The notes under the pieces were generated by a model. It saw nothing but the letters and a program-made list of their open reading frames with translations. It was not told where the DNA came from and did not search any database. From NCBI RefSeq assembly GCF_056712565.1, contig NZ_CM160072.1: a stretch of DNA of 64,000 nucleotides; one strand, written 5' to 3'. This document shows, piece by piece, positions 1-64,000 of this stretch. The first letter of the stretch is position 1. Every line of letters begins with the position of its first letter. The translations under genes and the position numbers were made by a program.

Positions 1-1
1 G

Positions 2-382
2 GATACTGTGGTTGCCACCAGCGATAAAAAGCGTTTTAGTTATTCCAGTGATGGTAGGTGCATCCGCGCGGTTCAGGGGCATTCGACTTCGCAGGTCGCT
101 ATTTCCTTTGCCGAAAAAACACCGCCACAGTTTCTCTACCACGGTACGGCAAGCCGTTTCCTTGACGAGATAAAAAAACAGGGGCTGATTGCAGGTGAGC
201 GTCACTACGTACATCTCTCTGCTGATGAAGCAACGGCACGCAAAGTGGGAGCAAGACACGGATCGCCGGTTATTTTAACCGTCAAAGCACAGGAAATGGC
301 GAAACGAGGCCTCCCTTTCTGGCAAGCGGAAAACGGGGTCTGGCTGACATCAACGGTTGCGGTTGAGTTTCTTGAGTGGTAA
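2..382 (+). CDS. kptA: RNA 2-prime-phosphotransferase KptA, C-terminal part; the 5-prime end lies upstream of the window
   Basis: Frame of ORF 8..382 stays open to the window edge; translation matches the Tpt1/KptA C-terminal region as remembered from K-12; synteny with yjiJ downstream. Confidence 0.85.
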
Positions 383-394
383 GGGAAACTTCCC

Positions 395-1573
395 TCATGA
401 AGTGACCACTTGTAGCTTAAATAATTGCACTGTGCTGATAAGCGCAGCAATAAACAACGCCGCCGCGCCGCAGAGAGTGGCGCTGGCAAGCGCCGATGTT
501 CCATTGCTGAGCATACTAGTCAGCGCCGGGCCGAGGATTTGCCCAATGCCGTAAATGAGCGTCACAAAGCCTAAAAGATTGAGATTTCCCGGTACGCTCA
601 GTTGGCGGGCGATAGTCATCACCAGAGATGTCGTGCCCATAAAGGTACCGCCAAAACCAAGACTGCTGATGATAAGCAAGAGAGGCGAGTCGCTGGCGAG
701 AGTAAGCAGCACACAGATAGCCTGCACCAGCAAATTCGCCGTCAGGCAGGGCAAAGCCCCCCAACGTTTTGCTGCCCATAGCCAGCCAAAGCAACCAGGC
801 ACAATTGATAAGCCGACTAACGTCCAGAGATGGGCGGTTAACAATGGTGAGCCTGCATCTTTCGCCATGAGCGGCAGGTAAGTCGCGACGATGATATAAC
901 CAAATCCCGCCAGGCCGTACAGAATAGCCAGTAACCACCAGCTCATTATCTGTTGCTCCGTTTTTGCCAATGGCATTGGTGTGATGGCGTGTTTTTTCGA
1001 GGGCATTAAAAGCGTAAGTGCAATCAGCATCATGCCAGAAAGCGCCCCGGCGCCTTGCCATAACGTTTGCGAGGAGAGGTCAAAATGCAGGCCTGCCAGA
1101 ACATATTCATTGCCCAGTGCGATGCCAATGCCAACGCCAGAAAACAAAGCTGCCAGCACAAAAGGATGGCGCGTGTGCTGCATAATCAGCGTCGAACCAA
1201 AAATCAGCATACCGGCGCTGGCGACACCCGCCAGGACGCGAATCAATAACACCAGAATAAATGGCGGCAACCATGCCATTGCGAGGATCAACAACCCGCT
1301 CGCCAGGGCAGAAGCCAACAGAAATGGGCGCAGGCGCGATGGCTGGTGAAATGCGCCAAAAGAAAATAGCAGACTGCCAGCCAGATACCCCGCATAGTTG
1401 CCGCTGGCAATCCACGAGAGCTGGCTAAATGAAAACGATCCTTCCGCCATCATGACGGGCAACATAGGCGTATAAAGGAAGCGGCCTAAACCCATACCTA
1501 AGGTCAGAACCAGCATCCCGAAAAGCGCGGTGCTGAAAGAAAAGCGTTCTACGGGATGCGTGGACGAAGGCAT
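395..1573 (-). CDS. yjiJ: MFS-family transporter YjiJ
   Basis: 392-aa ORF, multi-helix hydrophobic profile, same length as K-12 YjiJ; synteny. Confidence 0.9.
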
Positions 1574-1640
1574 GTTTAACCTTGTTTGTCATTTTTGTTG
1601 TTAACAAGTTAATAACAAAAAGGTGAAGCATGCCAGCCTG

Positions 1641-3593
<1,953 letters not shown>

Positions 3594-3596
3594 TCC

Positions 3597-4748
3597 TTAC
3601 AGCATCTCAATAAAGGCCGCGACACGGGTACTGAGCTGCCCGACATCCGAGGTGGAGTAGTCTGTTTCAATAGCGATATAAGGAATGTTGTGCTGCTGGC
3701 GCACATGACGTTTAATCGCCAGCGATTCCACCGCGTAGGTATGGCACGCCTGCAAAATCACATCAACTACGCCATCGACCTGATATTCCTCCACCATCTG
3801 GCTGAGCATTTTCAGGCGCTGATCGTTCGGCGAAACACAGGAGCAGCCAATCGCCAGATATTTATCCGCCAGCGCGTCGTAGACATCGCCCGTTTCTGCC
3901 ACGCATTGCTCGGTCGCTTTCGCCCCGGTGCAGTTTTCATAACCGACAACCCAGCCGCCATTCTCTTCAATCGCGCGCACCACTTTTTCTGCTGCGCCGC
4001 CAATCGGGCAGCCGGTGATTAAAATGCGCGGACGCGGGTCCAGTCGCTGGCCTTCTTCCCACTGCTGACGAACGCGGGCGGTCATTGCATCCAGTTCATT
4101 GATCAACGCCTCTTTATCGAACCGGAAGGTTGCGCCGTAAACCACTTTCAGAATGTCGCTGCCGCTAAGCGCCGGAGGATTTAACTGCCCAAGATGATAA
4201 AAGTTGGCCAGTGCGCGACGTTCGCGGTTTTTCAGCGCAATGGCATCGCGCAGAGCATCTTCGCTAATCTCGTGCCCAAAACGTTCTTCTACCGTTTTTT
4301 GCAAGCGCAGCATCTCGGCTTTCCATAATGCACGCGAGGCATCGTCCTTAACGCTGTTTGGCAACTGCATCACATGAACGGGCTTAAATTCTGCCATGTA
4401 TTCATACATTTTCTTTTTGCCGTCGCAGGTGGTTTCACCGACCACCAGATCAGAAAAGTAGAAGTAGGGGCATTTATCGGTTTTGCCGAAGCCGTAGCTG
4501 CTTTTAATCAGCGGGCAGAGGTTGCGCGGCAGATCTTTCTCGGCTTCTTCAATGGTTTCATCAGAGGTGGAACATAGCGAAACCACAACCGCACCGGCTG
4601 CCATCGGGATCTCTTGCGGCATAAAGGTGCAGTAGGTGCCAACCAGCGGAATGCCGCGCTCCTTGAGATCCATGACGGTGAGAAAGCCTTTCTGGCGAGC
4701 TTCAGAGAACTGATCGAAAATGGCGGGTAGATCGGTGACAAGTGACAT
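3597..4748 (-). CDS. yjiM: 2-hydroxyacyl-CoA dehydratase D-component-like protein
   Basis: ORF 3597..4769; start set at the Met of MSLVTDLPAIF to match the remembered K-12 length (383 aa); cysteine-rich HgdB/BcrC-like sequence. Confidence 0.85.
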   Translation of the reverse strand: MSLVTDLPAIFDQFSEARQKGFLTVMDLKERGIPLVGTYCTFMPQEIPMAAGAVVVSLCSTSDETIEEAEKDLPRNLCPLIKSSYGFGKTDKCPYFYFSDLVVGETTCDGKKKMYEYMAEFKPVHVMQLPNSVKDDASRALWKAEMLRLQKTVEERFGHEISEDALRDAIALKNRERRALANFYHLGQLNPPALSGSDILKVVYGATFRFDKEALINELDAMTARVRQQWEEGQRLDPRPRILITGCPIGGAAEKVVRAIEENGGWVVGYENCTGAKATEQCVAETGDVYDALADKYLAIGCSCVSPNDQRLKMLSQMVEEYQVDGVVDVILQACHTYAVESLAIKRHVRQQHNIPYIAIETDYSTSDVGQLSTRVAAFIEML

Positions 4749-4863
4749 GATTTTCCTTCCCCGTACCACGGGAGATAATGAAAAGAGGCCACATTATTAC
4801 CATTCTTTTAGTGTGGTTTATTTGATCTCTCTCGCGGTTAGCCACTTAGTTTTTCATGGATTT

Positions 4864-6144
4864 CTATAAATTGCCGAGGGGGAACAAGGCCGGGAGCTGC
4901 GACAGCAAATACAAAATAAGTCCAATACAACCGCCAACCAGCGTACCGTTGACACGGATAAACTGGAGATCTTTGCCGATATTTAACTCGATTTGCCGCG
5001 ACATATCCCGTGCGTCCCAGCTTTTTACCGTGTCGCTGATATGGCGAGTCAGGAATGCGGAAAACTCAGGCGCAATGCGGTGTGCGGCTTGTTCCAGATG
5101 ACCATTTAACGACGCCCGCAAGGCATCATCGGCAATTAACGTTTCGCCAAACCATTGACCCGCCCGCGCGATACGTTCTTTCACACGAGAATCTTCACTG
5201 TTGATATCCGCATTCAGCCATTCCCGTAAATCCCCCCACAATTCACTGAGATAGCGGTTAAAAGCTTCATCTTCTTTCAGATAGCTTTTTACGGCATCGG
5301 CTCGCGCTGCCATTTCCGGATCGTTTTTCAGCTTGTCGATCAGGGCAAAAGTGGCGCGATCAAACGCATGGCGGATCTGATGCGCACGATCGCGGCTGAT
5401 ATCATCAAGCAAAGAATTCACCGCGTCAGAAACCAACTCCGCGCTATGTTCGCCCAGCCATTCAGTGGGCAAAATTTTGGCTTTCAGTGGATGCTCGCTC
5501 TCCAGCCAGCGAACAATTTGCTGGGCGATAAACTTGCGCGATTTATCGCGCTGGAGAAGGGCGATCAACTGTGCGATCAGCGTATCGAGCAGCACCTGAT
5601 GACGATCGTTTCTGGTCATGCTCTCCAGAATCAGTGCGCTGGTGCCGGAAAGATCGACCTTATCGATCGCCCGGTGGACCGCGCGCTTAAGCAGGCGCTG
5701 AATACGCGCATCATCGGTCAGTTCGAGAAAACCGCTCATGATCTGTAACAGATGCTGACCAACGCGGCGGGCGTTCTCCGGCTGACTAAACCAGTTGCCA
5801 ATCAACAACGCCGGTTCGTGACGTCGAATCAATGCCACCAGCGATTGGGTATCGAGAAATTTTTCCTGCACGAACTGGCCGAGATTTTCGCCAATCCGGT
5901 CTTTATTACGCGGGATAATCGCCGTATGACGAGAAATGATCGGAATCGGCACGCGGCGAAACAGCGCCACCACCGCAAACCAGTCCGCCAGCGCGCCGAC
6001 CATCGCCGCTTCAGCAATCGCCTTCACACCGCTCACCCAAAAATTGGGCGGCAAAAACAGCGTAACGACAAAGGTAGCAGCGGCGATAAGCAGTAAAGAG
6101 AGAGCCAACATTTTGGCGCGTCTGAGTTCAATGAGTTTATTCAT
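4864..6144 (-). CDS. yjiN: DUF445 inner-membrane protein YjiN
   Basis: ORF 4864..6180; start set at [11 protein letters not shown] (426 aa); N-terminal transmembrane segment. Confidence 0.85.
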
Positions 6145-6328
6145 ATCGTAAGAATAGAGCCTGACGGTAAGAAAACGCAAAAAGCGAGATATCTTCCATA
6201 AAAATGTATCGTTTGCAGAAGAATAAAAATAGCCTGGAAACCGCCTCGGGGAATAGGAAATAGCCAGGTGTGAATGGCTTTGTTAGTCGCTAAAGTTGGG
6301 CCATCTTATCTACAGGTGACGGATCGCC

Positions 6329-7249
6329 ATGACAAACTTTACGACCAGCACGCCGCATGACGCATTATTTAAATCCTTTCTCACACACTCTGACACCGCG
6401 CGGGATTTTATGGAGATCCACTTACCCAAAGATTTACGTGAACTGTGCGATCTCGATAGCTTAAAACTGGAATCCGCCAGCTTTGTCGATGAAAAATTGC
6501 GGGCGCTACATTCCGATATTCTGTGGTCGGTAAAGACCCGTGAAGGCGATGGCTATATTTATGTAGTGATTGAACATCAGAGCCGTGAGGATATTCATAT
6601 GGCCTTTCGTCTGATGCGATATTCCATGGCGGTGATGCAGCGCCATATCGAACATGATAAACGCCGGCAGCTACCACTGGTCATCCCGATGCTGTTTTAT
6701 CACGGTAGCCGTAGCCCTTATCCTTGGTCTTTGTGCTGGCTGGACGAATTTGCCGACCCAACTACCGCACGGAAGCTTTATACCGCCGCGTTCCCGCTGG
6801 TGGATATCACTGTCGTGCCAGACGACGAGATTGTGCAGCATCGCAGAGTCGCCCTGTTGGAGTTGATCCAAAAGCATATTCGCCAGCGCGATCTGATGGG
6901 GCTTATTGACCAACTGGTAGTATTACTGGTTACAGAGTGTGCTAATGACAGCCAGATAACTGCGCTGTTAAATTACATTTTACTGACTGGTGATGAAGCG
7001 CGTTTTAATGAGTTTATCAGTGAAATTACCCGTCGACTGCCACAACAAAGGGAGCGAATAATGACGATTGCAGAGCGAATTCATAATGATGGATATATAA
7101 AAGGGGAACAGCGCATTCTTCGATTGTTTTTGCAGAATGGGGTAGATCCTGAATGGATACAAAAGATTACCGGACTTTCGGCAGAGCAAATACAGGCATT
7201 AGAGCAGCCCTTGCCTGAGCGTGAGCCTTATTCATGGCTCAAGAGCTAA
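6329..7249 (+). CDS. rpnD: Rpn-family recombination-promoting nuclease (YhgA-like, PD-(D/E)XK transposase-like), apparently intact RpnD homologue
   Basis: 306-aa ORF beginning [20 protein letters not shown], typical Rpn N-terminus. K-12 has this locus split into yjiP/yjiQ as I recall; here it is one uninterrupted frame. Confidence 0.8.
7061..7249 (+). CDS. Candidate internally initiated small protein (RpnS-like) in frame with the rpn C-terminus
   Basis: In-frame ATG at 7061 preceded by a strong Shine-Dalgarno AGGGAG at 7048-7053 inside the rpn ORF; would give a 62-aa C-terminal peptide. Confidence 0.4.
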
Positions 7250-7275
7250 TCAGAGACGGATGACAAACGCAAAGC

Positions 7276-7374
7276 TGCCTGATGCGCTACGCTTATCAGA
7301 CCTACATTATCTCTGCAATCTATTGAATTTGCGCGGTTTGTAGGCCGGATAAGGCGTTCACGCCGCATCCGGCA
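7276..7374. repeat. REP (repetitive extragenic palindrome) elements downstream of rpn
   Basis: GCCTGATGCGCTACGCTTATCAGACCTAC and GTAGGCCGGATAAGGCGTTCACGCCGCATCCGGCA motifs typical of E. coli REP sequences. Confidence 0.7.
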
Positions 7375-7654
7375 TGAACGAAGCACACTTTACGTGGCGA
7401 TGATAGTGACCTTCCTGCACCAACCTTGCCGCCGCCATTTATGTGAACGGTACATTAACGCTGCTGGTGGCAGCAAATGCAGACCCGGTGCGTGTTACAG
7501 CAGGTGAGAGATGAACGGTTAAAGGATATTGGGTTATGCAGGGAGGATGTGGTGTAATGGAGAGAGTCCTTCACGAAACGATGGGATTTATATGTCACCT
7601 CGTCAGATAAGGGGTTATTATTGCGAAATCATCGCTTCACGGAAAGACGTCAGA

Positions 7655-9748
7655 ATGAAAGCTACAGAAGCCCGCCTACTCGATTTTTTAAAACGTTCGC
7701 AGCAGTTCGTTATTACCATTTATCAACGGACTTATTCATGGACAGAACAACAATGTCGGCAACTTTGGGACGACATCATTCGTGCCGGAAAGCGTGACGA
7801 TATATCAGCGCATTTTATCGGTTCGGTTGTTTATATTGAGCAGGGGTTGTATCAGGTTTCTGGTATTTCTCCGTTACTGGTCATTGATGGTCAACAAAGG
7901 CTGACGACCGCAATGTTGCTGATTGAGGCTTTATCGCGTCATCTTGGCGAAGACGAAGTTTTTGATGGCTTTTCAGCAATGAAATTGCGTAATTATTATT
8001 TACTCAATCCTTATGAGTCCGGCGAGAAAGGATTTAAATTACTGCTGACCGAGACTGATAAAGACAGTTTGCTGGCGTTAATAAAACAAAGACCAATGCC
8101 AGAAAACTATTCCCATCGAATAATGGAAAACTTTACTTTCTTTGATGAACAAATTACCAAACTCGGTGATGACTTGATCCCCTTATGTCGTGGGTTAGCA
8201 AAGTTATTAATTGTCGATGTGGCGCTTAATCGTGGTCAGGATAATCCGCAACTGATTTTTGAAAGTATGAACTCCACCGGTAAGGCATTAAGTCAGGCCG
8301 ATCTGGTGCGCAATTTTATTCTGATGGGCCTCGAACCAGAGCATCAAACCCGGTTGTATGAAGATCACTGGCGTCCAATGGAAGTCGCGTTTGGTCAGCA
8401 AGGTTACAGCGAATATTTTGACAGTTTTATGCGTCATTATCTGACGGTAAAAACGGGGGAGATCCCTCGGACAGATGAAGTCTATGAGGCATTTAAACTC
8501 CATGCCCGCAGCCAGAGTGTTGCTGAAAAAGGCGTAGATCGGCTGGTTGAAGATATTCACATCTACGCGGAGTATTACTGTGCAATGGCATTGGGAAAAG
8601 AAAGTGACAAATCGCTTGCTACGGCTTTTCAGGATTTGCGCGAGTTAAAGGTCGATGTGGCGTATCCTTTCTTACTGGCGCTTTATCATGACTATAAAAA
8701 TGGCGTTTTGTCTCACGAAGATTTCCTGAGCATAATTCGTTTAATTGAATCTTATGTTTTCCGCCGTGCAGTATGTGCGATTCCGACAAATTCTCTTAAC
8801 AAGACGTTTGCTACTTTTTATAAGGTCATTAATAAAGAAAAATATCTGGAAAGTATTCAGGTACATTTTCTGAATCTGCCTTCATATCGTCGTTTCCCCA
8901 ACGATGATGAATTTAAACGGGAATTAAAAGTTCGTGATCTCTATAATTTCCGTAGTCGCAGCTACTGGTTACGACGACTGGAAAACGATAAACGCAGAGA
9001 GCGCGTGGAAGAGTTTACGATTGAGCATATTATGCCGCAGAACGAAAATTTGTCGGCTAAATGGCGTGAAGAGCTGGGAAGTGACTGGCAACGCATTCAT
9101 AAAGAACTGTTGCATACGTTGGGGAATCTCACATTAACGCGCTATAACTCCCGCTACAGTGACAGACCTTTCGCGGAAAAACGCGATATTGAAGACGGCT
9201 TTAAACATAGCCCGCTCTATTTGAATATCGGTCTTGGACAGTGCGAAAAATGGGATGAAGCAGCCATTCGCGCCCGTGCAGATCGTCTGGCCGATCTCGC
9301 GGTTCAGGTCTGGCAAGCGCCTGCTCTTCCTGAAGAGGTTTTAGCTGTTTATCGGGCGCAGCCGGAGAACAAAACCAGTTACAGCCTGAGTGATTATCCT
9401 TTTCTTGCTGATGGTTCGCATAGCCGGGTGTTATTTGATCATCTTCGCGATGAAGTTATGCGCCTGGACGCAGGGATCACGCAGGAAGTTTTAAAGCTCT
9501 ATATTGCGTTTAAAGCTGAAACGAATTTTGTTGATGTTGTACCGCAAAAAAGCCGACTGCGGTTGTCGCTTAATATGCAGTTTCATGAACTGGTCGATCC
9601 GAAAGGTATTGCCAAAGATGTGACAAATGTTGGGCGATGGGGCAATGGTGATGTGGAAATTGGTTTCAGTGACCTCGCACAACTTCCTTACATTATGGGA
9701 TTAATTCGTCAGGCATTTGAAAAACAGATGGAGAGCGCGTTGGTATAA
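7655..9748 (+). CDS. DUF262 (ParB/Srx-like, DGQQR motif) plus DUF1524 (His-Me finger, HNH-like) fusion protein; putative GmrSD-family type IV modification-dependent restriction endonuclease
   Basis: ORF 7529..9748 (739 aa); start proposed at ATG 7655 (MKATEARLLDFLKRSQQFVITIYQRTYSW, ~697 aa). N-terminal motifs IYQRTYSW and VIDGQQRLTT; C-terminal motif EHIMPQNE...HTLGNLTLTRYN; a further ~100-aa C-terminal extension. Lies between rpn and symE-hsdSMR-mrr. Confidence 0.7.
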   Translation: MKATEARLLDFLKRSQQFVITIYQRTYSWTEQQCRQLWDDIIRAGKRDDISAHFIGSVVYIEQGLYQVSGISPLLVIDGQQRLTTAMLLIEALSRHLGEDEVFDGFSAMKLRNYYLLNPYESGEKGFKLLLTETDKDSLLALIKQRPMPENYSHRIMENFTFFDEQITKLGDDLIPLCRGLAKLLIVDVALNRGQDNPQLIFESMNSTGKALSQADLVRNFILMGLEPEHQTRLYEDHWRPMEVAFGQQGYSEYFDSFMRHYLTVKTGEIPRTDEVYEAFKLHARSQSVAEKGVDRLVEDIHIYAEYYCAMALGKESDKSLATAFQDLRELKVDVAYPFLLALYHDYKNGVLSHEDFLSIIRLIESYVFRRAVCAIPTNSLNKTFATFYKVINKEKYLESIQVHFLNLPSYRRFPNDDEFKRELKVRDLYNFRSRSYWLRRLENDKRRERVEEFTIEHIMPQNENLSAKWREELGSDWQRIHKELLHTLGNLTLTRYNSRYSDRPFAEKRDIEDGFKHSPLYLNIGLGQCEKWDEAAIRARADRLADLAVQVWQAPALPEEVLAVYRAQPENKTSYSLSDYPFLADGSHSRVLFDHLRDEVMRLDAGITQEVLKLYIAFKAETNFVDVVPQKSRLRLSLNMQFHELVDPKGIAKDVTNVGRWGNGDVEIGFSDLAQLPYIMGLIRQAFEKQMESALV

Positions 9749-9762
9749 CGTGGCGAATAATA

Positions 9763-9786
9763 CCCGGTAGCACTGGCGCTACCGGG
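9763..9786. terminator. Hairpin between the convergent GmrSD-like gene and symE (possible bidirectional terminator)
   Basis: Inverted repeat CCCGGTAGC / GCTACCGGG with a 6-nt loop; no clear U-tract, so weak. Confidence 0.35.
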
Positions 9787-9794
9787 TCAATGTA

Positions 9795-10136
9795 TCAGGC
9801 GACTTTCTGTTTACCCGCAATCACCCCAATAAACTCCTGCACCTGCCTTTGTTTACGCGCCGACAGCTTGCACACCTGGCGAAGCGACTGCATCAGTTCG
9901 CTCTCTTCGGCGGCGGGGGGTTGGGCGGTGAGGACAATACAGCCTTCCATCACTTTGACATCTATCGCCGTGCCAGTGGCAAAACCGGCGGCTTCCAGCC
10001 ACTGACCTTTCAGGGTGATGGCGGGAATACGGCTGTAATCCGGGTAGCGACTCGCATAACTCACGGTTAATTGACGGTTATTTGCCGGGGAGACTTCTGC
10101 TTCGAACGGTTGTGCAATAGAATGCGTGTCAGTCAT
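9795..10136 (-). CDS. symE: SOS-induced toxin-like protein SymE (AbrB/SpoVT fold)
   Basis: ORF 9795..10193; start set at [15 protein letters not shown] (113 aa) matching K-12 SymE; LexA-box-like site upstream. Confidence 0.88.
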
Positions 10137-10207
10137 GATTACTATTCTCCATAAATAGTGATTGTGATGAGCGGTGCGGGTGTGTTGGCGCACATCCGCA
10201 TCGCGCT
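10131..10207 (+). ncRNA. symR: SymR antisense sRNA (approximate bounds) overlapping the symE start and 5-prime UTR
   Basis: Placed by established knowledge of the symE/SymR type I-like pair; coordinates approximate, not derived from a promoter or terminator read. Confidence 0.4.
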
Positions 10208-10213
10208 AAATAC

Positions 10214-10229
10214 CTGGATATATCATCAG
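10214..10229. promoter_or_regulatory. LexA box-like site upstream of symE
   Basis: CTGATGATATATCCAG on the symE strand fits CTG-N10-CAG, 12 of 16 matches to CTGTATATATATACAG. Confidence 0.5.
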
Positions 10230-10364
10230 TAAATACAGGGAAAGTCCAGCTAAAAATAGAATAAAATGGGAAGTTTCTGGAACGATTTAAATATATTTGT
10301 GTGAGTTATGATTGGCGTAAAAATAATAAATAGCGCACCAGAAAGGTGCGCCAGAAAATAATGA

Positions 10365-11732
10365 TCAGGACTTTTTACGCGAGGCTTTTTTACCCCCGCT
10401 GGCTGCGCGTTCAGCTTTGATTTTCTCCAGCAACGCGGCGGCGCTGTTTTCACCGCTGATTAATTCCGGGTTTTCGGCCCGCCACTGGGCGGTGAGTTCA
10501 CCACGGAACGCTTTTGCCAGGATGGATTGCGTCAGATTGTTGACGCGGGCTAAGGCGTTGTTGACCTGTTTTTCTATTGTGTCGGCGTAGGCGAAGAGTT
10601 GCTCGACGCGGCGAACGATTTCAGCTTGTTCGGGAAGGGGGGGAACAGTTATTGGGTATGCAATTAATTTCTGTGCATTAATATTTGATTGACTGACCCC
10701 ATCAGATTTAACTGAATAGCAATATTGTCTCCCCAAAATGCTATTTAAATGGTAGTTAAGATAGTCAGGGTTTAAATCAGGTAAACATTGAACCCTAATC
10801 AAATAACCTGCATAAATAGCTGGTTGCTCTGATTTATATATGGCTGTTTTCCCGACAAGTTCAGGACTATTTGTACGATTGAATAATACATCATTGTACT
10901 CAAGTTTATACTTTTCAATTTCTATGGTATCTGACGTATAGACTAGATCCGTCCAGTCCAACTTTCCTCCCTGAAGATTGCCCATTCTTAATACAGGAAT
11001 GAGTCCTTCTTTATTAGACTTAGATGACGTTCCGTAACTTGGTTTTTTTATAAACTCCCCAAGTTTGCCTTCTCTCCACCCAGACAGGCTTGAATTATCT
11101 CTCCAGTCTTCAGTTAGTTTTCCTCTCACCGCTGCACCCAGAACCGCCTGACGAAAACGTTTCAGGATTTGTGGGATTTGCTCAAGACGTGCTTTGGTGC
11201 TGTCTACCTGTGCCAGCAGCGTATCGAGTTTTTCAGCGATGATTTTTTGTTCGGCAAACGGTACAAGAACAAATGGTAATGTTTTCGCAGAACTACCAGA
11301 AATTTCTTTAAAAGTTGTTCCTGTGCCCATTTCCTCTGCAATATGTCTGATGTTGCGGAGAAAGTAATATGCATAATCAGGAAAAATGTCTGAAGGAAAA
11401 GCAAAACTTTTGAAACCCTGGTTAGTCGCAATCTCATTTGCAGCAATAGCAACATATCCAATCGGTGCCCGGCTACTAAAAAGTATAGTGCCTTTGGGCA
11501 TTAGTTTTGCTGAACAAGAGGAATAGCCTAGTGTAGTTAAATCTCTGGCACCATGTGAGATATATTTCTCTTTATAACCGCTCAAATCGGCAGGCGTAAG
11601 CCAGGCGACTCCCTCACCCGAAGGTGCAAAATTTTCAGCGACTCCCGATTTTGGTGTCCCACCAGAGATGACATCAGCAATGTCGCCTATTTCAATCTGT
11701 TCCCACCCCTCCGGCAATTTCCCAGCACTCAT
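10365..11732 (-). CDS. hsdS: Type I restriction-modification specificity subunit HsdS (type IA framework, non-EcoKI target-recognition domains)
   Basis: 455-aa ORF; N-terminal MSAGKLPEGW, central PFAEQKIIAEKLDTLLAQVDSTKAR...ILKRFRQAVLG and C-terminal PPLPEQAEIVRRVEQLFAYADTIEKQVNN...KAFRGELTAQWRAENP framework segments conserved, variable blocks between; 4-nt overlap with the hsdM stop. Confidence 0.9.
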   Translation of the reverse strand: MSAGKLPEGWEQIEIGDIADVISGGTPKSGVAENFAPSGEGVAWLTPADLSGYKEKYISHGARDLTTLGYSSCSAKLMPKGTILFSSRAPIGYVAIAANEIATNQGFKSFAFPSDIFPDYAYYFLRNIRHIAEEMGTGTTFKEISGSSAKTLPFVLVPFAEQKIIAEKLDTLLAQVDSTKARLEQIPQILKRFRQAVLGAAVRGKLTEDWRDNSSLSGWREGKLGEFIKKPSYGTSSKSNKEGLIPVLRMGNLQGGKLDWTDLVYTSDTIEIEKYKLEYNDVLFNRTNSPELVGKTAIYKSEQPAIYAGYLIRVQCLPDLNPDYLNYHLNSILGRQYCYSVKSDGVSQSNINAQKLIAYPITVPPLPEQAEIVRRVEQLFAYADTIEKQVNNALARVNNLTQSILAKAFRGELTAQWRAENPELISGENSAAALLEKIKAERAASGGKKASRKKS

Positions 11733-13318
11733 TCCTTCACCCCACCAAATGCTTCTTCCAGCAACTGGCGCTGCGCATCCGCCTCATCGCTCGCCCCCAG
11801 TTCACGCATCAGCGCATCCAGTTCAGACAGCGCCTGTACCAGTTCACCCATCGCTTCTGCCGCTAATACATCCGGCTCCGGCAGGTTGTCGGCATCAATA
11901 CTGTCTTTATCTTTCAGCCAGGAGATATCCAGCGAATCGGATTTCGCGGTGCGGATCCACTCGCGGCTGAACTTGCGCCAGCGGCTGGTAGCAAGATGCT
12001 GGTCGGTGTTTTTGTTCTCTTCGCTGTCGGCAATTTCCGTCTCTTCGGCGTTAAAACTCCATTCACCTTCAGTGCGCGGGCTTAAGCCGTGCGGGTCTTC
12101 GCCAAACACGCGCTCAAACGGTTGCAAATGCTCGTCGGTAAACGGCGTGCGTTTACCAAAGCTCGGCATATTGGTCCGCAGGTCGTACACCCACACGTCA
12201 TCGGTGCAGTTCTTATCCTGATTCGGGTTCGCCACCGTCCCTTTGATAAAGAACAGCACGTTGGTCTTCACGCCCTGCGCGTAAAAAATACCGGTCGGCA
12301 GACGCAGAATAGTGTGCAGATGACACTTATCCATCAGGTCACGACGGATGTCCGTACCTTTGCCGCCTTCAAACAGCACGTTATCCGGCACCACCACCGC
12401 CGCACGACCGCCGGGGTGCAGCGTTTCGATAATATGCTGCATAAAGCACAACTGTTTGTTGCTGGTCGGGTGAACAAAGGTGCGGGTAATGTTGGTGCCT
12501 GCGGCGCTGCCAAACGGCGGGTTAGTGGCGACAATATGCGCCTTCGGCAGGTTTTCGCCGTCGCTGCCCAGGGTGTTGCCCAGACGGATTGCGCCGCCGT
12601 GGTCGAGGTTGCCTTCAATATCGTGCAGCAGGCAGTTCATCAGCGCCAGACGACGGGTGCCGGGCACCAGTTCGAGGCCGATAAACGCGCGGTGGATCTG
12701 GAAATCCTGCGTGTCGCCATCAAGGTCGTCCAGATCGTTAGTCTGCGACTTAACGTAGCGGTCGGCTTCAATCAAAAAGCCCGCCGTACCGGCTGCCGGA
12801 TCCTGTACCACTTCACGTGGCTGCGGTTTCAGCAGATGAATAATGGTTTTAATCAGCGGACGCGGGGTGAAGTACTGGCCCGCGCCAGACTTGGTTTCAT
12901 TGGCGTTCTTCTGCAGCAGCCCTTCGTACATATCGCCGAAGTCATCGCGCGACTTACCGTGCGCACCGTTGTACCAGTCCAGTGAATCCATATTGCTGAC
13001 CAGTGCGGTTATTTGTTTCGGCTCGGTGATGGTGGTACTAACATTATGAAAAACTGCCTGTACCAGCTTTTTGTCATCTTCGCCTAAATGCACGAGCATT
13101 TTTCGGTAGAACTGCAACTGCTCCTGGCCGATGCGGGATTTCAGGTCATCCCAGCGGTAACCTTCCGGCAGGTATTCCGCTTCCTGCCCGGTCTCTTTAC
13201 ACATTTTCAAAAACAGCAGCGAGGCGAGTTCATTGACGTAGTTTTGATAGGAAACGCCGCCATCGCGCAGGTTGTCGCACAGCTTCCACAGCTTCGCGAC
13301 CAGATCGTTATTGTTCAT
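11729..13318 (-). CDS. hsdM: Type I R-M N6-adenine DNA methyltransferase subunit HsdM
   Basis: 529-aa ORF; NPPF catalytic motif (IVATNPPFGSAAG) and AdoMet-binding region; same length as K-12 HsdM. Confidence 0.95.
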   Translation of the reverse strand: MNNNDLVAKLWKLCDNLRDGGVSYQNYVNELASLLFLKMCKETGQEAEYLPEGYRWDDLKSRIGQEQLQFYRKMLVHLGEDDKKLVQAVFHNVSTTITEPKQITALVSNMDSLDWYNGAHGKSRDDFGDMYEGLLQKNANETKSGAGQYFTPRPLIKTIIHLLKPQPREVVQDPAAGTAGFLIEADRYVKSQTNDLDDLDGDTQDFQIHRAFIGLELVPGTRRLALMNCLLHDIEGNLDHGGAIRLGNTLGSDGENLPKAHIVATNPPFGSAAGTNITRTFVHPTSNKQLCFMQHIIETLHPGGRAAVVVPDNVLFEGGKGTDIRRDLMDKCHLHTILRLPTGIFYAQGVKTNVLFFIKGTVANPNQDKNCTDDVWVYDLRTNMPSFGKRTPFTDEHLQPFERVFGEDPHGLSPRTEGEWSFNAEETEIADSEENKNTDQHLATSRWRKFSREWIRTAKSDSLDISWLKDKDSIDADNLPEPDVLAAEAMGELVQALSELDALMRELGASDEADAQRQLLEEAFGGVKE

Positions 13319-13519
13319 TGTGAGTTCCGTAAATTAAACAACGGCCCGCATTGTTTGGGGCCGCAGAAGAAGAAATTGCCGAGGGTAATATACACAAAAT
13401 CATTCAGGTTGCATCAAGGCGGCAAGTGAGTGAATCCCCGGGAGCGTACAGAAGTACGTGACCGGGGTGAACGAGCGCAGCCAACGCAGAGGCAGCCTGA
13501 AGGATGAAGTGTATACGTG

Positions 13520-16500
13520 TCAGGCCAGCTCGTCCCAGATATAATCGCTGAATTTATCAAGCAGGTTGTCGAGATTATCGTCAAAGGTTCTTTGTAGCAT
13601 CGCCTTACCGCCGCGGCGGTGGAAGTTGCCGGTTTTGAAGACATCGTCGTCGAGCACCACTTTCTCTTTCAGCGCCTGCGCTAAACGATCGAGCCAGCTT
13701 AATTGCTCGCTGCTCCAGTCGTTTTCACCCTTAATGCGCGTCAGCGCGTGATCGACACGTTCCTCAAACGGTTTCAGCGCATCGCCCACCGCAGCGCGGC
13801 GAATATGACCAATCAGCCGGGCGGCGATATCTTCATTGCGCGTCTCTTTCCATGCTTTGCGCAGGGAAGATTCCTCAAAATGCTGGCGGTCAAACCACTC
13901 CTGGAGCTCGACCAGCCCTTTACGGGTGAGATCGCGCGGGCGATTGATCACCGCCTGCAATGCCGGCTGCGCGTTCGGGGAACGTTGCACCAGCGAGTCA
14001 AAGGCTTCGAGGAAATCCTGCGGCGTGTCGTAATCACCGTACAGCGATTTTACACTCACCACTTCATCGTCGATATCGAGGAAGATCGGCGCATCATTCA
14101 GGTTGTTGATGTCCGTTTTCAGCTTTTCCAGACGGGCGATAAAGCCAGGCAGTTTGTTAAAGACTTCGGCGCTCCAGTGCGGCCCTTTTTCCCGCAGGCG
14201 CGAGGCGAAGCCGTTAAAGTTCACGCCCGCCGCGTCCTGGCATAGCTCATCCAGACGACGCACCTGTTTATCTATCGTTTCGCTGCGGTCACGGTTAAAC
14301 GTGGCCAGGCCGATGATGCGCTGGAGCTTCGCCACCAATTGTTCATGGCTGTGCTCGGCAAAGCTACGGCCATCCGCTTCGGTGATTTTATAGGTTTCTG
14401 AATCGGTAATTTCATTGACCAGCGTTTGCAGTTCCACCTTCGGACGCACCACCACCGGACGCATGGTGTCGACGCTCTCCAGCGTGCTGTAGATATCGAC
14501 ACAGTCGAAAATCTTAAAGCTGGTTTTATTCACGTCCGGGCATAAGCGCGTGGCGCGGCCTTTCATCTGCTCGTACAGAATACGGCTGCGTACTTTACGC
14601 AGGAACACGATATTACAGATCGACGGAATATCGACGCCGGTTGTCAGCAGGTCGACGGTTACCACGATATTGGGCAGCCGCTCTTTATTGAAGCGGGTGA
14701 TCATGGTCTGCACTTTGCGCGCGTCTTTATCGGCATCACCGGTGATCTTGATGATCGCGTCGTGCTCCAGTTGCGGATACTTTTTCTTGAACGCGGTACG
14801 CAACTCTTCCACCACCATATCGGCATGGGCATTGGTAACGCAGAAGACCAGCGTTTTTTGCGACCCGGTCGGGTCAAGGTAGTTGGTGAGCTCGTTACAG
14901 ACGGCGCGGTTAAACGCCGGGATCACCAGGCCACGGTTAAAGTCGGCGACCTCAAAATCCTGATCGTCTTCCAGGGTATCGTTGATCACTTCTCCCTGCG
15001 GGCTGATGCGCTCTACCTGTTCGCCCTTGGAGAGATAAACCCCCTCCTGGGCGTTGCGGGTGATGATCTGAATCGGCGGATCCTGGTCGATCAGAAAACC
15101 GTCGATAACCGCGGTACGGTAGGTATAACGGTAAACCGGCTCGCCGAAAATCTGCACCGTATGCAGCGCCGGGGTGGCGGTGAGGGCGATTTTTACCGCA
15201 TCGAAGTGATCGAGAATGCGACGGTAGGCAGAAACGTAATCCAGCTGGCTGCGGAACTGCAGCTCGCCTTCGGTCTGCTCTTTATCGAGAATATAGCCGC
15301 GATGCGCTTCATCGACGACGATACAGTCGTAACGGGCCACCGGCATCGGTTCATCTGATTGTAGGGTGCGTTTCACCAGCGACTGTACGGTGGCAACGTG
15401 AATTTTGGTGCTGTCTTCGGGGAATTTATCCGTCAGCCCTTTAATGTCGAAAATGCTGTTGAAGGTGTCGCCGTTAATACGCGTATCTTCAAACGCCCCC
15501 AGTGCCTGCTCGCCAAGAGAACGGCGATCGACAAGGAAGAGAATGCGTTTAAAACGCTGGGACTGGATCAGGCGGAACATCATGGCAATTGCGGTGCGGG
15601 TTTTACCGGTACCGGTCGCCATCGCCAGCAGGATCTCTTGTTGACCCTTGACGATTGCCTTTTCCACCGCGCGGACGGCATCTTCCTGGTAATAACGCAG
15701 GCCCAGCTCGCTCATGCCCGGGTTATCGGCAAACCACTGATTCTGTTTTTGCGGTTCGCTGCCGAGCATTTCCAGCAGCTCTTCCGGGCGATGCCACTCG
15801 GGTAAGGCTTTCGACATATTGCGGGTATCACGCACGTCGCGATACCAGATGCCACTTTTAGTCTTCATTGCTGCGCGATATTCGCGCCCGTTGGTGGAGT
15901 AGCAGAAGGGGATTTTAAACCGTTGTTGGCCGCTGGTGTCCTGCCAGCTAGTTTCATACTCCGGCACAGCTTCATGCACTTCATCCGGTGAGTAATGCTC
16001 AAGCAAGGTTTCCCGCAGGAAGCCATTATCGAAGCATTTGCTGTAGCGATACGACTCATTGAGCTTGCCGGGAACGTCGATATTTTTACGTTTCGCCTCT
16101 ACCACCGCGATGGGCTTGAGGCCGACAAACAGCACATAATCCGCAAAGCCCTGATTACCCGTTTCATCTTTCCCGGTCGGCCATTCGGCAATGGCTTTAT
16201 TGACGCCGGGTTCCGGGCGTGCGCCTTTGGAGAAGCGCAGGGTTTTGCTATCGGCCTGCCAGCCTGCTTTACGCAGTTGCGCGTCAATCAGGAAGCGACT
16301 CTCTTCTTCGCTAAGGTTGAGTGTGCGCTTGATGGCCTGATCGGTAATTTCTTTGTGGTAAGCCTTACGTTCCTGTTCGGTCTGTTTGGCCAGCTCCGCG
16401 TTCTTCTCGGCGAGCTGTGCTTCCAGCGCCGCAAGGCGAGCCTGGGTTTGCGCTTCTGTTTCCTGCTGTTTGCCTTCCAGAATGGCGATATAGCCGTTCA

Positions 16501-17032
16501 GGGCAACCAGCTTCTGCTGTTGCGCTTCGACTTCTGCCCGAGTCTGCGCTTTTTCTCGCGCCTGCTGTTCAAGCTGTTGTTTTAGCGTCAGCACTTCCTG
16601 GTGATAGAGGTTTTCGCCACGTTCCGGCAACACAAATACCGGCACCGGGAAGTCATAATCTTTGGTGACCAGACGGTAGTACCAGACAGCCAGGCGGAAC
16701 CCGAGTCGCAGGCACATCTGGGCATCGTCGAGATCGTTATGGTATTCGTGCACCGCCTGGTTACCAATGCGGCGTAATTTGTGGAATACAGAGAGAATGT
16801 TGTCATCAACGAAGGCGATTTTGCCGAGTTCGCGCAGGAGATCGTGTTGATTCTCACAAGGGGGGATGTTGAGTAACAGACCAAGATGTTTCGCTGTAGC
16901 TTCGCCAAACATACGCATTTTAATCAGCGTCGTGTTGGGATCATCCGGGTAGTTATTTTCCGCCGCACAGGCGATGGCATAAGTGAAGTCGTTGACGCCC
17001 TTCAGGAATTCGAAGTTGGATTTATTCATCAT
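13520..17032 (-). CDS. hsdR: Type I R-M restriction subunit HsdR (SF2 helicase/translocase plus endonuclease)
   Basis: 1170-aa ORF; Walker A (AMATGTGKT) and DEAH-like (VVDEAHR) helicase motifs; synteny. Confidence 0.95.
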   Translation of the reverse strand: MMNKSNFEFLKGVNDFTYAIACAAENNYPDDPNTTLIKMRMFGEATAKHLGLLLNIPPCENQHDLLRELGKIAFVDDNILSVFHKLRRIGNQAVHEYHNDLDDAQMCLRLGFRLAVWYYRLVTKDYDFPVPVFVLPERGENLYHQEVLTLKQQLEQQAREKAQTRAEVEAQQQKLVALNGYIAILEGKQQETEAQTQARLAALEAQLAEKNAELAKQTEQERKAYHKEITDQAIKRTLNLSEEESRFLIDAQLRKAGWQADSKTLRFSKGARPEPGVNKAIAEWPTGKDETGNQGFADYVLFVGLKPIAVVEAKRKNIDVPGKLNESYRYSKCFDNGFLRETLLEHYSPDEVHEAVPEYETSWQDTSGQQRFKIPFCYSTNGREYRAAMKTKSGIWYRDVRDTRNMSKALPEWHRPEELLEMLGSEPQKQNQWFADNPGMSELGLRYYQEDAVRAVEKAIVKGQQEILLAMATGTGKTRTAIAMMFRLIQSQRFKRILFLVDRRSLGEQALGAFEDTRINGDTFNSIFDIKGLTDKFPEDSTKIHVATVQSLVKRTLQSDEPMPVARYDCIVVDEAHRGYILDKEQTEGELQFRSQLDYVSAYRRILDHFDAVKIALTATPALHTVQIFGEPVYRYTYRTAVIDGFLIDQDPPIQIITRNAQEGVYLSKGEQVERISPQGEVINDTLEDDQDFEVADFNRGLVIPAFNRAVCNELTNYLDPTGSQKTLVFCVTNAHADMVVEELRTAFKKKYPQLEHDAIIKITGDADKDARKVQTMITRFNKERLPNIVVTVDLLTTGVDIPSICNIVFLRKVRSRILYEQMKGRATRLCPDVNKTSFKIFDCVDIYSTLESVDTMRPVVVRPKVELQTLVNEITDSETYKITEADGRSFAEHSHEQLVAKLQRIIGLATFNRDRSETIDKQVRRLDELCQDAAGVNFNGFASRLREKGPHWSAEVFNKLPGFIARLEKLKTDINNLNDAPIFLDIDDEVVSVKSLYGDYDTPQDFLEAFDSLVQRSPNAQPALQAVINRPRDLTRKGLVELQEWFDRQHFEESSLRKAWKETRNEDIAARLIGHIRRAAVGDALKPFEERVDHALTRIKGENDWSSEQLSWLDRLAQALKEKVVLDDDVFKTGNFHRRGGKAMLQRTFDDNLDNLLDKFSDYIWDELA

Positions 17033-17219
17033 TGTTATTAATCCATTGCTGTGTGGGCCTGTCCAAATATTTAAGGCCCATAACGCCCTATCTTAGCTTT
17101 CTGTACCTTTCCGGGCAATGACCGGAGTCACAGCAACTGACTCATTTCTAACGTGTTCGTCTATTTTGGTAGTGTTATAGTAGCCGAAAAACATCTACCT
17201 GATTCTGCAAGGATGTACT

Positions 17220-18134
17220 ATGACGGTTCCTACCTATGACAAATTTATTGAACCTGTTCTGCGTTATCTGGCAACAAAACCGGAAGGTGCAGCCGCGCGT
17301 GATGTTCATGAGGCTGCCGCGGATGCATTAGGACTGGATGACAGCCAGCGATCGAAAGTCATTACCAGCGGACAACTTGTTTATAAAAATCGTGCAGGCT
17401 GGGCACATGACCGTTTAAAACGTGCCGGGTTGTCGCAAAGTTTGTCGCGTGGCAAATGGTGCCTGACTCCTGCGGGTTTTGACTGGGTTGCGTCTCATCC
17501 CCAGCCAATGACGGAGCAGGAGATGAACCATCTGGCCTTCAATTTTGTGAATGTCAAACTTAAGTCACGGCCGGATGCCGTCGATTTAGATCCGAAAGCC
17601 GACTCTCCCGATCATGAAGAACTTGCAAAGAGCAGCCCGGACGATCGGTTAGATCAGGCGCTAAAAGAGCTTCGTGATGCGGTGGCTGATGAGGTTCTGG
17701 AAAACTTATTGCAGGTTTCTCCTTCGCGCTTTGAAGTCATTGTTCTGGATGTTTTGCATCGCCTGGGGTATGGCGGCCACCGTGATGATTTGCAGCGTGT
17801 TGGCGGTACTGGAGATGGTGGCATCGATGGTGTGATATCGCTTGATAAACTTGGCCTGGAGAAAGTTTATGTTCAGGCAAAACGTTGGCAGAATACTGTA
17901 GGCAGGCCAGAATTACAGGCATTTTACGGCGCACTGGCTGGGCAAAAAGCGAAACGTGGGGTGTTTATTACCACTTCTGGATTTACTTCTCAGGCGCGTG
18001 ACTTTGCCCAATCCGTCGAGGGTATGGTGTTGGTTGATGGGGAACGCCTGGTGCACTTAATGATCGAAAACGAAGTAGGGGTTTCTTCACGTTTGTTGAA
18101 GGTGCCGAAACTGGATATGGATTATTTTGAGTGA
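17220..18134 (+). CDS. mrr: Mrr type IV methylation-dependent restriction endonuclease
   Basis: 304-aa ORF with N-terminal winged-helix and C-terminal Mrr-cat region; divergent from hsdR as in K-12. Confidence 0.92.
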   Translation: MTVPTYDKFIEPVLRYLATKPEGAAARDVHEAAADALGLDDSQRSKVITSGQLVYKNRAGWAHDRLKRAGLSQSLSRGKWCLTPAGFDWVASHPQPMTEQEMNHLAFNFVNVKLKSRPDAVDLDPKADSPDHEELAKSSPDDRLDQALKELRDAVADEVLENLLQVSPSRFEVIVLDVLHRLGYGGHRDDLQRVGGTGDGGIDGVISLDKLGLEKVYVQAKRWQNTVGRPELQAFYGALAGQKAKRGVFITTSGFTSQARDFAQSVEGMVLVDGERLVHLMIENEVGVSSRLLKVPKLDMDYFE

Positions 18135-18140
18135 AATATC

Positions 18141-18172
18141 AGGCCGGATGCGGCTGCGCCTTATCCGGCCCA
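18141..18172. repeat. REP element between mrr and yjiA
   Basis: GGCCGGATGCGGCTGCGCCTTATCCGGCC palindrome. Confidence 0.7.
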
Positions 18173-18179
18173 TAACCCC

Positions 18180-19136
18180 TTACTTCCTCAACCCCGCAAA
18201 CGCCGCCCGAATCTCATCCTCCGGCAGCTGAATCCCGATAAACACCATCGTGCTATGCGGTTTTTCATCGCCCCACGGCCTGTCCCAGTCGGCGCTGTAG
18301 AGGCGCTGGACGCCCTGGAACAGCAGGCGGTTAGGTTCGCCGTCAATCCACAGCATCCCTTTGTAACGCAGCAGTTTATCTGCCGATTCCAGCAGCAGGT
18401 TTTCCATCACGCGGGAAACTTCGCTGATATCTACCGGGTAATCCAGTTCCACCACAATCGACGAAATATCGTTTTGTTTGTCCGCGATAAAGTGAAAACG
18501 TGGCTTGGTGCTGACGACGTTTTCTTCCAGCATAAAACCGTTGGTGTTGAACAACAGGCCCAGGTCGATGTCGCCGTGGGTGACGGTGTAGACCGGTGCA
18601 CGGGCGTTGATGCGCGCCAGGCGTTCACGCAGTTTTTCTGCTTCGCCTGCGACGTCGGTTTTAGTCAGCAGAATACGGTCGGCGTAGCCAACCTGGGACT
18701 GGGCGATGGTGAACTGGTTCATCTGCTCATCGGCATGTACCGCATCCACCAGCGCAATCACGCCATCCAGCAGGTAACGCTGGCATAAAATCTCATGGGA
18801 GAAAAAGGTCTGAATAATCGGGCCGGGATCGGCCATGCCGGTGCATTCAATGACCAGACGGTCGAACTGAATATTGCCCTTGTCGAGATTATCCAGCAGG
18901 TCGAGTAGGGCGTCTTCCAGCTCGTTGGAGCGCGAACAGCAGATGCAGCCGTTGGTCAGCGTTTTGATCTGCGTGGCGCGGTCGCCAATCAGTTGATCAT
19001 CAACGGAGACTTCGCCGAATTCGTTTTCAATCACGGCAATCTTGTAGCCGTGTTGTTCGTTAAGAATATGGCGCAGCAGGGTGGTTTTTCCTGCGCCTAA
19101 AAAACCGGTGAGTAGGGTAACTGCAATCGGGTTCAT
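18180..19136 (-). CDS. yjiA: CobW/COG0523-family GTPase YjiA
   Basis: ORF 18180..19220; start set at MNPIAVTLLTGFLGAGKTTL (318 aa, P-loop right after the start) so it does not overlap yjiX. Confidence 0.9.
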   Translation of the reverse strand: MNPIAVTLLTGFLGAGKTTLLRHILNEQHGYKIAVIENEFGEVSVDDQLIGDRATQIKTLTNGCICCSRSNELEDALLDLLDNLDKGNIQFDRLVIECTGMADPGPIIQTFFSHEILCQRYLLDGVIALVDAVHADEQMNQFTIAQSQVGYADRILLTKTDVAGEAEKLRERLARINARAPVYTVTHGDIDLGLLFNTNGFMLEENVVSTKPRFHFIADKQNDISSIVVELDYPVDISEVSRVMENLLLESADKLLRYKGMLWIDGEPNRLLFQGVQRLYSADWDRPWGDEKPHSTMVFIGIQLPEDEIRAAFAGLRK

Positions 19137-19146
19137 GCTCTCTCCA

Positions 19147-19350
19147 TTAACAACAGCGCATACCGCCTTTACCATCGCCGCCGTAGCGCGCGTTCTGGCG
19201 TTCGCGGAAGAATTCTTCATAGCTCATGTACGGCTTGTCGGGATGGTTGGTCTTCATATGCTCGACGTAGTTGTCGTAGTCTGGAATGCCAATCAACATC
19301 TTCGCCGCCTGGCCGAGATATTTTTTTGCCTGTCCTAAGTTACCAAACAT
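19147..19350 (-). CDS. yjiX: DUF466 small protein YjiX
   Basis: 67-aa ORF ending in a CC motif, immediately downstream of btsT as in K-12. Confidence 0.88.
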
Positions 19351-19398
19351 TTTGCCTTCCAGATATGCGTAAAGCCCGGAAGGTCCGGGCTGGGGATT

Positions 19399-19465
<67 letters not shown>

Positions 19466-19467
19466 GG

Positions 19468-21618
19468 TTAGTGGTGCGAAGAGATCTTCACGCCGCCTTC
19501 CGGGATTGGAACGTACGGTGTTTCTTTGTCAGTACGTTTGTCGCTGTTACGCACCTTCAGCCAGGTTTTGAAACCGTAGAAGATGATGCTGTACACCACA
19601 ATCAGGAACAGAATACTCAGGCCTGCGTTGGTGTAGTTGTTCACAACGATGTGGTTCATGTTGGCAATCTGCTGCGCCGTCAGGTCAGTACCGTTAGCAA
19701 TCTTCTCTTTGTACTGGCTCGCCATGTAGAAGAAGCCTTCCATCTGCGGGTTGGTGCTGAACAGTTTCAGGCCCAGCGCCCAGGTGGTGCAGATAAGCAG
19801 CCATACTGCCGGGATAACGGTAACCCAGATGTATTGGGTGCGCTTCATCTTAATCAGTACAACGGTGCCCAGTACCAGCGCCACGGCTGCCAGCATCTGG
19901 TTGGAGATACCGAACAGCGGCCACAGGCTCTTAACGCCGCCCAGCGGATCGACCACGCCCTGATACAGCAGGTAGCCCCACAGACCCACACAGCCCGCAG
20001 TACCGATGATACCGGCAACCAGAGAGTCGGTTTTTTTCAGGAACGGGATGAAGTTACCCAGCAGGTCTTGCAGCATAAAGCGGCCAGAACGGGTACCCGC
20101 ATCCAGCGCGGTCAGGATGAACAGGGCTTCGAACAGAATACCGAAGTGATACCAGAAGCCCATGTCAGCCATCGGCAGCACTTTGTGGAACACGTGAGCG
20201 ATACCTACCGCCAGCGTTGGCGCACCACCTGCACGGTTCAGGACAGAAGGCTCACCAATGTCTTTCGCGGTTTGCAGGATCTGCTCTGGCGAAATCACGA
20301 AGCCCCAGGAGCTGACGGTCGCTGCCGCGTGTGCGGTAACGTCTTTCAGCTGTGCCATGATGATCGGCGCGTTCTCGCCACCCATTTCATGCAGGTTAGG
20401 CATGGTGATGCCGAGGCCAGCAGGCGGGGTGTTCATCGCGAAGTAAAGACCCGGTTCGATGATGGACGCAGCAACCAGCGCCATAATCGCCACGAAGGAC
20501 TCCATCAGCATTGCGCCGTAGCCGATGAAACGCGCGTCGGTTTCATTAGCCAGCAGTTTCGGCGTCGTGCCGGAAGAGATCAGCGCGTGGAAGCCAGATA
20601 CCGCACCACAGGCGATGGTGATGAACAGGAACGGGAACAGAGCGCCTTTCCACAGCGGGCCAGTACCGTCAATGTACTGGGTCATGGCAGGCATTTTCAG
20701 TTCCGGGTTCAGCACCACGATACCCAGCGCCAGGCCGACGATAACGCCGATTTTCAGGAAGGTTGCCAGATAGTCGCGCGGTGCGAGGATCAGCCACACT
20801 GGCAGCAGTGCGGAAACAAACGCATAGCCAATCAGCGCGAAAGTAATGGTGGTATCTTTAAAGGTCAGTGCCGGACCCCAGTACGGATCGTGAGCAATCA
20901 CGCCACCGAAGTAGATAGAGGCAACCAGCAGCACGATACCAATGACAGAGACTTCACCCACACGCCCCGGACGAATAAAGCGCATGTAGATACCCATAAA
21001 CAGCGCAATCGGTACGGTTGAGCAAACGGTGAAGACCCCCCACGGACTTTCGGCCAGGGCTTTAACCACAATCAGTGCCAGAACGGCGAGGATGATGATC
21101 ATGATTAAGAAACAGCCAAACAGCGCGATAGTCCCCGGTACTGGTCCCATCTCTTCTTTGATCATCTCACCAAGAGATGCGCCGTTACGGCGAGAGGAGA
21201 TAAACAGCACCATAAAGTCCTGAACCGCACCGGCCAGCACGACCCCCGCCAGCAGCCACAGCGTGCCAGGCAGGTAGCCCATCTGCGCGGCGAGAACCGG
21301 ACCCACCAGCGGACCAGCACCGGCGATAGCGGCGAAGTGGTGACCAAACAACACGTAACGGTTGGTCGGAACGTAGTTCAGACCGTCGTTGTTAATAACC
21401 GCAGGCGTCGCGCGCGTGGGGTCGAGTTTCATCACCTTCTGGGCGATGTACAGACTGTAGTAGCGATACGCCACCAGATACACCGACACAGAGGCGACCA
21501 CGATCCACAGGGCGCTGACGTGCTCCCCCCGACGTAATGCAACTACCGCGAGGCAGAATGCACCGATGATTCCGAGAATCACCCAAGGTATGTGCTTGAA
21601 TATCTTTTTAGTATCCAT
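19468..21618 (-). CDS. btsT: CstA-family pyruvate/H+ symporter BtsT (YjiY)
   Basis: ORF 19468..21633; start set at MDTKKIFKH (716 aa); polytopic membrane protein; synteny. Confidence 0.9.
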   Translation of the reverse strand: MDTKKIFKHIPWVILGIIGAFCLAVVALRRGEHVSALWIVVASVSVYLVAYRYYSLYIAQKVMKLDPTRATPAVINNDGLNYVPTNRYVLFGHHFAAIAGAGPLVGPVLAAQMGYLPGTLWLLAGVVLAGAVQDFMVLFISSRRNGASLGEMIKEEMGPVPGTIALFGCFLIMIIILAVLALIVVKALAESPWGVFTVCSTVPIALFMGIYMRFIRPGRVGEVSVIGIVLLVASIYFGGVIAHDPYWGPALTFKDTTITFALIGYAFVSALLPVWLILAPRDYLATFLKIGVIVGLALGIVVLNPELKMPAMTQYIDGTGPLWKGALFPFLFITIACGAVSGFHALISSGTTPKLLANETDARFIGYGAMLMESFVAIMALVAASIIEPGLYFAMNTPPAGLGITMPNLHEMGGENAPIIMAQLKDVTAHAAATVSSWGFVISPEQILQTAKDIGEPSVLNRAGGAPTLAVGIAHVFHKVLPMADMGFWYHFGILFEALFILTALDAGTRSGRFMLQDLLGNFIPFLKKTDSLVAGIIGTAGCVGLWGYLLYQGVVDPLGGVKSLWPLFGISNQMLAAVALVLGTVVLIKMKRTQYIWVTVIPAVWLLICTTWALGLKLFSTNPQMEGFFYMASQYKEKIANGTDLTAQQIANMNHIVVNNYTNAGLSILFLIVVYSIIFYGFKTWLKVRNSDKRTDKETPYVPIPEGGVKISSHH

Positions 21619-21937
21619 AGTAAAACCTGGCATGTATTGATTAATAGTTGGCCGAAGCCGTTCTAGGTTTGCGTTGCGTTTGAGGAGGTAAATTGACCGC
21701 TATCCTGCAGTGATGTTGCCAGAGTTACGCGCGCGTAAAGTAAGGTAAATAACTGAGTGGTTATTTTAGGGACGTAAGCGGTCAGGAATGGCGGTGAGCG
21801 GCAAAGGCGTCGTTTAAGTGACCATAAATATGTGATTTATATCACATATTTATATTGCGAATAATTTATGTAAATAATGGCTTTTTAAATTCAGGGGGTG
21901 AATAAAATTACTCGGCGTCATCTCCGCGGGATTTTCA

Positions 21938-21964
21938 TAAAGTTTTTCCTTTCCAGGCCGAAAA
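21938..21964 (+). promoter_or_regulatory. Sigma-28 (FliA) class 3 flagellar/chemotaxis promoter for tsr
   Basis: TAAAGTTT-N11-GCCGAAAA, close to the consensus TAAAGTTT-N11-GCCGATAA, ~30 nt upstream of the tsr start. Confidence 0.6.
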
Positions 21965-21994
21965 TCTTGCATCGGTCCACAGGAAAGAGAAACC

Positions 21995-23650
21995 ATGTTA
22001 AAACGTATCAAAATTGTGACCAGCCTACTGCTGGTTTTGGCCGTTTTTGGCCTTTTACAACTGACTTCAGGCGGTCTGTTCTTTAATGCCTTAAAGAACG
22101 ACAAAGAAAATTTCACTGTTTTACAAACCATTCGCCAGCAGCAATCCACGCTGAATGGCAGCTGGGTCGCTTTGTTGCAGACGCGTAACACCCTCAACCG
22201 CGCGGGTATCCGCTACATGATGGATCAGAACAATATTGGTAGCGGTTCAACCGTTGCTGAGCTGATGCAGAGTGCCAGTATTTCGCTGAAACAGGCGGAA
22301 AAAAACTGGGCGGATTACGAAGCGTTGCCGCGTGACCCGCGTCAGAGCACCGCCGCAGCGGCAGAGATCAAACGTAATTACGATATTTATCACAATGCGC
22401 TGGCGGAGCTGATACAACTGTTAGGTGCAGGCAAAATCAACGAGTTCTTTGATCAGCCGACCCAGGGATATCAGGACGGTTTCGAGAAGCAGTATGTGGC
22501 TTACATGGAGCAAAACGATCGGCTCTATGATATCGCCGTCAGCGATAACAATGCCTCCTACAGCCAGGCGATGTGGATTCTGGTAGGCGTGATGATCGTC
22601 GTACTGGCGGTCATCCTCGCCGTCTGGTTCGGTATTAAAGCCTCGCTGGTAGCGCCAATGAATCGCCTGATTGACAGCATTCGTCATATTGCAGGCGGCG
22701 ATCTGGTGAAACCGATTGAGGTGGATGGCTCTAATGAGATGGGGCAACTGGCAGAGAGTTTGCGCCATATGCAGGGAGAGCTGATGCGTACCGTCGGTGA
22801 TGTGCGCAACGGGGCCAATGCCATCTATAGCGGTGCCAGCGAAATCGCCACCGGCAATAACGATCTCTCTTCGCGCACCGAGCAACAGGCCGCTTCGCTG
22901 GAAGAGACGGCAGCCAGCATGGAGCAACTGACCGCAACGGTGAAACAGAATGCCGAAAATGCGCGCCAGGCCAGCCATCTGGCGTTAAGTGCTTCCGAAA
23001 CGGCGCAACGCGGCGGCAAAGTGGTGGATAACGTGGTGCAGACCATGCGCGATATCTCCACCAGTTCGCAGAAAATCGCCGATATTATCAGCGTAATTGA
23101 CGGCATTGCCTTCCAGACCAATATTCTGGCTTTGAACGCGGCGGTTGAGGCTGCGCGTGCGGGTGAGCAAGGACGCGGTTTTGCGGTGGTCGCGGGAGAA
23201 GTGCGTAATCTGGCCCAGCGTAGCGCTCAGGCTGCTCGTGAAATTAAAAGCCTGATTGAAGACTCGGTGGGGAAAGTGGATGTTGGCTCTACGCTGGTCG
23301 AAAGCGCCGGGGAAACAATGGCGGAGATTGTCAGTGCCGTGACCCGCGTGACGGACATTATGGGCGAAATTGCTTCTGCTTCTGATGAGCAGAGCCGTGG
23401 TATCGATCAGGTTGGCTTAGCGGTTGCTGAGATGGACCGGGTAACTCAACAGAACGCCGCGCTGGTGGAAGAATCTGCCGCCGCCGCCGCCGCGCTGGAA
23501 GAACAGGCCAGTCGCCTGACCGAAGCAGTGGCAGTGTTCCGGATTCAGCAACAGCAGCGTGAAGCATCGGCTGTGGTAAAAACCGTGACGCCAGCTACGC
23601 CGCGCAAAATGGCCGTGGCAGATAGCGAGGAGAACTGGGAAACGTTTTAA
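21995..23650 (+). CDS. tsr: Methyl-accepting chemotaxis protein I, serine chemoreceptor
   Basis: 551-aa ORF; two TM segments, periplasmic sensor, HAMP, methylation and highly conserved signalling domains, C-terminal NWETF pentapeptide. Confidence 0.95.
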
Positions 23651-23660
23651 CGTAATGATG

Positions 23661-23693
23661 CCGGATGAGTATTTCATCCGGCGTTTTTATTAT
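23661..23693 (+). terminator. Rho-independent terminator downstream of tsr
   Basis: Hairpin CCGGATGA / TCATCCGG followed by a T-rich tract (CGTTTTTATTATT). Confidence 0.7.
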
Positions 23694-24964
23694 TAAACCA
23701 GGAACAGTGAAATCGCCGGGATATATGTCACCAGCATTAGCATTAACAGTAGAGCCGCCAGTAGGGGCAGGGATTGTTTAAAGAAATTTCCCACCGAAAC
23801 TTGCGTGATATTACATACCAGCAGCATCACGGTACCTACCGGTGGCGTGAATGCGCCAATCGACAGGTTGAAGATCATGATGATGCCAAAATGCACCGGA
23901 TCGATGCCAAAGTGTTCGACCACCGGTTTTAATAGTGGTACCAGGATCAGCAAAATGGCGTTTCCTTCCAGAAACATCCCCAGCGTCAGCAGCAATATGT
24001 TGATAATCAACAGGAACATGTATTTGTTTTCGGTCAGCGAAGTCACAAAATTCGCCACTGCGACACCAGCATGTTCCATTGAGAAAATCCATCCCAATGC
24101 GGCGCTGGCCATGATTACCAGCATCACCGATGCGGTTGCGCGTGCCGTTTCGCCCAATGCTTTGACGACATGAGAAATCCGCATTTCACGATAGATAAAA
24201 AAGCCAATCGCCAGCACGATTAGCACCGCTACTGCACCTGCTTCTGTTGGGGTGAAAATGTTAGCGCGAATACCACCCACCACAGCAAAAATGAGGAACA
24301 GCGCAGGCCAGGCCTGTCCCAGCGAGAACACCACCTCTTTGCCCGTAGGCCAGCTTTCACGCGAGGGTTTAGCGTTAGTTTTGCGGGCGACAAGGTAGAC
24401 GGTAAACATCAGTACGACTGCGCATAGCAAACCAGGTACCAGTCCGGCGATAAACATTTTTCCGATAGAGACATCGGCAACCAGACCGTAAATAATCAGG
24501 GCTATTCCAGGCGGTATGATCGGGGTGACTAACGAGCCACCAGCGGTAATGGCGGCGGCAAACGCGCGATTGTAGCCTTTACGTTCCATCTCCGGCACCA
24601 TCATGCGCGACAGCATCGCCGCGTCAGCAAGGTTAGAGGCGCTGACGCCGCCCATCATGGTGCTGACGAGAATGTTTGCCACGCCCAGTCCGCCGCGCAT
24701 TTTCCCCACCAGAACGTTGGCAATGTGCAGGATGCGTTCGGCAATGCCGGTGTAGCTCATTAGTGTGCCGAGCAAGATAAAAAACGGAATTGCCAGCAAT
24801 GATGGGCTTTGCGTTGGCGCGATTAGTCTTTGCACGGCAATTTCAATCGGTACGCTGGAGAAGAATAAAAAGTAAGCGATGATGCCAATAAACATCGCCA
24901 GATAGACCCGAATGTTGAGAAACAAACAGACGATCATTAGCGGAATAATCAATAACCAACTCAT
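23693..24964 (-). CDS. TRAP transporter large permease (DctM family)
   Basis: 423-aa polytopic ORF with DctM-like sequence; 4-nt overlap with the upstream small permease gene; not present at this position in K-12. Confidence 0.85.
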   Translation of the reverse strand: MSWLLIIPLMIVCLFLNIRVYLAMFIGIIAYFLFFSSVPIEIAVQRLIAPTQSPSLLAIPFFILLGTLMSYTGIAERILHIANVLVGKMRGGLGVANILVSTMMGGVSASNLADAAMLSRMMVPEMERKGYNRAFAAAITAGGSLVTPIIPPGIALIIYGLVADVSIGKMFIAGLVPGLLCAVVLMFTVYLVARKTNAKPSRESWPTGKEVVFSLGQAWPALFLIFAVVGGIRANIFTPTEAGAVAVLIVLAIGFFIYREMRISHVVKALGETARATASVMLVIMASAALGWIFSMEHAGVAVANFVTSLTENKYMFLLIINILLLTLGMFLEGNAILLILVPLLKPVVEHFGIDPVHFGIIMIFNLSIGAFTPPVGTVMLLVCNITQVSVGNFFKQSLPLLAALLLMLMLVTYIPAISLFLV

Positions 24965-25434
24965 TGCATTTTGTCTCCGCTATCGGATTGTTTTGTATCG
25001 TTTATTAACCAGTAGAGGGTATAAATAGCCGTTGCCAGTGCGCCGACAGGGACCGCCAGATCGATCCAGAACCAGGAAACTTTCAGAATTTGTGTCACTT
25101 TAAACTGCGCCATTTCGGCTAGTCGGTAGCCCAGCCAGGCCATATAAAGCAGCAGTGCGATGGAGAGAAGGGCGACCAGTACTGCAATAACACGCCTGAG
25201 TTTGCCTGGAAGCATCTCCATCAGGAAGGGAATGGTCAGGTGCGCCCTGTCACGTTCCGCCACCACTCCACCTAACATCACCACCCAAATCATCAGCATT
25301 CCCGACATTTCTTCTGTCCATTGAAGCGGTTGGCCGATGAAATAACGCATAAATACCGCTCCAATTGTCACCACAACCAGAACGAATAGCGCAAAGGCAG
25401 CACTAAATTCTGCCACTTTGCCAAAAAGACGCAT
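24961..25434 (-). CDS. TRAP transporter small permease (DctQ family)
   Basis: 157-aa ORF with four predicted TM helices, located between the SBP and large-permease genes. Confidence 0.8.
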   Translation of the reverse strand: MRLFGKVAEFSAAFALFVLVVVTIGAVFMRYFIGQPLQWTEEMSGMLMIWVVMLGGVVAERDRAHLTIPFLMEMLPGKLRRVIAVLVALLSIALLLYMAWLGYRLAEMAQFKVTQILKVSWFWIDLAVPVGALATAIYTLYWLINDTKQSDSGDKMQ

Positions 25435-25497
25435 GAAACCTCCTGTTAGTGCGTGTCCTGCCTAAGAGAGATGAGGCAGGACGCTGAGCATTAATGC

Positions 25498-26469
25498 TTA
25501 TTGCAGTTGCTGTTGAATGGTTTCGTACAGACCTGGTGTCCATTCCGGGAATTGAGAGTAAACTTCGCGTGCTTTCTTCTGGAATGGTCCAGTATCGGGA
25601 TAGATCACTTCGACGCCGGCTGCCTGCATGGTTTTCAACATTTCGGCATCACGCTCAAGAGTGAGTTTCTGGCTATAGACACCCGCTTCATAGCCGGTCT
25701 GGTGGATCATCTCCAGTTGTTCTGGTGAAAGGGTGCTAAAGAAGGCTTCACCACCTATCCACACTGAGGTATTTGTCAGGTAGTTAACCATTGTCAGATA
25801 TCTTGCCTGCTCATACAGTTTTTGCCCTTGCAGCACTGAAATTGGGTTTTCTACGCCGTCAATAACGCCCTGGGTTAATGCGGGATAAACTTCGCCTAAT
25901 GGCATGGGAGTTGGTGTTGCCCCCATCGCCTGAATGGCTTTTATTTGCATGACGTTATTAGGAACGCGAATTTTTAAACCTGCGAGATCGTCAACGGTGC
26001 GAATGGGTTTTTTCGAAATAATCTGTCGAGTGCCATAGAGATAATTATTCATTACCACATGAATTCCCTTTTTCTTCAGACTTTCATTTTTTTGTTTAAA
26101 CCAGTCGCTTTCATATATTTTGAACAGTTTTTGCGGATCGTCAGTCAGATACGGTCCAAACAAAATCCCCAAATCGGGTTCATAATCGGCAAGAAAAGCC
26201 ACATCACTCAAGGTTATGACATTCATGCCCATCATGGCTTGCTCGGTGACATCCTGTTTTGATCCCAATTGGGAGCTGGGATAGAGCGCAAGTGTTATTT
26301 CGCCATTACTTTTTTTATTTAATAGGTCTGCCCAGTAACGCATGACCACATCCAGGGGTTCTCCAGGGTTATTTTCATAGGCAACTTTTATTGAAATAGG
26401 TTTTGCCTGGATTATTGACGGTAAAAAAAGGGTACTGACAGTAATTAGCATCGCTATTATTTTGCTCAT
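25498..26469 (-). CDS. TRAP transporter periplasmic solute-binding protein (DctP family)
   Basis: 323-aa ORF with N-terminal signal peptide (MSKIIAMLITVSTLFLPSIIQA); first gene of a dctPQM-type operon. Confidence 0.85.
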   Translation of the reverse strand: MSKIIAMLITVSTLFLPSIIQAKPISIKVAYENNPGEPLDVVMRYWADLLNKKSNGEITLALYPSSQLGSKQDVTEQAMMGMNVITLSDVAFLADYEPDLGILFGPYLTDDPQKLFKIYESDWFKQKNESLKKKGIHVVMNNYLYGTRQIISKKPIRTVDDLAGLKIRVPNNVMQIKAIQAMGATPTPMPLGEVYPALTQGVIDGVENPISVLQGQKLYEQARYLTMVNYLTNTSVWIGGEAFFSTLSPEQLEMIHQTGYEAGVYSQKLTLERDAEMLKTMQAAGVEVIYPDTGPFQKKAREVYSQFPEWTPGLYETIQQQLQ

Positions 26470-27138
26470 CTTTACTTACTCCATGCTAAGGAAATAAAAC
26501 TCCAACATTGTTGTCGGGAGTGAAACCTTATGAAAAAGCAGTCATTACTGAAAAGTAGTCAGCGAATAGCAGAATGGCTGCAGATGTATCATAAATTCGT
26601 GCACCGGGTAATACTTTGCTGCTTTTAATCGGTTTTTAATGCATTTTTTGATTGTATATCTTAAAGTTATGTAATGCATGACGTTACAAGGAACACCCTC
26701 TGATGAGTTTAGTTACCGCTGATAAGATCTCTTATTCTGTTGATGATTTATTAAAAATAAAATCATTAATTTGGCTGCGGCCATTTTAAATTGTCAATAC
26801 AGATAAAAACTAAGTGTTGACGCAGAATGGTGGTATCCATTAAATTTATTTAGTGCTGATTTAATACATTTGCTGAACGTATAATTCATGCTGATATTAA
26901 AAGAAAACCGTCATTCACTAAATAACTTGTTCGGCAAGGAAATCAGAGAGTAACGGATGATTCGTTACAACGGGGAAAGGCAGTAAATATTCACGTGGTG
27001 AATTTGTTATCAACTTGAAAACTCATTTTACTGGGTTCCTTCTGATCATGTGAGTGAACGCAGTGATTAATGATTAACGTTAAGTGCTAACCAGAGCGCT
27101 TTTTATGAAGTTAAATTAATAATATCCATTATTTATGA

Positions 27139-28812
27139 ATGAGGAAGCCTGTTTATTATATGGAAATACTTTTAACAATTTTAATTCTTACGTTGGTAGT
27201 ATCATTAACCAGCGTGCTTACACGTCTGTCTCCTGTCCAGATACCACTTCCTTTAATCCAGATTGCCGCTGGCGCAGTACTGGCCCAGCCTATATTTGGT
27301 CTGCATGTGGAATTCAATCCTGAACTTTTTCTCTTATTGTTTATACCACCCCTGTTGTTTGCTGAAAGTTCAAAAATACAACCTAAAGAATTGATCAAGC
27401 ACAGCCGGGAAATTATCAGCCTGGCACTTGTGTTGGTACTAATCACTATTTTTTGTGTCGGCTATGTGATTCATTTACTCTTACCGAATGTGCCGCTCAT
27501 CGCTGCTTTCGCATTAGCCGCCGTGTTGTCGCCTACCGATGCCGTGGCGTTGCTGGGGATTGTCGGGAAAGGGCGTATCAGCAAAAACATCCAGGAAGTG
27601 CTCGAAGGCGAAGCGTTGATGAATGATGCTTCCGGCCTGGTGGCGTTGAAATTTGCTGTTGCAGTGACGATGGGAACGATGGAATTCAGCGTTCATGGCG
27701 CAACCATTGCGTTTTTTGTCGTTGCGTTGGGCGGTATTGCCGTGGGGATCGCTGTTACCTGGTTATATGGTAAAGGGCTGCTGTTGATCAGCCGATATGC
27801 TCACGATGAACCTTCCATTCAGATTGTATTGATGCTTCTGTTGCCGTTTATTGTTTATCTGGTTGCGGAACATTTTGGCTTATCTGGCATTCTTGCCGCT
27901 GTCGCCGCGGGGTTAACAACCAGTCGCATTGGTGTAGTCCACCACGCGCCTATTCGCCTGAGAATTAAAGCTAAAAGTAGCTGGTCGATGCTTGAATATG
28001 TCTTTAACGGCATGGTGTTTCTGATTTTAGGCTTACAACTGCCGGGCATTATTTCGGAATCACTGATCCGTGCAGAAAACGATCCACTGGTGGACACCGG
28101 ATCGCTGCTCCTTGATGTCATTTGGATCTACCTGGCGTTAATGGTTGTGCGCCTGGGCTGGCTTTGGCTGATGCGTCTGTATAGCCGTAAACGACCCGGC
28201 AAACATCCGATGCTGTTTGCTGGATATAAAACGCGTCATATGCTGCTGGCGACCTTTGCGGGGGTGCGCGGAGCTATCACGCTTGCGGGGGTGCTTTCTA
28301 TCCCGTTATTGCTGCCGGATGGCACACCTTTTCCCGGGCGTTACTTGCTGGTATTTCTCGCCACAGGTGTGATCCTCTTTTCGCTGGTTTGCGGCATTAT
28401 TATTCTGCCGTTATTACTGGGGAAAAATGTGGGGATTTTCAGCGATAACCGACAAAAAGAAGAGGAAGCTGCCGATCTGTTTATGGCTAAAATGGCCATA
28501 CTGAGTGTGCAAAAGACCGAGCAACGTTTGCTGCGCGCCAGAACAGAAAACCTCGATAACGAGTTGATTATGGAAACGGGGGCCAGAGTTATCGGTTATA
28601 TGCGACATAGTGAAGAGGATATGTCGCCTAATGATAATTCCCTGCATATGCAGCGTGCGAAGCTGGAAAGAACATTTAATCTGGCGGCGTTAAATGCCAA
28701 ACGCGCGGCTATTTACCAGATGCGCGCAAGGCAAGAAGTCAGTGATGAAACACTGGCAAAAATAGTCAGTGAATTAGATGTGCTGGAAACGTTAATCATG
28801 GATAGCCGATAA
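27139..28812 (+). CDS. CPA1-family Na+/H+ exchanger (NhaP/NHE type)
   Basis: 557-aa ORF; membrane domain with LSPTDAVA and EGEALMNDA motifs, plus a C-terminal soluble domain. The start could be ATG 27139 or ATG 27160. Confidence 0.8.
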   Translation: MRKPVYYMEILLTILILTLVVSLTSVLTRLSPVQIPLPLIQIAAGAVLAQPIFGLHVEFNPELFLLLFIPPLLFAESSKIQPKELIKHSREIISLALVLVLITIFCVGYVIHLLLPNVPLIAAFALAAVLSPTDAVALLGIVGKGRISKNIQEVLEGEALMNDASGLVALKFAVAVTMGTMEFSVHGATIAFFVVALGGIAVGIAVTWLYGKGLLLISRYAHDEPSIQIVLMLLLPFIVYLVAEHFGLSGILAAVAAGLTTSRIGVVHHAPIRLRIKAKSSWSMLEYVFNGMVFLILGLQLPGIISESLIRAENDPLVDTGSLLLDVIWIYLALMVVRLGWLWLMRLYSRKRPGKHPMLFAGYKTRHMLLATFAGVRGAITLAGVLSIPLLLPDGTPFPGRYLLVFLATGVILFSLVCGIIILPLLLGKNVGIFSDNRQKEEEAADLFMAKMAILSVQKTEQRLLRARTENLDNELIMETGARVIGYMRHSEEDMSPNDNSLHMQRAKLERTFNLAALNAKRAAIYQMRARQEVSDETLAKIVSELDVLETLIMDSR

Positions 28813-28982
28813 TTTTATCGCTGCCAGTAATAGGGAATTAAATGATGGCTGAGAGTAATACTTCCAGCATCGTTTATTCCCTATGTATTTCCTTATGGGC
28901 AGAACAATCGCCTGGATTAATACTGCATTAATACAACATAGTGATATAAACCAAGAATCAATGTTTTTAATCTGTACTTAAT

Positions 28983-29888
28983 TTATCGGTGATGTTGCCT
29001 GATGGAACGAATCATTGATTGTTTGGCGGTATCCAGATGGTTTCGCAACGCCGTTATTGCATCTAAATCGCTACGGCAAATCAGGGCGCTGAGAATGGTC
29101 ATATGTTCATCAACAGCAATGATATTGCGCTGTTTGAGATCGCTTTCATCCCATTGATAGTGAAAATGAAAGATCACCGATATAATTTCAAGTGATTGAT
29201 TAAAAAAGATGTTGTCAGCAGCGGATAACAGCATGGCATGAAAATCACGGTCTAATTGAGAAAACATTCGAAAGTTGCTGCCAATGCTGTCGCGCAATGT
29301 CCTGTGACGTTCGAGCATGGTTTTCGCCTGCAACCAGCGAGGGTCATCATCGGGAAGGTTGAGAAAGTGTTGCAGGGAATGTGTTTCGAGCATTTCGCGT
29401 AGCTCAAACAGCTGCTCGGCGTAGGATTGATCGAACTGCTTCATGCTCCATTGGCCGCGCTTTTCGCTTTGAATAAGATTATAACGACCGAATTTCAAAA
29501 GATATTCTCGTACCACTACCGGACTGACGCTTGCCGCTCGCGCCAGCTGAAGTTCGGAAAAGCTTTCTCCGGCGCGTAACTGGCGCAGGTTAATCATGGT
29601 GAAAAATGCCTGCTCGAAAAGACGGTTTTGCTCTTTCAGCGAGGCCGTGATGCAATCAAATCCATCGTTCTGTTCGGGTTTGCGGGCGATAACATAATTT
29701 TTCCCCACCAGGGTGAGCACGCCACATGCGCTTAAATGCTGGAGTATGTGGCGTACCGTAGTGCGACTGATGTTATACATTTCTGCCAGTCCGCTTTGTG
29801 AAGGCAGCGGAGAAGGAATATTGCCCCTCGCCATATCTTCAATCACCTGATTTATGACGCTATGACGTAAATTCTGCGAACGACTCAT
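28983..29888 (-). CDS. lgoR: GntR/FadR-family regulator of L-galactonate catabolism
   Basis: 301-aa ORF with N-terminal winged HTH; divergent from lgoD as in K-12 (yjjM). Confidence 0.88.
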   Translation of the reverse strand: MSRSQNLRHSVINQVIEDMARGNIPSPLPSQSGLAEMYNISRTTVRHILQHLSACGVLTLVGKNYVIARKPEQNDGFDCITASLKEQNRLFEQAFFTMINLRQLRAGESFSELQLARAASVSPVVVREYLLKFGRYNLIQSEKRGQWSMKQFDQSYAEQLFELREMLETHSLQHFLNLPDDDPRWLQAKTMLERHRTLRDSIGSNFRMFSQLDRDFHAMLLSAADNIFFNQSLEIISVIFHFHYQWDESDLKQRNIIAVDEHMTILSALICRSDLDAITALRNHLDTAKQSMIRSIRQHHR

Positions 29889-30026
29889 TCTTCCCTCCAG
29901 TCCGGCATTAAAAGCCGATTTAAAACATTTTTATGCGCGATCATCCGCATATTTTATGGGTAAATTCAGGCGCTCTTATAAATTCGACGATATCTGAAAG
30001 TCATAAAATAAAAGGAGCGGTGAATC

Positions 30027-31049
30027 ATGTCCACAATGAAAGTATTAATTTGTCAGGAAATAAAGAATTTAGTATGGGAAGTCCGGGAAAGACCGGTGCC
30101 AGGCGATAATGAAGCATTAATTAAAATTAAAACTGTCGGGATTTGCGGTACAGATATTCATGCCTGGGCGGGCAATCAGCCATTTTTTAGTTATCCACGC
30201 GTTTTAGGCCATGAAATATGTGGGGAGATTATTGAATCAGGAAAAAACATTCACAATTTTAATATCGGACAGCAAGTTGCGGTAATTCCGTATATTTCTT
30301 GTCAGCAATGCCCGGCGTGTAAAAGCGGTCGTACCAATTGCTGTGAAAAAATTTCAGTCATGGGCGTGCATCAGGATGGCGGTTTTAGTGAGTATTTGAG
30401 CGTGCCGGTGGCGAACATTTTGCCCGCAGACGGTATTGACCCGCAGGCGGCAGCATTGATTGAACCTTTCGCTATTAGCGCTCATGCGGTGCGTCGTGCA
30501 GCCATTGCACCCAGCGAGCAGGTGCTGGTGGTCGGGGCGGGGCCAATCGGTCTGGGCGCGGCGGCAATCGCTAAAGCCGATGGCGCGCAGGTGGTGGTGG
30601 CGGATACCAGTCCGGCGCGTCGTGAACATGTGGCAACGCGTCTGGAATTACCTGTTCTGGACCCGTCAGCCGAAGATTTTGACGCGCAGCTGCGGGCGCA
30701 GTTTGGTGGTTCGCTGGCGCAGAAAGTGATTGACGCGACAGGTAATCAACATGCGATGAATAACACCGTAAATCTGATTCGTCACGGCGGCACGGTGGTA
30801 TTTGTCGGCCTGTTTAAAGGTGAGTTGCAGTTCTCCGATCCGGAATTCCATAAAAAAGAAACGACGATGATGGGCAGCCGCAACGCCACGCCGGAAGATT
30901 TCGCTAAAGTCGGTCGATTGATGGCGGAAGGGAAAATCACTGCCGACATGATGTTAACCCATCGCTATCCGTTCGCCACGCTGGCAGAAACCTACGAGCG
31001 CGATGTGATTAACAATCGTGAGTTGATTAAGGGCGTAATTACTTTCTGA
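30027..31049 (+). CDS. lgoD: Zn-dependent L-galactonate 5-dehydrogenase
   Basis: 340-aa MDR-family ORF (GHE..G zinc motif, GxGxxG NAD site); yjjN position. Confidence 0.9.
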   Translation: MSTMKVLICQEIKNLVWEVRERPVPGDNEALIKIKTVGICGTDIHAWAGNQPFFSYPRVLGHEICGEIIESGKNIHNFNIGQQVAVIPYISCQQCPACKSGRTNCCEKISVMGVHQDGGFSEYLSVPVANILPADGIDPQAAALIEPFAISAHAVRRAAIAPSEQVLVVGAGPIGLGAAAIAKADGAQVVVADTSPARREHVATRLELPVLDPSAEDFDAQLRAQFGGSLAQKVIDATGNQHAMNNTVNLIRHGGTVVFVGLFKGELQFSDPEFHKKETTMMGSRNATPEDFAKVGRLMAEGKITADMMLTHRYPFATLAETYERDVINNRELIKGVITF

Positions 31050-31130
31050 TAAGGCGAGATTATTCAAGTTGCCATGCAGCGTCCGGGGAAGTGTTGGGCG
31101 CTGTTTTTTTTCTGTTTCTCAATAATGTTT

Positions 31131-31175
31131 TGTAGGCCGGAGAAGGTGTGTAGGTCGCACTTTATGCGACCTACA
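31131..31175. repeat. REP-like palindromic element between lgoD and opgB
   Basis: TGTAGGCCGGAGAAGGTGTGTAGGTCGCACTTTATGCGACCTACACA inverted-repeat structure. Confidence 0.55.
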
Positions 31176-31188
31176 CATCAGTCAGGAA

Positions 31189-33480
31189 TTACCCTTCACG
31201 TTCTACCACTTTAATTTCCACCATGCCGATCCCGAGCTTACGCGGCGAGTGCCCGAGGATATTCCCTTCGTTGGTTGAGACAGGTTCCGGTGGCACAATT
31301 ACCAGTGTGTCGGCATCGGTTGGGTTATCGAAATGCAGTGTGGTGGTGGTCACTTCATTGCCCAGCACAAGGGTTTGTTCTTCATTGCCTACGCGTACCG
31401 GAATAGGACGGCTGGCGTTATTGCCGTATGCTTTGGCGGTAATCACCAGGTCAAATTTCTTCGGCAGCGGATGCTTGTACTCGATTTTTACTTCATCGCC
31501 CAGCTGTGCGTTGGACCAGCGGCCCCACGACTCTGGACGAGAAATCCCGCTAAACTGTTTCACCTCTTCTGGCGCACCAGCGACGTTAAAGATGAAACTG
31601 TCGGCTTTGTAGCGAATATCGTTATCAACAATCTTTAGCGTATCGACATTGCCTTTGTAACGCGCCATGTCGATGACCGTATCTTTAAATGCCGTTTTTC
31701 CCTTCCATATTGCTTTGTCAACATGCTGAACAATTTGCTGACCGCCAAGCTGCCCTTGCGAGACACACCAGTCGGTGGAGAGTGCCAGTTCCGGAGCCCA
31801 GAGTTGTGCCATCTTGTAGCAACGGTCAACCCAGACGAAATTGTCGCGTGGAGCGAAATCTGCCAGCTGGAAACGCAGCGGTGCTGAGTATTCGCTTTCC
31901 GGCAGCGGTTCCACGCGTTTGTCTGAAACCCGCAACAGCAGCGGCAAACGGAAATGGCTACCTGAGAAGGCAATCATGTTTTTCTGCTGGTCGATGGTGA
32001 ACTCTTTCATCTCTTTAGGGAATTTCCACAGGCGGATGATATCCGGCTTCCACGCCAATGTTTTCTCTTTGATATTGAGGAAGATTTCCGACATCGACTG
32101 CCCGGATAAACTGCTACGGCCAAGTCCGAGATAGTTATCGCCACCGAGAATGTCCAGCACCGTCGCGCCGTTATCCATCGTATTACGCTTCACTGCCAGC
32201 GTCTCTTGCTGCGGCTTGTCGCCACGGATGACAAAAAACAGGTTATTGCGATCCTGCTTATTAAGGTATTTCCACGCCGTATTGTTCATCGCTAAATGGT
32301 CAGAAGAGACGACGATGACGGTATCTTTAAACCACGGTGACGCTTTGATTTTGTTGATAAACGTCGCAATATTCTCCTGGCTGCAACTTACCGCGCTGAA
32401 TGACTGATTCGGCTTACCGTCAAAATCATATTTTTTGCGGTTACAGGTGCGCGAGATAAAACCATCCGGGTGATGGGTATCGACTGTCAGGGTAAACAGT
32501 GAGAATCGCTGACCTGAGCGGGAAAGCTCTTCAAATTTTTTCCACGCTTCATCGAGAACGGTATCGTCGTAGAATCCCCAGTCGTTGCGATAGTGCGGGT
32601 CGGCCACCACGCTTTTCAGCTCTTCTGAGCCGTATAAGTGGTCGAAGCCGTGCGATTTCAGGAACACATCTTTACCGGCAAAACGCAGATTCGCGCCCTG
32701 CACGAAATAGTTCTGATAACCCGAGTTTTTCATAATATCGCCCAGACAGATGTTCTGCGGGAAGAAGCTGGAAACAGAAGCGGAGGCGTTGCCTTCAAAT
32801 GGGGCAAACAGCGGTATGCCGCACTGAGAAGCCACCATGCCCGCAATCGTGTAATCCGTTCCTGGCAGCTGCTGCGTGTGGCTGAAATCCAGGCCTTCAT
32901 TTTTCAACGCGCCCAGTTCAGGCGTGAGATCCGGGAAAGCCTCGTTATCAAAATAGGTCCGCTCGAGACTTTCGCCGTAGATATAAACCAGGTTGAGTTT
33001 CGGGTCAGGGATAGTTTTCGACGGCTCTTTATAATAAGCCGCAAAGTCCGGGTCGCCGTCGCGTGACTGGGATTTCACCAGTTCCGTTATCTGACGAAAT
33101 GCCGGGCTGGCATCCACTGAACCCAGCGCCAGTAAGAGTGCCAGCAGGCTGTAACCAAAATGGTGCGGATGATGACGACGACGGCGCAGGATCCAGCCCA
33201 GCGCACCGAACACCGCCGCCAGCCCCAGCACAATGCCGATACCAGGCAGGATGTATTTGCTGACGCCAGCACCGGTCAGGCTGTTGGTTAAGGTATAGAG
33301 AACCGCGTCGTTAATACCATCGCCAGTAAAATAGTCGCTGGCAAACAGGGTGATATTTAAAACGACAAATAGCCCCAGTACCGTTAATGTGGCTGCAAAC
33401 CACCAGGTGTTACGTCCCGCTTTCCATGCGTAAATCAGCACAGAGGCGAGAAAAAGGGCGAAAGAGAGTAGTTCTGACAA
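31189..33480 (-). CDS. opgB: Phosphoglycerol transferase I (osmoregulated periplasmic glucan biosynthesis)
   Basis: 763-aa ORF with N-terminal TM helices and sulfatase-like domain; same length as K-12 OpgB/MdoB. Confidence 0.93.
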
Positions 33481-33733
33481 CGGGCGATCCTCACTAAACC
33501 GGGCCGTTTAGCCAACGTTTAAGCTTTTTGAGAAGCACAATGTAATGGCGTCGCCATATTGCTGCAATTCTAGTGTCAAAAAAATGCGATGTTGTTAGGA
33601 ATTAGTTTATAAACAGACTTTTTTGATCGCGGTCGCTTCCCGTGTAACAGGGGTAAAACCGTCCAGGAGCAGGGAAAAGGGCAGGAGAGAGCCGCGTCAG
33701 CCGGGTAACAGCTAAAACGCGGCGTTTCGCGGT

Positions 33734-34231
33734 TCAGGAAATGAAGTTCAGCCCCTGCTTTAACACCAGATCGCAGGCTTTGGTTTTCACCTTTTCTGCC
33801 AGCGGAGTCGTTCCAATATTATCCAGATTGAGTTGCTGACCATCTTTGGTTTTCAGCAAACCCTGAATGCCATCCAGATAGTTGGTGTCTTCTTTTTGCT
33901 CTTCACTGTTCAGGCCCAGTTTTTCCAGTACCTGATTCTTGATGTTTTCGGCATCGGTTACCGAAGCCAGCTTTTGCTTCGCGCAGTATTGCAGAATGCC
34001 TGCGGCGTTGTTCATGTTATCTGCGCTTAAGGCCTGGTTCCCGTTGCTAAGCAAGTTAGTTAATGACGCGAGCGACCAACCGCCTTCCTGTGTCGTGTTG
34101 TTTTGGTTGCCAAGTTCGCTGGCGGCGCTGGAGAGCGCATCTTTCCAGGACGCAGCATGCACCCCGGTGGAAATTAATGCGCTGGCGGCAATGGCACAGC
34201 ACAGAAGATGTTTAATAGTTTTCATCATCAT
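33734..34231 (-). CDS. yjjA: DUF2501 secreted protein YjjA
   Basis: 165-aa ORF with signal peptide; position upstream of dnaC. Confidence 0.85.
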   Translation of the reverse strand: MMMKTIKHLLCCAIAASALISTGVHAASWKDALSSAASELGNQNNTTQEGGWSLASLTNLLSNGNQALSADNMNNAAGILQYCAKQKLASVTDAENIKNQVLEKLGLNSEEQKEDTNYLDGIQGLLKTKDGQQLNLDNIGTTPLAEKVKTKACDLVLKQGLNFIS

Positions 34232-34276
34232 TACTCAAGGTTGAATTGTGTCGCAGTATACCGCCAGAAACGGGGA

Positions 34277-35014
34277 TTAATACTCTTTACCTGTTACACG
34301 GCTACGGTAGCTATCCCAGTTGAAGATCACCCACAAACTGTTACCCAGGCGCATACGGTCCATCACGCGTTCGCCCAGCAACTTGGTCATCTCTTCCATA
34401 TTACTGTTGGTCAGCATCCCGGTTGGGCGTTTGGAAGAAGAGCGGCGATCGACGATCTGGTTGATGATCACTTTTTCGTATTTCGATTCGGTCTGCACGC
34501 CGATCTCATCGATCACCAGCAGATCAACGTTACTCAGATCGTTAAGCAGTTGTTCTTCGCTGGTACCGCTATTCCTGAAGGTATCTTTCATCGCCGACAT
34601 AATATCGGCCACGGTGATGATCAATACGGATTTACCGCGTAGCAGCAGCTCGTTGCAGATTGCCGCCGCCAGATGGTTTTTGCCGGTTCCTGGCTTGCCA
34701 GAAAAGATGAAGCTGGCGATGTTGCCGTCAAACTCTTCGACATACTGGCGCGCTTTGCTTAACGCATTCATTTGCCCTTCACACTCAACGCGATAGTTCT
34801 CAAAGGAGCAGTTCTGATGCAGTGGACGAATACCGGAGCGGTTAAAGGTGCGCTGCATTTTCATCGCCCGATTTTCACGTTCGAGAGCGGCGGAGCGGAT
34901 CGCCCCTTGTTCTTTCTGCCAGGCCAGTAATTCTTCACCCGTTTTGAAAGCAGGTTTGATATGGGCAGGCATCATTTTTTGCAGGCGTTGCATCAGGTCG
35001 CCAACGTTTTTCAT
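34277..35014 (-). CDS. dnaC: Helicase loader DnaC
   Basis: 245-aa ORF with AAA+ Walker A (GKPGTGKNHLAAAI). Confidence 0.95.
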   Translation of the reverse strand: MKNVGDLMQRLQKMMPAHIKPAFKTGEELLAWQKEQGAIRSAALERENRAMKMQRTFNRSGIRPLHQNCSFENYRVECEGQMNALSKARQYVEEFDGNIASFIFSGKPGTGKNHLAAAICNELLLRGKSVLIITVADIMSAMKDTFRNSGTSEEQLLNDLSNVDLLVIDEIGVQTESKYEKVIINQIVDRRSSSKRPTGMLTNSNMEEMTKLLGERVMDRMRLGNSLWVIFNWDSYRSRVTGKEY

Positions 35015-35016
35015 CG

Positions 35017-35556
35017 TTACCCTCTGAATCCTGGTGGAATTTGGCTGTCAGGTTCACTGACCGTATTCACATCTCGTTTCGGCAGTCCGCCGTTGCTGGC
35101 ACGACCGATTTGCAGGCTGCGCGCCAGTTTTTGTTGCCACTGCACATGGTGAAAGACTTTGCCTTCCGCCTGCCAGTAGGCAATGAATGACGCCAGTTCT
35201 TCGGCGGTCACCGACTCTCTTAGTGCCACGCCCCATAGCGCCGCCAGGCGGATAAAGTCGGCATCGGGTTGCCAGTCTGGGTACATGGCAAATTTCCCCA
35301 TGGGTACGGCAACGGGAGCGGTTTGCGGTTCCTGATAGAGTTGATCGTCCAGAGCGACATCGCTTCCCGGACGCGCCAGCTTTTCTTCCAGCGCCAGCAG
35401 TTCAGCCAGGCGTGCAGGAGTGATGGCATAAAACGCCGGGGCATTGTTAGCAAATACGGCAACCACACCGCCTTCAGCTTTTGCCAGAACGGTTTGGTGA
35501 TCGTGTACCAGGGCGTCAATACCAACGACGTCCGGGGTCAAAACTCTGGAAGACAT
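35017..35556 (-). CDS. dnaT: Primosomal protein DnaT
   Basis: ORF 35017..35568; start set at [17 protein letters not shown] (179 aa); 2-nt gap to dnaC. Confidence 0.93.
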
Positions 35557-35663
35557 ACTGTTTCTCAAATATGGAACGATGAACGAGAAGGGAGATAACT
35601 TTTATAGTAACACACGGAGGAGAGGAGGCTGTCTCTCATCCGCGTGCTTTAAGTGAGGCAATT

Positions 35664-36898
<1,235 letters not shown>

Positions 36899-37517
36899 AA
36901 CTCGCCCTTTGTCATAGACGTGCTGCGTATTGTTCAGATAATGAGAATCCATTTGTATCATGAAGCACGGTTGTTTTGCGGTAGGTTAAGATCAAAATTG
37001 CGCTGATTAATCCTGGTTATCGGGAGATGCTCGGTGATAAAAAGCGAATTATCTCTCGCCGTAAACAAACTATCGCATGAATATTATCACTATAATGAAT
37101 TTGTTATTTGGCCTTTACGAGTCAGGATAATAGATAGCTGGGCGCGTTTTTTTATGTTAACAAGTTAAAACCATCAGATTTTATTGAATAAATATTGATT
37201 GTGTGATTCCCGCACTCTGCGGGAAGAGATATTATTTAATTATAAATTAAATGAATGAGATTTCTGTTTTTCATTAAGTATTTCTAACAACTTAATGTAG
37301 ATATTTTAAATGTCTCCAGGCTATTTCACCAGGTTATCATTTGATGCTAACCTTCTGACACATGCAGTGGAGTTGTTGTGCAGCAGGAGTATGCTGATAT
37401 GAAAGTGAATGCTAAGGATAATTTATTCGCTTAATCTATTAATTTGCTGGAAATATTTAAGGAATGAATGCCTTGAATAAACCATCATGATTTTTAGACA
37501 GTGGATGTGGAGGAAAT

Positions 37518-38243
37518 ATGTTGCCAGGATGCTGCAAAAATGGAATTGTTATCAGTAAAATACCTGTTATGCAAGCAGGGTTAAAAGAGGTCATGAGGAC
37601 TCACTTCCCTGAATATGAAATAATATCCAGCGCCTCTGCGGAGGACCTTACCTTATTACAATTACGTCGTTCCGGATTAGTCATTGCTGATTTGGCCGGT
37701 GAAAGTGAAGATCCACGTTCCGTTTGTGAGCATTATTACTCTTTAATCTCACAATATCGGGAAATTCACTGGGTTTTCATGGTGTCACGCTCCTGGTATT
37801 CCCAGGCAGTAGAATTGCTCATGTGCCCTACGGCGACGTTATTGTCTGATGTTGAACCCATTGAGAATCTGGTCAAGACCGTACGTTCCGGCAATACGCA
37901 CTCAGAGCGTATCAGCGCCATGCTGACCTCTCCGGCAATGACTGAAACTCATGATTTTAGCTATCGCTCCGTCATTCTCACTCTTTCAGAGCGCAAGGTA
38001 CTGCGGCTATTAGGTAAAGGATGGGGCATCAACCAGATAGCTTCATTGCTTAAGAAAAGTAATAAAACTATTAGCGCCCAAAAAAACAGTGCGATGCGTC
38101 GACTGGCAATTCACAGCAACGCTGAAATGTATGCATGGATAAATAGCGCGCAGGGTGCAAGAGAACTTAACTTGCCTTCTGTTTATGGAGATGCCGCAGA
38201 ATGGAACACAGCCGAATTAAGAAGAGAAATGTCGCACTCATAG
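37518..38243 (+). CDS. yjjQ: LuxR/FixJ-type transcriptional regulator YjjQ
   Basis: 241-aa ORF with C-terminal LuxR HTH; long AT-rich leader upstream. Confidence 0.9.
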
Positions 38244-38878
38244 AAAAATGCGTCATGAGTCGTATCGGTATTGAGAGTTTATTCAGAAAGTTTGCAGGTA
38301 ACCCTTATAAGCTCCATACCTATACCAGTCAGGAGTCATTTCAGGATGCCATGTCGCGGATCTCGTTTGCAGCGGTCATTTTTTCTTTTTCTGCCATGAG
38401 AAGTGCGCGCAGAGAGGGATTATCCTGCCTGACTGAACTGGCGATTAAGTTTCCGCGTACCCGGCGTTTAGTTATTGCGGATGATGATATTGAAGCTCGG
38501 CTGATTGGTTCATTGTCGCCATCACCGCTGGACGGTGTATTAAGTAAAGCGTCAACGCTGGAGATTTTTCATCAGGAACTCTTTTTGTCATTAAATGGTG
38601 TACGTCAGGCGACCGATCGACTGAACAATCAGTGGTACATTAACCAAAGCCGGACGTTAAGCCCGACGGAGAGAGAAATATTGCGCTTTATGTCGCGTGG
38701 CTACTCAATGACACAAATTGCCGAGCAGCTTAAACGCAATATTAAAACGATCCGTGCACATAAATTTAATGTGATGTCGAAACTGGGCGTCAGTTCTGAT
38801 GCAGGGTTGTTGGAGGCCGCAGATATTCTGTTATGTATGCGGCATTGCGAAACAAGTAATGTGTTGCATCCTTATTAA
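38201..38878 (+). CDS. bglJ: LuxR-type transcriptional activator BglJ
   Basis: 225-aa ORF overlapping the yjjQ 3-prime end, LuxR HTH at the C-terminus. Confidence 0.9.
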
Positions 38879-38915
38879 TCCGCATGATGCCGGGTTTACT
38901 TCCCCGGCAGTGCTT

Positions 38916-39704
38916 TCATTTCAGCGTACAATCGCCACATTGCTGCACATCCGGTAAGCGATAACGCTGGCAGCAAGTGCGGCGCACCAGCAGGCCGTCG
39001 CGTAGCACCACGGTACGCCAGAGTGGATTATCTTCACCGGTAGTAAGCGTTTTCTCAAAAAAGAGGGCATAGCGCAGCGATTCAACCGTCGCCTCGCCGA
39101 GCAGCTGTTTCATCTCAGTCAGATACCAGTTGATCAAATAACCGGTATTGCTCCAGATAAGTTTGCCGTTAATCTCTCCCGTTGCTTCTAGTGCCTGCAG
39201 AACCGGAACCAGCGCCTGGCTGATTAACGTTTCCATTCGCTGCTGCGGCGAATGTAGTGTTGCGTTTTTATCTTCACACACATCGACCCAGAAACAGGCG
39301 GCGCGTCCGGTTTCGTGAAACTCAACGTGGACATGTTCCGGCGACACATCTAATGCTTTTTCCTGAGTCAGCAGCGCCAGCATTAATGGTGGTACCATCA
39401 GGCCGATATACCATTGCGCCCACAGTGAGATAAGCGGTTTGTTTTCGCGGATCATCAAAGGTTGGTTGCGGTAGATATGATCGGAATAGACCGCGAGTAG
39501 AGAACTTAGCGCATTCGGTGATGACCATTGCGCCAGCGTCATGGCGTTAAGTGGGGCGGGTTCATCCAGGCGGATAAACTCCAGCAAATGTTCACGATGT
39601 TCGGCGATCGTTGCCCGCACGGCTTGTGCAAGCCCAGCATCCTGCGGCTGGAGATGCGTTCGCCAGATAACATCTTCATAGAGCGGTGCGGAACGATAGG
39701 CCAT
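38916..39704 (-). CDS. fhuF: Ferric-siderophore reductase FhuF (2Fe-2S)
   Basis: 262-aa ORF with C-terminal C-C-x10-C-x2-C cluster motif (CCQRYRLPDVQQCGDC). Confidence 0.93.
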   Translation of the reverse strand: MAYRSAPLYEDVIWRTHLQPQDAGLAQAVRATIAEHREHLLEFIRLDEPAPLNAMTLAQWSSPNALSSLLAVYSDHIYRNQPLMIRENKPLISLWAQWYIGLMVPPLMLALLTQEKALDVSPEHVHVEFHETGRAACFWVDVCEDKNATLHSPQQRMETLISQALVPVLQALEATGEINGKLIWSNTGYLINWYLTEMKQLLGEATVESLRYALFFEKTLTTGEDNPLWRTVVLRDGLLVRRTCCQRYRLPDVQQCGDCTLK

Positions 39705-39783
39705 AATCGTGATAGTAATCTAAATGATAATTATTGCTAATCCTATCGATAGGTTTACCCGATAGCAAGGAATTTCTCTGGCT

Positions 39784-39830
39784 TGCAAATGATAAAAATT
39801 ATCATATGATATTAGTTATCATTATCAATG
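39784..39830. promoter_or_regulatory. Fur-box cluster in the divergent fhuF / yjjZ promoter region
   Basis: AAATGATAAAAATTATCAT and AGTTATCATTATCAAT resemble the Fur consensus GATAATGATAATCATTATC. Confidence 0.65.
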
Positions 39831-39844
39831 AAAGAGATGAAACC

Positions 39845-40081
39845 ATGTTGCAACGTACGCTGGGCAGTGGCTGGGGAGTGTTGCTGCCGGGATTGCTGAT
39901 TGCAGGGCTGATGTATGCGGATTTATCGCCGGATCAATGGCGGATTGTCATTCTGATGGGATTGGTATTGACGCCGGTGATGCTGTATCACAAACAGTTA
40001 CGGCATTACGTTTTGCTACCATCGTGCCTGGCGCTTATTGCTGGCATCATGCTGATGATAATGAATTTGAATCAGGGGTGA
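39845..40081 (+). CDS. yjjZ: DUF1435 small inner-membrane protein YjjZ
   Basis: ORF 39734..40081; start set at MLQRTLGSGWGVLLPG (78 aa); two predicted TM helices. Confidence 0.8.
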   Translation: MLQRTLGSGWGVLLPGLLIAGLMYADLSPDQWRIVILMGLVLTPVMLYHKQLRHYVLLPSCLALIAGIMLMIMNLNQG

Positions 40082-40119
40082 TAAAACAGTGACGAGACAA
40101 GAAAAGAAGTAAAGATAAT

Positions 40120-40206
40120 TGGTGCGAGGGGGGGGACTTGAACCCCCACGTCCGTAAGGACACTAACACCTGAAGCTAGCGCGTCTACCAATTCCGCCAC
40201 CTTCGC
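40120..40206 (-). tRNA. leuV: tRNA-Leu (CAG anticodon), 87 nt with encoded CCA
   Basis: Reverse complement reads GCGAAGGTGGCGGAATTGGTAGACGCGCTAGCTTCAGGTGTTAGTGTCCTTACGGACGTGGGGGTTCAAGTCCCCCCCCTCGCACCA; type II tRNA with long variable arm. Confidence 0.95.
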
Positions 40207-40240
40207 ACAGTCATCTTACTTTTTTTGATATCGCCTCGTT

Positions 40241-40327
40241 TGGTGCGAGGGGGGGGACTTGAACCCCCACGTCCGTAAGAACACTAACACCTGAAGCTAG
40301 CGCGTCTACCAATTCCGCCACCTTCGC
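40241..40327 (-). tRNA. leuP: tRNA-Leu (CAG), variant copy with one substitution in the variable arm
   Basis: Identical to the flanking copies except GTGTTCTTACGGAC instead of GTGTCCTTACGGAC (tRNA sense). Confidence 0.93.
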
Positions 40328-40355
40328 CCAGTGCGAGCAATATCAACGTGGTTTT

Positions 40356-40442
40356 TGGTGCGAGGGGGGGGACTTGAACCCCCACGTCCGTAAGGACACT
40401 AACACCTGAAGCTAGCGCGTCTACCAATTCCGCCACCTTCGC
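40356..40442 (-). tRNA. leuQ: tRNA-Leu (CAG)
   Basis: Third tandem copy, identical to the copy at 40120-40206. Confidence 0.95.
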
Positions 40443-40587
40443 ATACCATCAATTCTTAAAAAGAATTGCTACCACGGAGGCGCATTCTAGTGGTTTTCAG
40501 CTTTTCGTCAATAGTTAATTATCGACAGAGGTGTAATTGCTGGAAAAATATCCATCAGCGGATTGTGGATAATTCGTTTGTCGGTCA

Positions 40588-40630
40588 GATAAGGCGTGTA
40601 CGCCGCATCCGACACGGTATGCGGCGACAT
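40588..40630. repeat. REP-like palindrome downstream of rsmC
   Basis: GATAAGGCGTGTACGCCGCATCCGACACGGTATGCGGCG. Confidence 0.5.
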
Positions 40631-40641
40631 ATATCAGATAC

Positions 40642-41673
40642 TCAACCTTTCTTCGCCTGGCGGGTCATAATGGCGCGATACACCTTGAAGCGCCCGGTTT
40701 GCGCGATCACTTCATGGAAGCCAAATGTCTCATCCAGCACGTCCGGGTAAGGCAGGAAGGCGTTCGCTACAATTCGCAACTCGCCGCCGCTGTTCAGATG
40801 ACGCACCGCGCCGCGAATCAGCGTTTGCGCGGCATCCAGGCTGGTTTGCATCCCATCGTGGAACGGCGGGTTGGAGATTATCATATCAAAGCGACCTTTC
40901 ACCTCGGAAAAGACGTTGCTGGCAAAGACTTCACCTTCAACACCGTTGGTCGCAAGTGTTGCGCGGCTGGCTTCTACCGCTGGTGCAGAAACATCACACA
41001 GAGTGAGGCGGATCTTCGGTGAATGGCGCGCAAAAGCAACGGAAAGCACTCCCGCGCCGCAGCCGACATCCAGCACTTTACCTTTCGTGTGTGGAGTTAG
41101 CGTCGAGAGCAGCAACTGACTGCCGACATCCAGACCGTCGCGGCTAAACACGCCCGGCAGTGTTTTGACCGTCAAGCCATCGACGCTGTATTCGCCCCAG
41201 AATTTATTGGCATCAAATACCGGCTGCTTTTCCAGACGACCAAAATAGAGGCCGCAGCGACGGGCGCTGTCTACCTTATTCAACGGCGCATAATCGGCCA
41301 GCATCTGCTCGGCGATGCGCACGCCGCTGCGGTTCTCGCCAACGACAAAAATATCCGTGCCCACCGGAAGCAGAGAAAGTAAATTCATCAACTGGAACTG
41401 GGCTTCCGGTTTGTTCTTCGGCCAGTAGTAGATCAGCGTATCGCAATCTGCGACATCATTCGCCGTGGCGACCAGGCTAAAACGGGCGTTATCCCCCATC
41501 TGGCGGCTTAACACCTGCCAGTGGTGGAATTGCTGGGTATGAGCACGGCTGGCCGCGGTATCTAAACGCGCGGGCAGGTCATCCTGTAAGTCTCCGGCAA
41601 ACAGAATACGGCTTTGTTCGAAATCATCACTGTGACGCAGCAAGACTTCACTTGCCGGGGTAAATGCAGACAT
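40642..41673 (-). CDS. rsmC: 16S rRNA (guanine1207-N2)-methyltransferase
   Basis: 343-aa ORF with duplicated methyltransferase fold ([12 protein letters not shown] AdoMet motif, NPPFH). Confidence 0.93.
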
Positions 41674-41775
41674 GGAATGCTCCTCAATTGATACTGGCGG
41701 CGATTATAGCCATATGTTGGCGCGGTATCGACGAATTTGCTATATTTGCGCCCCTGACAACAGGAGCGATTCGCT

Positions 41776-42189
41776 ATGACATCCCGACGAGACTGGCAGT
41801 TACAGCAACTGGGCATTACCCAGTGGTCGCTGCGTCGCCCTGGCGCGTTGCAGGGGGAGATTGCCATTGCGATCCCGCCACACGTCCGTCTGGTGATGGT
41901 GGCAAACGATCTTCCCGCCCTGACCGATCCTCTGGTGAGCGATGTTCTGCGTGCGTTAACTGTCAGCCCCGATCAAGTGCTGCAACTGACGCCAGAAAAA
42001 ATCGCGATGCTGCCGCAAGGCAGCCGCTGCAACAGCTGGCGGTTGGGTACTGACGAACCGCTATCACTGGAAGGCGCTCAGGTGGCATCACCGGCGCTCA
42101 CCGAATTACGGGCAAACCCAACGGCACGCGCCGCGTTATGGCAACAAATTTGCACATATGAACACGATTTCTTCCCTCGAAACGACTGA
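41776..42189 (+). CDS. holD: DNA polymerase III psi subunit
   Basis: 137-aa ORF; 32-nt overlap into rimI as in K-12. Confidence 0.93.
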   Translation: MTSRRDWQLQQLGITQWSLRRPGALQGEIAIAIPPHVRLVMVANDLPALTDPLVSDVLRALTVSPDQVLQLTPEKIAMLPQGSRCNSWRLGTDEPLSLEGAQVASPALTELRANPTARAALWQQICTYEHDFFPRND

Positions 42190-42604
42190 TTTACCAGCGG
42201 CTTACCACATTGAACAACGCGCCCACGCCTTTCCGTGGAGTGAAAAAACCTTTGCCAGCAACCAGGGCGAGCGTTATCTCAACTTTCAGTTAACGCAAAA
42301 CGGCAAAATGGCGGCGTTTGCGATTACGCAAGTGGTGCTGGATGAAGCTACATTGTTCAATATTGCGGTCGATCCTGACTATCAGCGTCAGGGATTGGGA
42401 AGGGCGCTGCTGGAACATCTGATCGACGAACTGGAAAAACGCGGCGTGGCGACGCTATGGCTGGAAGTCCGTGCCTCAAATGCTGCCGCCATTGCCCTGT
42501 ACGAAAGTTTAGGCTTTAACGAGGCGACGATTCGCCGCAATTACTACCCCACCACGGACGGTCGCGAAGACGCCATCATCATGGCGTTACCAATCAGTAT
42601 GTAA
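42158..42604 (+). CDS. rimI: Ribosomal protein S18 alanine N-acetyltransferase (GNAT)
   Basis: 148-aa GNAT ORF ([13 protein letters not shown]). Confidence 0.93.
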
Positions 42605-42618
42605 GACAAGGTGGAATA

Positions 42619-43296
42619 ATGAAGTGGGACTGGATTTTCTTTGATGCCGATGAAACGCTGTTTACCTTTGACTCATTCACCGGCCTGCAGCGGATGTTTC
42701 TTGATTACAGCGTCACCTTTACCGCTGAAGATTTTCAGGACTATCAGGCCGTTAACAAGCCACTGTGGGTGGATTATCAAAACGGCGCGATCACTTCATT
42801 ACAGCTTCAGCACGGGCGGTTTGAGAGCTGGGCCGAACGGCTGAACGTCGAACCGGGTAAACTCAACGAGGCCTTTATTAATGCGATGGCGGAAATCTGT
42901 ACGCCGTTGCCGGGGGCGGTTTCCCTGCTTAACGCCATTCGTGGCAACGCCAAAATCGGCATCATCACCAACGGCTTTAGCGCCTTGCAACAGGTACGTC
43001 TGGAACGCACGGGCCTGCGTGATTACTTCGATTTGCTGGTGATTTCCGAAGAAGTTGGCGTTGCCAAACCGAATAAGAAAATTTTCGATTATGCGCTGGA
43101 ACAAGCGGGCAATCCTGACCGTTCACGCGTGCTGATGGTTGGTGACACTGCCGAGTCCGATATTCTCGGTGGCATCAACGCCGGGCTTGCGACCTGCTGG
43201 CTGAATGCGCACAATCGCGAGCAACCAGAAGGCATCGCGCCCACCTGGACCGTTTCTTCGTTGCACGAACTGGAGCAGCTCCTGTGTAAACACTGA
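42619..43296 (+). CDS. yjjG: HAD-family pyrimidine 5-prime-nucleotidase YjjG
   Basis: 225-aa ORF with HAD motif I (FFDADETL). Confidence 0.93.
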
Positions 43297-43386
43297 TTGC
43301 CTCCCCCCCGTTGATGGGTAAAATAGCCGCAATTTTTCGTTTTCAACAAGCGCGGCGCGATGCCGCTTACTCAAGAAGAAAGAATT

Positions 43387-44976
43387 ATGACGTTGTCTCC
43401 TTATTTGCAAGAGGTGGCGAAGCGCCGCACTTTTGCCATTATTTCTCACCCGGACGCCGGTAAGACTACCATCACCGAGAAGGTGCTGCTGTTCGGACAG
43501 GCCATTCAGACCGCCGGTACAGTAAAAGGCCGTGGCTCTAACCAGCACGCTAAGTCGGACTGGATGGAGATGGAAAAGCAGCGTGGGATCTCCATCACTA
43601 CGTCTGTGATGCAGTTTCCGTATCACGACTGCCTGGTTAACTTGCTCGATACCCCGGGGCACGAAGACTTCTCGGAAGATACCTATCGTACCCTGACGGC
43701 GGTGGACTGCTGCCTGATGGTTATCGACGCCGCAAAAGGTGTAGAAGATCGTACCCGTAAGCTGATGGAAGTTACCCGTCTGCGCGATACGCCGATCCTC
43801 ACCTTTATGAACAAACTTGACCGTGATATCCGCGACCCGATGGAACTGCTCGATGAAGTTGAGAACGAGCTGAAAATCGGCTGCGCACCGATCACCTGGC
43901 CGATTGGCTGCGGCAAGCTGTTTAAAGGCGTTTACCACCTTTATAAAGATGAAACCTATCTCTATCAGAGCGGTAAAGGCCACACCATTCAGGAAGTCCG
44001 CATTGTTAAAGGGCTGAATAACCCGGATCTCGACGCTGCGGTTGGTGAAGATCTGGCACAGCAGCTGCGTGACGAACTGGAGCTGGTGAAAGGCGCGTCT
44101 AATGAGTTCGACAAAGAGCTGTTCCTTGCGGGCGAAATCACCCCGGTATTCTTTGGTACTGCGCTGGGTAACTTCGGCGTCGATCATATGCTGGATGGCC
44201 TGGTGGAGTGGGCGCCTGCGCCGATGCCGCGTCAGACCGATACCCGTACCGTAGAAGCGAGCGAAGATAAATTTACCGGCTTCGTATTTAAAATTCAGGC
44301 CAACATGGACCCGAAACACCGCGACCGCGTGGCGTTTATGCGCGTGGTATCCGGTAAATATGAAAAAGGCATGAAGCTGCGCCAGGTGCGCACCGCGAAA
44401 GATGTGGTGATCTCCGACGCGCTGACCTTTATGGCGGGTGACCGTTCGCACGTTGAAGAAGCGTATCCTGGCGATATCCTTGGTCTGCACAACCACGGCA
44501 CCATTCAGATCGGCGACACCTTTACCCAGGGTGAGATGATGAAGTTCACCGGTATTCCGAACTTCGCGCCAGAACTGTTCCGTCGTATCCGCCTGAAAGA
44601 TCCGCTGAAGCAAAAACAGCTGCTCAAAGGGCTGGTACAGCTTTCCGAAGAGGGCGCGGTGCAGGTGTTCCGTCCGATCTCCAACAACGATTTGATCGTT
44701 GGCGCGGTTGGTGTGCTGCAGTTTGATGTGGTGGTAGCGCGCCTGAAGAGCGAATACAACGTTGAAGCAGTGTATGAGTCAGTCAACGTTGCCACTGCCC
44801 GCTGGGTAGAATGTGCGGACGCGAAGAAATTCGAAGAGTTCAAGCGTAAGAACGAAAGCCAACTGGCGCTTGATGGCGGCGATAACCTCGCTTACATCGC
44901 TACCAGCATGGTCAACCTGCGCCTGGCGCAGGAACGTTATCCGGACGTTCAGTTCCACCAGACCCGCGAGCATTAA
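43387..44976 (+). CDS. prfC: Peptide chain release factor 3 (translational GTPase)
   Basis: ORF 43360..44976; start set at [28 protein letters not shown] (529 aa); G1-G4 GTPase motifs. Confidence 0.95.
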
Positions 44977-45368
44977 TTCTTGCCTCCAGGGCGCGGTAGC
45001 CGCTGCGCCCTGTCAATTTCCCTTCCTTATTAGCCGCTTACGGAATGTTCTTAAAACATTCACTTTTGCTTATGTTTTAGCTGATATCCCGAGCGGTTTC
45101 AAAATTGTGATCTATATTTAACAAAGTAATGACATTTCTGACGGCGTTAAATACCGTTCAATGCGTAGATATCAGTATCTAAAGCCGTAGATTGTCATTC
45201 TACCGATATTAATAACTGATTCAGAGGCTGTAATGGTCGTTATTCATCACCCATCGCTTTTGTGATGGCGACCATTGACTTCTGTAGAGGGTGAAGTCTC
45301 TCCCTATTCAGCAATGCAACCTCGTGTTGCCAGGCTCAAATTACGAGCAAACATACAGGAATAAATCG

Positions 45369-45974
45369 ATGACTATGACAAGACTGAAGATTTCGAAAAC
45401 TCTGCTGGCTGTAATGTTGACCTCTGCCGTCGCGACCGGCTCTGCCTACGCAGAAAACAACGCGCAGACTACCAATGAAAGCGCAGGGCAAAAAGTCGAT
45501 AGCTCTATGAATAAAGTCGGTAATTTCATGGATGACAGCGCCATCACCGCGAAAGTGAAGGCGGCCCTGGTGGATCATGACAACATCAAGAGCACCGATA
45601 TCTCTGTCAAAACCGATCAAAAAGTCGTGACCCTGAGCGGTTTCGTTGAAAGCCAGGCTCAGGCCGAAGAGGCGGTGAAAGTGGCGAAAGGTGTTGAGGG
45701 CGTGACCTCTGTCAGCGACAAACTGCACGTTCGCGACGCTAAAGAAGGCTCTGTGAAAGGCTACGCGGGTGACACCGCCACTACCAGTGAAATCAAAGCC
45801 AAACTGCTGGCAGATGACATTGTCCCTTCCCGTCATGTGAAAGTTGAAACCACCGATGGCGTGGTCCAGCTCTCCGGTACCGTAGATTCTCAGGCACAGA
45901 GCGACCGTGCTGAAAGTATCGCCAAAGCGGTAGATGGTGTGAAAAGCGTTAAAAATGATCTGAAAACTAAGTAA
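45369..45974 (+). CDS. osmY: Osmotically inducible periplasmic protein OsmY (two BON domains)
   Basis: ORF 45291..45974; start set at [28 protein letters not shown] (201 aa, signal peptide). Confidence 0.93.
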
Positions 45975-45989
45975 TTCGTCGTAATTCGA

Positions 45990-46011
45990 CCTCCCGAACT
46001 TTGTCGGGAGG
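45990..46011 (+). terminator. Hairpin downstream of osmY (candidate terminator)
   Basis: CCTCCCGA / TCGGGAGG inverted repeat; no obvious T-tract. Confidence 0.4.
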
Positions 46012-46100
46012 CGCGATGTGCACCACACTAAAAATATCGCATTGAGTGATTTTCACGCTCATATCAAGCGGTGACATTAACTATGGTAAAGGAGACGCTT

Positions 46101-46262
46101 ATGTTTCGTTGGGGCATCATATTTCTGGTTATCGCGTTAATCGCCGCCGCACTTGGGTTTGGTGGTCTGGCCGGTACTGCTGCAGGCGCAGCTAAAATTG
46201 TCTTTGTCGTCGGGATTATTCTGTTCCTGGTGAGTTTGTTCATGGGCCGAAAACGACCCTAG
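46101..46262 (+). CDS. ytjA: DUF1328 small membrane protein YtjA
   Basis: ORF 46071..46262; start set at [22 protein letters not shown] (53 aa) with a GGAG Shine-Dalgarno upstream. Confidence 0.85.
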
Positions 46263-46292
46263 ATTTCAGACCATTAAGAAAATTTTATCCAA

Positions 46293-46324
46293 AGCCAGTC
46301 CAGCGGACTGGCTTTTGCGGTTTT
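46293..46324 (+). terminator. Rho-independent terminator downstream of ytjA
   Basis: AGCCAGTCC / GGACTGGCT hairpin followed by TTTTGCGGTTTT. Confidence 0.7.
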
Positions 46325-46383
46325 AGCGAATAATAAATTGCGTTACTTTGTCATTCTTTCACAACAAAAACAGGAAGGCAGAG

Positions 46384-47457
46384 GTGGGGCAGCGAATACC
46401 TGTAACGCTTGGTAATATTGCGCCGTTGTCGCTAAGGCCGTTCCAGCCTGGACGGATTGCTCTGGTGTGCGAAGGCGGCGGACAACGTGGAATTTTCACG
46501 GCTGGCGTGCTGGATGAGTTTATGCGCGCGCAGTTTAATCCTTTCGATCTTTATCTCGGCACATCTGCCGGGGCGCAGAACCTCTCGGCGTATATCTGCA
46601 ATCAGCCCGGTTACGCGCGCAAAGTCATCATGCGTTACACCACAAAACGCGAATTTTTCGATCCATTGCGCTTTGTCCGTGGAGGAAATCTTATCGATCT
46701 CGACTGGCTGGTGGAGGCCACCGCAAGCCAGATGCCGTTGCAAATGGACACCGCAGCGCGGTTATTTGACAGCGGCAAATCGTTTTATATGTGCGCCTGT
46801 CGTCAGGATGACTATGCGCCGAATTACTTTTTGCCAACTAAACAAAACTGGCTGGATGTGATTCGCGCCTCCAGTGCGATACCTGGCTTTTATCGTAGCG
46901 GAGTGTCGCTGGAAGGTATTAACTACCTGGATGGTGGGATCAGTGATGCGATCCCGGTTAAAGAGGCGGTAAGGCAGGGAGCAAAAACGTTGGTCGTCAT
47001 CCGCACTGTGCCGTCACAAATGTACTACACGCCACAGTGGTTCAAACGCATGGAACGCTGGCTGGGTGACAGTAGCCTGCAGCCGCTGGTCAATCTGGTG
47101 CAGCATCATGAAACCAGCTATCGTGAGATTCAGCAATTTATTGAGAAACCACCGGGCCAGCTGCGGATATTCGAAATTTATCCGCCGAAGCCATTGCATA
47201 GTATTGCGCTCGGCAGTCGGATTCCGGCGCTGCGTGAAGACTATAAACTTGGGCGTTTATGTGGGCGTTATTTTCTGGCAACGGTCGGTAAATTATTGAC
47301 TGAAAAAGCGCCGCTGAGCCGCCATCTGGTGCCGGTGGTGACGCCGGAGTCGATCGTTATTCCGCCTGCGCCAGTCGCCAACGATACGCTGGTTGCTGAA
47401 GTGAGCGACGCTCCGCAGGCGAACGACCCGACATTTAACAATGAGGATCTGGCTTGA
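46384..47457 (+). CDS. yjjU: Patatin-like phospholipase-domain protein YjjU
   Basis: ORF 46348..47457; GTG start at 46384 chosen to match the remembered K-12 length (357 aa); GGGxRG and GTSAG patatin motifs. Confidence 0.85.
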   Translation: MGQRIPVTLGNIAPLSLRPFQPGRIALVCEGGGQRGIFTAGVLDEFMRAQFNPFDLYLGTSAGAQNLSAYICNQPGYARKVIMRYTTKREFFDPLRFVRGGNLIDLDWLVEATASQMPLQMDTAARLFDSGKSFYMCACRQDDYAPNYFLPTKQNWLDVIRASSAIPGFYRSGVSLEGINYLDGGISDAIPVKEAVRQGAKTLVVIRTVPSQMYYTPQWFKRMERWLGDSSLQPLVNLVQHHETSYREIQQFIEKPPGQLRIFEIYPPKPLHSIALGSRIPALREDYKLGRLCGRYFLATVGKLLTEKAPLSRHLVPVVTPESIVIPPAPVANDTLVAEVSDAPQANDPTFNNEDLA

Positions 47458-48233
47458 TTTGCCGTTTTATCGACACCCACTGCCATTTTGATTTCCCGCC
47501 GTTTAGTGGCGATGAAGAGGCCAGCCTGCAACGCGCGGCACAAGCGGGCGTAGGCAAGATCATTGTTCCGGCGACAGAGGCGGAAAATTTTGCCCGCGTG
47601 CAGGCGTTAGCGGAAAAATATCAACCGCTGTATGCCGCATTGGGCTTACATCCTGGTATGTTGGAAAAACATAGCGATGTGTCTCTTGATCAGCTACAGC
47701 AGGCGCTGGAAAGGCATCCGGCGAAGGTGGTGGCGGTGGGGGAGATCGGTCTGGATCTCTTTGGCGACGATCCGCAATTTGAGAGGCAGCAGTGGTTACT
47801 CGACGAACAACTGAAACTGGCGAAACGCTACGATCTGCCGGTGATCCTGCATTCACGACGCACGCACGACAAACTGGCGATGCATCTTAAACGCCACGAT
47901 TTACCGTGCACTGGCGTGGTTCATGGTTTTTCCGGCAGCCTGCAACAGGCCGAACGGTTTGTGCAACTGGGCTACAAAATTGGCGTAGGCGGGACTATCA
48001 CCTATCCACGCGCCAGTAAAACCCGCGATGTCATCGCAAAATTACCGCTGGCATCGTTGTTGCTGGAAACCGACGCACCAGATATGCCGCTCAATGGTTT
48101 TCAGGGGCAGCCTAATCGCCCTGAACAGGCCGCCCGTGTGTTTGCCGTGCTTTGCGAGTTACGACCGGAACCGGCGGATGAGATTGCCGAAGTGTTGCTT
48201 AATAACACCTATACGTTGTTTAACGTGCCGTAG
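47454..48233 (+). CDS. yjjV: TatD-family metal-dependent DNase/hydrolase YjjV
   Basis: 259-aa ORF with HxH metal-binding motif near the N-terminus (DTHCHFDF); 4-nt overlap with yjjU. Confidence 0.9.
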   Translation: MICRFIDTHCHFDFPPFSGDEEASLQRAAQAGVGKIIVPATEAENFARVQALAEKYQPLYAALGLHPGMLEKHSDVSLDQLQQALERHPAKVVAVGEIGLDLFGDDPQFERQQWLLDEQLKLAKRYDLPVILHSRRTHDKLAMHLKRHDLPCTGVVHGFSGSLQQAERFVQLGYKIGVGGTITYPRASKTRDVIAKLPLASLLLETDAPDMPLNGFQGQPNRPEQAARVFAVLCELRPEPADEIAEVLLNNTYTLFNVP

Positions 48234-48445
48234 GCCGGACAAGGCGTTTACGCCGCATCCGGCCGTTGGCGCACAATGCCTGATGCGACGCTGACGCGTC
48301 TTATCATGCCTACAAGTCTGTGCCGAACCGTAGGCCGGATAAGGCGTTCACGCCGCATCCGGCAGCTGGCGCACAATGCCTGATGCGACGCTTGACGCGT
48401 CTTATCATGCCTACAGGTCTGTGCCGATCCGTAGGCCACATCCGG
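48234..48445. repeat. BIME/REP cluster with a tandemly duplicated ~100-bp unit
   Basis: Two near-identical units, each TAGGCCGGA(C/T)AAGGCGTT(T/C)ACGCCGCATCCGGC...GCGCACAATGCCTGATGCGACGCT...CTTATCATGCCTACA, then a third REP-like palindrome. Confidence 0.75.
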
Positions 48446-48449
48446 CATG

Positions 48450-49313
48450 TCACAAATATAGCGCCGGAAATATTAACCGGCTCACCCCGCGCTCCCGTAA
48501 CGCATCAGCCAGTTGTTCCACATCCTCCGGCGTGGCGCTCGGCCAGCTTTGCGCCTCGCCATACACGCCGTGGGCATGAAACGCGTTCAGGCGTACCGGA
48601 ACATCGCCAAGTCCCTTGATTAACGCCGCCAGTTCTTCGATATGTTGCAAATAATCCACCTGGCCAGGGATTACCAGCAAACGCAGTTCCGCCAGCTTAC
48701 CGCGCTCTGCCAGCAAACAGATGCTGCGCTTGATCTGCTGATTATCGCGTCCGGTTAATTGCTGATGACATTCGCTCCCCCACGCTTTGAGATCGAGCAT
48801 TGCGCCGTCACACACCGGGAGCAATTTTTCCCAGCCGGTTTCGCTCAACATGCCGTTACTGTCCACGAGGCAGGTGAGATGGCACAGTTGCGGATCGTTT
48901 TTGATGGCAGTAAACAGCGCCACCACAAACGGCAACTGGGTCGTGGCTTCGCCGCCGCTTACCGTTATCCCTTCAATAAACAGAACCGCTTTGCGGACAT
49001 GGTTAAGCACCTCGTCCACGCTCATGGATTGCGCCATTGGCGTAGCATGTTGCGGACACATCTTCAGGCAGGTATCACATTGCTCGCAGACAGCCGCGCT
49101 CCACGCCACTTTGCCGTCGACAATCTGCAACGCCTGATGCGGACACTGCGGCACGCACTCTCCGCAATCATTACAGCGCCCCATCGTCCACGGATTGTGA
49201 CAGTTTTTGCAGCGCAGATTGCAGCCCTGCAAAAACAGAGCCAGACGACTGCCTGGCCCGTCAACGCAGGAGAAGGGGATAATCTTACTGACTAAAGCGC
49301 ATCTGCTGTTCAT
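48450..49313 (-). CDS. yjjW: Glycyl-radical enzyme activating enzyme (radical SAM) YjjW
   Basis: 287-aa ORF with cysteine-rich N-terminal region and ferredoxin-like Cys clusters; 29-nt overlap with yjjI. Confidence 0.9.
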
Positions 49314-50835
49314 GGCTTATCACGCGCGGCTGGCGTTCCAGAATACGAGTGTTGCGTGCGGCTTCTTCTCCCAGCCAGGTGGTGTTGGTGCGTGAACCTT
49401 CGGCGCGATATTTTTCTAAATCCGACAAACGCACCATATAACCGGTAACGCGAACCAGATCGTTACCGCTGACATTGGCGGTAAATTCACGCATTCCAGC
49501 TTTAAAGGCACCGAGGCAAAGCTGTACCAGCGCCTGCGGATTACGTTTGATGGTTTCGTCGAGCGTCAGAATGTCGCTGATGCCGGAATAATAATAAGCA
49601 TGATGCGGGGCGACAGTTTGCAGATGGGTAATCGGATCTGGCTCATCACCATACGGCAAACGCGCGCCCGGCGTGGTGCCGATATCGGAACTTATCCCCG
49701 ACTGTGCGTGTAACATGGCGCGTTTTTGCCAGCCATATTTCACGGGGGTATTGGCGACAAACTCCGCCAGTTGCGCGCTAATGCGATAACCCACTTCATT
49801 TGCGGCGGCCTCTTTACCGTAGCGTGCGGCAATCCCTTCTTTTTCACACAGCAAGTTAACCGCTTCCGCCAGCCCATACATGCCAAACATCGGCACAAAA
49901 CGTTCAGGGTTAATCAGCCCTTCTTTCACCAGGAAGCTATTCTCAAAGAAGTGTGATTGTTGATAGAGGAATTCACACCGCGCATCGATGATGGCGATCT
50001 GCTGTTGGCAGTAGTGCGGTAGAGTGCGCGTAAAGAAGTCCTCCAGCGATTCACTGCGCTCGGCAATGGCTTTCAGGTTTAGGCGTACCAGCGTGCTGCC
50101 ACCACCCGCCAGCGGCAGTGAGTTGTAACAGCTCACAATCCCGTAGCCCCCTTTTGTGAAAATTTTATCATGCACCGGACCGTTGGCGATGTGCGGTTTG
50201 CTACATTCACAGATGTTTTTCGCCACTTCCAGCAGCAGGTCATCAGGGGTGATATCAGGATCGTAGATAAAGGTCAGGTTCGGTGAAACCTGCTTCAGCT
50301 CTGCGTCTGCACGTAATATCGCACGGGTAATGGGCGAATCAGACGGGCCGATATTGGCATGCATAAAGGCGTCTGGCAGGGTTCTGTCGAGGTAACGCCA
50401 GAAACGTTTTATTCGAATATCGATCTCGTCTTGTGTTAGAATTCTAACATACGGTTGCAACAACGCATCCAGTTGCCCCAGGTAGACCGGCATCGATGTG
50501 ACCGACGGTACATGGTGGTAAAGAATGGTCAGCAGAGAGAGTGCGTCATCAAGGTCTTTCGCGCCTTCCAGCTCCAGCCATTCGGAACCGTTGGCCAAAA
50601 AACGGGCGTAATCGGGTAAGACATAGCGCGGTTTGTACGGCGCATGACCTTCAAACATATCGCAGATTACCCCCTCATCCAGCGCGCGGCGGGCTTCGGC
50701 AGGCAGCTGTGGGTAAGGCAGATTGTTTTCTGCTTCCAGTGCCAGAAAATGGCGCTTCTGCTCCGGGCTAAGTACCGGGCTGGTGACAATTTGCTGGCAA
50801 CGTTGTTGCAGTGCATTTTCATGAGAAGTGGGCAT
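49285..50835 (-). CDS. yjjI: Glycyl-radical-enzyme-like protein YjjI (DUF3029)
   Basis: 516-aa ORF; synteny upstream of its activase yjjW and divergent from deoC. Confidence 0.9.
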
Positions 50836-51032
50836 CTTCTTTTCCTTTTATGCCGAAGGTGATGCGCCATTGTAAGAAGTTTCGTGATGTTCACTTTGAT
50901 CCTGATGCGTTTGCCACCACTGACGCATTCATTTGAAAGTGAATTATTTGAACCAGATCGCATTACAGTGATGCAAACTTGTAAGTAGATTTCCTTAATT
51001 GTGATGTACATCGAAGTGTGTTGCGGAGTAGA

Positions 51033-51048
51033 TGTTAGAATACTAACA
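51033..51048. promoter_or_regulatory. DeoR operator in the deo promoter region
   Basis: TGTTAGAATACTAACA, a 16-bp palindrome matching the DeoR operator consensus TGTTAGAA-TTCTAACA, ~45 nt upstream of the deoC start. Confidence 0.7.
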
Positions 51049-51092
51049 AACTCGCAAGGTGAATTTTATTGGCGACAAGCCAGGAGAATGAA

Positions 51093-51872
51093 ATGACTGA
51101 TCTGAAAGCAAGCAGCCTGCGTGCACTGAAATTGATGGACCTGACCACCCTGAATGACGACGACACCGATGAGAAAGTGATCGCCCTGTGTCATCAGGCC
51201 AAAACTCCGGTCGGCAATACCGCCGCTATCTGTATCTATCCTCGCTTTATCCCGATTGCTCGCAAAACGCTGAAAGAGCAGGGCACCCCGGAAATCCGTA
51301 TCGCTACGGTAACTAACTTCCCACACGGTAACGACGACATCGAAATCGCGCTGGCAGAAACCCGTGCGGCAATCGCCTACGGTGCCGATGAAGTTGACGT
51401 GGTGTTCCCGTACCGCGCGCTGATGGCGGGTAACGAGCAGGTTGGTTTTGACCTGGTGAAAGCCTGTAAAGAGGCTTGCGCTGCGGCGAACGTACTGCTG
51501 AAAGTGATTATTGAAACCGGCGAACTGAAAGACGAAGCGCTGATCCGTAAAGCGTCTGAAATCTCCATCAAAGCGGGTGCTGACTTCATCAAAACCTCTA
51601 CCGGTAAAGTGGCTGTGAATGCGACGCCGGAAAGCGCGCGCATCATGATGGAAGTGATCCGCGATATGGGCGTAGAAAAAATCGTTGGTTTCAAACCGGC
51701 GGGCGGCGTGCGTACTGCGGAAGATGCGCAGAAATATCTCGCCATTGCAGATGAACTGTTCGGTGCTGACTGGGCTGATGCGCGTCACTACCGCTTTGGT
51801 GCTTCCAGCTTGCTGGCAAGCCTGCTGAAAGCTCTGGGCCACGGCGACGGTAAGAGCGCCAGCAGCTACTAA
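51093..51872 (+). CDS. deoC: Deoxyribose-phosphate aldolase
   Basis: ORF 51069..51872; start set at [26 protein letters not shown] (259 aa). Confidence 0.95.
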
Positions 51873-51949
51873 GGCTTGATTTGCCGGATGATGCAGCGAT
51901 GCTCATCCGGTTCCCCGATTACCTCGTCTCTTTTCCACGGGAGGTTACC

Positions 51950-53272
51950 TTGTTTCTCGCACAAGAAATTATTCGTAAAAAACGTGATGGTCATGCGCTG
52001 AGTGATGAAGAAATTCGTTTCTTTATCAACGGCATTCGCGACAACACTATCTCCGAAGGGCAGATTGCCGCCCTCGCGATGACCATTTTCTTCCACGATA
52101 TGACAATGCCTGAGCGTGTCTCGCTGACCATGGCGATGCGAGATTCAGGAACCGTTCTCGACTGGAAAAGCCTGCATCTGAATGGCCCGATTGTTGATAA
52201 ACACTCGACCGGCGGTGTCGGCGATGTGACTTCGCTGATGTTGGGGCCGATGGTCGCTGCCTGTGGCGGCTATATTCCGATGATCTCCGGTCGCGGCCTC
52301 GGTCATACTGGCGGTACGCTCGACAAACTGGAATCCATCCCTGGCTTCGACATTTTCCCGGATGACAACCGTTTCCGCGAAATTATTAAAGACGTCGGCG
52401 TGGCGATTATCGGCCAGACCAGCTCACTGGCTCCGGCGGATAAACGTTTCTACGCGACCCGCGATATTACCGCAACCGTGGATTCAATCCCGCTGATCAC
52501 CGCCTCTATTCTGGCGAAGAAACTGGCGGAAGGTCTGGACGCGCTGGTGATGGACGTGAAAGTGGGTAGCGGCGCGTTTATGCCGACCTACGAACTCTCT
52601 GAAGCCCTTGCCGAAGCGATTGTTGGCGTGGCTAACGGCGCTGGCGTGCGCACCACCGCGCTGCTCACCGATATGAATCAGGTACTGGCCTCCAGTGCAG
52701 GTAACGCGGTTGAAGTTCGTGAAGCGGTGCAGTTCCTGACGGGTGAATATCGTAACCCGCGTCTGTTTGATGTCACGATGGCACTGTGCGTGGAGATGCT
52801 GATCTCCGGCAAACTGGCGAAAAATGACGCCGAAGCGCGCGCGAAATTGCAGGCGGTGCTGGACAACGGTAAAGCGGCAGAAGTCTTTGGTCGTATGGTC
52901 GCGGCACAAAAAGGCCCGACCGACTTCGTTGAGAACTACGCGAAGTATCTGCCGACAGCGATGCTGACGAAAGCAGTCTATGCTGATACCGAAGGGTTTG
53001 TCAGTGAAATGGATACCCGCGCACTGGGGATGACAGTGGTTGCAATGGGCGGCGGACGCCGTCAGGCATCTGACACCATCGATTACAGCGTCGGCTTTAC
53101 TGATATGGCGCGTCTGGGCGACCAGGTAGACGGTCAGCGTCCGCTGGCAGTTATCCACGCGAAAGACGAAAACAGCTGGCAGGAAGCGGCGAAAGCGGTG
53201 AAAGCGGCAATTAAACTTGCCGATAAAGCACCGGAAAGCACACCAACTGTCTATCGCCGTATCAGCGAATAA
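51950..53272 (+). CDS. deoA: Thymidine phosphorylase
   Basis: ORF 51881..53272; TTG start at 51950 ([21 protein letters not shown]) preceded by a GGGAGG Shine-Dalgarno; 440 aa. Confidence 0.93.
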
Positions 53273-53302
53273 CGGTATACTGATCTGATCATTTAAATTT
53301 GA

Positions 53303-54547
<1,245 letters not shown>

Positions 54548-54603
54548 TGGATTTGGGCGGAGCAGTGACTCCGCCTTTAATATGTCACAAAAAGGATAAA
54601 ATG

Positions 54604-55323
54604 ATGGCTACTCCACACATTAATGCAGAAATGGGCGATTTTGCTGACGTAGTTTTGATGCCAGGTGACCCGCTGCGTGCGAAGTATATTGCTGAAACTT
54701 TCCTTGAAGATGCCCGTGAAGTGAACAACGTTCGCGGTATGCTGGGCTTCACTGGTACTTACAAAGGCCGCAAAATTTCCGTAATGGGCCACGGTATGGG
54801 TATCCCGTCCTGCTCCATCTACACCAAAGAACTGATCACTGATTTCGGCGTGAAGAAAATTATCCGCGTTGGTTCCTGTGGCGCTGTTCTGCCGCACGTA
54901 AAACTGCGCGACGTCGTTATCGGTATGGGTGCCTGCACCGATTCCAAAGTTAACCGCATCCGTTTTAAAGACCATGACTTTGCCGCTATCGCTGACTTCG
55001 ACATGGTGCGTAACGCGGTAGACGCGGCAAAAGCACTGGGCGTTGATGCTCGTGTTGGTAACCTGTTCTCCGCTGACCTGTTCTACTCTCCGGACGGCGA
55101 AATGTTCGACGTGATGGAAAAATACGGCATCCTCGGCGTGGAAATGGAAGCGGCTGGTATCTACGGCGTCGCTGCAGAATTTGGCGCGAAAGCCCTGACC
55201 ATCTGCACCGTGTCTGACCACATCCGCACTCACGAGCAGACCACTGCCGCTGAGCGTCAGACCACCTTCAACGACATGATCAAAATCGCGCTGGAATCCG
55301 TTCTGCTGGGCGATAAAGAGTAA
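54604..55323 (+). CDS. deoD: Purine nucleoside phosphorylase DeoD-type
   Basis: ORF 54547..55323; start set at [30 protein letters not shown] (239 aa). Confidence 0.95.
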
Positions 55324-55355
55324 TTGTGTTTTGCTGAAAGGCGATTGTCGTGTGA

Positions 55356-55388
55356 AGCCGGAGTGGGAGACTGCTCCGGCTTTTTATT
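55356..55388 (+). terminator. Rho-independent terminator of the deo operon
   Basis: AGCCGGAG / CTCCGGCT hairpin followed by TTTTTATTAT. Confidence 0.75.
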
Positions 55389-55489
55389 ATCTATTCATTT
55401 CTCTCTCCAGCTTGAATATTTTCGCTATACTTTTCAGTGAAATGTGTTAATAAATCTATTCAAGTATCTATTCACGAATCTATTCATTA

Positions 55490-56821
55490 ATGAGCGAATT
55501 GACCGATCTTTTATTGCAAGGGCCGCGTTCTGCCCCGGAATTGCGCCAGCGTCTGGCAATCAGTCAGGCGACGTTCTCACGCCTTGTTGCCAGAGAAGAT
55601 CGGGTGATTCGCTTTGGTAAAGCACGGGCAACGCGATATGCACTGCTGCGTCCTTATCGCGGAATTGAGCGTATTCCCGTATGGCGAGTGGATGATGCCG
55701 GAAAGGCGCATAAATTCGCCGACATCCGGTTGTGCTGGCCGCAGGGAAGTTGTCTGGTAACAGGCGCAGATGGCGACGAACGGTGGTTTGATGGTTTGCC
55801 CTGGTATTTGACCGATCTGCGACCGCAGGGGTTTTTGGGGCGCGCGTGGGGCAGGAAGTTAGCCGCGCAACTGAATCTTACTGAAGATATCCGTCTCTGG
55901 CAGGAAGAAGATGTGCTCTACGCCCTGACCGTATTTAGCGGTGAATACACCGGCGGCTGGCTGGTCGGGGAGGGGAATTATCAGCGATGGATTACTGCAC
56001 AACGCCCTGCGGCAATTCCTCTGGATCAAAAACTCACCCATTACGAACAACTGGCAAGCGATGCACTGGCAGGAGAAATTGTGGGTTCTTCTGCGGGCGG
56101 TGAGCAGCCAAAATTTACCTGCTATGCACAAACGCCGTCAGGCAATAAACATGTGCTGGTTAAATTCACCGTGCCACAGCAAACCGCGGTCAGCCAACGT
56201 TGGGGCGACTTGCTTATTGCGGAATCTATTGCCGCGCAAATCCTGCGCGACGGCGGGATCCACGCCATCGAGTCAACGGTGCTTGTAACAAGTAACAGGC
56301 AGGTATTCCTTGAAGCGGAACGATTTGACTGCAAAGGTAACGATGGTCGCTTGCCCATTGTGTCGCTGGAGGCGGTGCAGAGTGAGTTTATCTCTTCTCC
56401 GGGATCGTGGCCGGAGGCTATGCGCCGTTTGTGTGAGCAACAACTTGTCACTCACCAGAGCGTGGCGCAAACAGAAGTGATCTGGGCGTTTGGGCGACTT
56501 ATCGCCAACAGCGATATGCACGCAGGCAATTTATCATTTTATTTATCTGAACCACCATTTGCGCTGACGCCCGTCTACGACATGCTGCCGATGGCCTATG
56601 CACCAAACAGCGCCGGAATGTTGCGTGATGCTGCCATTGAGGTGAGGTTTGATCTTAACGTCAGTAAAAGTGCATGGTTAACGGCGATCCCGCTGGCGCA
56701 GCAGTTCTGGCAAACGGTCGCCGGAGATCCGCGTATCAGCGAGGCATTTCGCCACATTGCACAAGAAATGCCGGAAAAAATCCGGCAAATCGAAGGGAAA
56801 GTTGCCCGCATGGGCGGGTAA
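55490..56821 (+). CDS. yjjJ: HipA-family Ser/Thr kinase toxin homologue with fused N-terminal HTH-like segment
   Basis: 443-aa ORF; the N-terminal ~50 aa (LRQRLAISQATFSRLVA) look HTH-like, followed by HipA-like N and C regions; no hipB-like ORF adjacent. Confidence 0.85.
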   Translation: MSELTDLLLQGPRSAPELRQRLAISQATFSRLVAREDRVIRFGKARATRYALLRPYRGIERIPVWRVDDAGKAHKFADIRLCWPQGSCLVTGADGDERWFDGLPWYLTDLRPQGFLGRAWGRKLAAQLNLTEDIRLWQEEDVLYALTVFSGEYTGGWLVGEGNYQRWITAQRPAAIPLDQKLTHYEQLASDALAGEIVGSSAGGEQPKFTCYAQTPSGNKHVLVKFTVPQQTAVSQRWGDLLIAESIAAQILRDGGIHAIESTVLVTSNRQVFLEAERFDCKGNDGRLPIVSLEAVQSEFISSPGSWPEAMRRLCEQQLVTHQSVAQTEVIWAFGRLIANSDMHAGNLSFYLSEPPFALTPVYDMLPMAYAPNSAGMLRDAAIEVRFDLNVSKSAWLTAIPLAQQFWQTVAGDPRISEAFRHIAQEMPEKIRQIEGKVARMGG

Positions 56822-57838
56822 CTATCGCACCGCCCCCGCTATCCATGCCGACAACTCCCGTAGCTCTTTTTCCTGTTCCGGGAAGTCAACCAGCAGCGCT
56901 TCGCACTCCTGTTGCAGCATATCCGCGCGGTACAGACAGCCTTGCAGTCGCCCGGCGAGGGCTTCCAGCGGCGCGGGGTTGAGACTGTCGGTAAACACCT
57001 GGGCGCGGGTGATATGGCCTTTTTCAACGTCGAAATGCAGTTCCACGCCGCCCCAGGTAAAGCGTTCATCCAGCAGATGCGAGAATGCCGGAGCCTGACC
57101 GAAGTTCCATTCCCAGCTACTCTGGCGGGCAAAGGTTTCGGCGAAGTTTGGCAAGTCTGGCGTTTTGTCCGGGGAGATGATTTCCGCTTCCACGCGCTCG
57201 CCATAATGGGCGAAAAAGGCCTCGGTTATGGCCTCGCAAACCTGCTCATGGGTGATCCCCGGTAGCAATTCGGTCAGATTGGTCACGCGGGAACGCACTG
57301 AGGTAATGCCTTTCGCCGCCAGTTTCTTTTTATCCGGATTGAGATAGTTTGCCAGGCGGCTAAGGTCGGAATTGAGCAGCAAAGTGCCGTGGTGGAAGCC
57401 ACGATCTTTGGTTTCGCGATAGGCCGAGCCTGAGACTTTGCGATCGCCTTCGGCGGTTTTCACCACCAGATCGTTACGCCCGGAAGCTTCGGCGCTGACG
57501 CCGAGCGCGTTCAGCGCATTGAGCACAATCGACGTGGAGATAGTTTTATCGTACTCCGGCTTGCCAGCCATAAAGGTAAAACAGGTATTGCCGAGATCGT
57601 GGAACACTGCGCCGCCACCGCTACTGCGCCGCGCCAGGCGGACGTTATCTTCTTCCATCCGCCGGGTATTACACTCTTTCCACGGGTTCTGCGCGCGACC
57701 AATCACTACCGTGTCGGCATTGCGCCAGAGAAACAGAACGCGCTGCGTAGCCGGCATCTGGCGAAAAATACACTCCTCTACCGCCAGGTTAAACCACGGG
57801 TCGTAAGAGTCAGAGATGAGCAGGCGTAATGTGGACAT
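56822..57838 (-). CDS. lplA: Lipoate-protein ligase A
   Basis: 338-aa ORF; BPL/LPL catalytic-domain sequence; synteny. Confidence 0.95.
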
Positions 57839-57865
57839 AACGATTTCCTTTCTTGTAGTAATGGG

Positions 57866-58510
57866 TCACTCTTTTTTCTCGCTTTCTTCCTCTTCCGGCA
57901 CCGGTTTACTGGCGGTTAACAGGAAGGGCGATTGCTGCCAGCGGGTGCGTTTACCCTGTAGCAGCGTGCGGGTCAGCACTACGCCGATTGCCAGCGAGAG
58001 CAGCAACATCAGGCGTAAAATGTTAGTGGTGTTATCCACCTGTTGGGCTTCGGTGGCGAGCGTATGGGTGTCGAGCGTCAGGCGCAGATAGCCGAGCGGT
58101 CCGTTTTTACCCGCAATGGGTTCGACAATCTGCTGGTTAAAATAGCCGCCCGCTTTTTTGCCGTCGAGCGCCAGTCGGTCGCGCACGTCGACGCTTTCGC
58201 CAGAACGGGCGATAAGATCGCCTTGCTCATCATATACGCCTGCGTCGAGAATGCGGCTTTCATCCGTTAACTGATCGAGGATCGCCTGAATGCGTTTTTC
58301 ATCCGGTGAGTCGGTACGCATCCGCGGTGCAACGTTTAGCGTCACCTGCCGCGCCAGGGTGCGGGCCAGTTCTTCCAGCTGTGGATTACGCTGTCGCTGG
58401 TGGTTTTGACTAAACCATGACGCTCCCTGCATCAGCGCCACTAACAAGGCAAGACAGAACAGGACAATCACTGCCCGATGCAGCCGGAATTTCAGTTTTG
58501 TGCGAGCCAT
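57866..58510 (-). CDS. ytjB: Inner-membrane protein YtjB (Smp)
   Basis: 214-aa ORF with N-terminal TM helix; divergent from serB. Confidence 0.88.
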   Translation of the reverse strand: MARTKLKFRLHRAVIVLFCLALLVALMQGASWFSQNHQRQRNPQLEELARTLARQVTLNVAPRMRTDSPDEKRIQAILDQLTDESRILDAGVYDEQGDLIARSGESVDVRDRLALDGKKAGGYFNQQIVEPIAGKNGPLGYLRLTLDTHTLATEAQQVDNTTNILRLMLLLSLAIGVVLTRTLLQGKRTRWQQSPFLLTASKPVPEEEESEKKE

Positions 58511-58615
58511 CTTCCACCCTTTGAAAATTTGAGACTTAATGTTGCCAGAAGCAATGGATACAAGGTAGCCTCATGCGTTATTTTCCCTGCTTCGAACGAT
58601 TTTACAGGAGCCTTA

Positions 58616-59584
58616 ATGCCTAACATTACCTGGTGCGACCTGCCTGAAGATGTCTCTTTATGGCCGGGTCTGCCTCTTTCATTAAGTGGTGATGAAGTGA
58701 TGCCACTGGATTACCACGCAGGTCGTAGCGGCTGGCTGCTGTATGGTCGTGGACTGGATAAACAACGTCTGACCCAATACCAGAGCAAACTGGGCGCGGC
58801 GATGGTGATTGTTGCCGCCTGGTGCGTGGAAGATTATCAGGTGATTCGTCTGGCAGGTTCACTCACCGCGCGGGCTACGCGCCTGGCCCACGAAGCGCAG
58901 CTGGATGTCGCGCCGCTGGGGAAAATCCCGCACCTGCGCACGCCGGGTTTGCTGGTGATGGACATGGATTCCACCGCCATCCAGATTGAATGTATTGATG
59001 AAATTGCCAAACTGGCCGGAACGGGCGAGAGGGTGGCGGAGGTAACCGAACGGGCGATGCGCGGCGAACTCGATTTTACCGCCAGCCTGCGCAGCCGCGT
59101 GGCGACGCTGAAAGGCGCTGACGCGAACATTCTGCAACAGGTGCGTGAAAATCTGCCGCTGATGCCAGGCTTAACGCAGCTGGTACTCAAGCTGGAAACG
59201 CTGGGCTGGAAAGTGGCGATTGCCTCCGGCGGCTTTACTTTCTTTGCTGAATACCTGCGCGACAAGCTGCGCCTGACAGCCGTGGTAGCCAATGAACTGG
59301 AGATCATGGACGGTAAATTTACCGGCAATGTGATCGGCGACATCGTTGACGCGCAGTACAAAGCGAAAACTCTGACTCGCCTCGCGCAGGAGTATGAAAT
59401 CCCGCTGGCGCAGACCGTGGCGATTGGCGATGGAGCCAATGACCTGCCGATGATCAAAGCGGCAGGGCTGGGGATTGCCTACCATGCCAAGCCAAAAGTG
59501 AATGAAAAAACGGAAGTCACCATCCGTCACGCTGACCTGATGGGTGTATTCTGCATCCTCTCTGGCAGCCTGAATCAGAAGTAA
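58616..59584 (+). CDS. serB: Phosphoserine phosphatase
   Basis: ORF 58478..59584; start set at MPNITWCDLPEDVSLWPG (322 aa); HAD motif DMDSTAI. Confidence 0.95.
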   Translation: MPNITWCDLPEDVSLWPGLPLSLSGDEVMPLDYHAGRSGWLLYGRGLDKQRLTQYQSKLGAAMVIVAAWCVEDYQVIRLAGSLTARATRLAHEAQLDVAPLGKIPHLRTPGLLVMDMDSTAIQIECIDEIAKLAGTGERVAEVTERAMRGELDFTASLRSRVATLKGADANILQQVRENLPLMPGLTQLVLKLETLGWKVAIASGGFTFFAEYLRDKLRLTAVVANELEIMDGKFTGNVIGDIVDAQYKAKTLTRLAQEYEIPLAQTVAIGDGANDLPMIKAAGLGIAYHAKPKVNEKTEVTIRHADLMGVFCILSGSLNQK

Positions 59585-59632
59585 TTGCCTGCCCGTCATC
59601 CTGCGGGCGGCACAGCATTAACGAGGTACACC

Positions 59633-61015
59633 GTGGCAAAAGCTCCAAAACGCGCCTTTGTTTGTAATGAATGCGGGGCCGATTATCCGCGCTGGCAGGG
59701 GCAGTGCAGCGCCTGTCATGCCTGGAACACCATCACCGAGGTGCGTCTTGCTGCGTCGCCAACGGTGGCGCGTAACGAGCGTCTCAGTGGCTATGCCGGT
59801 AGCGCCGGAGTGGCAAAAGTCCAGAAACTTTCCGACATCAGCCTTGAAGAGCTGCCGCGTTTTTCCACCGGATTTAAAGAGTTCGACCGCGTACTAGGCG
59901 GCGGCGTGGTGCCGGGAAGTGCCATTCTGATTGGCGGTAACCCAGGTGCCGGGAAATCCACGCTGCTGTTGCAAACGCTGTGCAAACTGGCGCAGCAGAT
60001 GAAAACGCTGTATGTCACCGGCGAAGAGTCGCTGCAACAGGTGGCAATGCGCGCTCATCGCCTTGGCCTGCCGACTGACAATCTTAATATGCTGTCGGAA
60101 ACCAGCATCGAGCAGATCTGCCTGATTGCCGAAGAAGAGCAACCGAAGCTGATGGTAATTGACTCCATCCAGGTGATGCATATGGCGGATGTACAATCAT
60201 CGCCTGGCAGCGTGGCACAGGTGCGTGAAACGGCGGCTTATCTGACGCGCTTCGCCAAAACGCGCGGTGTGGCGATTGTCATGGTCGGGCACGTAACCAA
60301 AGATGGCTCGCTGGCTGGCCCTAAAGTGCTGGAACACTGTATCGACTGTTCGGTGCTTTTGGATGGTGATGCCGACTCACGTTTTCGCACCTTACGCAGC
60401 CATAAAAACCGCTTCGGCGCGGTGAATGAGCTGGGTGTCTTCGCAATGACCGAGCAGGGGCTGCGTGAAGTCAGCAACCCTTCGGCAATTTTCTTAAGTC
60501 GCGGCGATGAAGTGACCTCCGGTAGCTCAGTGATGGTAGTGTGGGAAGGAACGCGTCCGCTGCTGGTGGAGATTCAGGCGCTCGTCGATCACTCGATGAT
60601 GGCGAATCCACGCCGCGTGGCAGTCGGGCTGGAGCAAAACCGTCTGGCAATCCTGCTGGCGGTGCTTCACCGTCACGGTGGTCTACAAATGGCCGATCAG
60701 GATGTGTTTGTTAACGTGGTCGGTGGCGTGAAGGTGACGGAAACCAGTGCCGATTTAGCGTTACTGCTGGCGATGGTTTCCAGCCTGCGTGACAGACCGC
60801 TACCGCAGGATCTGGTGGTGTTTGGTGAAGTCGGGCTGGCAGGGGAGATCCGCCCGGTGCCCAGCGGCCAGGAACGAATCTCAGAAGCGGCGAAACACGG
60901 TTTTCGCCGGGCAATTGTTCCGGCAGCTAACGTGCCGAAAAAAGCGCCGGAAGGGATGCAGATTTTTGGCGTTAAAAAACTCTCCGACGCGCTTAGCGTG
61001 TTCGACGACTTATAA
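59633..61015 (+). CDS. radA: DNA repair protein RadA/Sms
   Basis: ORF 59585..61015; GTG start at 59633 (VAKAPKRAFVCNECGADYPRWQGQCSAC zinc finger, 460 aa); RecA-like Walker A (GGNPGAGKST) and Lon-protease-like C-terminus. Confidence 0.93.
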   Translation: MAKAPKRAFVCNECGADYPRWQGQCSACHAWNTITEVRLAASPTVARNERLSGYAGSAGVAKVQKLSDISLEELPRFSTGFKEFDRVLGGGVVPGSAILIGGNPGAGKSTLLLQTLCKLAQQMKTLYVTGEESLQQVAMRAHRLGLPTDNLNMLSETSIEQICLIAEEEQPKLMVIDSIQVMHMADVQSSPGSVAQVRETAAYLTRFAKTRGVAIVMVGHVTKDGSLAGPKVLEHCIDCSVLLDGDADSRFRTLRSHKNRFGAVNELGVFAMTEQGLREVSNPSAIFLSRGDEVTSGSSVMVVWEGTRPLLVEIQALVDHSMMANPRRVAVGLEQNRLAILLAVLHRHGGLQMADQDVFVNVVGGVKVTETSADLALLLAMVSSLRDRPLPQDLVVFGEVGLAGEIRPVPSGQERISEAAKHGFRRAIVPAANVPKKAPEGMQIFGVKKLSDALSVFDDL

Positions 61016-61035
61016 TAAGAGATACGGAGGGAGAT

Positions 61036-62268
61036 ATGTCGTCATTTGATTACCTGAAAACTGCCATCAAGCAACAGGGCTGCACTCTACAGCAGGTAGC
61101 TGATGCCAGCGGTATGACCAAAGGGTATTTAAGCCAGTTACTGAATGCCAAAATTAAAAGCCCCAGCGCACAAAAGCTGGAGGCATTGCACCGTTATTTG
61201 GGACTTGAATTTCCCCGGCAGAAGAAAACGATCGGTGTCGTATTCGGTAAGTTTTACCCGCTGCATACTGGACATATCTACCTTATCCAGCGCGCCTGTA
61301 GCCAGGTTGACGAGCTGCATATCATTATGGGTTTTGACGATACCCGCGACCGCGCATTGTTCGAAGACAGCGCCATGTCGCAGCAGCCAACCGTGCCGGA
61401 TCGTCTGCGCTGGTTATTGCAGACCTTTAAGTATCAAAAAAATATCCGCATTCATGCTTTTAACGAAGAGGGCATGGAACCGTATCCACACGGCTGGGAT
61501 GTGTGGAGCAACGGCATCAAAAAGTTTATGGCCGAAAAAGGCATTCAGCCGGACCTGATCTACACCTCGGAAGAAGCCGATGCGCCGCAGTATATGGAAC
61601 ATCTGGGGATCGAGACGGTGCTGGTCGATCCGAAGCGTACCTTTATGAGTATCAGCGGTGCGCAGATCCGCGAAAACCCGTTCCGCTACTGGGAATATAT
61701 TCCTACGGAAGTGAAGCCATTCTTTGTGCGTACCGTGGCGATCCTCGGTGGTGAATCGAGCGGTAAATCCACCCTGGTAAACAAACTTGCCAATATCTTC
61801 AACACTACCAGTGCGTGGGAATATGGTCGTGATTATGTCTTTTCGCACCTCGGTGGCGATGAGATCGCGTTGCAGTATTCCGACTACGATAAAATCGCGC
61901 TGGGACATGCGCAATATATTGATTTTGCAGTGAAATATGCCAATAAAGTGGCGTTTATCGACACCGATTTTGTCACTACCCAGGCGTTCTGCAAAAAGTA
62001 CGAAGGGCGTGAGCATCCGTTCGTGCAGGCGTTGATTGATGAGTACCGTTTCGATCTGGTGATCCTGCTGGAGAACAACACGCCGTGGGTGGCGGATGGT
62101 TTACGCAGCCTCGGCAGTTCGGTGGATCGCAAAGAGTTCCAGAACTTGCTGGTGGAGATGCTGGAAGAGAACAATATCGAATTCGTGCGGGTTGAAGAGG
62201 ACGATTACGACAGCCGTTTCCTGCGCTGCGTGGAGCTGGTGCGGGAGATGATGGGGGAGCAAAGATAA
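61036..62268 (+). CDS. nadR: Trifunctional NadR (HTH repressor / NMN adenylyltransferase / ribosylnicotinamide kinase)
   Basis: 410-aa ORF; N-terminal HTH, (H/T)xGH nucleotidyltransferase motif (LHTGH), Walker A (GGESSGKST). Confidence 0.95.
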   Translation: MSSFDYLKTAIKQQGCTLQQVADASGMTKGYLSQLLNAKIKSPSAQKLEALHRYLGLEFPRQKKTIGVVFGKFYPLHTGHIYLIQRACSQVDELHIIMGFDDTRDRALFEDSAMSQQPTVPDRLRWLLQTFKYQKNIRIHAFNEEGMEPYPHGWDVWSNGIKKFMAEKGIQPDLIYTSEEADAPQYMEHLGIETVLVDPKRTFMSISGAQIRENPFRYWEYIPTEVKPFFVRTVAILGGESSGKSTLVNKLANIFNTTSAWEYGRDYVFSHLGGDEIALQYSDYDKIALGHAQYIDFAVKYANKVAFIDTDFVTTQAFCKKYEGREHPFVQALIDEYRFDLVILLENNTPWVADGLRSLGSSVDRKEFQNLLVEMLEENNIEFVRVEEDDYDSRFLRCVELVREMMGEQR

Positions 62269-62297
62269 TCATCTTTATAAGATGTTGAGTGGGATTA

Positions 62298-62345
62298 CTG
62301 ATTCAAAAGTGTACTTAGTACTCCATTTCGGTGTACAATGTACCT
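62298..62345 (+). promoter_or_regulatory. Candidate promoter/operator of the toxin-antitoxin pair (two GTAC-N3-GTAC inverted repeats)
   Basis: GTACTTAGTAC (62311-62321) and GTACAATGTAC (62333-62343); the second overlaps a TACAAT -10-like hexamer just upstream of the toxin start. Confidence 0.45.
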
Positions 62346-62359
62346 GCCAGGGAGGGGGA

Positions 62360-62692
62360 ATGGGTAAGGCGATAATATTTATAGAGACGCCAATGTTTAC
62401 GCGTCAGATCAAGCAGATTGCAACCGATGATGAATTAAAGGAATTACAAAAAGAACTCATCGGAACTCCCGATAAAGGTGATCTCATTCAGCAGACTGGT
62501 GGATTGCGTAAAGTCCGAATGGCTGCGGGTTCACAGGGAAAAAGTGGCAGTGTCAGAATAATTTACTTTCTGGCGACGGAAGAGATTATTTATTTGATTA
62601 TGGCCTATCCGAAAAATGCCAAAGATAGTCTGACAGATACGGAAAAAGCTCAACTAAAGAAGTTGACGAAACTGCTCAAAGGCGAGATATAA
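62360..62692 (+). CDS. RelE/ParE-superfamily toxin, HigB-like (toxin-first gene order)
   Basis: ORF 62282..62692; start set at ATG 62360 (MGKAIIFIETPMFTRQIKQ, 110 aa) with a GGAGGG Shine-Dalgarno; 1-nt gap to the HTH gene downstream; not present between nadR and ettA in K-12 as I recall. Confidence 0.65.
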   Translation: MGKAIIFIETPMFTRQIKQIATDDELKELQKELIGTPDKGDLIQQTGGLRKVRMAAGSQGKSGSVRIIYFLATEEIIYLIMAYPKNAKDSLTDTEKAQLKKLTKLLKGEI

Positions 62693-62693
62693 A

Positions 62694-62978
62694 ATGAGTT
62701 TTTTTGATGAGTTGAAAACCTCTCTGGAAGAGGCTGTCGAGATTAAACAAGGTTTAAAAGAACCTGCACGGGTGACCCGCTACGAAATTGCGGATGTTAA
62801 AGCTATTCGTGAGCAACTCAACGTTTCTCAAAGTGAGATGGCAAAAGCTCTGGGAACCAGTGTGGATACCATTAAAAGCTGGGAATCGAAGCGAAGAAAT
62901 CCTACGGGATTGGCTGCAAAAGTACTTGCCACAATTAAAGAAAATCCTGCCTTTTTCCGGGAACTTGCTTCCCATTAA
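62694..62978 (+). CDS. XRE-family HTH antitoxin, HigA-like
   Basis: 94-aa ORF with central HTH (IREQLNVSQSEMAKALGTSVDTIKSWE); tightly coupled to the upstream toxin-like ORF. Confidence 0.65.
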   Translation: MSFFDELKTSLEEAVEIKQGLKEPARVTRYEIADVKAIREQLNVSQSEMAKALGTSVDTIKSWESKRRNPTGLAAKVLATIKENPAFFRELASH

Positions 62979-62991
62979 TCATTTAACTAAT

Positions 62992-63025
62992 ACCGGATGC
63001 GATGCTGGTGCGCCGCATCCGGCAT
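62992..63025. repeat. REP element downstream of the TA pair
   Basis: CCGGATGCGATGCTGGTGCGCCGCATCCGG palindrome. Confidence 0.65.
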
Positions 63026-63033
63026 TTTACGCA

Positions 63034-64000
63034 TTACTTCGCAATACGCTTGTACTTGATACGCTTCGGCTCCAGCGCGTCTGCGCCCAGCGTGCGTTTC
63101 TTGTACTCTTCGTACTCGGTAAAGTTACCTTCGAAGAACTCAACTTTACCTTCATCCTGGTAATCCAGAATGTGGGTGGCGATACGGTCGAGGAACCAAC
63201 GGTCGTGCGAGATAACCATCGCGCAGCCCGGGAACTCCAGCAGGGCGTTTTCCAGTGCGCGCAGGGTTTCGATATCCAGGTCGTTGGTTGGTTCGTCGAG
63301 CAGCAGCATGTTGCCGCCAACCTGCAGCAGCTTCGCCAGATGCAGACGACCGCGCTCACCGCCGGAGAGTTCGCCAACGCGTTTACCCTGATCAACCCCT
63401 TTAAAGTTAAAGCGGCCAACGTAGGCGCGGCTTGGCATCTCGGTGTTGCCGATCTTCATGATATCCAGCCCGCCGGAAACTTCTTCCCAAACGGTTTTGC
63501 TGTTATCCATTGAGTCACGGAACTGATCAACCGACGCCAGTTTCACCGTTTCACCCAAAGTGATGGTGCCGCTGTCCGGCTGTTCCTGACCAGAGATCAT
63601 ACGGAACAGCGTCGATTTACCCGCACCGTTCGGACCGATGATCCCGACGATCGCTCCTTTCGGGATCGAGAAGCTCAGGGAGTCAATCAGCAGACGATCA
63701 CCATAGGATTTACGCAGGTTGCTGACTTCCAGCACTTTATCGCCCAGACGCGGTCCAGGTGGAATAAACAGTTCGTTGGTTTCGTTACGTTTCTGATATT
63801 CGGTGCTGTTGAGTTCTTCAAAGCGCGCCAGACGTGCTTTACCTTTTGACTGACGGCCTTTAGTTCCCTGACGTACCCACTCCAGCTCTTTCTCGATCGA
63901 CTTACGACGCGCCGCTTCTTGTGAAGCTTCCTGCGCCAGACGCTGATCTTTCTGCTCCAGCCAGGAGGAGTAGTTACCTTCCCACGGAATACCTTCACCG
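63034..64000 (-). CDS. ettA: Energy-dependent translational throttle ABC-F ATPase EttA (YjjK), C-terminal part; the N-terminal part lies beyond the window end
   Basis: Minus-strand frame open from 63034 to the window edge; ABC signature LSGGERGRLHLAKLL, Walker B LLLDEPTNDLD and second Walker A GPNGAGKST visible. Confidence 0.9.
   Translation of the reverse strand, partial: GEGIPWEGNYSSWLEQKDQRLAQEASQEAARRKSIEKELEWVRQGTKGRQSKGKARLARFEELNSTEYQKRNETNELFIPPGPRLGDKVLEVSNLRKSYGDRLLIDSLSFSIPKGAIVGIIGPNGAGKSTLFRMISGQEQPDSGTITLGETVKLASVDQFRDSMDNSKTVWEEVSGGLDIMKIGNTEMPSRAYVGRFNFKGVDQGKRVGELSGGERGRLHLAKLLQVGGNMLLLDEPTNDLDIETLRALENALLEFPGCAMVISHDRWFLDRIATHILDYQDEGKVEFFEGNFTEYEEYKKRTLGADALEPKRIKYKRIAK

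Follow-up and report, generated by a model that had tools for sequence, protein, structure and literature searches.

An AT-rich gap between a TRAP operon and a Na+/H+ antiporter gene at the lgo locus of Escherichia coli is probably a composite divergent control region

The stretch of DNA that we analysed (the window) comprises 64,000 nt of contig NZ_CM160072.1 from RefSeq assembly GCF_056712565.1, and is 100% identical, over the reported segment, to extraintestinal E. coli strains such as 7/2 and IHE3034. Within it, tsr on the plus strand is followed by a dctM-dctQ-dctP TRAP operon on the minus strand, a gene-free gap, a CPA1 Na+/H+ antiporter gene on the plus strand, lgoR on the minus strand and lgoD on the plus strand. 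In K-12, the space between tsr and lgoR holds the MFS gene lgoT in place of the TRAP operon, the gap and the antiporter gene. The TRAP-antiporter allele is chromosomal and accessory. We found it in 859 of 5426 complete E. coli genomes, where it occurs in a median of one copy and at most two places per carrier genome, and the single match in a plasmid collection was a 4.9-Mb record of chromosome size. Carriers include CFT073, IHE3034 and several O26:H11 strains. Published pangenome statistics contain a pattern in which lgoT avoids siaP, siaT and nhaK (PMC10769857). We read this avoidance as follows: lgoT and the TRAP operon plus antiporter gene are alternative alleles of one slot.

The gap is divergent, with dctP starting at position 26469 on the minus strand and the antiporter gene running away from it on the plus strand. 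The original prediction, which was made from the letters alone, described about 670 bp of AT-rich, non-coding DNA at this place; its description of the gap holds, and its right boundary was off by 21 nt. PGAP places the start of the antiporter gene at ATGGAAATA, the start at 27160 is kept in all orthologues, and an in-frame ATG at 27139 reads ATC in Escherichia sp. E4742. We therefore moved the right edge from 27139 to 27160, so that the gap spans 26470–27159 and is 690 bp long. Its GC content is 33.6%, compared to 51.1% for the window, which makes it the most AT-rich stretch of all. Only 0.19% of the 690-bp windows in the 64 kb are equally AT-rich, every one of them overlapping the gap, and the lowest 200-bp GC value (27.5%, at 26732) also lies inside it. 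The sole comparable region is the yjjP-yjjQ gap at ~36.9–37.5 kb. The A/T tracts pointed out earlier are reflected in the frequency of TpA steps, 9.1 per 100 bp in the gap versus 4.4.

No ORF in the gap is longer than 44 aa and none is conserved across alleles (a 32-aa ORF at 26530, for instance, is shortened in the N50 allele). A Pfam search with eight gap ORFs gave no match at E ≤ 10, and PGAP annotates no feature inside the gap in any genome among the matches listed. The earlier judgement that the gap contains no convincing ORF is thus borne out. The "several short inverted repeats" reported with it are no commoner than chance would have them, with a count of 13 at k=8 versus 9.8 ± 4.3 in dinucleotide shuffles, and we found no excess of direct repeats in the gap.

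The locus exists in Escherichia as three deep allele types: type A, which comprises the window and the O26:H11 alleles (~94–96% identity), type B, found in N50, and type C, found in Escherichia sp. E4742. Between A and B, 55–59% of the synonymous sites in dctP and the antiporter gene differ (dS about 1.0–1.15), so any similarity that remains in the gap reflects constraint. The length of the gap, 679–733 bp, is held across alleles even at a dS of about 1. For diversity within type A, we used 24 distinct haplotypes with clean flanks from a metagenome scan; the pattern used to retrieve them was a 26-nt exact match within the block nearest dctP, and those 26 nt are invariant by construction.

The gap divides into three conserved blocks and two spacers. 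Block 1 (26470–26676, minus strand) is 74–78% identical between type A and types B/C and has a π of 0.0030; with the 26 pattern nucleotides set aside, it contains 3 segregating sites in 181 bp. It is followed by an AT-rich, indel-prone spacer (spacer 1, 26677–26815), in which type A shares 50% identity with the other types and π is 0.0214, with 11 gap columns. Block 2 (26816–26871, plus strand) is 56 bp long and 71–77% identical between A and B/C (77% for the N50 allele), and it has a π of 0, without a segregating site in the 24 haplotypes. Spacer 2 (26872–27049) shows 43–45% identity between types, a π of 0.0334 and indels. Block 3 (27050–27159, plus strand) reaches up to the antiporter start codon, with 65–72% identity between A and B/C and a π of 0.0113.

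Compared between A and B, the constrained blocks retain 72–78% identity and the spacers stand at the level of random alignment, their 43–50% matching the 52 ± 4.5% obtained when shuffled AT-rich sequence was aligned in the same way. Third codon positions of the two flanking genes have a π of 0.0164 among type A haplotypes, a value that spacer 2 exceeds twofold, and segregating sites are distributed differently over blocks and spacers (Fisher p = 1e-5). These comparisons indicate clear purifying selection on blocks 1–3 and neutral evolution of the spacers, which would leave ~46% of the gap (317/690 bp) unconstrained. Comparing deep alleles can split a long AT-rich gap into constrained and neutral parts in this way, and here the split leaves little room for a hidden gene.

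Block 1 shares homology with the spacer between lgoR and lgoT in K-12 and with that between lgoR and dctP in Citrobacter. The K-12 match covers 51 nt, 41 of which are identical to the lgoT upstream region (score 57); none of 500 shuffles scored as well, the maximum being 31. These 51 nt start at a 22-bp box, CATTAAAAACCGATTAAAAGCA (26620–26641, minus strand, facing dctP), which consists of a tandem ATTAAAA repeat with an 11-bp period and falls within the 30 bp of the gap that are best conserved. The divergent region between lgoR and lgoD contains a box that agrees with it at 19 of 22 positions, CATTAAAAGCCGATTTAAAACA (29906–29927, plus strand, facing lgoD), and a box relic, AATTAAGTACAGATTAAAAACA (28962–28983, minus strand), overlaps the lgoR stop codon, as it does in K-12. 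There are only three strong PWM matches to the box in the 64 kb, all of them within the lgo locus. K-12 carries the same box twice, once at the lgoD promoter and once upstream of lgoT, at the 3′ end of lgoR.

We presume that the box is the operator of the L-galactonate regulon. The genes yjjL, yjjM and yjjN have been reported to be induced on L-galactonate, with YjjM (LgoR) as the pathway regulator, and from the co-location of box and lgoR we infer that LgoR is the protein that binds it. In the literature searched, we found no binding site described for LgoR. Two points bear on this assignment: RegulonDB-derived text gives UxuR as a regulator of lgoR, alongside an "lgoRT operon", so a factor other than LgoR could read the box; and the box is a direct repeat, atypical of GntR-family operators, which counts against LgoR. 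Judged by its homology, block 1 as a whole appears to be a control region of the L-galactonate regulon that now drives the TRAP operon.

A degenerate-box scan of ~100,000 species genomes returned 35 matches. Eleven are in unrelated phyla and look like chance; the other 24 are in Enterobacterales, and all but one of these (23/24) lie beside lgoR. In these 23 loci, which belong to Escherichia, Citrobacter, Enterobacter, Klebsiella, Rahnella, Buttiauxella, Pectobacterium and Samsonia, the box occupies one of two places: the gap between lgoR and lgoD, or the 3′ end of lgoR, where LgoT, TRAP-1 or TRAP-3 follows. Directly after lgoR, Citrobacter amalonaticus and a related Citrobacter genome have a TRAP operon whose DctP is 90% identical to the one in the window. 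The spacer between lgoR and dctP in these genomes (~184 bp) aligns over its whole length to block 1 and carries a variant of the box, and there is no antiporter gene. Escherichia sp. MOD1-EC7003 and a further C. amalonaticus strain have a third TRAP type (45–47% DctP identity), again with the box at the lgoR 3′ end. We thus saw four occupants: LgoT, TRAP-1, TRAP-3, and TRAP-1 together with the antiporter gene. Because the box is kept beside lgoR ahead of LgoT and of different TRAP types, it marks a "transporter slot" in which one occupant has repeatedly given way to another. In other words, the control DNA of the regulon stays in place, and different transporters come and go behind the same box.

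The dctP core promoter may be placed in either of two positions relative to the box. A TACAAT −10-like hexamer (26651–26656, minus strand) precedes the box by 9 nt and is kept in types A, B and C; in the N50 allele it forms part of a predicted promoter, CAGACA-18-TACAAT. If this candidate is the dctP promoter, the box would fall at about +3 to +24 and act as a downstream operator. The second option is a weak TATGAT in type A, ~40 nt downstream of the box centre and not kept in B and C; if this −10 were used, the box would be an activator site. The gap contains no CRP site at ≤2 mismatches. Further along, a conserved 9-bp hairpin (26499–26521, minus strand; ACUCC.GACA/UGUU.GGAGU, then a U-rich run) lies ~17 nt upstream of the GGAG ribosome-binding site of dctP (26479–26482, minus strand). 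In type B it carries a one-sided compatible change, C-G to U-G. Taken over its full length, the dctP leader is no more stably folded than shuffled sequence (z −0.74).

On the other side of the gap, promoter prediction, which had been proposed as a check, located a sigma-70-like promoter in block 2, TTGACG-18-TAAATT (26817–26846, plus strand, facing the antiporter gene), with a predicted transcription start site near 26853. The same site was detected in the N50 allele. Across four alleles neither hexamer changes and the 17–18 bp between them does vary, the pattern that would be expected for a real promoter. Its use would give the antiporter mRNA a predicted leader of ~307 nt, in which the first ~20 nt and the last ~110 nt are conserved and the middle is neutral. 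Just downstream of the candidate promoter lies a weakly box-like sequence, TATTTAGTGCTGATTTAATACA (26847–26868, plus strand; PWM 12.1 bits). We considered it as a fourth lgo box and find this doubtful, as its score is tied with that of a coding-region match in the window and it is poorly kept in B and C. Two palindromes are present further downstream. The first, ATTCA-N5-TGAAT (26989–27003), is in spacer 2, and its arms are mostly kept in four alleles, with one arm change in E4742; the second, TTAATGATTAA (27067–27077), is within block 3, which also holds the translation-initiation region.

The antiporter gene and the DNA upstream of it look like an insert. Homology to K-12 stops right after the box relic at the lgoR stop codon, and this point appears to be the junction of the antiporter-bearing insert. 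From the relic to the TRAP box, the segment consists of the inverted antiporter gene and its upstream DNA, and it is insert-like relative to the Citrobacter arrangement. The antiporter is a YjcE paralogue, with 58–60% identity to YjcE orthologues. Its closer orthologues (~77% identity) all have long upstream gaps of 510–750 bp. We considered whether this is a trait of the wider family and rejected the idea, because the YjcE orthologues have gaps of only 150–320 bp. We found no DNA similarity between the E. coli gap and the upstream regions of the ~77% orthologues; those of the Klebsiella/Limnobaculum/L010/Edaphovirga group have their own conserved 70-nt upstream block, distinct from the E. coli group. 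A first scan of genome contigs with antiporter peptide patterns gave no match.

Our preferred reading, to which we assign a probability of roughly 0.6, is that the gap is a composite divergent control region with three functional modules, two spacers and no hidden gene. The dctP-proximal ~200 bp would be the region from which the lgo regulon ancestrally controlled its "transporter slot". LgoR, encoded next to this locus, is the most likely protein to bind the box in it, and induction of the TRAP operon would then accompany that of lgoD. A ~150-nt dctP leader with its small hairpin would lie after the box. The other ~480 bp would have come in with the Na+/H+ antiporter gene, which would be driven from one sigma-70-type promoter ~310 nt upstream of its start codon, with the conserved proximal block in addition. 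Two unconstrained AT-rich spacers would separate these modules. The gap is then an unannotated instance of a familiar object, the composite divergent promoter region, and the complex regulatory architecture that the original prediction anticipated can be named: the lgo-regulon box with the TRAP promoter region, the conserved sigma-70-like promoter of the antiporter gene and the conserved block proximal to it.

Among the closest known systems is the pair of lgo (yjjLMN) control regions of K-12. They share with the gap the slot between tsr and lgoD, the adjacent lgoR, the 22-bp box and about 50 nt of homology downstream of it. Here, however, the box precedes a TRAP (DctPQM-type) operon and not the MFS symporter LgoT, an inverted antiporter gene separates the box from lgoR, and a second, truncated box is found at the lgoR stop codon. 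With the inverted antiporter gene in between, the TRAP operon cannot be co-transcribed with lgoR and requires a promoter of its own. If the composite reading is correct, ~16% of the complete E. coli genomes searched are predicted to possess a Na+-linked TRAP transporter, co-regulated with lgoD, that imports L-galactonate or a similar sugar acid. The solved binding proteins closest to the DctP-like protein are 4OVT (E 6e-147) and 4O8M. The database gives no ligand for either; the group may bind L-galactonate or L-fuconate.

A different main function is possible, though we think it rather unlikely: xenogeneic silencing. According to this explanation, the AT-rich DNA is kept as a platform for H-NS nucleation and spreading, above all the ~480 bp preceding the antiporter gene and the AT-rich 5′ ends of both genes, and both acquired promoters are held off until an anti-silencer or a specific signal arrives. 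The gap has the lowest GC in the window, and it belongs to an accessory locus that replaces lgoT and whose alleles have a dS of about 1. Despite a randomised spacer sequence, GC is 29–37% in all allele types, compared to a third-codon GC of 44–60% in the neighbours, and the conserved length would suit a platform as well. Promoter-like sites are also numerous in the gap (7 versus 3.9 ± 2.0 expected). The only other region of the window that is equally AT-rich, between yjjP and yjjQ, belongs to the yjjQ-bglJ operon, which has been reported as H-NS-repressed. That region (~36898–37516) resembles the TRAP-antiporter gap in being a long divergent gap, ~620 bp versus 690 bp, with a lowest 690-bp GC of 34.2% versus 32.5%. 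Unlike it, the TRAP-antiporter gap sits in an accessory allele and holds a specific regulon box, and of the two it is yjjQ-bglJ for which the literature documents H-NS repression.

The finer sequence features do not favour silencing as the selected function. The gap shows no enrichment of TCGATAAATT, the high-affinity H-NS motif known from the literature: there is 1 match at ≤2 mismatches, compared to 1.7 ± 1.3 in shuffles, and the motif density does not exceed that of the window at large. AT-biased mutation is expected to bring unconstrained DNA to ~30% GC, so the spacers could equally have reached their composition without a silencer, and their diversity, at or above the synonymous level, indicates that no selection acts on their sequence. 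Composition, length and accessory status make it plausible that H-NS binds the gap, and we rate such binding as likely, but it may be incidental; selection for silencing is unproven. Silencing is compatible with a composite control region, and the two explanations are not exclusive.

We consider it very improbable that the gap encodes an unannotated sRNA, as had been suggested, or a structured antiporter leader, such as a riboswitch-like sensor of ions or pH. The ~307-nt leader predicted from the block 2 promoter and the long upstream gaps of the antiporter orthologues in other genera would fit such an element, and cation-transporter genes are known riboswitch targets. The Rfam leaders that respond to cations or pH include the nhaA-I and nhaA-II Li+ riboswitches, the DUF1646 Na+ riboswitch and the alx pH-responsive element, and the gap resembles them in its position upstream of a monovalent cation/proton antiporter gene and in its long putative leader. 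Unlike them, it has no covariance-model match and no significant structure, and most of its leader is neutral; it is not a member of any of these families. At gathering score, Rfam gave no match in six related loci, and a permissive scan of 25500–28000 (E ≤ 10) returned only noise, namely eukaryotic miRNA and snoRNA models with E of 2.9–6.8. The putative antiporter leader folds no better than shuffles (z −0.40), and its neutral middle contains indels. The plus strand of the gap has no terminator-like site. The minus strand has two weak candidates, one at 26968, in a non-conserved spacer, and one at 26517, which is the dctP leader hairpin. The spacers, which would have room for an sRNA, evolve neutrally. 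The lack of DNA similarity to the upstream regions of the ~77% orthologues also speaks against a shared leader element.

It is scarcely credible that the gap is debris, left at a recombination junction by a gene or mobile element that has decayed, with two minimal promoters as its only functional parts: the locus is a replacement hot spot, a box relic marks the junction and almost half of the gap is unconstrained, but the gap ORFs lack Pfam matches, the allele is near-single copy per genome and its one plasmid match is of chromosome size, direct and inverted repeats are not in excess, and the three blocks appear to be under clear purifying selection.

The insert-like antiporter segment also allows a broader conjecture, which we put forward only tentatively. 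The antiporter gene and its AT-rich upstream DNA may form a portable "sodium-recycling" module that inserts beside Na+-coupled uptake systems, and the AT-rich leader may serve as a silencer or ion-responsive switch that ties expression to need. Such a module would allow a proton-energised enterobacterium to run a Na+-dependent transporter, in this case the TRAP transporter of the lgo regulon.

The neighbourhoods of the antiporter orthologues give this conjecture some supporting context. In Klebsiella sp. I138 and in Limnobaculum, a ~77% orthologue is divergent from an unrelated TRAP operon (27% DctP identity). Another orthologue belongs to a sugar-acid cluster that also includes a DASS Na+ symporter, and yet another lies beside MATE pumps on a plasmid-like Edaphovirga contig. 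The persistence of the lgo box, and the way in which antiporters of this subfamily keep turning up next to Na+-coupled transporters, seem to us of more interest than the gap itself.

A single chromosomal slot between tsr and lgoR holds either the TRAP operon together with the antiporter gene (window 23693-28812) or, in K-12, the MFS transporter gene lgoT (L013 4362-5723). The excerpted passages of a pangenome study (PMC10769857) report mutual avoidance of lgoT and siaP/siaT/nhaK, and make no mention of a common locus for these genes.

A relic of an lgoT-type box, the 22-bp sequence of the L-galactonate (lgo) regulon, lies at 28962-28983 on the minus strand, where it overlaps the lgoR stop codon. 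It is found in all three allele types of the locus in Escherichia: A (the window), B (strain N50, L002) and C (Escherichia sp. E4742, L012). In its present position it is antisense to the antiporter gene and points into the 3' end of that gene. Together with the TRAP box (26620-26641, minus strand), the relic forms a pair of diverged 22-bp direct repeats (16/22) on either side of the ~2.3-kb antiporter insert, and this pair could be the trace of an integration via recombination at the box. LgoR (window 28983-29888), which presumably binds the box, exceeds typical FadR-type GntR regulators in length by ~70 aa. Between its GntR helix-turn-helix (residues 26-61) and its FCD domain (residues 159-286) lies a second winged-helix-like region matching Pfam Rrf2 (residues 90-143, 30.8 bits). 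Tandem DNA-binding domains in LgoR might explain why the box takes the form of a direct rather than an inverted repeat.

Alleles of the locus within Escherichia (L002, L012, L009) differ by a dS of about 1. In Escherichia sp. E4742, the antiporter gene is near type A (dS 0.25) and dctP is distant (dS 0.93); in L009, an N50-type gap is joined to an antiporter 91% identical to that of the window. By these comparisons the Escherichia alleles are mosaic, which places recombination breakpoints within the gap or close to it. The metagenome contig L011 (ENA ERZ827177 NODE_3979), which has low coverage, carries a gap that matches that of the window at 98.4% identity, then an antiporter only 68% identical, and beyond it the yjcE neighbourhood (LysR, LrgAB and actP-like genes). 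The contig probably arose as an assembly chimera of the two paralogous loci.

The allele types also differ at the translation start of the antiporter. In types B and C, a 6-codon upstream ORF (MHEDAE*, MHQEAG*) ends 4 nt before the antiporter ATG, and a ribosome-binding sequence, GGAG or GGGG, lies 5-7 nt upstream. In type A (window 27135-27160), both the upstream-ORF stop and the ribosome-binding sequence of the B/C style are lost (GCCTGTTT). The GAGGA closest to the ATG is 14 nt away, which suggests weaker translation initiation of the antiporter in type A. On the other side of the gap, in the dctP leader (26479-26521, minus strand), GGAGU is common to the 3' arm of a hairpin (UUGGAGU) and the ribosome-binding site (AUGGAGU), so that the 5' arm, ACUCC, could pair with either. 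Both copies are kept in types A, B and C. Speculatively, such alternative pairing could be a translational switch.

Elsewhere, antiporter orthologues (~77% identity) adjoin other transporters that are, or may be, Na+-linked. Klebsiella sp. I138 (L004 2177-7650) and Limnobaculum (L007 1912-7433) have an unrelated TRAP operon (27% DctP identity) in this position. One metagenome contig (L010 1-5584) has a DASS Na+ symporter, accompanied by genes for a sugar-acid dehydratase and an aldolase, and an Edaphovirga contig that also carries Rep3/ParA genes (L006 6001-10757) has two MATE pumps. About 400-450 nt upstream of the antiporter start, the first three share a ~70-nt block at 80% identity (L004 5552-5621, L007 5388-5457, L010 693-762) with the sequence TAAAAATAACCACAAAGACATC...TTTGTGG and arms CCACAAA/TTTGTGG; this block bears no relation to any part of the E. 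coli gap.

Second in AT-richness within the window is the divergent yjjP-yjjQ gap (about 36898-37516; lowest 690-bp GC 34.2%), which serves as an internal comparator because the yjjQ-bglJ operon is H-NS-repressed according to the literature. The btsT-tsr intergenic region contains a perfect CRP consensus (TGTGATTTATATCACA) at 21831-21846.

Follow-up and report, generated by a model that had tools for sequence, protein, structure and literature searches.

The question raised by this locus is whether the long, AT-rich DNA that separates yjjP from yjjQ in an Escherichia coli strain, represented here by a 64-kb stretch (the window), is the same silenced control region as the one described for E. 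coli K-12. A preliminary description of the sequence had presented it as an AT-rich leader of about 550 bp upstream of yjjQ-bglJ and a likely target of H-NS silencing. Our analysis identifies it as an already known feature, the divergent regulatory spacer between yjjP and yjjQ of E. coli; this strain's copy is ordinary and well conserved, and we consider it highly probable that it works as published for K-12. The features of the locus are summarized in Table 1.

The naming of the flanking genes, yjjP on one side and yjjQ-bglJ on the other, was upheld, as Pfam domains and RefSeq annotation agree on it. The RefSeq gene names come from NZ_CP031215 (ST80-type), whose sequence matches 36800-37700 at 100% identity. 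The gene order yjjA-dnaC-dnaT-yjjB-yjjP <> yjjQ-bglJ-fhuF is the same as in K-12. The genes yjjB and yjjP are probably part of one operon, and the 43-nt overlap of yjjQ and bglJ is as expected of an operon. When 36800-37700 was used as a megablast query against 5426 complete E. coli genomes, matches were obtained in 5424, and in 5398 genomes a single place annotated with yjjP/yjjQ covered at least 80% of the query. A contiguous match was absent in about 26 of the 5424. K-12-type genomes were ~96.8% identical to the query. In one mouse-gut isolate of the K-12 lineage, E. coli O16:H48 PG20180171, yjjP (positions 2329-3099 of the extracted locus, L001) carries an internal stop and is listed by RefSeq as a pseudogene, unlike the window strain, where yjjP is intact.

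Table 1. Features of the yjjP-yjjQ locus (positions refer to the window; G+C as a fraction)
Feature	Position	Strand	Size	Description
yjjB	35664-36137	-	157 aa	ThrE_2 domain; overlaps yjjP end
yjjP	36128-36898	-	256 aa	ThrE-family exporter subunit; Pfam ThrE, E 6e-69; reads away from spacer
Small ORF	36884-37006	+	40 aa	Overlaps yjjP start region
yjjP-yjjQ divergent intergenic regulatory spacer	36899-37517		619 bp	G+C 0.346; more likely limits, from RefSeq yjjP start
Interval of the preliminary description	36962-37517		556 bp	G+C 0.340; spacer limits under the longest yjjP ORF
yjjP-proximal block	36899-37010			Identity 100% to K-12, 87% to E. albertii
Conserved block GGTTAAGATCAAAATTGCGCTGAT	36984-37007			yjjP-proximal
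Centre	37011-37270			Identity 91.5% to K-12, 52% to E. albertii
Small ORF	37034-37168	+	44 aa	Within hypervariable centre
Inverted repeat TTCCCGCA-CTC-TGCGGGAA	37207-37225			G+C-rich, perfect 8-bp arms, within AT-rich centre
Sigma-70-like match	37246-37274	-		ATGAAA, 17-nt spacer, TTTAAT; weak, consensus match only
yjjQ-proximal block	37271-37517			Identity 97.6% to K-12, 85% to E. albertii
Conserved block TAAGTATTTCTAACAACTTAATGTAGATATTTTAAATGT (TAAGTATTTCTAACAAC..TAGATATTTTAAATGT)	37275-37313			Upstream of predicted yjjQ promoter
Marbox GCATCAAATGATAAC	37333-37347	-		Exact match to the MarA-bound site of ETEC H10407
Predicted sigma-70 promoter of yjjQ	37394-37422	+		CTGATA, 17-nt spacer, GATAAT; consensus scan
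yjjQ	37518-38243	+	241 aa	LuxR-type regulator; Pfam GerE/LuxR helix-turn-helix
bglJ	38201-38878	+	225 aa	LuxR-type regulator; Pfam GerE/LuxR helix-turn-helix

Concerning the extent of the spacer, the left edge of the interval first proposed depends on which start is assigned to yjjP. Position 36962 results from the longest yjjP ORF (277 aa). RefSeq places the start at 36898, at a downstream ATG that the gene calls also use in E. albertii (yielding 256 aa) and in Salmonella (258 aa); both species show 1-nt indels that interrupt the 63-nt upstream extension of yjjP when the sequences are aligned. Based on these starts and indels, the spacer more likely comprises 36899-37517 than 36962-37517. The figure for the intergenic region in the K-12 literature, which we take to be 555 bp, would match the longer yjjP ORF.

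The unusual base composition that had been reported was reproduced in full. The G+C content at 36962-37517 is 0.340 compared to 0.511 across the window, a value reached or undercut by just 0.74% of the 556-bp windows in the stretch. TpA steps are doubled in the spacer (9.2 vs 4.4 per 100 bp for the window), and the G+C minimum of 0.29 in 200-bp windows lies at 37100-37299. The two AT-rich runs quoted previously, TTTATTGAATAAATATTGATT and AATTATAAATTAAATGAATGAG, are both present inside the spacer, beginning at 37180 and 37238, respectively. Nearby intergenic regions mostly measure 34-250 bp, and the yjjP-yjjQ spacer is long and AT-rich by comparison. It is not unique, as several other spacers of the window are similarly AT-rich. 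A second such intergenic region of 690 bp (G+C 0.336), mapped via the annotation of NZ_CP031215, is found at ~26470-27159, flanked by genes for a Na+/H+ antiporter and a TRAP-transporter substrate-binding protein. The lowest 556-bp G+C of the window (0.311) starts at 26633 in this region, which is, by composition, a candidate for H-NS binding too. All that a repeat search yielded were short matches in two copies, as AT-rich DNA typically shows, and these were taken as chance. Similarly, a terminator-like match on the minus strand (37060-37043) was single and weak, did not exceed chance expectation, and was rejected.

The regulatory claim of the preliminary description, repression of yjjQ-bglJ by H-NS and its activation by LeuO in K-12, goes back to Stratmann, Madhusudan & Schnetz (2008, J Bacteriol 190:926), whose conclusions are stated in later papers from the same laboratory (PMC5025477, PMC3950696). 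According to these papers, the repression by H-NS is dominant and yjjQ-bglJ stays off under laboratory conditions. In Table 1 of PMC3946193 (Shimada et al.), the yjjP<>yjjQ spacer is marked 'HNS', that is, as an H-NS genomic-SELEX site, and is also listed with RpoD holoenzyme sites. It is established that H-NS recognises AT-rich DNA by its composition and shape and not by a strict motif (PMC3946193). A scan of the spacer with the published H-NS 10-mer TCGATAAATT gave 2 matches at ≤2 mismatches. At ≤3 mismatches there were 15 matches vs 10.2 ± 3.0 in composition-matched shuffles (~1.6 sd above), which ranked the spacer second of 229 tiles by count; the 10-mer shows no clear enrichment in the spacer beyond what its AT content brings.

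Alignment with the K-12-like spacer extended over the whole length, with 95.6% identity, 27 substitutions, and one 1-nt indel. The spacers measure 619 bp here and 618 bp in K-12, with G+C contents of 0.346 and 0.345, respectively. The window and K-12 hence share the locus, flanks, length, and G+C, and their promoter-proximal blocks and yjjQ hexamers are identical or nearly so. An orthologous spacer with these properties is consistent with the K-12 silencing architecture, as had been proposed; H-NS occupancy and LeuO control in this strain would follow from orthology and base composition.

The differences are not evenly distributed. Across five E. coli strains, 37000-37250 holds 33 of the 46 variable columns of 36800-37700. 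Compared to K-12, 22 of 260 positions of the centre differ by substitutions or indels, and sites footprinted there may therefore differ in this strain. The variable inverted repeat at 37207-37225 is among these differences: the window and O157:H7 carry it, and it is degraded in K-12-type strains, M23917, and W409. Despite this turnover, the G+C content of the centre remains low, 0.331 in the window and 0.31-0.33 within Escherichia. Fast divergence with retained AT-richness fits a role that depends on composition and not on sequence, and the centre likely acts as the loading platform or nucleation zone for H-NS. Relaxed constraint together with AT-biased mutation would explain the fast evolution of the centre equally well. 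The Salmonella spacer is less AT-rich in its centre, with a G+C content of 0.418, so the picture of the centre as a platform may be specific to Escherichia.

Two conserved blocks stand out beside the centre. The block at 37275-37313 is near-invariant in Escherichia and partly retained in Salmonella, Citrobacter, and Klebsiella, and is a candidate regulator site as judged by its conservation. The block at 36984-37007 does not differ between E. coli and E. albertii, and Salmonella matches it at 19 of 24 positions; it might be part of the yjjP promoter or a regulator site. The yjjP-proximal 70-110 bp of the spacer can be aligned to C. rodentium, too.

For yjjQ, our independent consensus scan located at 37394-37422 the same hexamers (CTGATA-17-GATAAT) that are given as the best promoter match for yjjQ-bglJ in PMC3946193 (Table 1). 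They lie 96-124 bp upstream of the ATG and are invariant in five E. coli strains and E. albertii. Escherichia, Salmonella, and C. rodentium retain the -10 element GGATAAT, which reads GGATGAT in K. michiganensis. This is presumably the active yjjQ promoter. The best match for yjjP in the same published table, ATGAAA-17-TTTAAT, is found ~350 bp from the yjjP start. In ETEC H10407, a MarA ChIP-seq peak was found in the yjjP<>yjjQ spacer, which was also bound in vitro, and the marbox was given as gcatcaaatgataac (PMC5684230 Table 1, Sharma et al.). The corresponding site of the window does not vary among five E. coli strains, and E. albertii departs from it at two positions.

Taken as a whole, regulation at the spacer would most likely proceed as follows. 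H-NS would load cooperatively on the AT-rich DNA, chiefly in the centre, and the resulting filament or bridge would hold two weak sigma-70 promoters off, one reading rightward into yjjQ-bglJ and one leftward into yjjP-yjjB. LeuO, once made, would bind several sites in the spacer and remodel the H-NS complex, leading to partial de-repression of yjjQ-bglJ. MarA may provide an extra, uncharacterised input via the marbox at 37333-37347, and IS insertions could bypass silencing.

The exact conservation of the marbox, the near-neutral pace of change in the centre, the 10-mer count that does not clearly rise above composition expectation, and the several other spacers of the window with similar AT-richness would also suit a simpler explanation. 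The region would then be an ordinary divergent promoter region, AT-rich by weak constraint and AT-biased mutation, with expression set by specific regulators such as MarA/SoxS/Rob and H-NS of minor influence. We regard this as improbable. As far as stated in the K-12 sources cited above, H-NS repression of the operon is dominant and H-NS binds in the spacer in SELEX; the spacer of the window is nearly the same DNA with equal AT content, and H-NS reads composition and shape more than a strict motif (PMC3946193). Silencing by H-NS as in K-12 is thus preferred.

YjjQ orthologues with 62-85% identity were found in E. albertii, Citrobacter, Salmonella, Klebsiella michiganensis, and relatives; the comparison across genera comprised four loci found by exact-protein look-up. 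The yjjP-yjjQ spacer measures 626 bp in E. albertii and 704 bp in Salmonella. In C. rodentium (L004, 1154-3238) and K. michiganensis (L006, 1146-3222), genes for an FAD-dependent monooxygenase and an AraC-family regulator lie between yjjP and yjjQ, and 262-278 bp are left upstream of yjjQ. These inserted genes have a G+C content of ~0.55 and are absent from Escherichia and Salmonella. Directly upstream of yjjQ (260-700 bp), the G+C content is 0.33-0.37 in E. albertii, Salmonella, C. rodentium, and K. michiganensis. Low G+C at this position in all genera compared indicates that the AT-rich promoter region travels with yjjQ-bglJ and is old. The G+C content of yjjQ-bglJ itself is 0.44-0.48 across genera, lower than that of the flanking genes.

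The two additional genes in C. rodentium and K. michiganensis, together with the poor conservation of the E. coli spacer centre, could mean that the spacer is a decayed remnant of genes lost between yjjP and yjjQ and owes its length and composition to pseudogene decay, not to regulation. Neither tblastn nor blastn revealed a trace of monooxygenase or AraC-type genes in the Escherichia or Salmonella spacers. The tblastn hits of the four inserted proteins in E. coli, E. albertii, and Salmonella were noise (E ≥0.85 over 6-35 aa), and DNA similarity was confined to the yjjP-proximal 50-110 bp. As the inserted genes also differ in G+C from the spacer centre (0.55 vs 0.33), we consider such an origin very unlikely and retain the reading as an old regulatory spacer.

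The term 'leader' from the preliminary description had to be given up in favour of a divergent promoter and regulatory spacer. The predicted yjjQ promoter is located ~95 bp from the start codon, and its use would give a yjjQ 5' leader of ~90 nt, so that the 550 bp would mostly be upstream regulatory DNA. A true long leader, in which yjjQ transcription would begin close to yjjP and be governed by attenuation or an RNA structure, is scarcely credible: the weak promoter-like matches at 36915-36961 (plus strand) and the G+C-rich hairpin at 37207-37225 speak for it, but the hairpin is strain-variable and not followed by a T-tract, a permissive Rfam search of 36700-37700 (E up to 1) matched no family, the hexamers that are kept from genus to genus sit at 37394-37422, and just ~270 bp precede yjjQ in Citrobacter and Klebsiella.

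Natural isolates carry IS events at the regulatory spacer. In E. coli W409, a chicken isolate, an IS1 element is inserted at the equivalent of ~36959-36971 of the window, 60-70 bp upstream of the yjjP start. In E. coli PS3Tanimalfeces2, IS1 replaces 36858-38433, so that the start of yjjP, the entire spacer, yjjQ, and the first half of bglJ are missing; at least this natural isolate can thus do without the locus. During evolution in the mouse gut, adaptive IS insertions were selected in the yjjP-yjjQ spacer, and in the tested clone yjjP expression was increased 2-fold under aerobic conditions (PMC5094792, Barroso-Batista/Sousa et al.). The IS1 insertion of W409 resembles these adaptive insertions.

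A more far-reaching interpretation, which we put forward as doubtful speculation, would describe 37011-37270 as a fast-evolving platform with conserved composition, on which strain-specific alleles (e.g., the inverted repeat found here and in O157, not in K-12) set how tightly H-NS silences yjjP-yjjB and yjjQ-bglJ. On this view, the IS1 insertion and deletion found in the wild (W409, PS3Tanimalfeces2) would correspond to what was selected as adaptive IS insertions in the mouse gut.

Among known systems, the regulatory region of the bgl operon is also an AT-rich silenced promoter region, where upstream IS insertions relieve silencing and LeuO and BglJ-RcsB counteract H-NS (PMC2646131, PMC9678765). 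It differs from the yjjP-yjjQ spacer in its locus and in that its silencing additionally uses a downstream H-NS site inside bglG; the IS effect at yjjP is modest (the 2-fold rise in expression, PMC5094792). The leuO promoter region, AT-rich like the yjjQ spacer, is silenced by H-NS/StpA and activated by BglJ-RcsB, and leuO forms the other half of a proposed LeuO-BglJ double-positive feedback loop (PMC5025477). The leuO region differs in being LeuO-autoregulated and bound by BglJ-RcsB, for which no site is reported in the yjjQ spacer.

The locus is a textbook-style case of H-NS silencing and LeuO anti-silencing that feeds the BglJ-RcsB and YjjQ regulons, and this copy has little importance beyond its correct annotation. 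What the analysis adds is a map of which parts of the spacer are conserved and which vary, the finding that the MarA site is conserved exactly, and the IS1 events in natural isolates that echo the gut-evolution insertions. As a minor observation on the same part of the window, three tandem tRNA-Leu genes lie on the minus strand at 40072-40436, downstream of yjjZ (annotation of the identical genome), and the ORFs called over them, with their repeated 'MAELVDALASGVSVLTDVGVQVPPLAP' translation, are spurious.

Follow-up and report, generated by a model that had tools for sequence, protein, structure and literature searches.

Three tandem tRNA-Leu(CAG) genes lie in the window, the whole 64-kb stretch of DNA analysed here, and the middle gene departs from its two neighbours at a single base in the long variable arm. 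The first-pass annotation, made from the sequence alone, left two options for this base: it might mark a genuine isodecoder, or it might have arisen in sequencing or assembly because the gene is repeated. The locus thus asks whether the base is real, how old and how widespread it is, and whether it matters to the tRNA. Taken as a whole, the evidence is best explained if this is the E. coli chromosomal leuQ-leuP-leuV operon, leuP is an old U-type isodecoder of probably near-neutral effect, and the tandem repeats recombine now and then within E. coli; this account is almost certainly right. The operon and the single-base difference of leuP are both already known from the reference genome and the literature.

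Three genes and their single difference

Across the whole window ARAGORN calls tRNA-Leu(CAG) three times and no more, each time on the minus strand. The genes and the variant base are as follows.

40356-40442, minus strand: leuQ, promoter-proximal and transcribed first; C-type, CCA encoded (ARAGORN, Rfam, identity to K-12 b4370)
40241-40327, minus strand: leuP, the middle gene; U-type isodecoder with T at tRNA position 48 (ARAGORN, Rfam, three-copy alignment; equal to K-12 b4369)
40120-40206, minus strand: leuV, promoter-distal and last; C-type, equal to leuQ (ARAGORN, Rfam, alignment, K-12 b4368)
40280, minus strand: the variant base, A on the plus strand and T/U in the tRNA sense; linear position 48, pairing with G55

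Each gene scores 48.5 bits against the Rfam family RF00005, for which the gathering score is 29, and in all three the anticodon cag stands at linear position 35. When the three 87-nt genes are aligned, 86 columns are identical and one is different. The sole difference lies at linear position 48 in the tRNA sense, with C in leuQ and leuV and T in leuP; on the plus strand the equivalent sites read A at 40280 and G at 40159 and 40395. The first-pass annotation had set TAAGAACACT against TAAGGACACT for this contrast, which agrees with these bases. It had also placed three tRNA-Leu(CAG) genes where ARAGORN now calls them, and its coordinates, anticodon, count of one difference and variable-arm location all prove exact in the ARAGORN calls and the alignment. 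A row of three tRNA genes of 87 nt that are almost the same in sequence cannot have arisen by chance.

Locus identity and comparison with K-12

The neighbours of the array in the window are fhuF (38916-39704, minus strand) and yjjZ (plus strand) on one side, and rsmC (40642-41673, minus strand), holD and rimI on the other. According to the open reading frames of the window and the annotation of matching genomes, the array sits between rsmC and yjjZ/fhuF, on the same strand as rsmC. Gene names were taken from NC_000913.3, in which leuQ (b4370) adjoins rsmC, leuP is b4369, and leuV (b4368) adjoins yjjZ. Identity to K-12 and the flanking genes bear out the earlier naming of the array as the E. 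coli leuQPV tRNA-Leu(CAG) cluster. The K-12 tRNA-Leu1 operon, alias the 'leuV operon', was reportedly first sequenced by Duester, Campen and Holmes in 1981.

Over 5 kb around the genes, identity is 100% with B2/ST95-type strains such as IHE3034, APEC O18, PMV-1 and SF-468. Aligned with K-12 BW25113, the window shows no mismatch over the first 415 aligned columns, from the promoter through leuV and with the leuP T included; the span of 100% K-12 identity begins 78 nt upstream of leuQ and ends about 15 nt past leuV. The array of NC_000913.3 is also C-T-C, that is, C-type, U-type and C-type in the order of transcription. The K-12 operon thus shares with the window its gene order, the 87-nt sequences including T48, the spacers, the leader, the -35 and -10 elements and the flanking genes, and differs only in its surroundings, namely the sequence downstream of leuV and the copy number of a REP-like element.

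Evidence that the variant base is real

The frequency of the variant was surveyed in 5429 complete E. coli records. Allele queries were kept below 100 nt and anchored in unique spacers, so that the identity band of at least 99% amounts to an exact match. A first population query of 149 nt was dropped, because a single mismatch still fell inside that band and the alleles could not be separated. The query for the T allele was a 94-mer made of the leuQ-leuP spacer and the part of leuP that carries the T; it is matched exactly in 4526 of the 5429 records. The spacer itself is present in 4976. The C version of the query has exact matches in 564 records. About 453 of these are without the spacer, and there the best match is a 66-nt perfect match to another C-type copy. 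The number of records with three C-type genes (CCC), about 111, is accordingly an estimate by subtraction, with at least 40 of them individually listed. About 339 spacer-bearing records carry some other difference and were left out of the C/T counts at position 48.

Two papers describe the same difference. In K-12, leuP is the one Leu(CAG) gene that differs, by one variable-arm base (PMC12472396), and K-12 sequence groups are given separately as '(leuP), (leuQ leuT leuV)' (bioRxiv 10.1101/2020.02.21.958157). Because of the K-12 identity, the 4526 records, the occurrence in other genera and these two papers, the T in the middle copy is judged to be a real, ancient and described isodecoder, not a sequencing error.

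The reading in which the three genes are truly identical and the T is an error in a repeated gene draws some support from the public assemblies, where errors in these genes do exist: copies of 85, 86, 88 and 89 nt result from miscounted C8/G5 homopolymers (loci L005, L008, L087 and L106). One assembly labelled K-12 MG1655, CP025268.1 (L008), even reads CCC and has a leuV of 88 nt; its CCC state is unlike the reference, which suggests a polishing artefact or a conversion in the laboratory strain. The substitution in leuP, however, lies outside any homopolymer, unlike the type of error observed. The same base is found in the K-12 reference, in BW25113 and in records produced by many technologies, the same array position carries T in more than 10 other genera, and the difference has been described in print. 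The error option of the first-pass annotation is therefore very improbable, and its other option, a real isodecoder, is borne out by NC_000913.3 and BW25113, which have the same leuP T. The chance that the T is instead a recent mutation specific to this strain or to its B2/ST95-type lineage is smaller still and close to negligible. That the change is a single base is all that speaks for such an origin; against it, the same base occurs in K-12, which belongs to phylogroup A, in strains of all listed sources and in other genera.

Other genomes with three identical copies had been named as evidence against a real difference. Such genomes are only a minority, the roughly 111 records that include ETEC H10407 and O55:H7; in the majority the T is kept. 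The CCC arrays of E. coli are best read as secondary homogenisation.

For practice, the base at 40280 should not be 'corrected' when assemblies are polished, and tRNA-seq and annotation pipelines should handle leuP as a separate isodecoder. The discovery value of the locus is little, since this is a textbook tRNA operon; its use is as a sanity check.

Array variation within E. coli

Besides the C-T-C arrangement of the window and K-12, E. coli carries four minority arrays, given here in transcription order.

C-C-C: about 111 records; ETEC H10407 (L132), O55:H7, one MG1655 assembly
T-T-C: 61 records; FHI_NMBU_03 (L131), MRE162 (L004)
C-T-T: 62 records; Nissle 1917 (L130) / ATCC 25922 lineage
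Single C-type gene: about 450 of 5429 records; O157:H7 PNUSAE146744 (L006), AVS0744 (L133)

The T-T-C and C-T-T arrangements were confirmed on loci L131 and L130, respectively. CCC, TTC and CTT each make up about 1-2% of E. coli, and C-T-T appears to be a mark of the Nissle 1917 / ATCC 25922 lineage. The single-gene arrays retain the leader of leuQ and the trailer of leuV, and strains with them are two Leu(CAG) genes short and lack the U-type isodecoder.

These minority arrays have the pattern expected if 87-nt tandem repeats undergo gene conversion and unequal crossing-over. Gene conversion would yield the CCC, TTC and CTT arrays, and unequal crossing-over between leuQ and leuV would collapse the cluster to one C-type gene. 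The variation of leuQPV in both copy number and allele is consistent with recombination between the repeats. With CTC, CCC, TTC, CTT and single-gene alleles in one species, the array illustrates the concerted evolution of clustered tandem tRNA genes in nature. A parallel in E. coli is valV-valW, likewise a set of tandem, near-identical genes with the same anticodon on one transcript that is processed by RNase P and terminated by Rho (PMC2190699); leuQPV differs from it in having three copies and a single stable difference in the middle one.

Since leuT, the fourth gene for this tRNA, is C-type in E. coli, strains with CCC or single-gene arrays are left with C-type genes, and so roughly 10% of complete E. 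coli genomes, O157:H7, O55:H7 and ETEC H10407 among them, are without any U-type tRNA-Leu(CAG). This speaks for a dispensable U-type. That about one E. coli genome in ten does entirely without this tRNA is the small descriptive point that the population survey adds.

Distribution across genera and the fourth gene

To place the variant in other species, an exact-pattern scan for the T-type variable arm was run on one genome per species, which gave at least 120 T-bearing loci across Enterobacterales. Array contexts were established by tRNA calling and by tblastn with the RsmC, FhuF and HolD of the window. Because the scan pattern contained the T, the frequency of CCC in other species is not readable from its matches; the position of the T within the arrays is unbiased by the query.

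Among the Enterobacterales loci listed, the array adjoining rsmC is a conserved locus. At least 31 of the rsmC-linked arrays among the matches listed are C-T-C in transcription order, in the following taxa.

C-T-C arrays: E. coli, E. albertii, Salmonella enterica arizonae, Citrobacter, Klebsiella, Raoultella, Kosakonia, Phytobacter, Pseudocitrobacter, Pseudenterobacter, Intestinirhabdus, Enterobacter spp.

The T occupies the middle gene in 37 of the 45 three-gene arrays listed, with the xTC, CTx and TTC types included, and is confined to the third gene in 7 of the 45. Two-gene arrays also occur among the matches listed: Xenorhabdus and Photorhabdus have T-C pairs, and Proteus and Morganella have mostly C-T pairs. 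The C-T-C order was in place before Escherichia, Salmonella, Citrobacter, Klebsiella and Kosakonia diverged.

The fourth tRNA-Leu(CAG) gene, leuT, encodes the same 87-nt tRNA within the argX-hisR-leuT-proM operon. It differs from leuQPV in belonging to a separate operon outside the window, and its processing reportedly depends on RNase E (PMC2190699). In K-12, leuT (L129) is identical to leuQ and leuV and hence C-type. A T-type leuT in the argX-hisR-leuT-proM context was found at no fewer than 39 of the loci listed (including L011, L021, L042, L046 and L075), and among the matches listed leuT is U-type in most other Enterobacterales, Escherichia whittamii included. E. coli, where just 4 of 5429 records have a T-type leuT, seems to have gone over to the C-type of this gene.

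Variable arm structure and likely effect

The variable region comprises 15 nt (linear positions 45-59) and forms a 4-bp stem, 46-49 with 54-57, closed by a UUAC loop. The stem pairs are G46:C57, U47:A56, C48:G55 and C49:G54. In leuP the third pair from the stem base changes from C48:G55 to a U48•G55 wobble. Comparison of 20 distinct enterobacterial Leu(CAG) sequences shows the helix 100% paired: pair 48:55 is never open and reads CG in 13 sequences against UG in 7, pair 49:54 is CG in 16 and UG in 4, and at pair 47:56 there is one compensatory change from UA to CG.

In a nearest-neighbour model the energy of the isolated arm is -3.7 kcal/mol for the C-type and -0.8 kcal/mol for the U-type, which makes the latter about 2.9 kcal/mol weaker; evaluated in the same way, the whole cloverleaf has -30.0 (C-type) and -27.1 kcal/mol (U-type). 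The U-type hairpin is thus predicted to be preserved but weakened. Unconstrained minimum-free-energy folding of single tRNAs gave no cloverleaf and weak z-scores and was set aside as evidence. Such a failure is normal for tRNAs without their modifications and tertiary contacts, and for this reason the cloverleaf and the isolated arm were evaluated instead.

Leucine identity in E. coli rests on A73, A15-U48, G18G19 and the D/T-loop tertiary pairs; leucylation shows no correlation with how the long variable arm folds or what its sequence is, and armless variants stay active (PMC9976931). In Sprinzl terms, A73 corresponds to A84 before the CCA and U48 to U59, the last base of the variable region; A15, G18 and G19 are present, and the T-loop reads UUCAAGU. 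All of these elements are found unchanged in each of the three copies, and the variant base does not belong to them. Given these shared identity elements and the reported irrelevance of the variable arm (PMC9976931), the product of leuP would be charged and used like that of the other copies. The U-type variant of leuP is probably near-neutral, given that E. coli LeuRS reportedly ignores the variable arm.

All three genes also have an A5•C79 mismatch in the acceptor stem (Sprinzl A5:C68), located in leuQ at 40438 and 40364. The mismatch has been described as a unique feature of tRNA-Leu(CAG) (PMC4105747). Homologues from Morganellaceae have G•U in its place, and in some copies from Enterobacter, Lelliottia and related Enterobacteriaceae position 5 is a C, still unable to pair with C79.

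Neutral or selected

The U-type might also be more than an old neutral variant. In that case leuP would supply a functionally distinct isodecoder under selection, a second Leu(CAG) species with a weaker variable arm, and possible roles would include stability or turnover, modification, processing kinetics, output of tRNA fragments, sensitivity to a variable-arm-reading nuclease or phage factor, or evasion of such a nuclease. The idea gains from the arrangement next to rsmC, where C-T-C is common to Escherichia, Salmonella, Citrobacter, Klebsiella, Raoultella, Kosakonia, Phytobacter, Pseudocitrobacter and others and persists even though conversion to CCC, TTC and CTT occurs within E. coli; such persistence across genera could reflect some selection for the U-type. 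Most other genera among the loci listed have two U-type genes, leuP and leuT, and the prediction of a U-type arm weakened by about 2.9 kcal/mol points the same way. Several observations weigh against it. The roughly one-tenth of complete E. coli genomes that have no U-type gene includes successful lineages, O157:H7, O55:H7 and ETEC H10407 among them; the U•G change keeps the pairing; the arm is reportedly irrelevant to leucylation in E. coli (PMC9976931); and the cross-genus sample was chosen for presence of the T, so that conservation is overstated. On balance a selected function is unlikely, and the near-neutral isodecoder is preferred. The long retention of C-T-C more probably comes from slow homogenisation than from weak selection. 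If selection did act, lineages without the U-type, such as O157:H7, would carry a small cost or would have compensated for it.

Transcription and processing of the operon

The sequences that would govern expression of the array are listed below, all on the minus strand.

40512-40558, minus strand: conserved upstream region, in which the reported FIS activation site is expected
40484-40511, minus strand: predicted operon promoter, with -35 TTGACG (40511-40506), a 16-nt spacer and -10 TAGAAT (40489-40484); 10/12 in a consensus scan
40443-40475, minus strand: 5' leader of 33 nt, with +1 placed at about 40475 from the published leader length; taken off by RNase P according to K-12 work (PMC2190699)
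40328-40355, minus strand: leuQ-leuP spacer of 28 nt, the trailer beginning with AAAACC... after the CCA
40207-40240, minus strand: leuP-leuV spacer of 34 nt, the trailer beginning with AACGAG... after the CCA, with an A7/T7 run

The promoter sequence is 100% identical to that of K-12, and a G+C-rich discriminator, GCGCCTCC, follows the -10 element. Up to about 116 nt upstream of leuQ the upstream region equals K-12 bar one base, and beyond this point strains diverge. As a secondary source, PMC2965240 assigns to the region from -112 to +33 a stable-RNA -35 and -10, a FIS element upstream of these, and the 33-nt leader, in which the natural processing sequence lies. The leader of the window contains a perfect hairpin made of A and U only (AAUUCUU-UUU-AAGAAUU, 40451-40467, minus strand), just upstream of the RNase P site. 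It folds at -7.2 kcal/mol with z = -1.75, which is not compelling by energy alone, and is fully conserved in K-12 and Nissle 1917. The length of the A7/T7 run in the second spacer is strain-variable, with one-base variants in MRE162 (L004) and other strains.

In K-12, RNase P cuts the leuQ-leuP-leuV transcript apart with no need for RNase E; termination is Rho-dependent, and PNPase and RNase II trim the 3' tail (PMC2190699). A search for an intrinsic terminator downstream of leuV on the minus strand found none, which is consistent with the published Rho-dependent termination. The roles of the promoter, FIS, RNase P and Rho are carried over from the K-12 literature on the strength of 100% sequence identity, and they would combine as follows. 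One strong sigma-70 stable-RNA promoter would drive a tricistronic precursor with the 33-nt leader and the 28- and 34-nt spacers; RNase P would split it into pre-tRNAs, the transcript would end in a Rho-dependent manner, and exonucleases would trim the 3' ends. The products would be tRNA-Leu1(CAG), which reads CUG, the commonest codon of E. coli.

The trailers of the window, CCAAAAACC for leuQ, CCAAACGAG for leuP and CCAAUUAUC for leuV, agree with the text of PMC2190699. Table 1 of that paper swaps the leuQ and leuP trailers relative to its own text, and both the window and K-12 fit the text.

The surroundings vary at both ends of the operon. Downstream of leuV (40080-40105, minus strand) the match to K-12 drops off sharply some 15 nt beyond the CCA: 9 of the last 26 aligned columns differ, and this divergence falls where the Rho-dependent terminator is reported. 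On the other side, the interval 40559-40640, which separates the leuQ promoter from the 3' end of rsmC, holds a REP-like palindromic element, GTCGGTCAGATAAGGCGTGTACGCCGCATCCGACA. It is present once in the window, twice in K-12 and three times in Nissle 1917, and the intergenic length is strain-variable; the gap between leuQ and rsmC ranges from 189 to 308 nt among the loci fetched.

Follow-up and report, generated by a model that had tools for sequence, protein, structure and literature searches.

The convergent genes yjjV and yjjW are separated by a spacer that is almost certainly a BIME-2 (bacterial interspersed mosaic element, type 2), in which two tandem units of ~100 bp, each pairing a Y REP with an inverted Z2 REP, are closed by a decayed Y REP. 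The array lies in a 64,000-nt stretch of contig NZ_CM160072.1 (RefSeq assembly GCF_056712565.1), which we call the window and whose coordinates are used below. The family is long known, and the array adds detail to it and nothing new in kind.

Structure of the yjjV-yjjW spacer

To define the repeat, positions 48228-48327 were aligned globally with positions 48328-48428, which gave 94 identical positions, 6 substitutions, and one 1-nt indel. A repeat finder returned two direct-repeat families in tandem register, one of 65 nt with 94% identity and a spacing of 100, the other of 54 nt with 89% identity and a spacing of 101. The tandemly duplicated ~100-bp BIME/REP unit described in an earlier note on this DNA is borne out by both analyses, although its extent, given there as 48234-48445, has to be corrected to 48228/48230 to 48447. 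Tandem Repeats Finder produced no rows for the window, but the same tool detected the K-12 allele (4.1 copies, period 101, score 751), and we therefore regard its silence as a false negative, the array here having only about two copies, and reject the absence of a tandem repeat, since direct alignment shows the duplication. Patterns of consensus length for Y REPs and Z2 REPs had 0.00 expected matches in shuffles of the window, so that the REP matches between yjjV and yjjW are not due to chance. The Y and Z2 consensus sequences used here agree with those quoted in the literature.

Unit 1 (48228-48327, plus strand, 100 nt), delimited by the direct repeats and by alignment with unit 2, consists of an inverted Y REP, a short linker, a Z2 REP, and an outer linker. 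Its Y REP, with the classical consensus orientation on the minus strand, occupies 48230-48263 and has 1 mismatch in 34 positions, with a predicted RNA hairpin of -22 to -24 kcal/mol. The inner linker CGTTGGCGCACAAT (48264-48277) leads to the Z2 REP (48278-48313, plus strand), which ends in ATCATGCCTAC, has 1 mismatch in 36 positions, and is predicted to form a hairpin of ~-15 kcal/mol; the outer linker AAGTCTGTGCCGAA follows at 48314-48327. Alignment of units across strains and with those of REP325 identifies both linkers as locus-specific. Unit 2 (48328-48428, plus strand, 101 nt), delimited in the same way, contains a Y REP at 48330-48363 (minus strand, 0 mismatches in 34, hairpin ~-21 kcal/mol) and a Z2 REP at 48378-48414 (plus strand, hairpin ~-15 kcal/mol), which the alignments show to have one extra T in its loop. 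A terminal Y REP remnant (GTAGGCCACATCCGGCA on the plus strand) lies on the minus strand at 48431-48447, has a predicted hairpin of ~-4 kcal/mol, and, compared with an intact terminal Y REP, lacks 18 internal nt. The deleted segment lay between two CGGC direct repeats, and the terminal REP is intact in E. coli GPEC172 and in E. albertii.

In the nomenclature of Gilson, Bachellier and Hofnung, as summarized by Ton-Hoang et al. (2012; PMC3333891), a BIME-2 is a tandem array in which Y and Z2 REPs alternate and are joined by short linkers. The yjjV-yjjW array has this organization. Its REPs alternate in orientation, with the Y REPs matching the consensus on the minus strand and the Z2 REPs on the plus strand, and the latter are of Z2 rather than Z1 type (local alignment scores of 33 and 18, respectively). 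The linkers (inner, 14 nt; outer, 14-16 nt) are short, unlike the long IHF-binding L linker of BIME-1. The units were previously described as a REP palindrome plus a conserved tail, of which the palindrome stands, but the tail (GCGCACAATGCCTGATGCGACGCT...CTTATCATGCCTACA) is a short linker and a complete Z2 REP; because each unit thus holds a Y REP and a Z2 REP of inverse orientation, it is a canonical BIME-2 unit. Likewise, the third REP reported to follow the two units is indeed a Y REP, but a decayed remnant and not an intact copy. The entire 216-nt spacer is occupied by the BIME, and the array is extragenic, the first 6 nt of unit 1 (CCG TAG) being its only overlap with the end of yjjV.

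Other features shared with published BIME-2 elements (PMC3333891) are the position between convergent genes, the GTAG foot and 2-base stem mismatch of the Y REP, and a unit number that varies among strains, as was already documented for this class. Three peculiarities are local: the yjjV stop codon is part of the first REP, the closing Y REP has lost an internal segment, and both Z2 copies carry ATCATGCC in place of ATCAGGCC. None of these is an essential difference.

No hairpin with a U tract, as expected of a Rho-independent terminator, was found by a terminator scan of either strand of the spacer (48234-48449), and a scan for promoter-like sites in the spacer was also negative. A candidate sigma-54 site in the inner linker (TGGCGCACAATGC) was rejected on inspection, its GG-to-GC spacing being 8 nt and not 10. 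Open reading frames of 35-99 aa cross the array on both strands (48248-48619; e.g., 48248-48448, minus strand, 66 aa) and might be mistaken for genes in annotation. We rejected a protein-coding reading and took these frames to be by-products of the repeat, because they shift with unit number and consist of REP sequence. Elsewhere in the window, perfect Y-type REPs are present at 7340-7373 (minus strand) and 19400-19433 (plus strand), and there is no other Z2 REP or naRNA4-type match within the 64 kb. The scan of the window at Rfam gathering thresholds also returned the SymR antitoxin RNA (10131-10207, plus strand, 95.8 bits) and a tandem set of three 84-nt tRNA genes, all with the same score (40123-40442, minus strand).

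The array and the ends of yjjV and yjjW

The location of the array between convergent genes, as first described, is confirmed by the open reading frames and by RefSeq annotation of identical and related genomes. On the left is yjjV (47454-48233, plus strand), encoding a TatD-family metal-dependent hydrolase of 259 aa, and on the right is yjjW (48450-49313, minus strand), encoding a glycyl-radical enzyme activase of 287 aa. Junction comparison showed that the last codon and stop of yjjV (CCG TAG, 48228-48233) belong to the first repeat unit. The stop codon itself (TAG, 48231-48233) sits within the GTAG (48230-48233) of the first Y REP, whose stem begins at 48234. At the other end, the yjjW stop (48450-48452) is 2-3 nt from the terminal REP remnant.

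Two types of yjjV end were distinguished among the strains. In type 1, seen in the window, K-12, and others, the protein ends in ...FNVP, and the CCG TAG is supplied by the repeat unit. In type 2, seen in SE15, O157 Sakai, and others, the protein ends in ...V(S/R)G and the gene has a TAG of its own, with a 9-nt gap before the REP. Junction-specific searches of 5,426 complete E. coli genomes found type 1 in 1,620 and type 2 in 3,671. Together, the two types place a REP at 0 or 9 nt from the stop of yjjV in ~98% of complete E. coli genomes, and in ~30% the REP supplies that stop. Neither junction type is confined to a single Escherichia species, and the YjjV C-termini of other genera are too variable to polarize them.

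Within yjjV itself, the sequence CTGGCATCGTTGTTGCT at 48049-48065 (plus strand) matches, with one difference, an intragenic sigma-54 binding motif, which in K-12 yjjV is CTGGCATCGTTATTGCT (site IS56; PMC4591121). This motif faces the array, ~170 nt downstream.

Unit number among E. coli strains

To count units, genomes were searched with the 400-bp flanks only, and the span of the match was converted to spacer length. This query replaced one of 601 bp that contained the REPs, whose matches elsewhere hid the flanks. Among the 59 sampled genomes in which both flanks were found together, 2 had no unit, 14 had one, 12 had two, 5 had three, 9 had four, and 17 had five, so that copy number does vary among strains, as the earlier note had stated, from 0 to 5 in this sample and up to 11 in another Escherichia species (below). 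We read in sequence one allele for each unit number from 0 to 5 (the window providing the two-unit and K-12 the four-unit example) and two atypical two-unit alleles. The alleles read share one plan: yjjV, n copies of the Y-Z2 pair, a closing Y REP, and yjjW. Some E. coli have a single REP only at the locus, and decay of the terminal REP differs among strains.

Flanks 100% identical to those of the window are found in ST95-type strains, such as UTI89, APEC O1, and IHE3034. The 60 best matches to the window flanks had two units in 59 cases, and the remaining strain, SCU-172, had one. The flanks of SCU-172 are 100% identical to those of the window, and its single unit is a hybrid, with variants of unit 1 in its 5' part and variants of unit 2 in its 3' part; the crossover falls in the identical stretch GGCGCACAATGCCTGATGCGACGCT. 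A hybrid of this kind indicates an in-register homologous loss of one period, and unit number thus changes by in-register homologous exchange between neighboring units, as shown here for one event. A TGCC|TGAT site is cleaved in vitro by the REP-associated transposase, and because the crossover interval contains this site, the deletion fits ordinary homologous exchange and transposase-mediated exchange alike.

Of 5,423 genomes, 4,782 have 400-bp flanks only 90-95% identical to those of the window (47828-48848 with the array), whereas identity to K-12 over the surrounding 10 kb is ~97%. UTI89, APEC O1, and IHE3034, apparent lineage relatives of the window strain, have flanks identical to the window; SE15 carries a different haplotype, with ~93.5% flank identity and the other yjjV junction. 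Such divergence at yjjV-yjjW suggests old alleles or recombination at the locus.

In E. coli GPEC548 (NZ_CM142809.1, extracted region 2100-3500), IS621, an IS110-family element with a bridge-RNA recombinase, is inserted in a Z2 REP of the array. The insertion is at ATCATGCCT^AC, equivalent to 48303-48313 of the window and 1 mismatch from the published natural target of IS621, ATCAGGCCTAC. Both Z2 copies of the window carry ATCATGCCTAC, which also differs from that target by 1 mismatch.

Distribution beyond E. coli

A search of the genome collection with a degenerate pattern for a conserved motif of YjjV yielded 19 species. Within Escherichia, one unit was present in E. albertii, four in E. whittamii, two in Escherichia sp. 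E1V33, and one in a divergent genome labelled E. coli. The longest array seen, with 11 units in a 1,117-nt spacer, was that of Escherichia sp. MOD1-EC7003 (extracted region 3260-4350). All five of these arrays have the same locus-specific linkers. In the other genera recovered, no array was found in the sequence examined after the yjjV stop: yjjV and yjjW overlap by 12 nt in Kosakonia pseudosacchari and by 26 nt in Enterobacter sp. kpr-6, and the 151-nt spacer of Citrobacter sedlakii had no REP in the portion examined.

The presence of the array in several Escherichia species and its absence from the other genera recovered point to a gain in the Escherichia lineage. Units at yjjV-yjjW share 90-98% identity among strains but only ~80% with those of REP325, from which they differ in the linkers, in agreement with multiplication in place. 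Judged from these comparisons, the array probably entered the yjjV-yjjW junction in an ancestor of the genus and then multiplied there.

Comparison with REP325, naRNA4, and REPINs

A REP array of closely similar plan is REP325 of K-12, which lies between yjdM and yjdN and on which the Rfam naRNA4 family was built. The two share a 100-nt period, the order of parts (a Y REP with GTAG first, a linker, a Z2 REP, a linker), the orientation relative to the upstream gene, and matches above threshold to the Rfam naRNA4 model, RF02564. On the plus strand, this model matched unit 1 at 48233-48310 with 73.7 bits and unit 2 at 48333-48411 with 76.5 bits (gathering threshold, 59.5), whereas the minus-strand scores of 51.5 and 48.3 bits fell below the threshold. 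The six units of REP325 score 95-111 bits. Since RF02564 also picks up a BIME-2 elsewhere, near phnD, and all units of the MOD1-EC7003 array, a match reflects a Y-Z2 unit and does not establish naRNA4 identity. The yjjV-yjjW array is not the REP325 locus: it lies elsewhere, has two units instead of six, and has two unrelated linkers. REP325 also lies inside an operon, in contrast to the convergent setting examined here, in which any terminator or stabilizer effect would act on two opposing transcripts.

The array also resembles the REPINs of REPIN/RAYT systems, REP doublets that are mobilized by REP-associated tyrosine transposases, in that adjacent inverted REPs can form one long hairpin (-41 to -62 kcal/mol) and the GTAG and stem mismatch needed for transposase binding are present. 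It differs from them in that there is no transposase gene in the window, and in that its units, which share linkers, appear to have multiplied in place and not by dispersal.

Possible roles of the array

The spacer RNA folds more stably than shuffled sequence on both strands (z = -7.0 and -7.2, one per strand), with predicted hairpins of -21 to -24 kcal/mol for the Y REPs and ~-15 kcal/mol for the Z2 REPs. If transcription of either convergent gene continued into the spacer, the REPs would fold as stable hairpins, which would be expected to block 3'-to-5' exonucleases and partly to halt RNA polymerase, so that the array would form a shared, two-way 3' end for the yjjV and yjjW mRNAs. As DNA, the Y REPs would be preferred gyrase sites. 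In the window strain, the first hairpin may in addition lower YjjV translation, because it begins directly after the yjjV stop.

By analogy with characterized REPs, the array is likely to act as a two-way hairpin block at the 3' ends or as a partial terminator, and as a gyrase site. Partly Rho-dependent termination and stabilization of mRNA have been reported for REP325, and higher expression has been reported for convergent gene pairs with a REP. Cleavage by gyrase is reported to be enriched in BIME-2 elements, mainly at Y REPs, with binding and cleavage described for a subset of these elements. It is plausible, from the work on REP325, that copy number affects the stability of the flanking mRNAs, the effect proposed when the array was first noted; the REP325 study itself found no general difference in half-life for genes with a terminal REP, and strong dependence on context. 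A search of the supplements of REP papers for yjjV and yjjW returned a single match, an unrelated row of a differential-expression table. The array is not essential, since there are E. coli alleles with a single REP and related genera without the spacer. The range of 0 to 11 units has no evident pattern, and near-neutral drift of selfish DNA would account for it as well as a tuned function would; the number of units probably matters little and drifts. Taken as a whole, BIME-2 identity, ancestral entry, a two-way 3'-end role, and a gyrase site make up the best explanation that we can offer, and one that we hold with moderate confidence.

Several other accounts of the array were weighed against this one. 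The array could be selfish or junk repeat DNA, nearly neutral in effect, that the REP-associated transposase machinery seeded once and that persists because it does no harm between two convergent 3' ends; it would then have no function specific to the locus and would drift in unit number by slippage or unequal exchange. The spread from 0 to 11 units is consistent with this idea, as are the single-REP allele, the relatives in which yjjV and yjjW overlap with no spacer, the different decay of the terminal REP among strains, and the IS621 insertion tolerated in one of them. What makes us doubt it, while taking it as a real possibility, is that several Escherichia species have kept the array at this site, its linkers conserved and neither type of REP degraded, that the scan of the spacer found no other terminator for either gene, and that experimental effects are reported for REP325, an equivalent element. 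The two accounts overlap, since a selfish origin can be compatible with a working 3' end. A narrower proposal, drawn by analogy, is that the main role would be a translational brake on YjjV, in which the hairpin at the stop codon would stall terminating ribosomes, the mRNA would be cleaved, and YjjV output would fall, with the tandem units incidental. The placement of the TAG within the foot of the first Y REP, immediately before its stem, and the presence of a REP at 0 or 9 nt from that stop in nearly all complete E. coli genomes would suit such a brake, given the published rule that REPs less than 16 nt from a stop codon lower translation (Liang et al., 2015, as quoted by a citing paper). 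As a main role we consider it unlikely, because it leaves the Z2 REPs and the tandem units unexplained, and because the yjjW side is exempt here, the weakly folding remnant being followed by a next stable stem that is ~38 nt from the stop.

It has also been proposed for REP325 that ~80-nt naRNA4-like RNAs, together with HU, bridge REP cruciforms and condense the chromosome, and a nucleoid-organizing noncoding RNA locus of this kind might be suspected here, since both units pass the RF02564 gathering score on the plus strand. We find this scarcely credible for the yjjV-yjjW array, because the model detects Y-Z2 pairs generally, the units score well below those of REP325 (74-77 against 95-111 bits) and have other linkers at ~80% identity, and a 2026 preprint contradicts the nucleoid role of naRNA4. 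The authors of that preprint, among them the senior author of the original study, found neither a stable HU-RNA-DNA complex nor any nucleoid change or REP-REP contacts. Finally, unit number and the REP at the yjjV stop might together act as a heritable, stepwise dial on yjjV and on the yjjW-yjjI glycyl-radical enzyme genes, which we consider very unlikely. If it were true, Escherichia lineages would be set to different expression levels by their 0 to 11 units, and the variation would not be neutral.

Implications

The explanation that we prefer, a BIME-2 of probable ancestral origin that would serve as a two-way 3' end and a gyrase site, is of small significance for the family, whose make-up and variation in unit number were described decades ago and of which this array is one more example. 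For the biology of Escherichia, the locus is a possible natural test case in the current debate on whether REP arrays act as two-way terminators and mRNA stabilizers between convergent genes, as it combines a spacer made up wholly of BIME, a yjjV stop codon supplied by a REP, a natural series of 0 to 11 units, and presence across Escherichia species but not in the other genera recovered.

Follow-up and report, generated by a model that had tools for sequence, protein, structure and literature searches.

The gene pair that reads away from the deo operon in the window analyzed here (the whole 64,000-nucleotide stretch from NCBI RefSeq assembly GCF_056712565.1, contig NZ_CM160072.1) is E. coli yjjI-yjjW, an already-known orphan pair. 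It almost certainly encodes an oxygen-sensitive glycyl-radical enzyme, YjjI, together with its radical-SAM activase, YjjW, and the pair probably has a role in nucleoside-sugar catabolism. As the best explanation of the whole, we somewhat favor a reading in which an FNR-activated radical system acts on the pentose of nucleosides and feeds the DeoC aldolase.

The yjjI-yjjW gene pair and its predicted radical residues

The original prediction described two overlapping open reading frames divergent from deoC, and the coordinates agree with this description (Table 1): yjjI and yjjW read in the direction leading away from deoC, whose ATG lies at 51094 on the plus strand, and the overlap between them is suggestive of translational coupling. 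YjjI scores 787.8 bits against TIGR04040 (curated cut-off 498.3), with the profile matched over positions 1-497 of 497, and 732.5 bits against the Pfam family PF11230, while YjjW scores 398.8 bits against TIGR04041 (curated cut-off 250.2). Because these scores far exceed the cut-offs, yjjI and yjjW are real genes and not chance reading frames. Over 3 kb the locus matches E. coli B2 strains at 100% identity, and of 5426 complete E. coli genomes, 5422 contain it at a coverage of at least 80%. The order yjjI then yjjW is kept as a pair in 134 of 136 loci, with the two genes overlapping in 101 and lying within 30 nt of each other in 26; synonymous-site identity in the overlap region is 0.93.

Table 1. 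Positions in the window of the genes, coding motifs and regulatory sites of the yjjI-yjjW locus
Feature	Position	Strand	Basis
yjjI CDS, YjjI-family glycyl radical enzyme, 516 aa	49285..50835	-	ORF; TIGR04040; PF11230
yjjW CDS, radical-SAM activase of YjjI, 287 aa	48450..49313	-	ORF; TIGR04041; Radical_SAM and Fer4 domains; PflA likeness
29-nt overlap, yjjI stop / yjjW start	49285..49313	-	ORF positions
Glycyl radical loop codons R462-V-T-G465-Y466	49438..49452	-	translation; homolog alignment; PflB alignment
Cys finger loop codons S235-C236-Y237-N238, predicted thiyl radical carrier	50122..50133	-	translation; homolog alignment; PflB alignment
Invariant R70-Y71 codons, opposite the reducing Cys175 of NrdD	50623..50628	-	hhalign against E. 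coli NrdD; residue check
YjjW C31-x3-C35-x2-C38, radical-SAM [4Fe-4S] motif, CNLRCKNC	49200..49223	-	translation; alignment
YjjW ferredoxin-like insert, two CX2CX2CX3C motifs (C47/50/53/57, C76/79/82/86)	49056..49175	-	Fer4 domains; motif alignment
Candidate FNR site, yjjI strand, CGCATCAGGATCAA	50896..50909	-	7/10 consensus positions; putative assignment
Alternative FNR-like site = deoP2 CRP-2 site (50947-50962)	50948..50961	.	7/10 consensus positions
CRP-1 site of deoP2, shared intergenic region, TGTGATGTACATCGAA	51000..51015	.	agrees with ETEC CRP ChIP-seq site
DeoR operator O2 at deoP2, 16-bp palindrome TGTTAGAATACTAACA	51033..51048	.	exact palindrome
DeoR operator O1 / deoP1, yjjI codons 129-134, 599 bp from O2, TGTTAGAATTCTAACA	50434..50449	.	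sequence match
DeoR operator OE, inside yjjI, 279 bp from O1, TGTGAAAATTTTATCA	50155..50170	.	sequence match

The chemistry of the pair had been described as not established, and this description still holds: both NCBIfam models are labeled 'hypoth_equivalog', and the literature searched, including under the names DUF3029, HI0521 and b4380, yielded no published functional study or reaction for YjjI/YjjW and no biochemical, genetic or metabolomic data on YjjI. To our knowledge, and in the literature searched, YjjI is the last E. coli glycyl-radical enzyme without an assigned reaction.

Several features of the glycyl radical enzyme superfamily are present: an RVxG[FWY] glycine loop, a finger-loop cysteine, and an adjacent activase gene. 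The radical glycine and cysteine are conserved across the 164 YjjI homologs, Gly465 in 162 of the 162 that cover the position, and Ser235, Cys236 and Asn238 each in all 164. Near the C-terminus, the RVTGY loop aligns with that of PflB so that G465 matches G734 (IRVSG734Y), and S235-C236 aligns with PflB C418-C419, C236 being the counterpart of C419. Besides Gly465 and Cys236, about 15 further residues are invariant. R70-Y71 is kept in 162 of 162 homologs; R70 and Y71, together with R251 and R392, may lie in the active site.

The activase is equally well marked by its motifs, with C31/C35/C38 (CX3CX2C), G120-G121-E122 (GGE) and D18-G19-P20-G21-x-R23 (DGPGxR) invariant in 19 diverse YjjW sequences. 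Its closest solved relative is PflA (E 5e-18). Against TIGR02494, which describes the PFLE_PFLC subfamily, YjjW reaches 131.8 bits, below the cut-off of 174.35; YjjW is a family separate from PFLE_PFLC, though the two-cluster ferredoxin insert is common to both. The prediction of a glycyl-radical-like protein with an activase is thus supported by conserved residues in both proteins, and the alignment with PflB that was suggested as a check does show the radical loop.

Anaerobic control, deo regulatory DNA and gene neighborhoods

Anaerobic expression of yjjI, on which the original prediction also depended, is documented in published work: ChIP and FNR-dependent expression place yjjI in category 1 of the direct FNR targets (PMC3688515), it is listed among the FNR-activated genes (PMC2634741), and in Yersinia intermedia anaerobic conditions induce it 4.3-fold (PMC3792023). 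The published FNR ChIP peak corresponds to position ∼50928 in the window (1977-bp coordinate offset), and the two FNR candidates in Table 1, each agreeing with TTGAT-N4-ATCAA at only 7 of 10 positions, are equally far from it. The one on the yjjI strand has a TACAAT -10 hexamer (50874-50869) 28.5 nt downstream, a spacing that would be class II-like, and its half-site is kept in several genera. A generic scan for sigma-70 promoters and terminators close to the yjjI start returned nothing, as expected for a promoter that depends on an activator.

The pair was predicted to share a 230-bp deo regulatory region. The sharing stands, but the yjjI-deoC intergenic gap measures 258 bp (50836-51093) and the regulatory DNA is not confined to it: the deo control region extends 681 nt into the yjjI CDS, including O1, OE and promoter P1. 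The DeoR operator placed by the prediction in the gap, O2, proved to be an exact palindrome. O1 is kept at a CDS offset of +368 to +386 in all 14 enterobacterial loci scanned, with a third-position identity of 1.00 against a yjjI CDS mean of 0.55; for OE this value is 0.97, among the top two windows of the CDS. O1 and OE are the most conserved synonymous sites of yjjI, and the nesting of O1, OE and P1 in this gene makes a clean case of regulatory DNA selected at the synonymous sites of a neighbor. The E. coli yjjI promoter would be situated between O1 and O2, and a CRP site assigned to yjjI/deoC by ChIP-seq in ETEC matches CRP-1 (PMC4287617). Since O1, OE and the convergent deoP1 lie within the yjjI CDS, DeoR and deo transcription probably modulate expression of this gene.

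Comparison of gene neighborhoods strongly reinforces the predicted link to nucleoside or deoxyribose metabolism. When YjjI sequences are grouped by single linkage at 60%, 9 lineages are informative, and in 8 of them nucleoside or sugar genes lie within 7 kb; several other loci were on contigs too short to show their neighbors. Across Enterobacteriaceae, Hafnia and Edwardsiella, deoCABD is divergent from yjjI, with a NupC-type transporter downstream in several, while Gilliamella has a co-directional cluster of deoD, a nucleoside symporter (nupG-like), add, 5'-nucleotidase, cdd, deoA, yjjI and yjjW. Lachnospiraceae-type contigs carry PNP, Bmp, YjjI, YjjW, an ABC transporter, DeoC (299 bits, cut-off 117), Add and DeoB (565 bits, cut-off 256); other contigs carry ribokinase (331 bits, cut-off 300), YjjI, YjjW and a nucleoside hydrolase. 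Two further loci combine the pair with RihC-like, PfkB, DeoD and Bmp (L090: RihC-like, PfkB, DeoD, YjjI, YjjW, Bmp) or with Add and PfkB (L093: Add, PfkB, YjjW, YjjI), and in Shewanella the acetaldehyde dehydrogenase ExaC is immediately upstream of yjjI-yjjW. In five loci YjjIW separates the Bmp binding protein from the genes of its ABC transporter, and tightly packed co-directional nucleoside operons with YjjIW recur at a YjjI identity of only 31-45%. A genomic-context module of 2009 had already linked yjjI-yjjW to nucleoside metabolism (PMC2672614). No nucleoside genes were found near yjjI in Vibrionaceae, Morganellaceae, Rhodobacterales or one archaeal contig; the context is a LysR regulator and a chemoreceptor in Vibrionaceae, an Iso_dh-family dehydrogenase, a histidine kinase and a dimethylglycine-oxidase-like protein in Rhodobacterales, and an MFS-GDPD operon at locus L086.

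Predicted fold of YjjI and its departures from NrdD

YjjI is predicted to form a compact ten-stranded alpha/beta barrel, with the class III ribonucleotide reductase NrdD as its closest fold. NrdD accounts for all 20 best Foldseek matches of the AF2 model (pLDDT 91.5, pTM 0.91). The hhalign probability is 89% for NrdD and 73% for PflB. Precomputed PF13597 (NRDD) matches exist on many YjjI homologs, and E. coli YjjI itself has no ATP-cone or NrdD match at threshold in Pfam or NCBIfam. Searching PDB sequences with the YjjI sequence alone gave nothing meaningful; only the profile and fold searches were informative.

Within this similarity, YjjI differs from NrdD in several features. The hhalign alignment places YjjI R70-Y71-V-L-P-D opposite NrdD N174-C175-M-L-I-D, so that the NrdD reducing cysteine (C175 in E. 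coli, C79 in T4) is replaced by the invariant Tyr71. The Zn(Cys)4 site of NrdD (C644, C647, C662, C665) is absent from YjjI, whose last cysteine is C440 and which has no CxxC. NrdD Met382, the thiosulfuranyl partner two residues before the catalytic cysteine, has Val or Ala as its counterpart at YjjI position 234, a correspondence made by eye since the cysteine loops are not in register in the hhalign alignment. YjjI also lacks the ATP-cone and the N-terminal 120 residues (the hhalign match begins at NrdD residue 120), is 516 aa long against 712 for NrdD, and has a PflA-type activase with a two-cluster ferredoxin insert where NrdD has an NrdG-type one. C58 was considered as a second catalytic cysteine of YjjI and rejected: although present in 155 of 164 homologs, it gives way to His, Tyr or Asp in deep branches, and its partner in the alignment with NrdD is a His of the IHYHD motif, not C175.

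Proposed reaction and alternatives

In the mechanism that we propose, yjjI and yjjW form an operon, activated by FNR, that encodes a glycyl-radical enzyme and its activase. YjjW, the radical-SAM activase with three predicted [4Fe-4S] sites, would cleave S-adenosylmethionine and take a hydrogen from Gly465; by analogy with the mechanism of glycyl-radical enzymes, the Gly465 radical would then generate a thiyl radical on Cys236, which would abstract a hydrogen from the substrate. Gene context points to a pentose moiety from anaerobic nucleoside catabolism as this substrate, with a ribose phosphate such as ribose-5-phosphate as its likeliest form, and suggests a reaction resembling the first half-reaction of ribonucleotide reductase, in which hydrogen would be abstracted beside the 2-OH and the 2-OH then lost. 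The product would enter the DeoC aldolase route, directly or once reduced by a separate enzyme, and yield acetaldehyde and triose phosphate. Judged separately, and on gene context together with the absent residues, ribose phosphate as the substrate is a tentative assignment and specific 2-deoxygenation a doubtful one. The fully specified version, a 'ribose-phosphate 2-deoxygenase' applying ribonucleotide reductase chemistry to free ribose-5-phosphate, ribose-1-P or ribose-1,5-bisphosphate, with DeoC then splitting the ribose of ribonucleosides anaerobically into acetaldehyde and a C3 phosphate, strikes us as rather unlikely. The pentose phosphate pathway already provides a redox-neutral route for ribose-5-phosphate, so the physiological need for a YjjI route is itself in doubt.

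Single-cysteine radical chemistry of the kind proposed for YjjI is found in the B12-independent diol dehydratases and glycyl-radical eliminases (glycerol/propanediol dehydratase, CutC, IslA, HypD), in which hydrogen is abstracted beside the leaving-group carbon and 1,2-elimination follows. Unlike YjjI, these enzymes are PFL-like, have ∼790-850 aa and contain a Cys-x-Glu catalytic dyad, and we know of none that acts on pentose phosphates. E. coli PflD and YbiW were reportedly assigned in 2024 as 1,5-anhydromannitol-6-P and 1,5-anhydroglucitol-6-P C-O lyases. They too belong to the PFL-like family (∼765-810 aa, PF02901/PF01228, Cys-x-Glu loop) and lie among PTS and hexitol genes, whereas YjjI has Cys-x-Asn, a Pfam family of its own and a nucleoside gene context.

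The nearest fold, NrdD, also allows YjjI to be a true reductase that fully reduces free ribose phosphate, or else a ribonucleoside, at the 2 position with formate or another donor, giving either the DeoC substrate or deoxyribose for salvage. The deoC gene divergent from yjjI or within its operon, the ribokinase upstream in some loci, the adjoining acetaldehyde dehydrogenase in Shewanella, and FNR induction alongside formate-producing fermentation would all suit such an enzyme; but an invariant tyrosine at the place of the reducing cysteine, the lack of any second invariant cysteine, and the Val or Ala at the position tentatively matched to Met382 make a full reductase unlikely. The same gene context could serve an enzyme acting on the non-sugar part of nucleosides, for example by radical C-N cleavage or anaerobic degradation of the nucleobase. 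However, the base-releasing neighbors (PNP, nucleoside hydrolase, thymidine phosphorylase, deaminases) vary by lineage and already supply glycosidic cleavage, while the common thread is formed by sugar-handling genes (ribokinase, DeoB, PGM/PMM, DeoC), and we regard this reading as quite improbable. It is distinctly unlikely that the deo and nucleoside adjacency is non-functional and that YjjI serves anaerobic metabolism by acting on some unrelated small molecule: the Vibrionaceae, Rhodobacterales and MFS-GDPD contexts would agree with such a role, but the recurrence of packed nucleoside operons among such divergent YjjI sequences, and the insertion of the pair between Bmp and its transporter genes, argue against it.

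That YjjI is a C-C lyase of the formate-lyase type, acting on pyruvate or 2-ketobutyrate, is very improbable. The Haemophilus influenzae homolog HI0521 carried the old annotation 'pflB homolog / formate acetyltransferase', and there are similarities: weak PFL profile similarity around the cysteine and glycine loops, the same fold in PflB, glycine loops reading IRVSGY in PflB and VRVTGY in YjjI, alignable cysteine loops (YAIACC and YGIVSC), PflA as the nearest relative of the YjjW core, and FNR control of both systems. Yet PFL requires the Cys418-Cys419 pair, for which YjjI has Ser235-Cys236; at 760 aa PFL is 240 residues longer than YjjI, whose structure is nearer to NrdD; PflA lacks the ferredoxin-like insert of YjjW; and E. 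coli YjjI matches neither PF02901 (PFL-like) nor PF01228 (Gly_radical) in Pfam, only PF11230. Similarly little probability attaches to a function in the metabolism of nitrate, nitrite or nitrogen. Such a role was predicted by cMonkey biclustering, in which yjjI shares its expression pattern with narG, among others, in both E. coli and Salmonella (PMC3228777), and listings that group it with anaerobic respiration genes would agree. A scan upstream of yjjI found no NarL/NarP 7-2-7 site, no lineage examined has conserved nitrogen-metabolism neighbors, and the co-expression with narG is accounted for by shared FNR control; we therefore rejected this reading.

An FNR-activated radical system acting on the nucleoside pentose thus remains the reading that we prefer, and it concerns a core E. 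coli gene that is FNR-induced and common in gut Clostridia. The evidence narrows the search for the substrate to a few pentose phosphates and nucleosides that can be bought, and the residue analysis yields precise control mutants (G465A, C236A and Y71F). If the 2-deoxygenase were real, YjjI would represent a minimal form without allosteric control, related to NrdD and perhaps similar to an ancestral reductase, and would provide a widespread, previously unknown fermentative route from ribonucleosides. If the deoxygenation is indeed like that of ribonucleotide reductase, it would open a new anaerobic path for the carbon of nucleosides in gut bacteria, and the evolution of ribonucleotide reductases would gain a new branch point.

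Locus, gene identity and radical machinery

The yjjI and yjjW genes lie on the minus strand, encode proteins of 516 and 287 residues from reading frames that overlap by 29 nt, and are transcribed away from deoC, which starts on the opposite strand, all in accord with the original prediction. The predicted DeoR operator (O2) is indeed a palindrome at its expected position, while the yjjI-deoC gap, put at 230 bp, measures 258 bp. The 3-kb locus matches E. coli phylogroup-B2 chromosomes (annotated there yjjV / yjjW / yjjI / deoC) at 100% identity. Among 5426 complete E. coli genomes, 5422 carry it at ≥80% coverage, and K-12 has the same gene layout. YjjI scores 787.8 bits against TIGR04040 (cut-off 498.3) and 732 bits against PF11230, and YjjW scores 398.8 bits against TIGR04041 (cut-off 250.2); the pair is a conserved orphan glycyl-radical system that was annotated before this analysis.

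The convergent yjjV-yjjW gap holds two tandem copies of a ~100-bp REP/BIME-like unit; since this gap is 216 bp in the window and 419 bp in K-12, the copy number of the unit differs among strains. One 574-aa database entry (P0004), from a 2.9-kb E. coli-like contig, joins PF11230 to a DeoC domain; this fusion probably results from a gene-calling or assembly error spanning the divergent yjjI and deoC.

Coordinates of the genes and of the regulatory features at the locus
Feature	Position	Strand	Sequence	Remarks
yjjW	48450-49313	-
yjjI	49285-50835	-
deoC ATG	51094	+
yjjV-yjjW gap	48234-48449
Sigma-54 motif	49228-49244	-	CTGGCTCTGTTTTTGCA	exact match; yjjW codons ~24-29
OE	50155-50170		TGTGAAAATTTTATCA	weaker palindrome within yjjI; 279 bp beyond O1, 878 bp from O2
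O1	50434-50449		TGTTAGAATTCTAACA	perfect DeoR palindrome within yjjI codons 129-134; 599 bp from O2
CRP-like site	50497-50512		TGTGACCGACGGTACA	within yjjI; ~55 bp downstream of O1
TACAAT hexamer	50874-50869	-
FNR-like candidate 1	50896-50909	-		centre 28.5 nt upstream of TACAAT
FNR ChIP peak	~50928			93 bp upstream of yjjI ATG
FNR-like candidate 2	50948-50961			coincides with deoP2 CRP-2 site
O2	51033-51048		TGTTAGAATACTAACA	DeoR operator at deoP2

The assignment of YjjI as a glycyl-radical enzyme is borne out by its conserved radical residues: Gly465 (in R-V-T-G-Y) and Cys236 (in S-C-Y-N) show no variation in 22 homologues (33-90% identity) or, again, in 164 genome and metagenome sequences. 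About 15 further residues are invariant, including E62, R70, Y71, D150, H159, N186, R251, E305, H376, Q378, D384 and R392. A family-profile search of PDB sequences matches YGIVS235C236 to YAIAC418C419 of PflB, and VRVTG465Y to IRVSG734Y, and hhalign with E. coli PflB does likewise.

In YjjW, the radical-SAM motif C31-x3-C35-x2-C38, the SAM motif G120-G121-E122, the N-terminal loop D18-G19-P20-G21-x-R23 and two ferredoxin-type CX2CX2CX3C motifs (C47-C57 and C76-C86) are all invariant among 19 diverse sequences; a DGPGxR-type N-terminal loop is typical of activators of glycyl-radical enzymes. The nearest solved relative is PflA (E 5e-18), which YjjW matches in two blocks, interrupted by its ferredoxin-like insert. 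The order yjjI to yjjW is kept in 134 of 136 loci, with the genes overlapping or ≤30 nt apart in 127 of those 134. Motifs, TIGR04041 score and pairing thus all agree with the predicted radical-SAM activase.

Fold and superfamily position of YjjI

The AlphaFold2 model of YjjI, built from the 22-sequence alignment, is a confident one, with a pLDDT of 91.5 and a pTM of 0.91, and the best 20 Foldseek matches are all NrdD structures (E 7e-17 to 2e-14). Comparison by hhalign gives a probability of 89% (E 2e-6) with E. coli NrdD and 73% (E 3e-5) with PflB, and many YjjI homologues carry precomputed matches to PF13597 (NRDD). However, where NrdD has its reducing cysteine (N174-C175), hhalign places the invariant R70-Y71 of YjjI, and a second invariant Cys is absent among the 164 aligned homologues. 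The Zn(Cys)4 site of NrdD (C644, C647, C662, C665) is missing, because the last Cys of YjjI is C440, and so is the ATP-cone region, because the hhalign match begins at NrdD residue 120. Judged by its sequence, YjjI lacks the features that define NrdD as a reductase. The Cys-Cys pair found in PFL is missing as well. With an NrdD-like fold, no reductase features and no such pair, YjjI therefore forms a separate, compact (~500 aa) branch of the superfamily, with a single Cys as in eliminases. YjjI belongs to a small family of 539 clusters (50% identity, E ≤1e-3), of which many are fragments, with some two dozen deep lineages represented by full-length proteins. Its members range over Enterobacterales, Orbales, Vibrionales, Shewanella, Rhodobacterales, Lachnospiraceae/Eubacteriales and at least one archaeon.

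Anaerobic expression and the deo control region

Published data document anaerobic expression: yjjI is a category-1 operon, bound and activated by FNR (PMC3688515), it is among the FNR-activated genes of a further study (PMC2634741), and in Yersinia intermedia without oxygen yjjI rises 4.3-fold and yjjW 2.1-fold (PMC3792023). We converted the FNR ChIP peak with the 1977-bp shift between U00096.2 and U00096.3, verified on a published sigma-54 site located in the window. The peak is flanked by two FNR-like candidate sites that each agree with the consensus at 7 of 10 positions, and the first, together with the TACAAT hexamer, has a predicted class II geometry.

The deo regulatory region is shared, as first proposed, but its extent was underestimated: the control region is larger and reaches into yjjI. 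By their spacings, the two palindromes inside yjjI correspond to O1 (at promoter P1) and OE as described in classical work on the deo operon. Over 18 enterobacterial genera, the mean identity at third codon positions of yjjI is 0.55, and its top two 6-codon windows coincide exactly with O1 and OE (1.00 and 0.97); just 0.4% and 0.1% of 16-nt windows reach that conservation. The yjjI promoter would lie within the O1-O2 DeoR loop, its transcription would have to cross O1 and OE, and transcription from the convergent deoP1 would run through the initial 386 nt of yjjI and through that promoter. Expression of yjjI is thus likely to be coupled to DeoR and deoxynucleosides.

Two further sites lie within the pair. 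The motif CTGGCTCTGTTTTTGCA, reported as intragenic sigma-54 ChIP site IS57 (enrichment 17; PMC4591121), overlaps codons of the conserved RLALFLQGC segment of YjjW, and TGTGACCGACGGTACA matches a CRP ChIP-seq peak reported inside yjjI of ETEC H10407 (PMC4287617).

Gene neighbourhoods and proposed chemistry

The chief new evidence comes from gene neighbourhoods. We clustered the neighbour ORFs of YjjI in 80 genome loci and 93 metagenome loci (the latter fetched with an alignment of distant members only, or by exact look-up) and named recurring neighbours with Pfam and NCBIfam. Enterobacteriaceae, Hafnia and Edwardsiella have a divergent deoCABD, with a NupC-type transporter downstream in several genera. 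Gilliamella has a co-directional series of deoD, nucleoside:H+ symporter, adenosine deaminase, 5'-nucleotidase, cytidine deaminase and deoA, with yjjI-yjjW last. On Lachnospiraceae-type contigs, where YjjI shares ~38-45% identity with its E. coli counterpart, the operon reads PNP, Bmp, YjjI, YjjW, ABC ATPase, two permeases, DeoC (299 bits, cut-off 117), adenosine deaminase and DeoB (565, cut-off 256), with Cdd additionally in one locus. Other arrangements are YjjI, YjjW, Bmp, ABC transporter, PGM/PMM mutase; YjjI, YjjW, NupC, PNP; ribokinase (331, cut-off 300), YjjI, YjjW and, further on, nucleoside hydrolase; RihC-like, ADP-ribosylglycohydrolase-like, PfkB, DeoD, YjjI, YjjW, MFS, Bmp; and adenosine deaminase, PfkB, YjjW, YjjI. 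In two Shewanella loci (L050, 6245-7798, and L051), an acetaldehyde dehydrogenase gene (ExaC model, 961, cut-off 900) immediately precedes yjjI-yjjW in the same orientation.

With lineages defined as 60% single-linkage clusters of YjjI, 8 of the 9 that were informative have nucleoside-catabolic genes ≤7 kb away, for the most part in the orientation of yjjI, which backs the link to nucleoside or deoxyribose metabolism hinted at originally. Exceptions to this pattern are Vibrionaceae, Morganellaceae, Rhodobacterales and an archaeal contig. As early as 2009, a genomic-context network had YjjI in its 'deoxyribonucleoside degradation' module (PMC2672614); the link thus predates this analysis, which gives it much stronger support. 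Base-releasing enzymes vary by lineage, whereas sugar-handling genes (ribokinase, DeoB or PGM/PMM, DeoC) are common throughout; this difference points to a pentose, probably as its phosphate, as the YjjI substrate.

Several neighbourhoods have features of their own. A LysR-type regulator is a conserved neighbour in Vibrionaceae and Shewanella. Archaeal-looking contigs (L082-L084), bearing the archaeal translation genes eIF-1A, NMD3 and RIO1, encode a YjjI homologue of 40% identity (8001-9599 in L082) beside a short, 247-aa activase without the ferredoxin-like insert, and nucleoside genes are absent around it. In Clostridia-type metagenome loci (L136, L139, L142, L140 and L145, ~4.0-4.8 kb; L148 and L162), genes for DNA-glycosylase-like proteins, AlkD-like (PF08713) or HhH-GPD (PF00730), share operons with YjjI-YjjW and nucleoside hydrolases, hinting that these proteins may target free or modified nucleosides, not DNA.

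What chemistry might such a system perform? With the identities of enzyme and activase, the radical residues, the fold, the missing reductase apparatus and the operon contexts established here, we hypothesize an RNR-like half-reaction on ribose phosphate. From established glycyl-radical enzymology, YjjW would generate the Gly465 radical, which would pass to Cys236, and the Cys236 thiyl radical would take a hydrogen from the substrate. Context and the single-Cys NrdD-like architecture suggest that YjjI would carry out the first half-reaction of RNR, in which a hydrogen is abstracted and the neighbouring 2-OH is then lost, and that its product may enter the DeoC route directly or once reduced by a separate enzyme.

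Rivals to this half-reaction remain: YjjI could be a full reductase variant, could act on a nucleoside or base, or could act on an unrelated substrate. Two older readings are poorly supported. A PFL-type enzyme would be expected to carry Cys-Cys, but the YjjI loop is Ser-Cys. The placement in 'nitrogen metabolism' draws on co-expression of yjjI with nar genes, but FNR control accounts for that co-expression, and our search of the upstream region for a NarL/NarP site found none. A proposed role of YjjI-YjjW in handling the nucleoside sugar anaerobically is now supported well enough for direct testing on a short list of substrates.

Follow-up and report, generated by a model that had tools for sequence, protein, structure and literature searches.

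The closest described system is YjjJ of Escherichia coli K-12, which was renamed HipH, placed in Hip kinase clade X and described with the same architecture as the protein considered here (Gerdes 2021, PMC8262856), a domain analysis thus being already in print. The toxicity of YjjJ and its rescue by overexpressed HipB were reported by Maeda 2017, as cited in PMC9948734, and toxicity on overexpression, rescue by HipB supplied in trans and a phosphoproteomic analysis have been published as well (Gratani 2022, PMC9948734). The kinase targets of K-12 YjjJ were mapped there in vivo and in vitro as RpmE (S69) and CsrA (S56/S59), with autophosphorylation at S200/S201/S217. Liao 2024 (PMC11452175) localized HipH to the nucleoid, found that its helix-turn-helix (HTH) is required for toxicity, measured c-di-GMP binding (Kd 7.6 uM) along with a c-di-GMP response that depends on the native promoter, and proposed c-di-GMP as the HipH antitoxin. 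The designation of this protein as a “persistence-type” toxin, as made in the initial annotation of the locus, is contested: YjjJ overexpression gave no antibiotic tolerance (Gratani 2022), while a biofilm-specific persister role was ascribed to HipH (Liao 2024, PMC11452175).

The window, that is, the whole 64 kb stretch of DNA analysed, carries this same gene. The ATG-start ORF of 443 aa plus stop at 55490-56821, recovered by an ORF scan just as first annotated, is E. coli yjjJ/hipH, a single gene for a HipA-superfamily Ser/Thr kinase with an N-terminal winged HTH. Over its full length it scores 676.8 bits against the NCBIfam equivalog model “HipA family toxin YjjJ” (NF007297; cut-off 401), E. 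coli genomes with the identical sequence carry it under the name yjjJ, and its identity to K-12 YjjJ is 97%, with none of the 12 substitutions falling in the HTH or the kinase motifs; the allele is a 100% match in B2/ExPEC-type genomes. The original interpretation as a HipA kinase with an HTH in a single-gene arrangement is correct but was published before, and the gene itself is no discovery; what is new are the upstream repeats and their link to the HipH helix.

55490..56821, plus strand: yjjJ/hipH coding sequence (ORF, NCBIfam/Pfam matches, K-12 comparison)
55354..55383, plus strand: deoD intrinsic terminator (13-bp stem with 7 GC pairs, then a T-run; kept in both E. coli alleles)
56769..56787, minus strand: hairpin resembling a terminator for lplA, which is convergent (TGCCGGATTTTTTCCGGCA followed by a T-rich tail)

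The gene 5' of yjjJ is deoD, whose terminator makes yjjJ transcriptionally separate from the deo operon. On the 3' side lies the convergent lplA, the stop codons of the two genes abutting, and the lplA hairpin sits 35 nt beyond the lplA stop, within the 3'-terminal coding sequence of yjjJ. No small HTH gene and no upstream co-transcribed hipB (Xre-type) was found adjoining yjjJ at the window locus, and two small ORFs that overlap its 5' end had no Pfam match. With a terminator upstream, lplA converging downstream and the small overlapping ORFs free of domains, yjjJ is monocistronic, and the early claim of a lone gene with no adjacent small HTH gene stands. Across 83 HipH loci no conserved partner gene was found, only the enterobacterial synteny (deoD, lplA, ytjB) recurring, and a cluster of LysR-type regulators near these loci was judged to be cross-hits within a huge family and not a partner. 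At the deoD-lplA position hipH is vertically inherited from Escherichia to Erwinia, and in about 80 genomes it stands alone, with neighbours that are not conserved. As a separate observation, yjjJ is absent from 75% of complete E. coli genomes, where an 87-aa HTH gene sits instead; no genuine plasmid matches to that gene were found (the records listed being chromosome-sized), and the only similarity seen was to a regulator of a Pasteurella phage, at 37%.

The HipA-like kinase body foreseen from the sequence was confirmed both by profile and by fold.

56087..56773, plus strand: HipA_C kinase core, residues 200-428 (Pfam, conservation, PDB profile matches, fold match)
55670..55789, plus strand: beta-sheet N-subdomain, residues 61-100, lying after the HTH and before the kinase core (strands E61-67, E73-82, E87-92 and E97-100 in the model)

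Pfam HipA_C matched residues 200-428 above its cut-off (E 1.5e-20; 74.2 bits against a gathering threshold of 30.5), whereas Pfam profiles gave no match over residues 61-200 and no HipA N-terminal domain, so that the domain search suggested with the initial annotation returned HipA_C, no HipA_N and an HTH only below threshold. A single-sequence phmmer search of HipH against the PDB found no match; a profile was required, and with it HipT and HipA were found, the best kinase-core alignment being to HipT (E 8.5e-8). An AlphaFold model of HipH (pLDDT 89.8, pTM 0.88) gave in Foldseek a top 18 made up entirely of HipA structures (E 5e-11 to 4e-8, TM 0.45-0.59), and every significant structural neighbour was a kinase, with nucleases absent. 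Since the model aligns to HipA structures over its full length, we infer that residues 61-100 are equivalent to the HipA N-subdomain/HipS. The kinase motifs are intact: the Gly-rich loop GSSAGGEQPKF (residues 199-209) runs from G199 through S-S-A-G-G to E205 and holds S200/S201, the ATP-binding residue is K225, the catalytic IANSDMHAGN (residues 338-347) supplies D342, H344 and N347 (D-x-H-x-x-N), and D364 binds Mg. In two alignments, of 48 and 45 sequences, each of these positions is either invariant or conserved to at least 90%, and the invariance of the catalytic and Mg-binding residues across the family indicates that phosphotransfer is kept by selection.

The N-terminal segment of some 50 residues, first picked out as HTH-like from LRQRLAISQATFSRLVA (residues 18-34), also held up in the AlphaFold model and in the fold match.

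55490..55654, plus strand: winged HTH, residues 1-55 (AF2 model, Foldseek, conservation)

Pfam/NCBIfam HTH profiles matched HipH below threshold only (MarR_2, E 0.024-0.086; HTH_20, E 0.22, with 12 bits against a cut-off of 27), so the HTH call rests on structure prediction. Residues 1-53 were modelled at pLDDT 88-94 as helix-helix-helix-strand-strand (H3-8, H15-22, H26-35, E39-42, E49-53), in which residues 26-35 (55565-55594) form the recognition helix and residues 39-53 the wing. The isolated domain matched winged-helix repressors of the ArsR/SmtB type with TM 0.78-0.80 and rmsd 1.5-1.6 A in Foldseek, and conservation reaches at least 90% at S25, Q26, S30, R31, G43 and Y50, with overall identity at 32-40%. 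The HTH of HipH is thus predicted to be a winged helix of ArsR/SmtB-like fold and not of the Xre/HipB type. Its likeness to the ArsR/SmtB family stops short of membership, the domain having neither a family-level sequence match nor the dimeric architecture of about 100 residues.

That neutralization of the toxin was “not obvious from the locus”, as the initial annotation put it, needs qualification, as conserved direct repeats between promoter and ATG mean that the hipH locus is not silent about control.

55389..55397, plus strand: distal repeat unit ATCTATTCA (exact copy, 65 bp upstream of the proximal array)
55426..55453, plus strand: candidate core-promoter region (read from the sequence; TATACT at 55426-55431, TGtGTTAAT/TAATAA at 55443-55453)
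55454..55486, plus strand: three direct repeat units ATCTATTCA, the proposed HipH operator (units 55454-62, 55466-74 and 55478-86, 12-bp period)

The 9-mer ATCTATTCA occurs four times in the 64 kb window against 0.41 expected, and all four copies, one distal and three proximal, lie within 100 bp upstream of hipH; the pattern ATTCA-N7-ATTCA is likewise found in the window only in the hipH upstream region. The proximal array stops 3 nt short of the ATG, and a Shine-Dalgarno sequence is absent. The repeats may resemble the “tor boxes” of TorR (direct repeats of CTGTTCATAT), a likeness that carries no weight in the conclusions. A strict sigma-70 scan upstream of yjjJ found no consensus promoter, and the promoter positions given are therefore candidates: TATACT is the −10 implied by the computational transcription start at 55437 that Reg-Seq used, and TGtGTTAAT/TAATAA is a −10-like element adjoining unit 1, directly 5' of which TAnAAT is found in many other taxa. 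Shimada 2014 proposed a different arrangement, TTTTCA-18-TCTATT with the −10 within unit 1, and flagged H-NS in the deoD-yjjJ spacer. In K-12, Reg-Seq reported a repressor site with no assigned factor at +30 to +45, which corresponds to window positions 55467-55482 and hence to units 2-3; the adjacent site (−24 to +18) was given to MarA, and unit 1 and the distal copy were not flagged. A role of the repeats as RNA structure was rejected, since the hipH leader RNA folds worse than all 200 of 200 shuffles. A search of the literature with the literal sequences TCTATTCA and TGAATAGA returned only unrelated primer-type matches, and the searchable open-access literature holds no description of the repeats, though one may exist outside it.

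Comparison of the locus across about 84 species showed that the three-unit layout recurs at HipH loci in Gamma-, Beta- and Deltaproteobacteria, in unrelated genomic contexts, and that the architecture is kept while spacer and protein diverge, from E. coli, E. albertii and Salmonella through Erwinia and Yersinia to many Beta- and Deltaproteobacteria. Exactly three units were present in 48 of 69 loci, the 12-bp spacing was counted 123 times, and the last core mostly ends 1-5 nt before the start codon. The distal copy, 65-66 bp upstream, accounts for 17 spacings among loci of the SQ-helix class and was seen in Salmonella, Erwinia and Rhodanobacter. The repeats also follow the protein in sequence: two or more ATTCA cores were found at 64 of the 69 loci whose helix reads S-Q-x-T-x-x-S-R, at none of the 15 others and in 0.2% of control windows (Fisher, phylogeny uncorrected). 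The 15 non-SQ loci bear repeats of their own in the same layout, R26 pairing with CGTT(T/G/A)CA and V26/H30 with CTTCTCA, and units of ATCGTTTCA are found at loci L048, L073 and L079. The pairing of R26 with CGTT arose separately in two clades or more of a neighbour-joining tree built from the kinase body only and carrying no support values. When residues 1-74 were compared by mutual information, repeat class was best told from positions 26 and 30, both in the first turn of the recognition helix, at 0.83 and 0.71 of 1.01 bits, phylogeny uncorrected. The repeats are fully kept in the E. coli genomes without yjjJ, 75% of the total, which shows that they can persist without HipH and is most simply put down to recent replacement.

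Taken across these species, the locus comparison suggests that the HTH binds the three repeats before its own gene and so switches itself off. The main reading, to which we give a probability of roughly 65% on sequence evidence, is that HipH represses its own promoter by way of the repeats, its own winged HTH binding them, and that the gene codes for a kinase with a fused autoregulator. The winged HTH would bind direct repeats of the unit ATC-TAT-TCA, three of them lying 3' of the −10 region and 5' of the ATG, the fourth 65 bp upstream, and repeat-bound HipH would shut down hipH transcription, leaving the kinase scarce and tethered to DNA; expression would be reduced further still by a leader that is unstructured and has no Shine-Dalgarno sequence. 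The fused HTH would thereby assume the autoregulatory role that HipB has in hipBA and, as a more speculative link, c-di-GMP might free the autorepressor from DNA and so induce the native hipH promoter. In line with autorepression are the unassigned Reg-Seq repressor site over units 2-3, the findings of Liao 2024 on the HTH, the nucleoid, c-di-GMP and the native promoter, and the lack of a conserved partner gene. Autorepression would also offer one account of three puzzles in print, namely c-di-GMP binding together with promoter induction, the HTH being essential for toxicity, and the unassigned Reg-Seq repressor site in the leader. A direct negative for it comes from ChIP-exo of myc-tagged YjjJ at native level, which gave zero peaks (Gao 2021). 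This result might be explained by a very low level of the protein or by interference from the tag, and the reason offered in that study, that the protein is without an HTH, is contradicted by the HTH predicted here.

The same repeats allow a bolder and rather doubtful proposal, that the operator DNA of its own gene serves HipH as the missing antitoxin. Only a few molecules would be made per cell; they would line up head-to-tail on the three repeats, phased at 12 bp, that cover the start of their own transcription, with the fourth site 65 bp upstream. Their synthesis would thereby be shut off, and the kinase would be held inactive there until a ligand, e.g., c-di-GMP, derepressed hipH and freed the kinase. 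The recognition code would have co-evolved across the proteobacteria, with Gln at residue 26 reading TAT, Arg reading GTT and residue 30 contributing.

Among the alternatives, it is unlikely, though the most probable of them, that HipH works as an orphan type II toxin neutralized in trans by HipB from hipBA as its physiological antitoxin, with the fused HTH incidental. Kinase-dead YjjJ activates HipA, as would be consistent with competition for HipB, and YjjJ toxicity is rescued by overexpressed HipB (Maeda 2017 as cited, Gratani 2022), but these rescue experiments relied on overexpression, and the in-vitro activity in Liao 2024 (PMC11452175) was not inhibited by HipB. The vertical descent of hipH at deoD-lplA and its solitary state elsewhere speak against a partner of this kind, as does the strong, co-varying constraint on the winged HTH and its cognate repeats.

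It is quite improbable that HipH acts mainly as a DNase on the chromosome, held in check by the small molecule c-di-GMP as its antitoxin and with a kinase fold dispensable for toxicity (Liao 2024). In that study HipH without residues 340-372 was still toxic while deletion of the HTH made it non-toxic, the protein localized to the nucleoid, SOS induction and Gam-GFP foci were seen, and purified HipH-GFP cut plasmid DNA in a reaction inhibited by c-di-GMP; DNA degradation and RecA induction were also reported in Gratani 2022. However, the cleavage was inhibited only at mM c-di-GMP, the accessible part of Liao 2024 does not exclude contamination by a co-purifying nuclease, and the c-di-GMP findings are equally compatible with the release of a DNA-bound autorepressor. 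The high-confidence model consists only of the winged HTH, the beta subdomain and a HipA-type kinase, with no nuclease among its structural neighbours; the residues invariant in the family are those of kinase catalysis and Mg binding, and kinase substrates have been mapped in vivo and in vitro (PMC9948734).

A similarly low probability attaches to the repeats serving a protein other than HipH (MarA, H-NS or an as yet undescribed regulator) or acting at the RNA level, the HTH of HipH then having other targets or none. The neighbouring MarA assignment from Reg-Seq, H-NS in the spacer according to Shimada 2014, the lack of YjjJ ChIP-exo peaks (Gao 2021) and the persistence of the repeats in E. 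coli strains without yjjJ all fit this explanation. Against it, the repeats go with hipH in three proteobacterial classes, in genomes and contexts that are unrelated, and on two or more independent occasions their core has shifted together with residues 26 and 30 of the HipH helix, while the unstructured leader RNA argues against action on the transcript. Lastly, a cis-acting antitoxin role for the N-terminal HTH, masking the kinase as in EzeT and not serving as a DNA-binding autoregulator, was raised as a possibility by Gerdes 2021 (PMC8262856) and would suit the defined domain arrangement implied by a pTM of 0.88, but is very improbable, given that removal of the HTH should then increase toxicity and instead abolished it (Liao 2024), and that the conserved positions map to the recognition helix and the wing and track the DNA motif.

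Set beside the described systems, the window gene is the same as K-12 yjjJ/hipH (b4385), with the same deoD-hipH-lplA position, identical upstream repeats and the same motifs and phosphosites. It shares with EzeT (cited in Gerdes 2021, PMC8262856) the plan of a one-gene “toxin-antitoxin” with an N-terminal regulatory domain, although in HipH that domain has a DNA-binding fold and its deletion ends toxicity instead of unleashing it. HipBST of E. coli O127 and Legionella contributes the kinase that aligns best to the HipH core, HipT (E 8.5e-8), and the two serines in the Gly-rich loop of HipH parallel HipT autophosphorylation, but HipBST is three separate genes, whereas HipH joins the HTH, beta subdomain and kinase in one polypeptide. 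The HipBA systems of E. coli K-12 and Shewanella have the kinase fold and catalytic motifs in common with HipH, and a link between an HTH and promoter DNA is expected in both; HipH differs in having no hipB gene, in an HTH that is fused to the kinase and winged instead of Xre-type, in a sequence identity to HipA of only 12-15%, and in its published targets, which are RpmE and CsrA for HipH and GltX for HipA. The ArsR/SmtB repressors (SqrR, HlyU, CzrA and BigR) provide the likeness for the DNA-binding core, at 20-31% identity to HipH residues 1-55, but this domain of about 55 residues compares with 92-101 in those proteins, roughly half the length, from which the flanking dimerization helices and sensor sites would appear to be lacking. 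HipB dimers bind palindromic operators and ArsR/SmtB repressors bind inverted repeats as dimers, whereas the putative operators of HipH are direct repeats at a 12-bp period.

The product of yjjJ, a gene named hipH in the current MG1655 RefSeq record, scores 676.8 bits against the NCBIfam equivalog 'HipA family toxin YjjJ', whose cut-off is 401, and its residues 200-428 match Pfam HipA_C (E 1.5e-20); the DNA is 100% identical to that of several E. coli chromosomes annotating yjjJ. The protein is 97% identical (431/443) to K-12 YjjJ, with none of the 12 differences in the helix-turn-helix (HTH) or the kinase motifs. The genes 5' of yjjJ, on its own strand, are deoA, deoB and deoD; on the other side, ytjB, serB and radA follow beyond lplA.

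Features of the yjjJ locus
55354-55383, strong intrinsic terminator after deoD
55389-55397, distal repeat copy, just past the deoD terminator
55454-62, proximal repeat unit 1
55466-74, proximal repeat unit 2
55478-86, proximal repeat unit 3
55490-56821, + strand, yjjJ/hipH ORF, 443 codons, ATG start
56769-56787, - strand, terminator-like hairpin for the convergent lplA, within the final 50 coding nt of yjjJ
56822-57838, lplA, convergent to yjjJ, stop codons abutting

The initial annotation had described a single-gene arrangement with no adjacent small HTH gene, and both points held. No HTH-like gene was found beside yjjJ in the window, two short ORFs overlapping its 5' end gave no domain matches, and hipH likewise stands alone downstream of deoD in Salmonella, Erwinia and a relative at 70% identity. 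Across 83 loci, one genome per species, a same-strand ORF starting at most 60 nt from the hipH stop occurs at only six, and no neighbour family recurs save enterobacterial synteny and chance LysR cross-hits. The family counts 1819 representatives at 50% clustering, most of which align over roughly residues 5-430 and thus include the HTH. In the 70%-identity relative (locus L005), deoD and hipH are separated by an inserted 163-aa ORF (2332-2823); read longer in the same frame, it resembles an IS200/REP-associated tyrosine transposase, and downstream of it hipH keeps its repeats and distal copy intact. Since the lplA hairpin lies inside yjjJ and the stops abut (yjjJ 56819-56821, lplA 56822-56824), transcription of yjjJ and lplA should collide.

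The feature is real, and reading it as an orphan HipA-family kinase is correct and was known before. In Gerdes et al. 2021 (PMC8262856), YjjJ is presented as a HipA homologue encoded monocistronically, its N-terminal HTH covering residues 15-34; the authors gave it the name HipH (clade X) and called its control unknown. Following Maeda 2017, Gratani et al. 2022 (PMC9948734) reported that overexpression leads to dose-dependent viability loss, filamentation and DNA degradation, with ampicillin and ciprofloxacin tolerance unaffected, that native expression is very low, and that the kinase phosphorylates RpmE S69 and CsrA S56/S59 and itself at S200/S201/S217. With toxicity, rescue by HipB in trans (also PMC9948734), phosphoproteomic targets and domains all published, every check proposed at the outset had already been done. 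Liao et al. 2024 (PMC11452175) reported that c-di-GMP-dependent biofilm persisters need hipH, that the native hipH promoter is induced by c-di-GMP and a swapped promoter is not, that toxicity needs the HTH and not residues 340-372, and that HipH is located on the nucleoid; in the same study, HipH-GFP cleaves plasmid DNA and binds c-di-GMP (Kd 7.6 uM), which blocks the cleavage.

The HipA-like kinase body was confirmed by the HipA_C and equivalog matches and by HipA and HipT as structural neighbours. Two alignments, one of 48 enterobacterial homologs and one of 45 sequences that reach 32-40% identity, both show the Gly-rich loop (G199-S-S-A-G-G-E205), K225, the catalytic D342-x-H344-x-x-N347 and the Mg-binding D364 to be invariant or at least 90% conserved. 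Matches of the family profile to solved chains of HipT and HipA are confined to the core (residues 201-373); HipH itself has no solved structure, and a single-sequence phmmer search of the PDB gives no hit. An AlphaFold model built on an alignment (pLDDT 89.8, pTM 0.88) has HipA of Shewanella and E. coli as its closest neighbours (E 5e-11 to 1e-8; TM about 0.55 over the full length), with HipT and CtkA next.

The domain search that recovered HipA_C detected the HTH only below threshold, its profile scores being far below cut-offs (MarR_2 E 0.024-0.086, HTH_20 E 0.22). In the model, residues 1-53 (pLDDT 88-94) form helices 3-8, 15-22 and 26-35 and strands 39-42 and 49-53, and the domain folded alone takes the same topology (pLDDT 85.7). 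The peptide originally quoted (residues 18-34) covers the end of helix 2 together with the turn and recognition helix. The N-terminal HTH is established by predicted structure, not by sequence profiles. Residues 61-100, over which Pfam gives no match, are modelled as a four-stranded sheet between HTH and kinase core.

The 64 kb window contains four copies of the 9-mer ATCTATTCA (0.41 expected), every one of them within 100 bp upstream of yjjJ. The proximal units are exactly 12 bp apart and end 3 nt before the ATG, which has no Shine-Dalgarno sequence 5' of it; the relaxed pattern ATTCA-N7-ATTCA has this array as its sole occurrence in the window. Folded as RNA, the leader with the initiation region has less structure than any of 200 shuffles (MFE -2.8 vs -9.6 kcal/mol). 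The array and its co-variation with the fused HTH, of which no description was found in the searchable open-access literature, are what the analysis adds, and they open an acknowledged question to simple experiments.

The same layout is present in K-12, E. albertii, Salmonella, Erwinia, Yersinia, Serratia, Cedecea and others, between which genera the spacer is not alignable and the HipH proteins are only 46-70% identical, and also at Beta- and Deltaproteobacteria HipH loci in quite different genomic contexts. Among 69 loci with the recognition helix S-Q-(P/A)-T-x-x-S-R (S-Q loci), the 12-bp chains hold exactly three units at 48, four at 5 and two at 11; 123 inter-site spacings are 12 bp and 17, reaching the distal copy, are 65-66 bp; and the first in-frame start codon most often follows the end of the final core by 1-5 nt. 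The unit consensus of these loci, T-A-T-C-T-A-T-T-C-A-n-n, is anchored on positions 6-10, so that only positions 2-5 (0.7-1.0 bit each) are independent evidence. A TAnAAT hexamer directly adjoins unit 1 in many taxa. A second HipH type, in some Enterobacterales, namely Erwinia persicina, Enterobacter sp. BIGb0383, Mangrovibacter and Rosenbergiella (L043, L077, L084, L085), shares only 36-38% identity with E. coli HipH, clusters with betaproteobacterial sequences and combines an S-Q-P-T helix with TATTCA repeats; this lineage, separate from the gene kept in synteny with deoD, was probably acquired by horizontal transfer.

At least two ATTCA cores lie in the upstream 110 nt at 64/69 S-Q loci vs 0/15 other loci (Fisher 1e-12, loci counted without phylogenetic correction) and in only 0.2% of the 1418 control windows drawn from the contigs of these loci. 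All 15 exceptional loci carry a repeat of their own in the same layout, the general unit form being ATC-NNN-(T/G/A)CA with a variable middle triplet.

Recognition helix and repeat core at the exceptional loci
S-R-A-T / D-R-A-T: CGTT(T/G)CA
T-R-P-T: CGTTACA
S-V-P-T-x-H-R: CTTCTCA / CATTTCA
D-R-S-T (Alishewanella): (C/T)GATGCA
S-P-A-T: (T/C)GTTTCA
S-Q-T-A: CTACCCA

Arg26 with a CGTT core is found in at least two separate clades of a neighbour-joining tree of the kinase body only, one of them nested among S-Q/TATTCA betaproteobacteria. Over the first 74 residues, positions 26 and 30 are the most informative on repeat class (of 1.01 bits, 0.83 with z = 20 and 0.71 with z = 11, respectively), the next position having 0.32 bits excess; the predicted recognition helix begins at position 26, and position 30 lies one turn further on. 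Direct base readout would predict that a Gln-to-Arg change goes with a change to a G-containing triplet. In Alishewanella aestuarii (L029), with the repeat TAT(C/T)GATGCA upstream of hipH, two more copies (GTTATTGATGCAATTATTGATTTT) lie within the first ORF codons in a region of about 40 nt on each side of the start, and the array at this locus seems to run on into the coding region.

E. coli has two forms of the deoD-lplA gap (window 55398-56821 vs comparison loci L001 1525-1980 and L002 2525-2980). Of 5426 complete genomes, 1345 (25%), including K-12 and the one studied here, carry yjjJ, and 4063 (75%, including O157:H7, IAI39 and CE10) have instead, without any trace of yjjJ, a gene for an 87-aa Xre-type HTH protein, which lies on the opposite strand and 31 nt downstream of lplA. 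Both alleles keep the three proximal repeats and the distal copy; the HTH gene's stop codon falls inside unit 3, and each allele has its own version of the 55-bp spacer from distal copy to proximal array. To judge from synteny in E. albertii, Salmonella and Erwinia, yjjJ is the ancestral occupant. Truncated E. coli YjjJ proteins (P0010, P0069, P0070, P0100, P0122; 223-328 aa, 96-98% identity) form clusters of 30-88 members, which suggests recurrent pseudogenisation in some lineages, in line with yjjJ being dispensable.

Several published experiments are relevant to the repeats. In Reg-Seq (Ireland et al. 2020, PMC7567609), the yjjJ promoter was given two repressor sites, -24..+18 (assigned MarA) and +30..+45 (unassigned), relative to MG1655 4,621,716. 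With the hipH ATG at 4,621,769, the units map to +17..25, +29..37 and +41..49; the unassigned site (window 55467-55482) extends over unit 2 plus the first half of unit 3, up to the limit of the mutagenised window, and counts for the repeats being an operator. Shimada 2014 proposed an RpoD promoter, TTTTCA-18-TCTATT, whose -10 falls inside unit 1, and flagged H-NS in the deoD-yjjJ spacer. Against an operator stand the silence of Reg-Seq (PMC7567609) on unit 1 and the distal copy, and the ChIP-exo of Gao et al. 2021, in which myc-tagged YjjJ gave no peaks. That study blamed a protein without HTH, a reason the predicted structure contradicts; the negative itself stands. The 42-bp 'repressor' footprint that Reg-Seq gave to MarA (55413-55455), by growth-condition and motif comparison, also holds all candidate -35/-10 elements of a weak promoter, and in a promoter of that kind mutations that improve those elements can by themselves raise expression; the assignment may merit a second look.

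We infer, with a probability of roughly two in three, that HipH binds the repeats through its own winged HTH and represses its own promoter. Weak core-promoter elements and a leader lacking a Shine-Dalgarno sequence would lower expression further. More speculatively, c-di-GMP may trigger release from the operator, which would account for both its binding to HipH and its induction of the native promoter, and might also explain its protection against DNA-directed toxicity. Four rivals, each keeping some probability, fit the conservation and co-variation data less well than autorepression. HipB as the true antitoxin, acting in trans, draws on the rescue of overexpression (PMC9948734) and is less consistent with those data; so is an intrinsic DNase, which neither the invariant-residue pattern nor the predicted fold supports, no nuclease-like fold being found among the model's structural neighbours. 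The HTH as a cis-antitoxin, and the repeats as sites of another factor, are likewise less consistent with those data.

Under autorepression HipH would itself replace HipB as autoregulator. The N-terminal HTH of the initial annotation is real, by model and fold match, and unlike HipB: it is a winged helix, and the domain folded alone superposes on the ArsR/SmtB-type repressors SqrR, HlyU, CzrA and BigR (over 55 residues, TM 0.78-0.80, rmsd 1.5-1.6 A, identity 20-31%; E-values of only about 0.01 because the domain is short).
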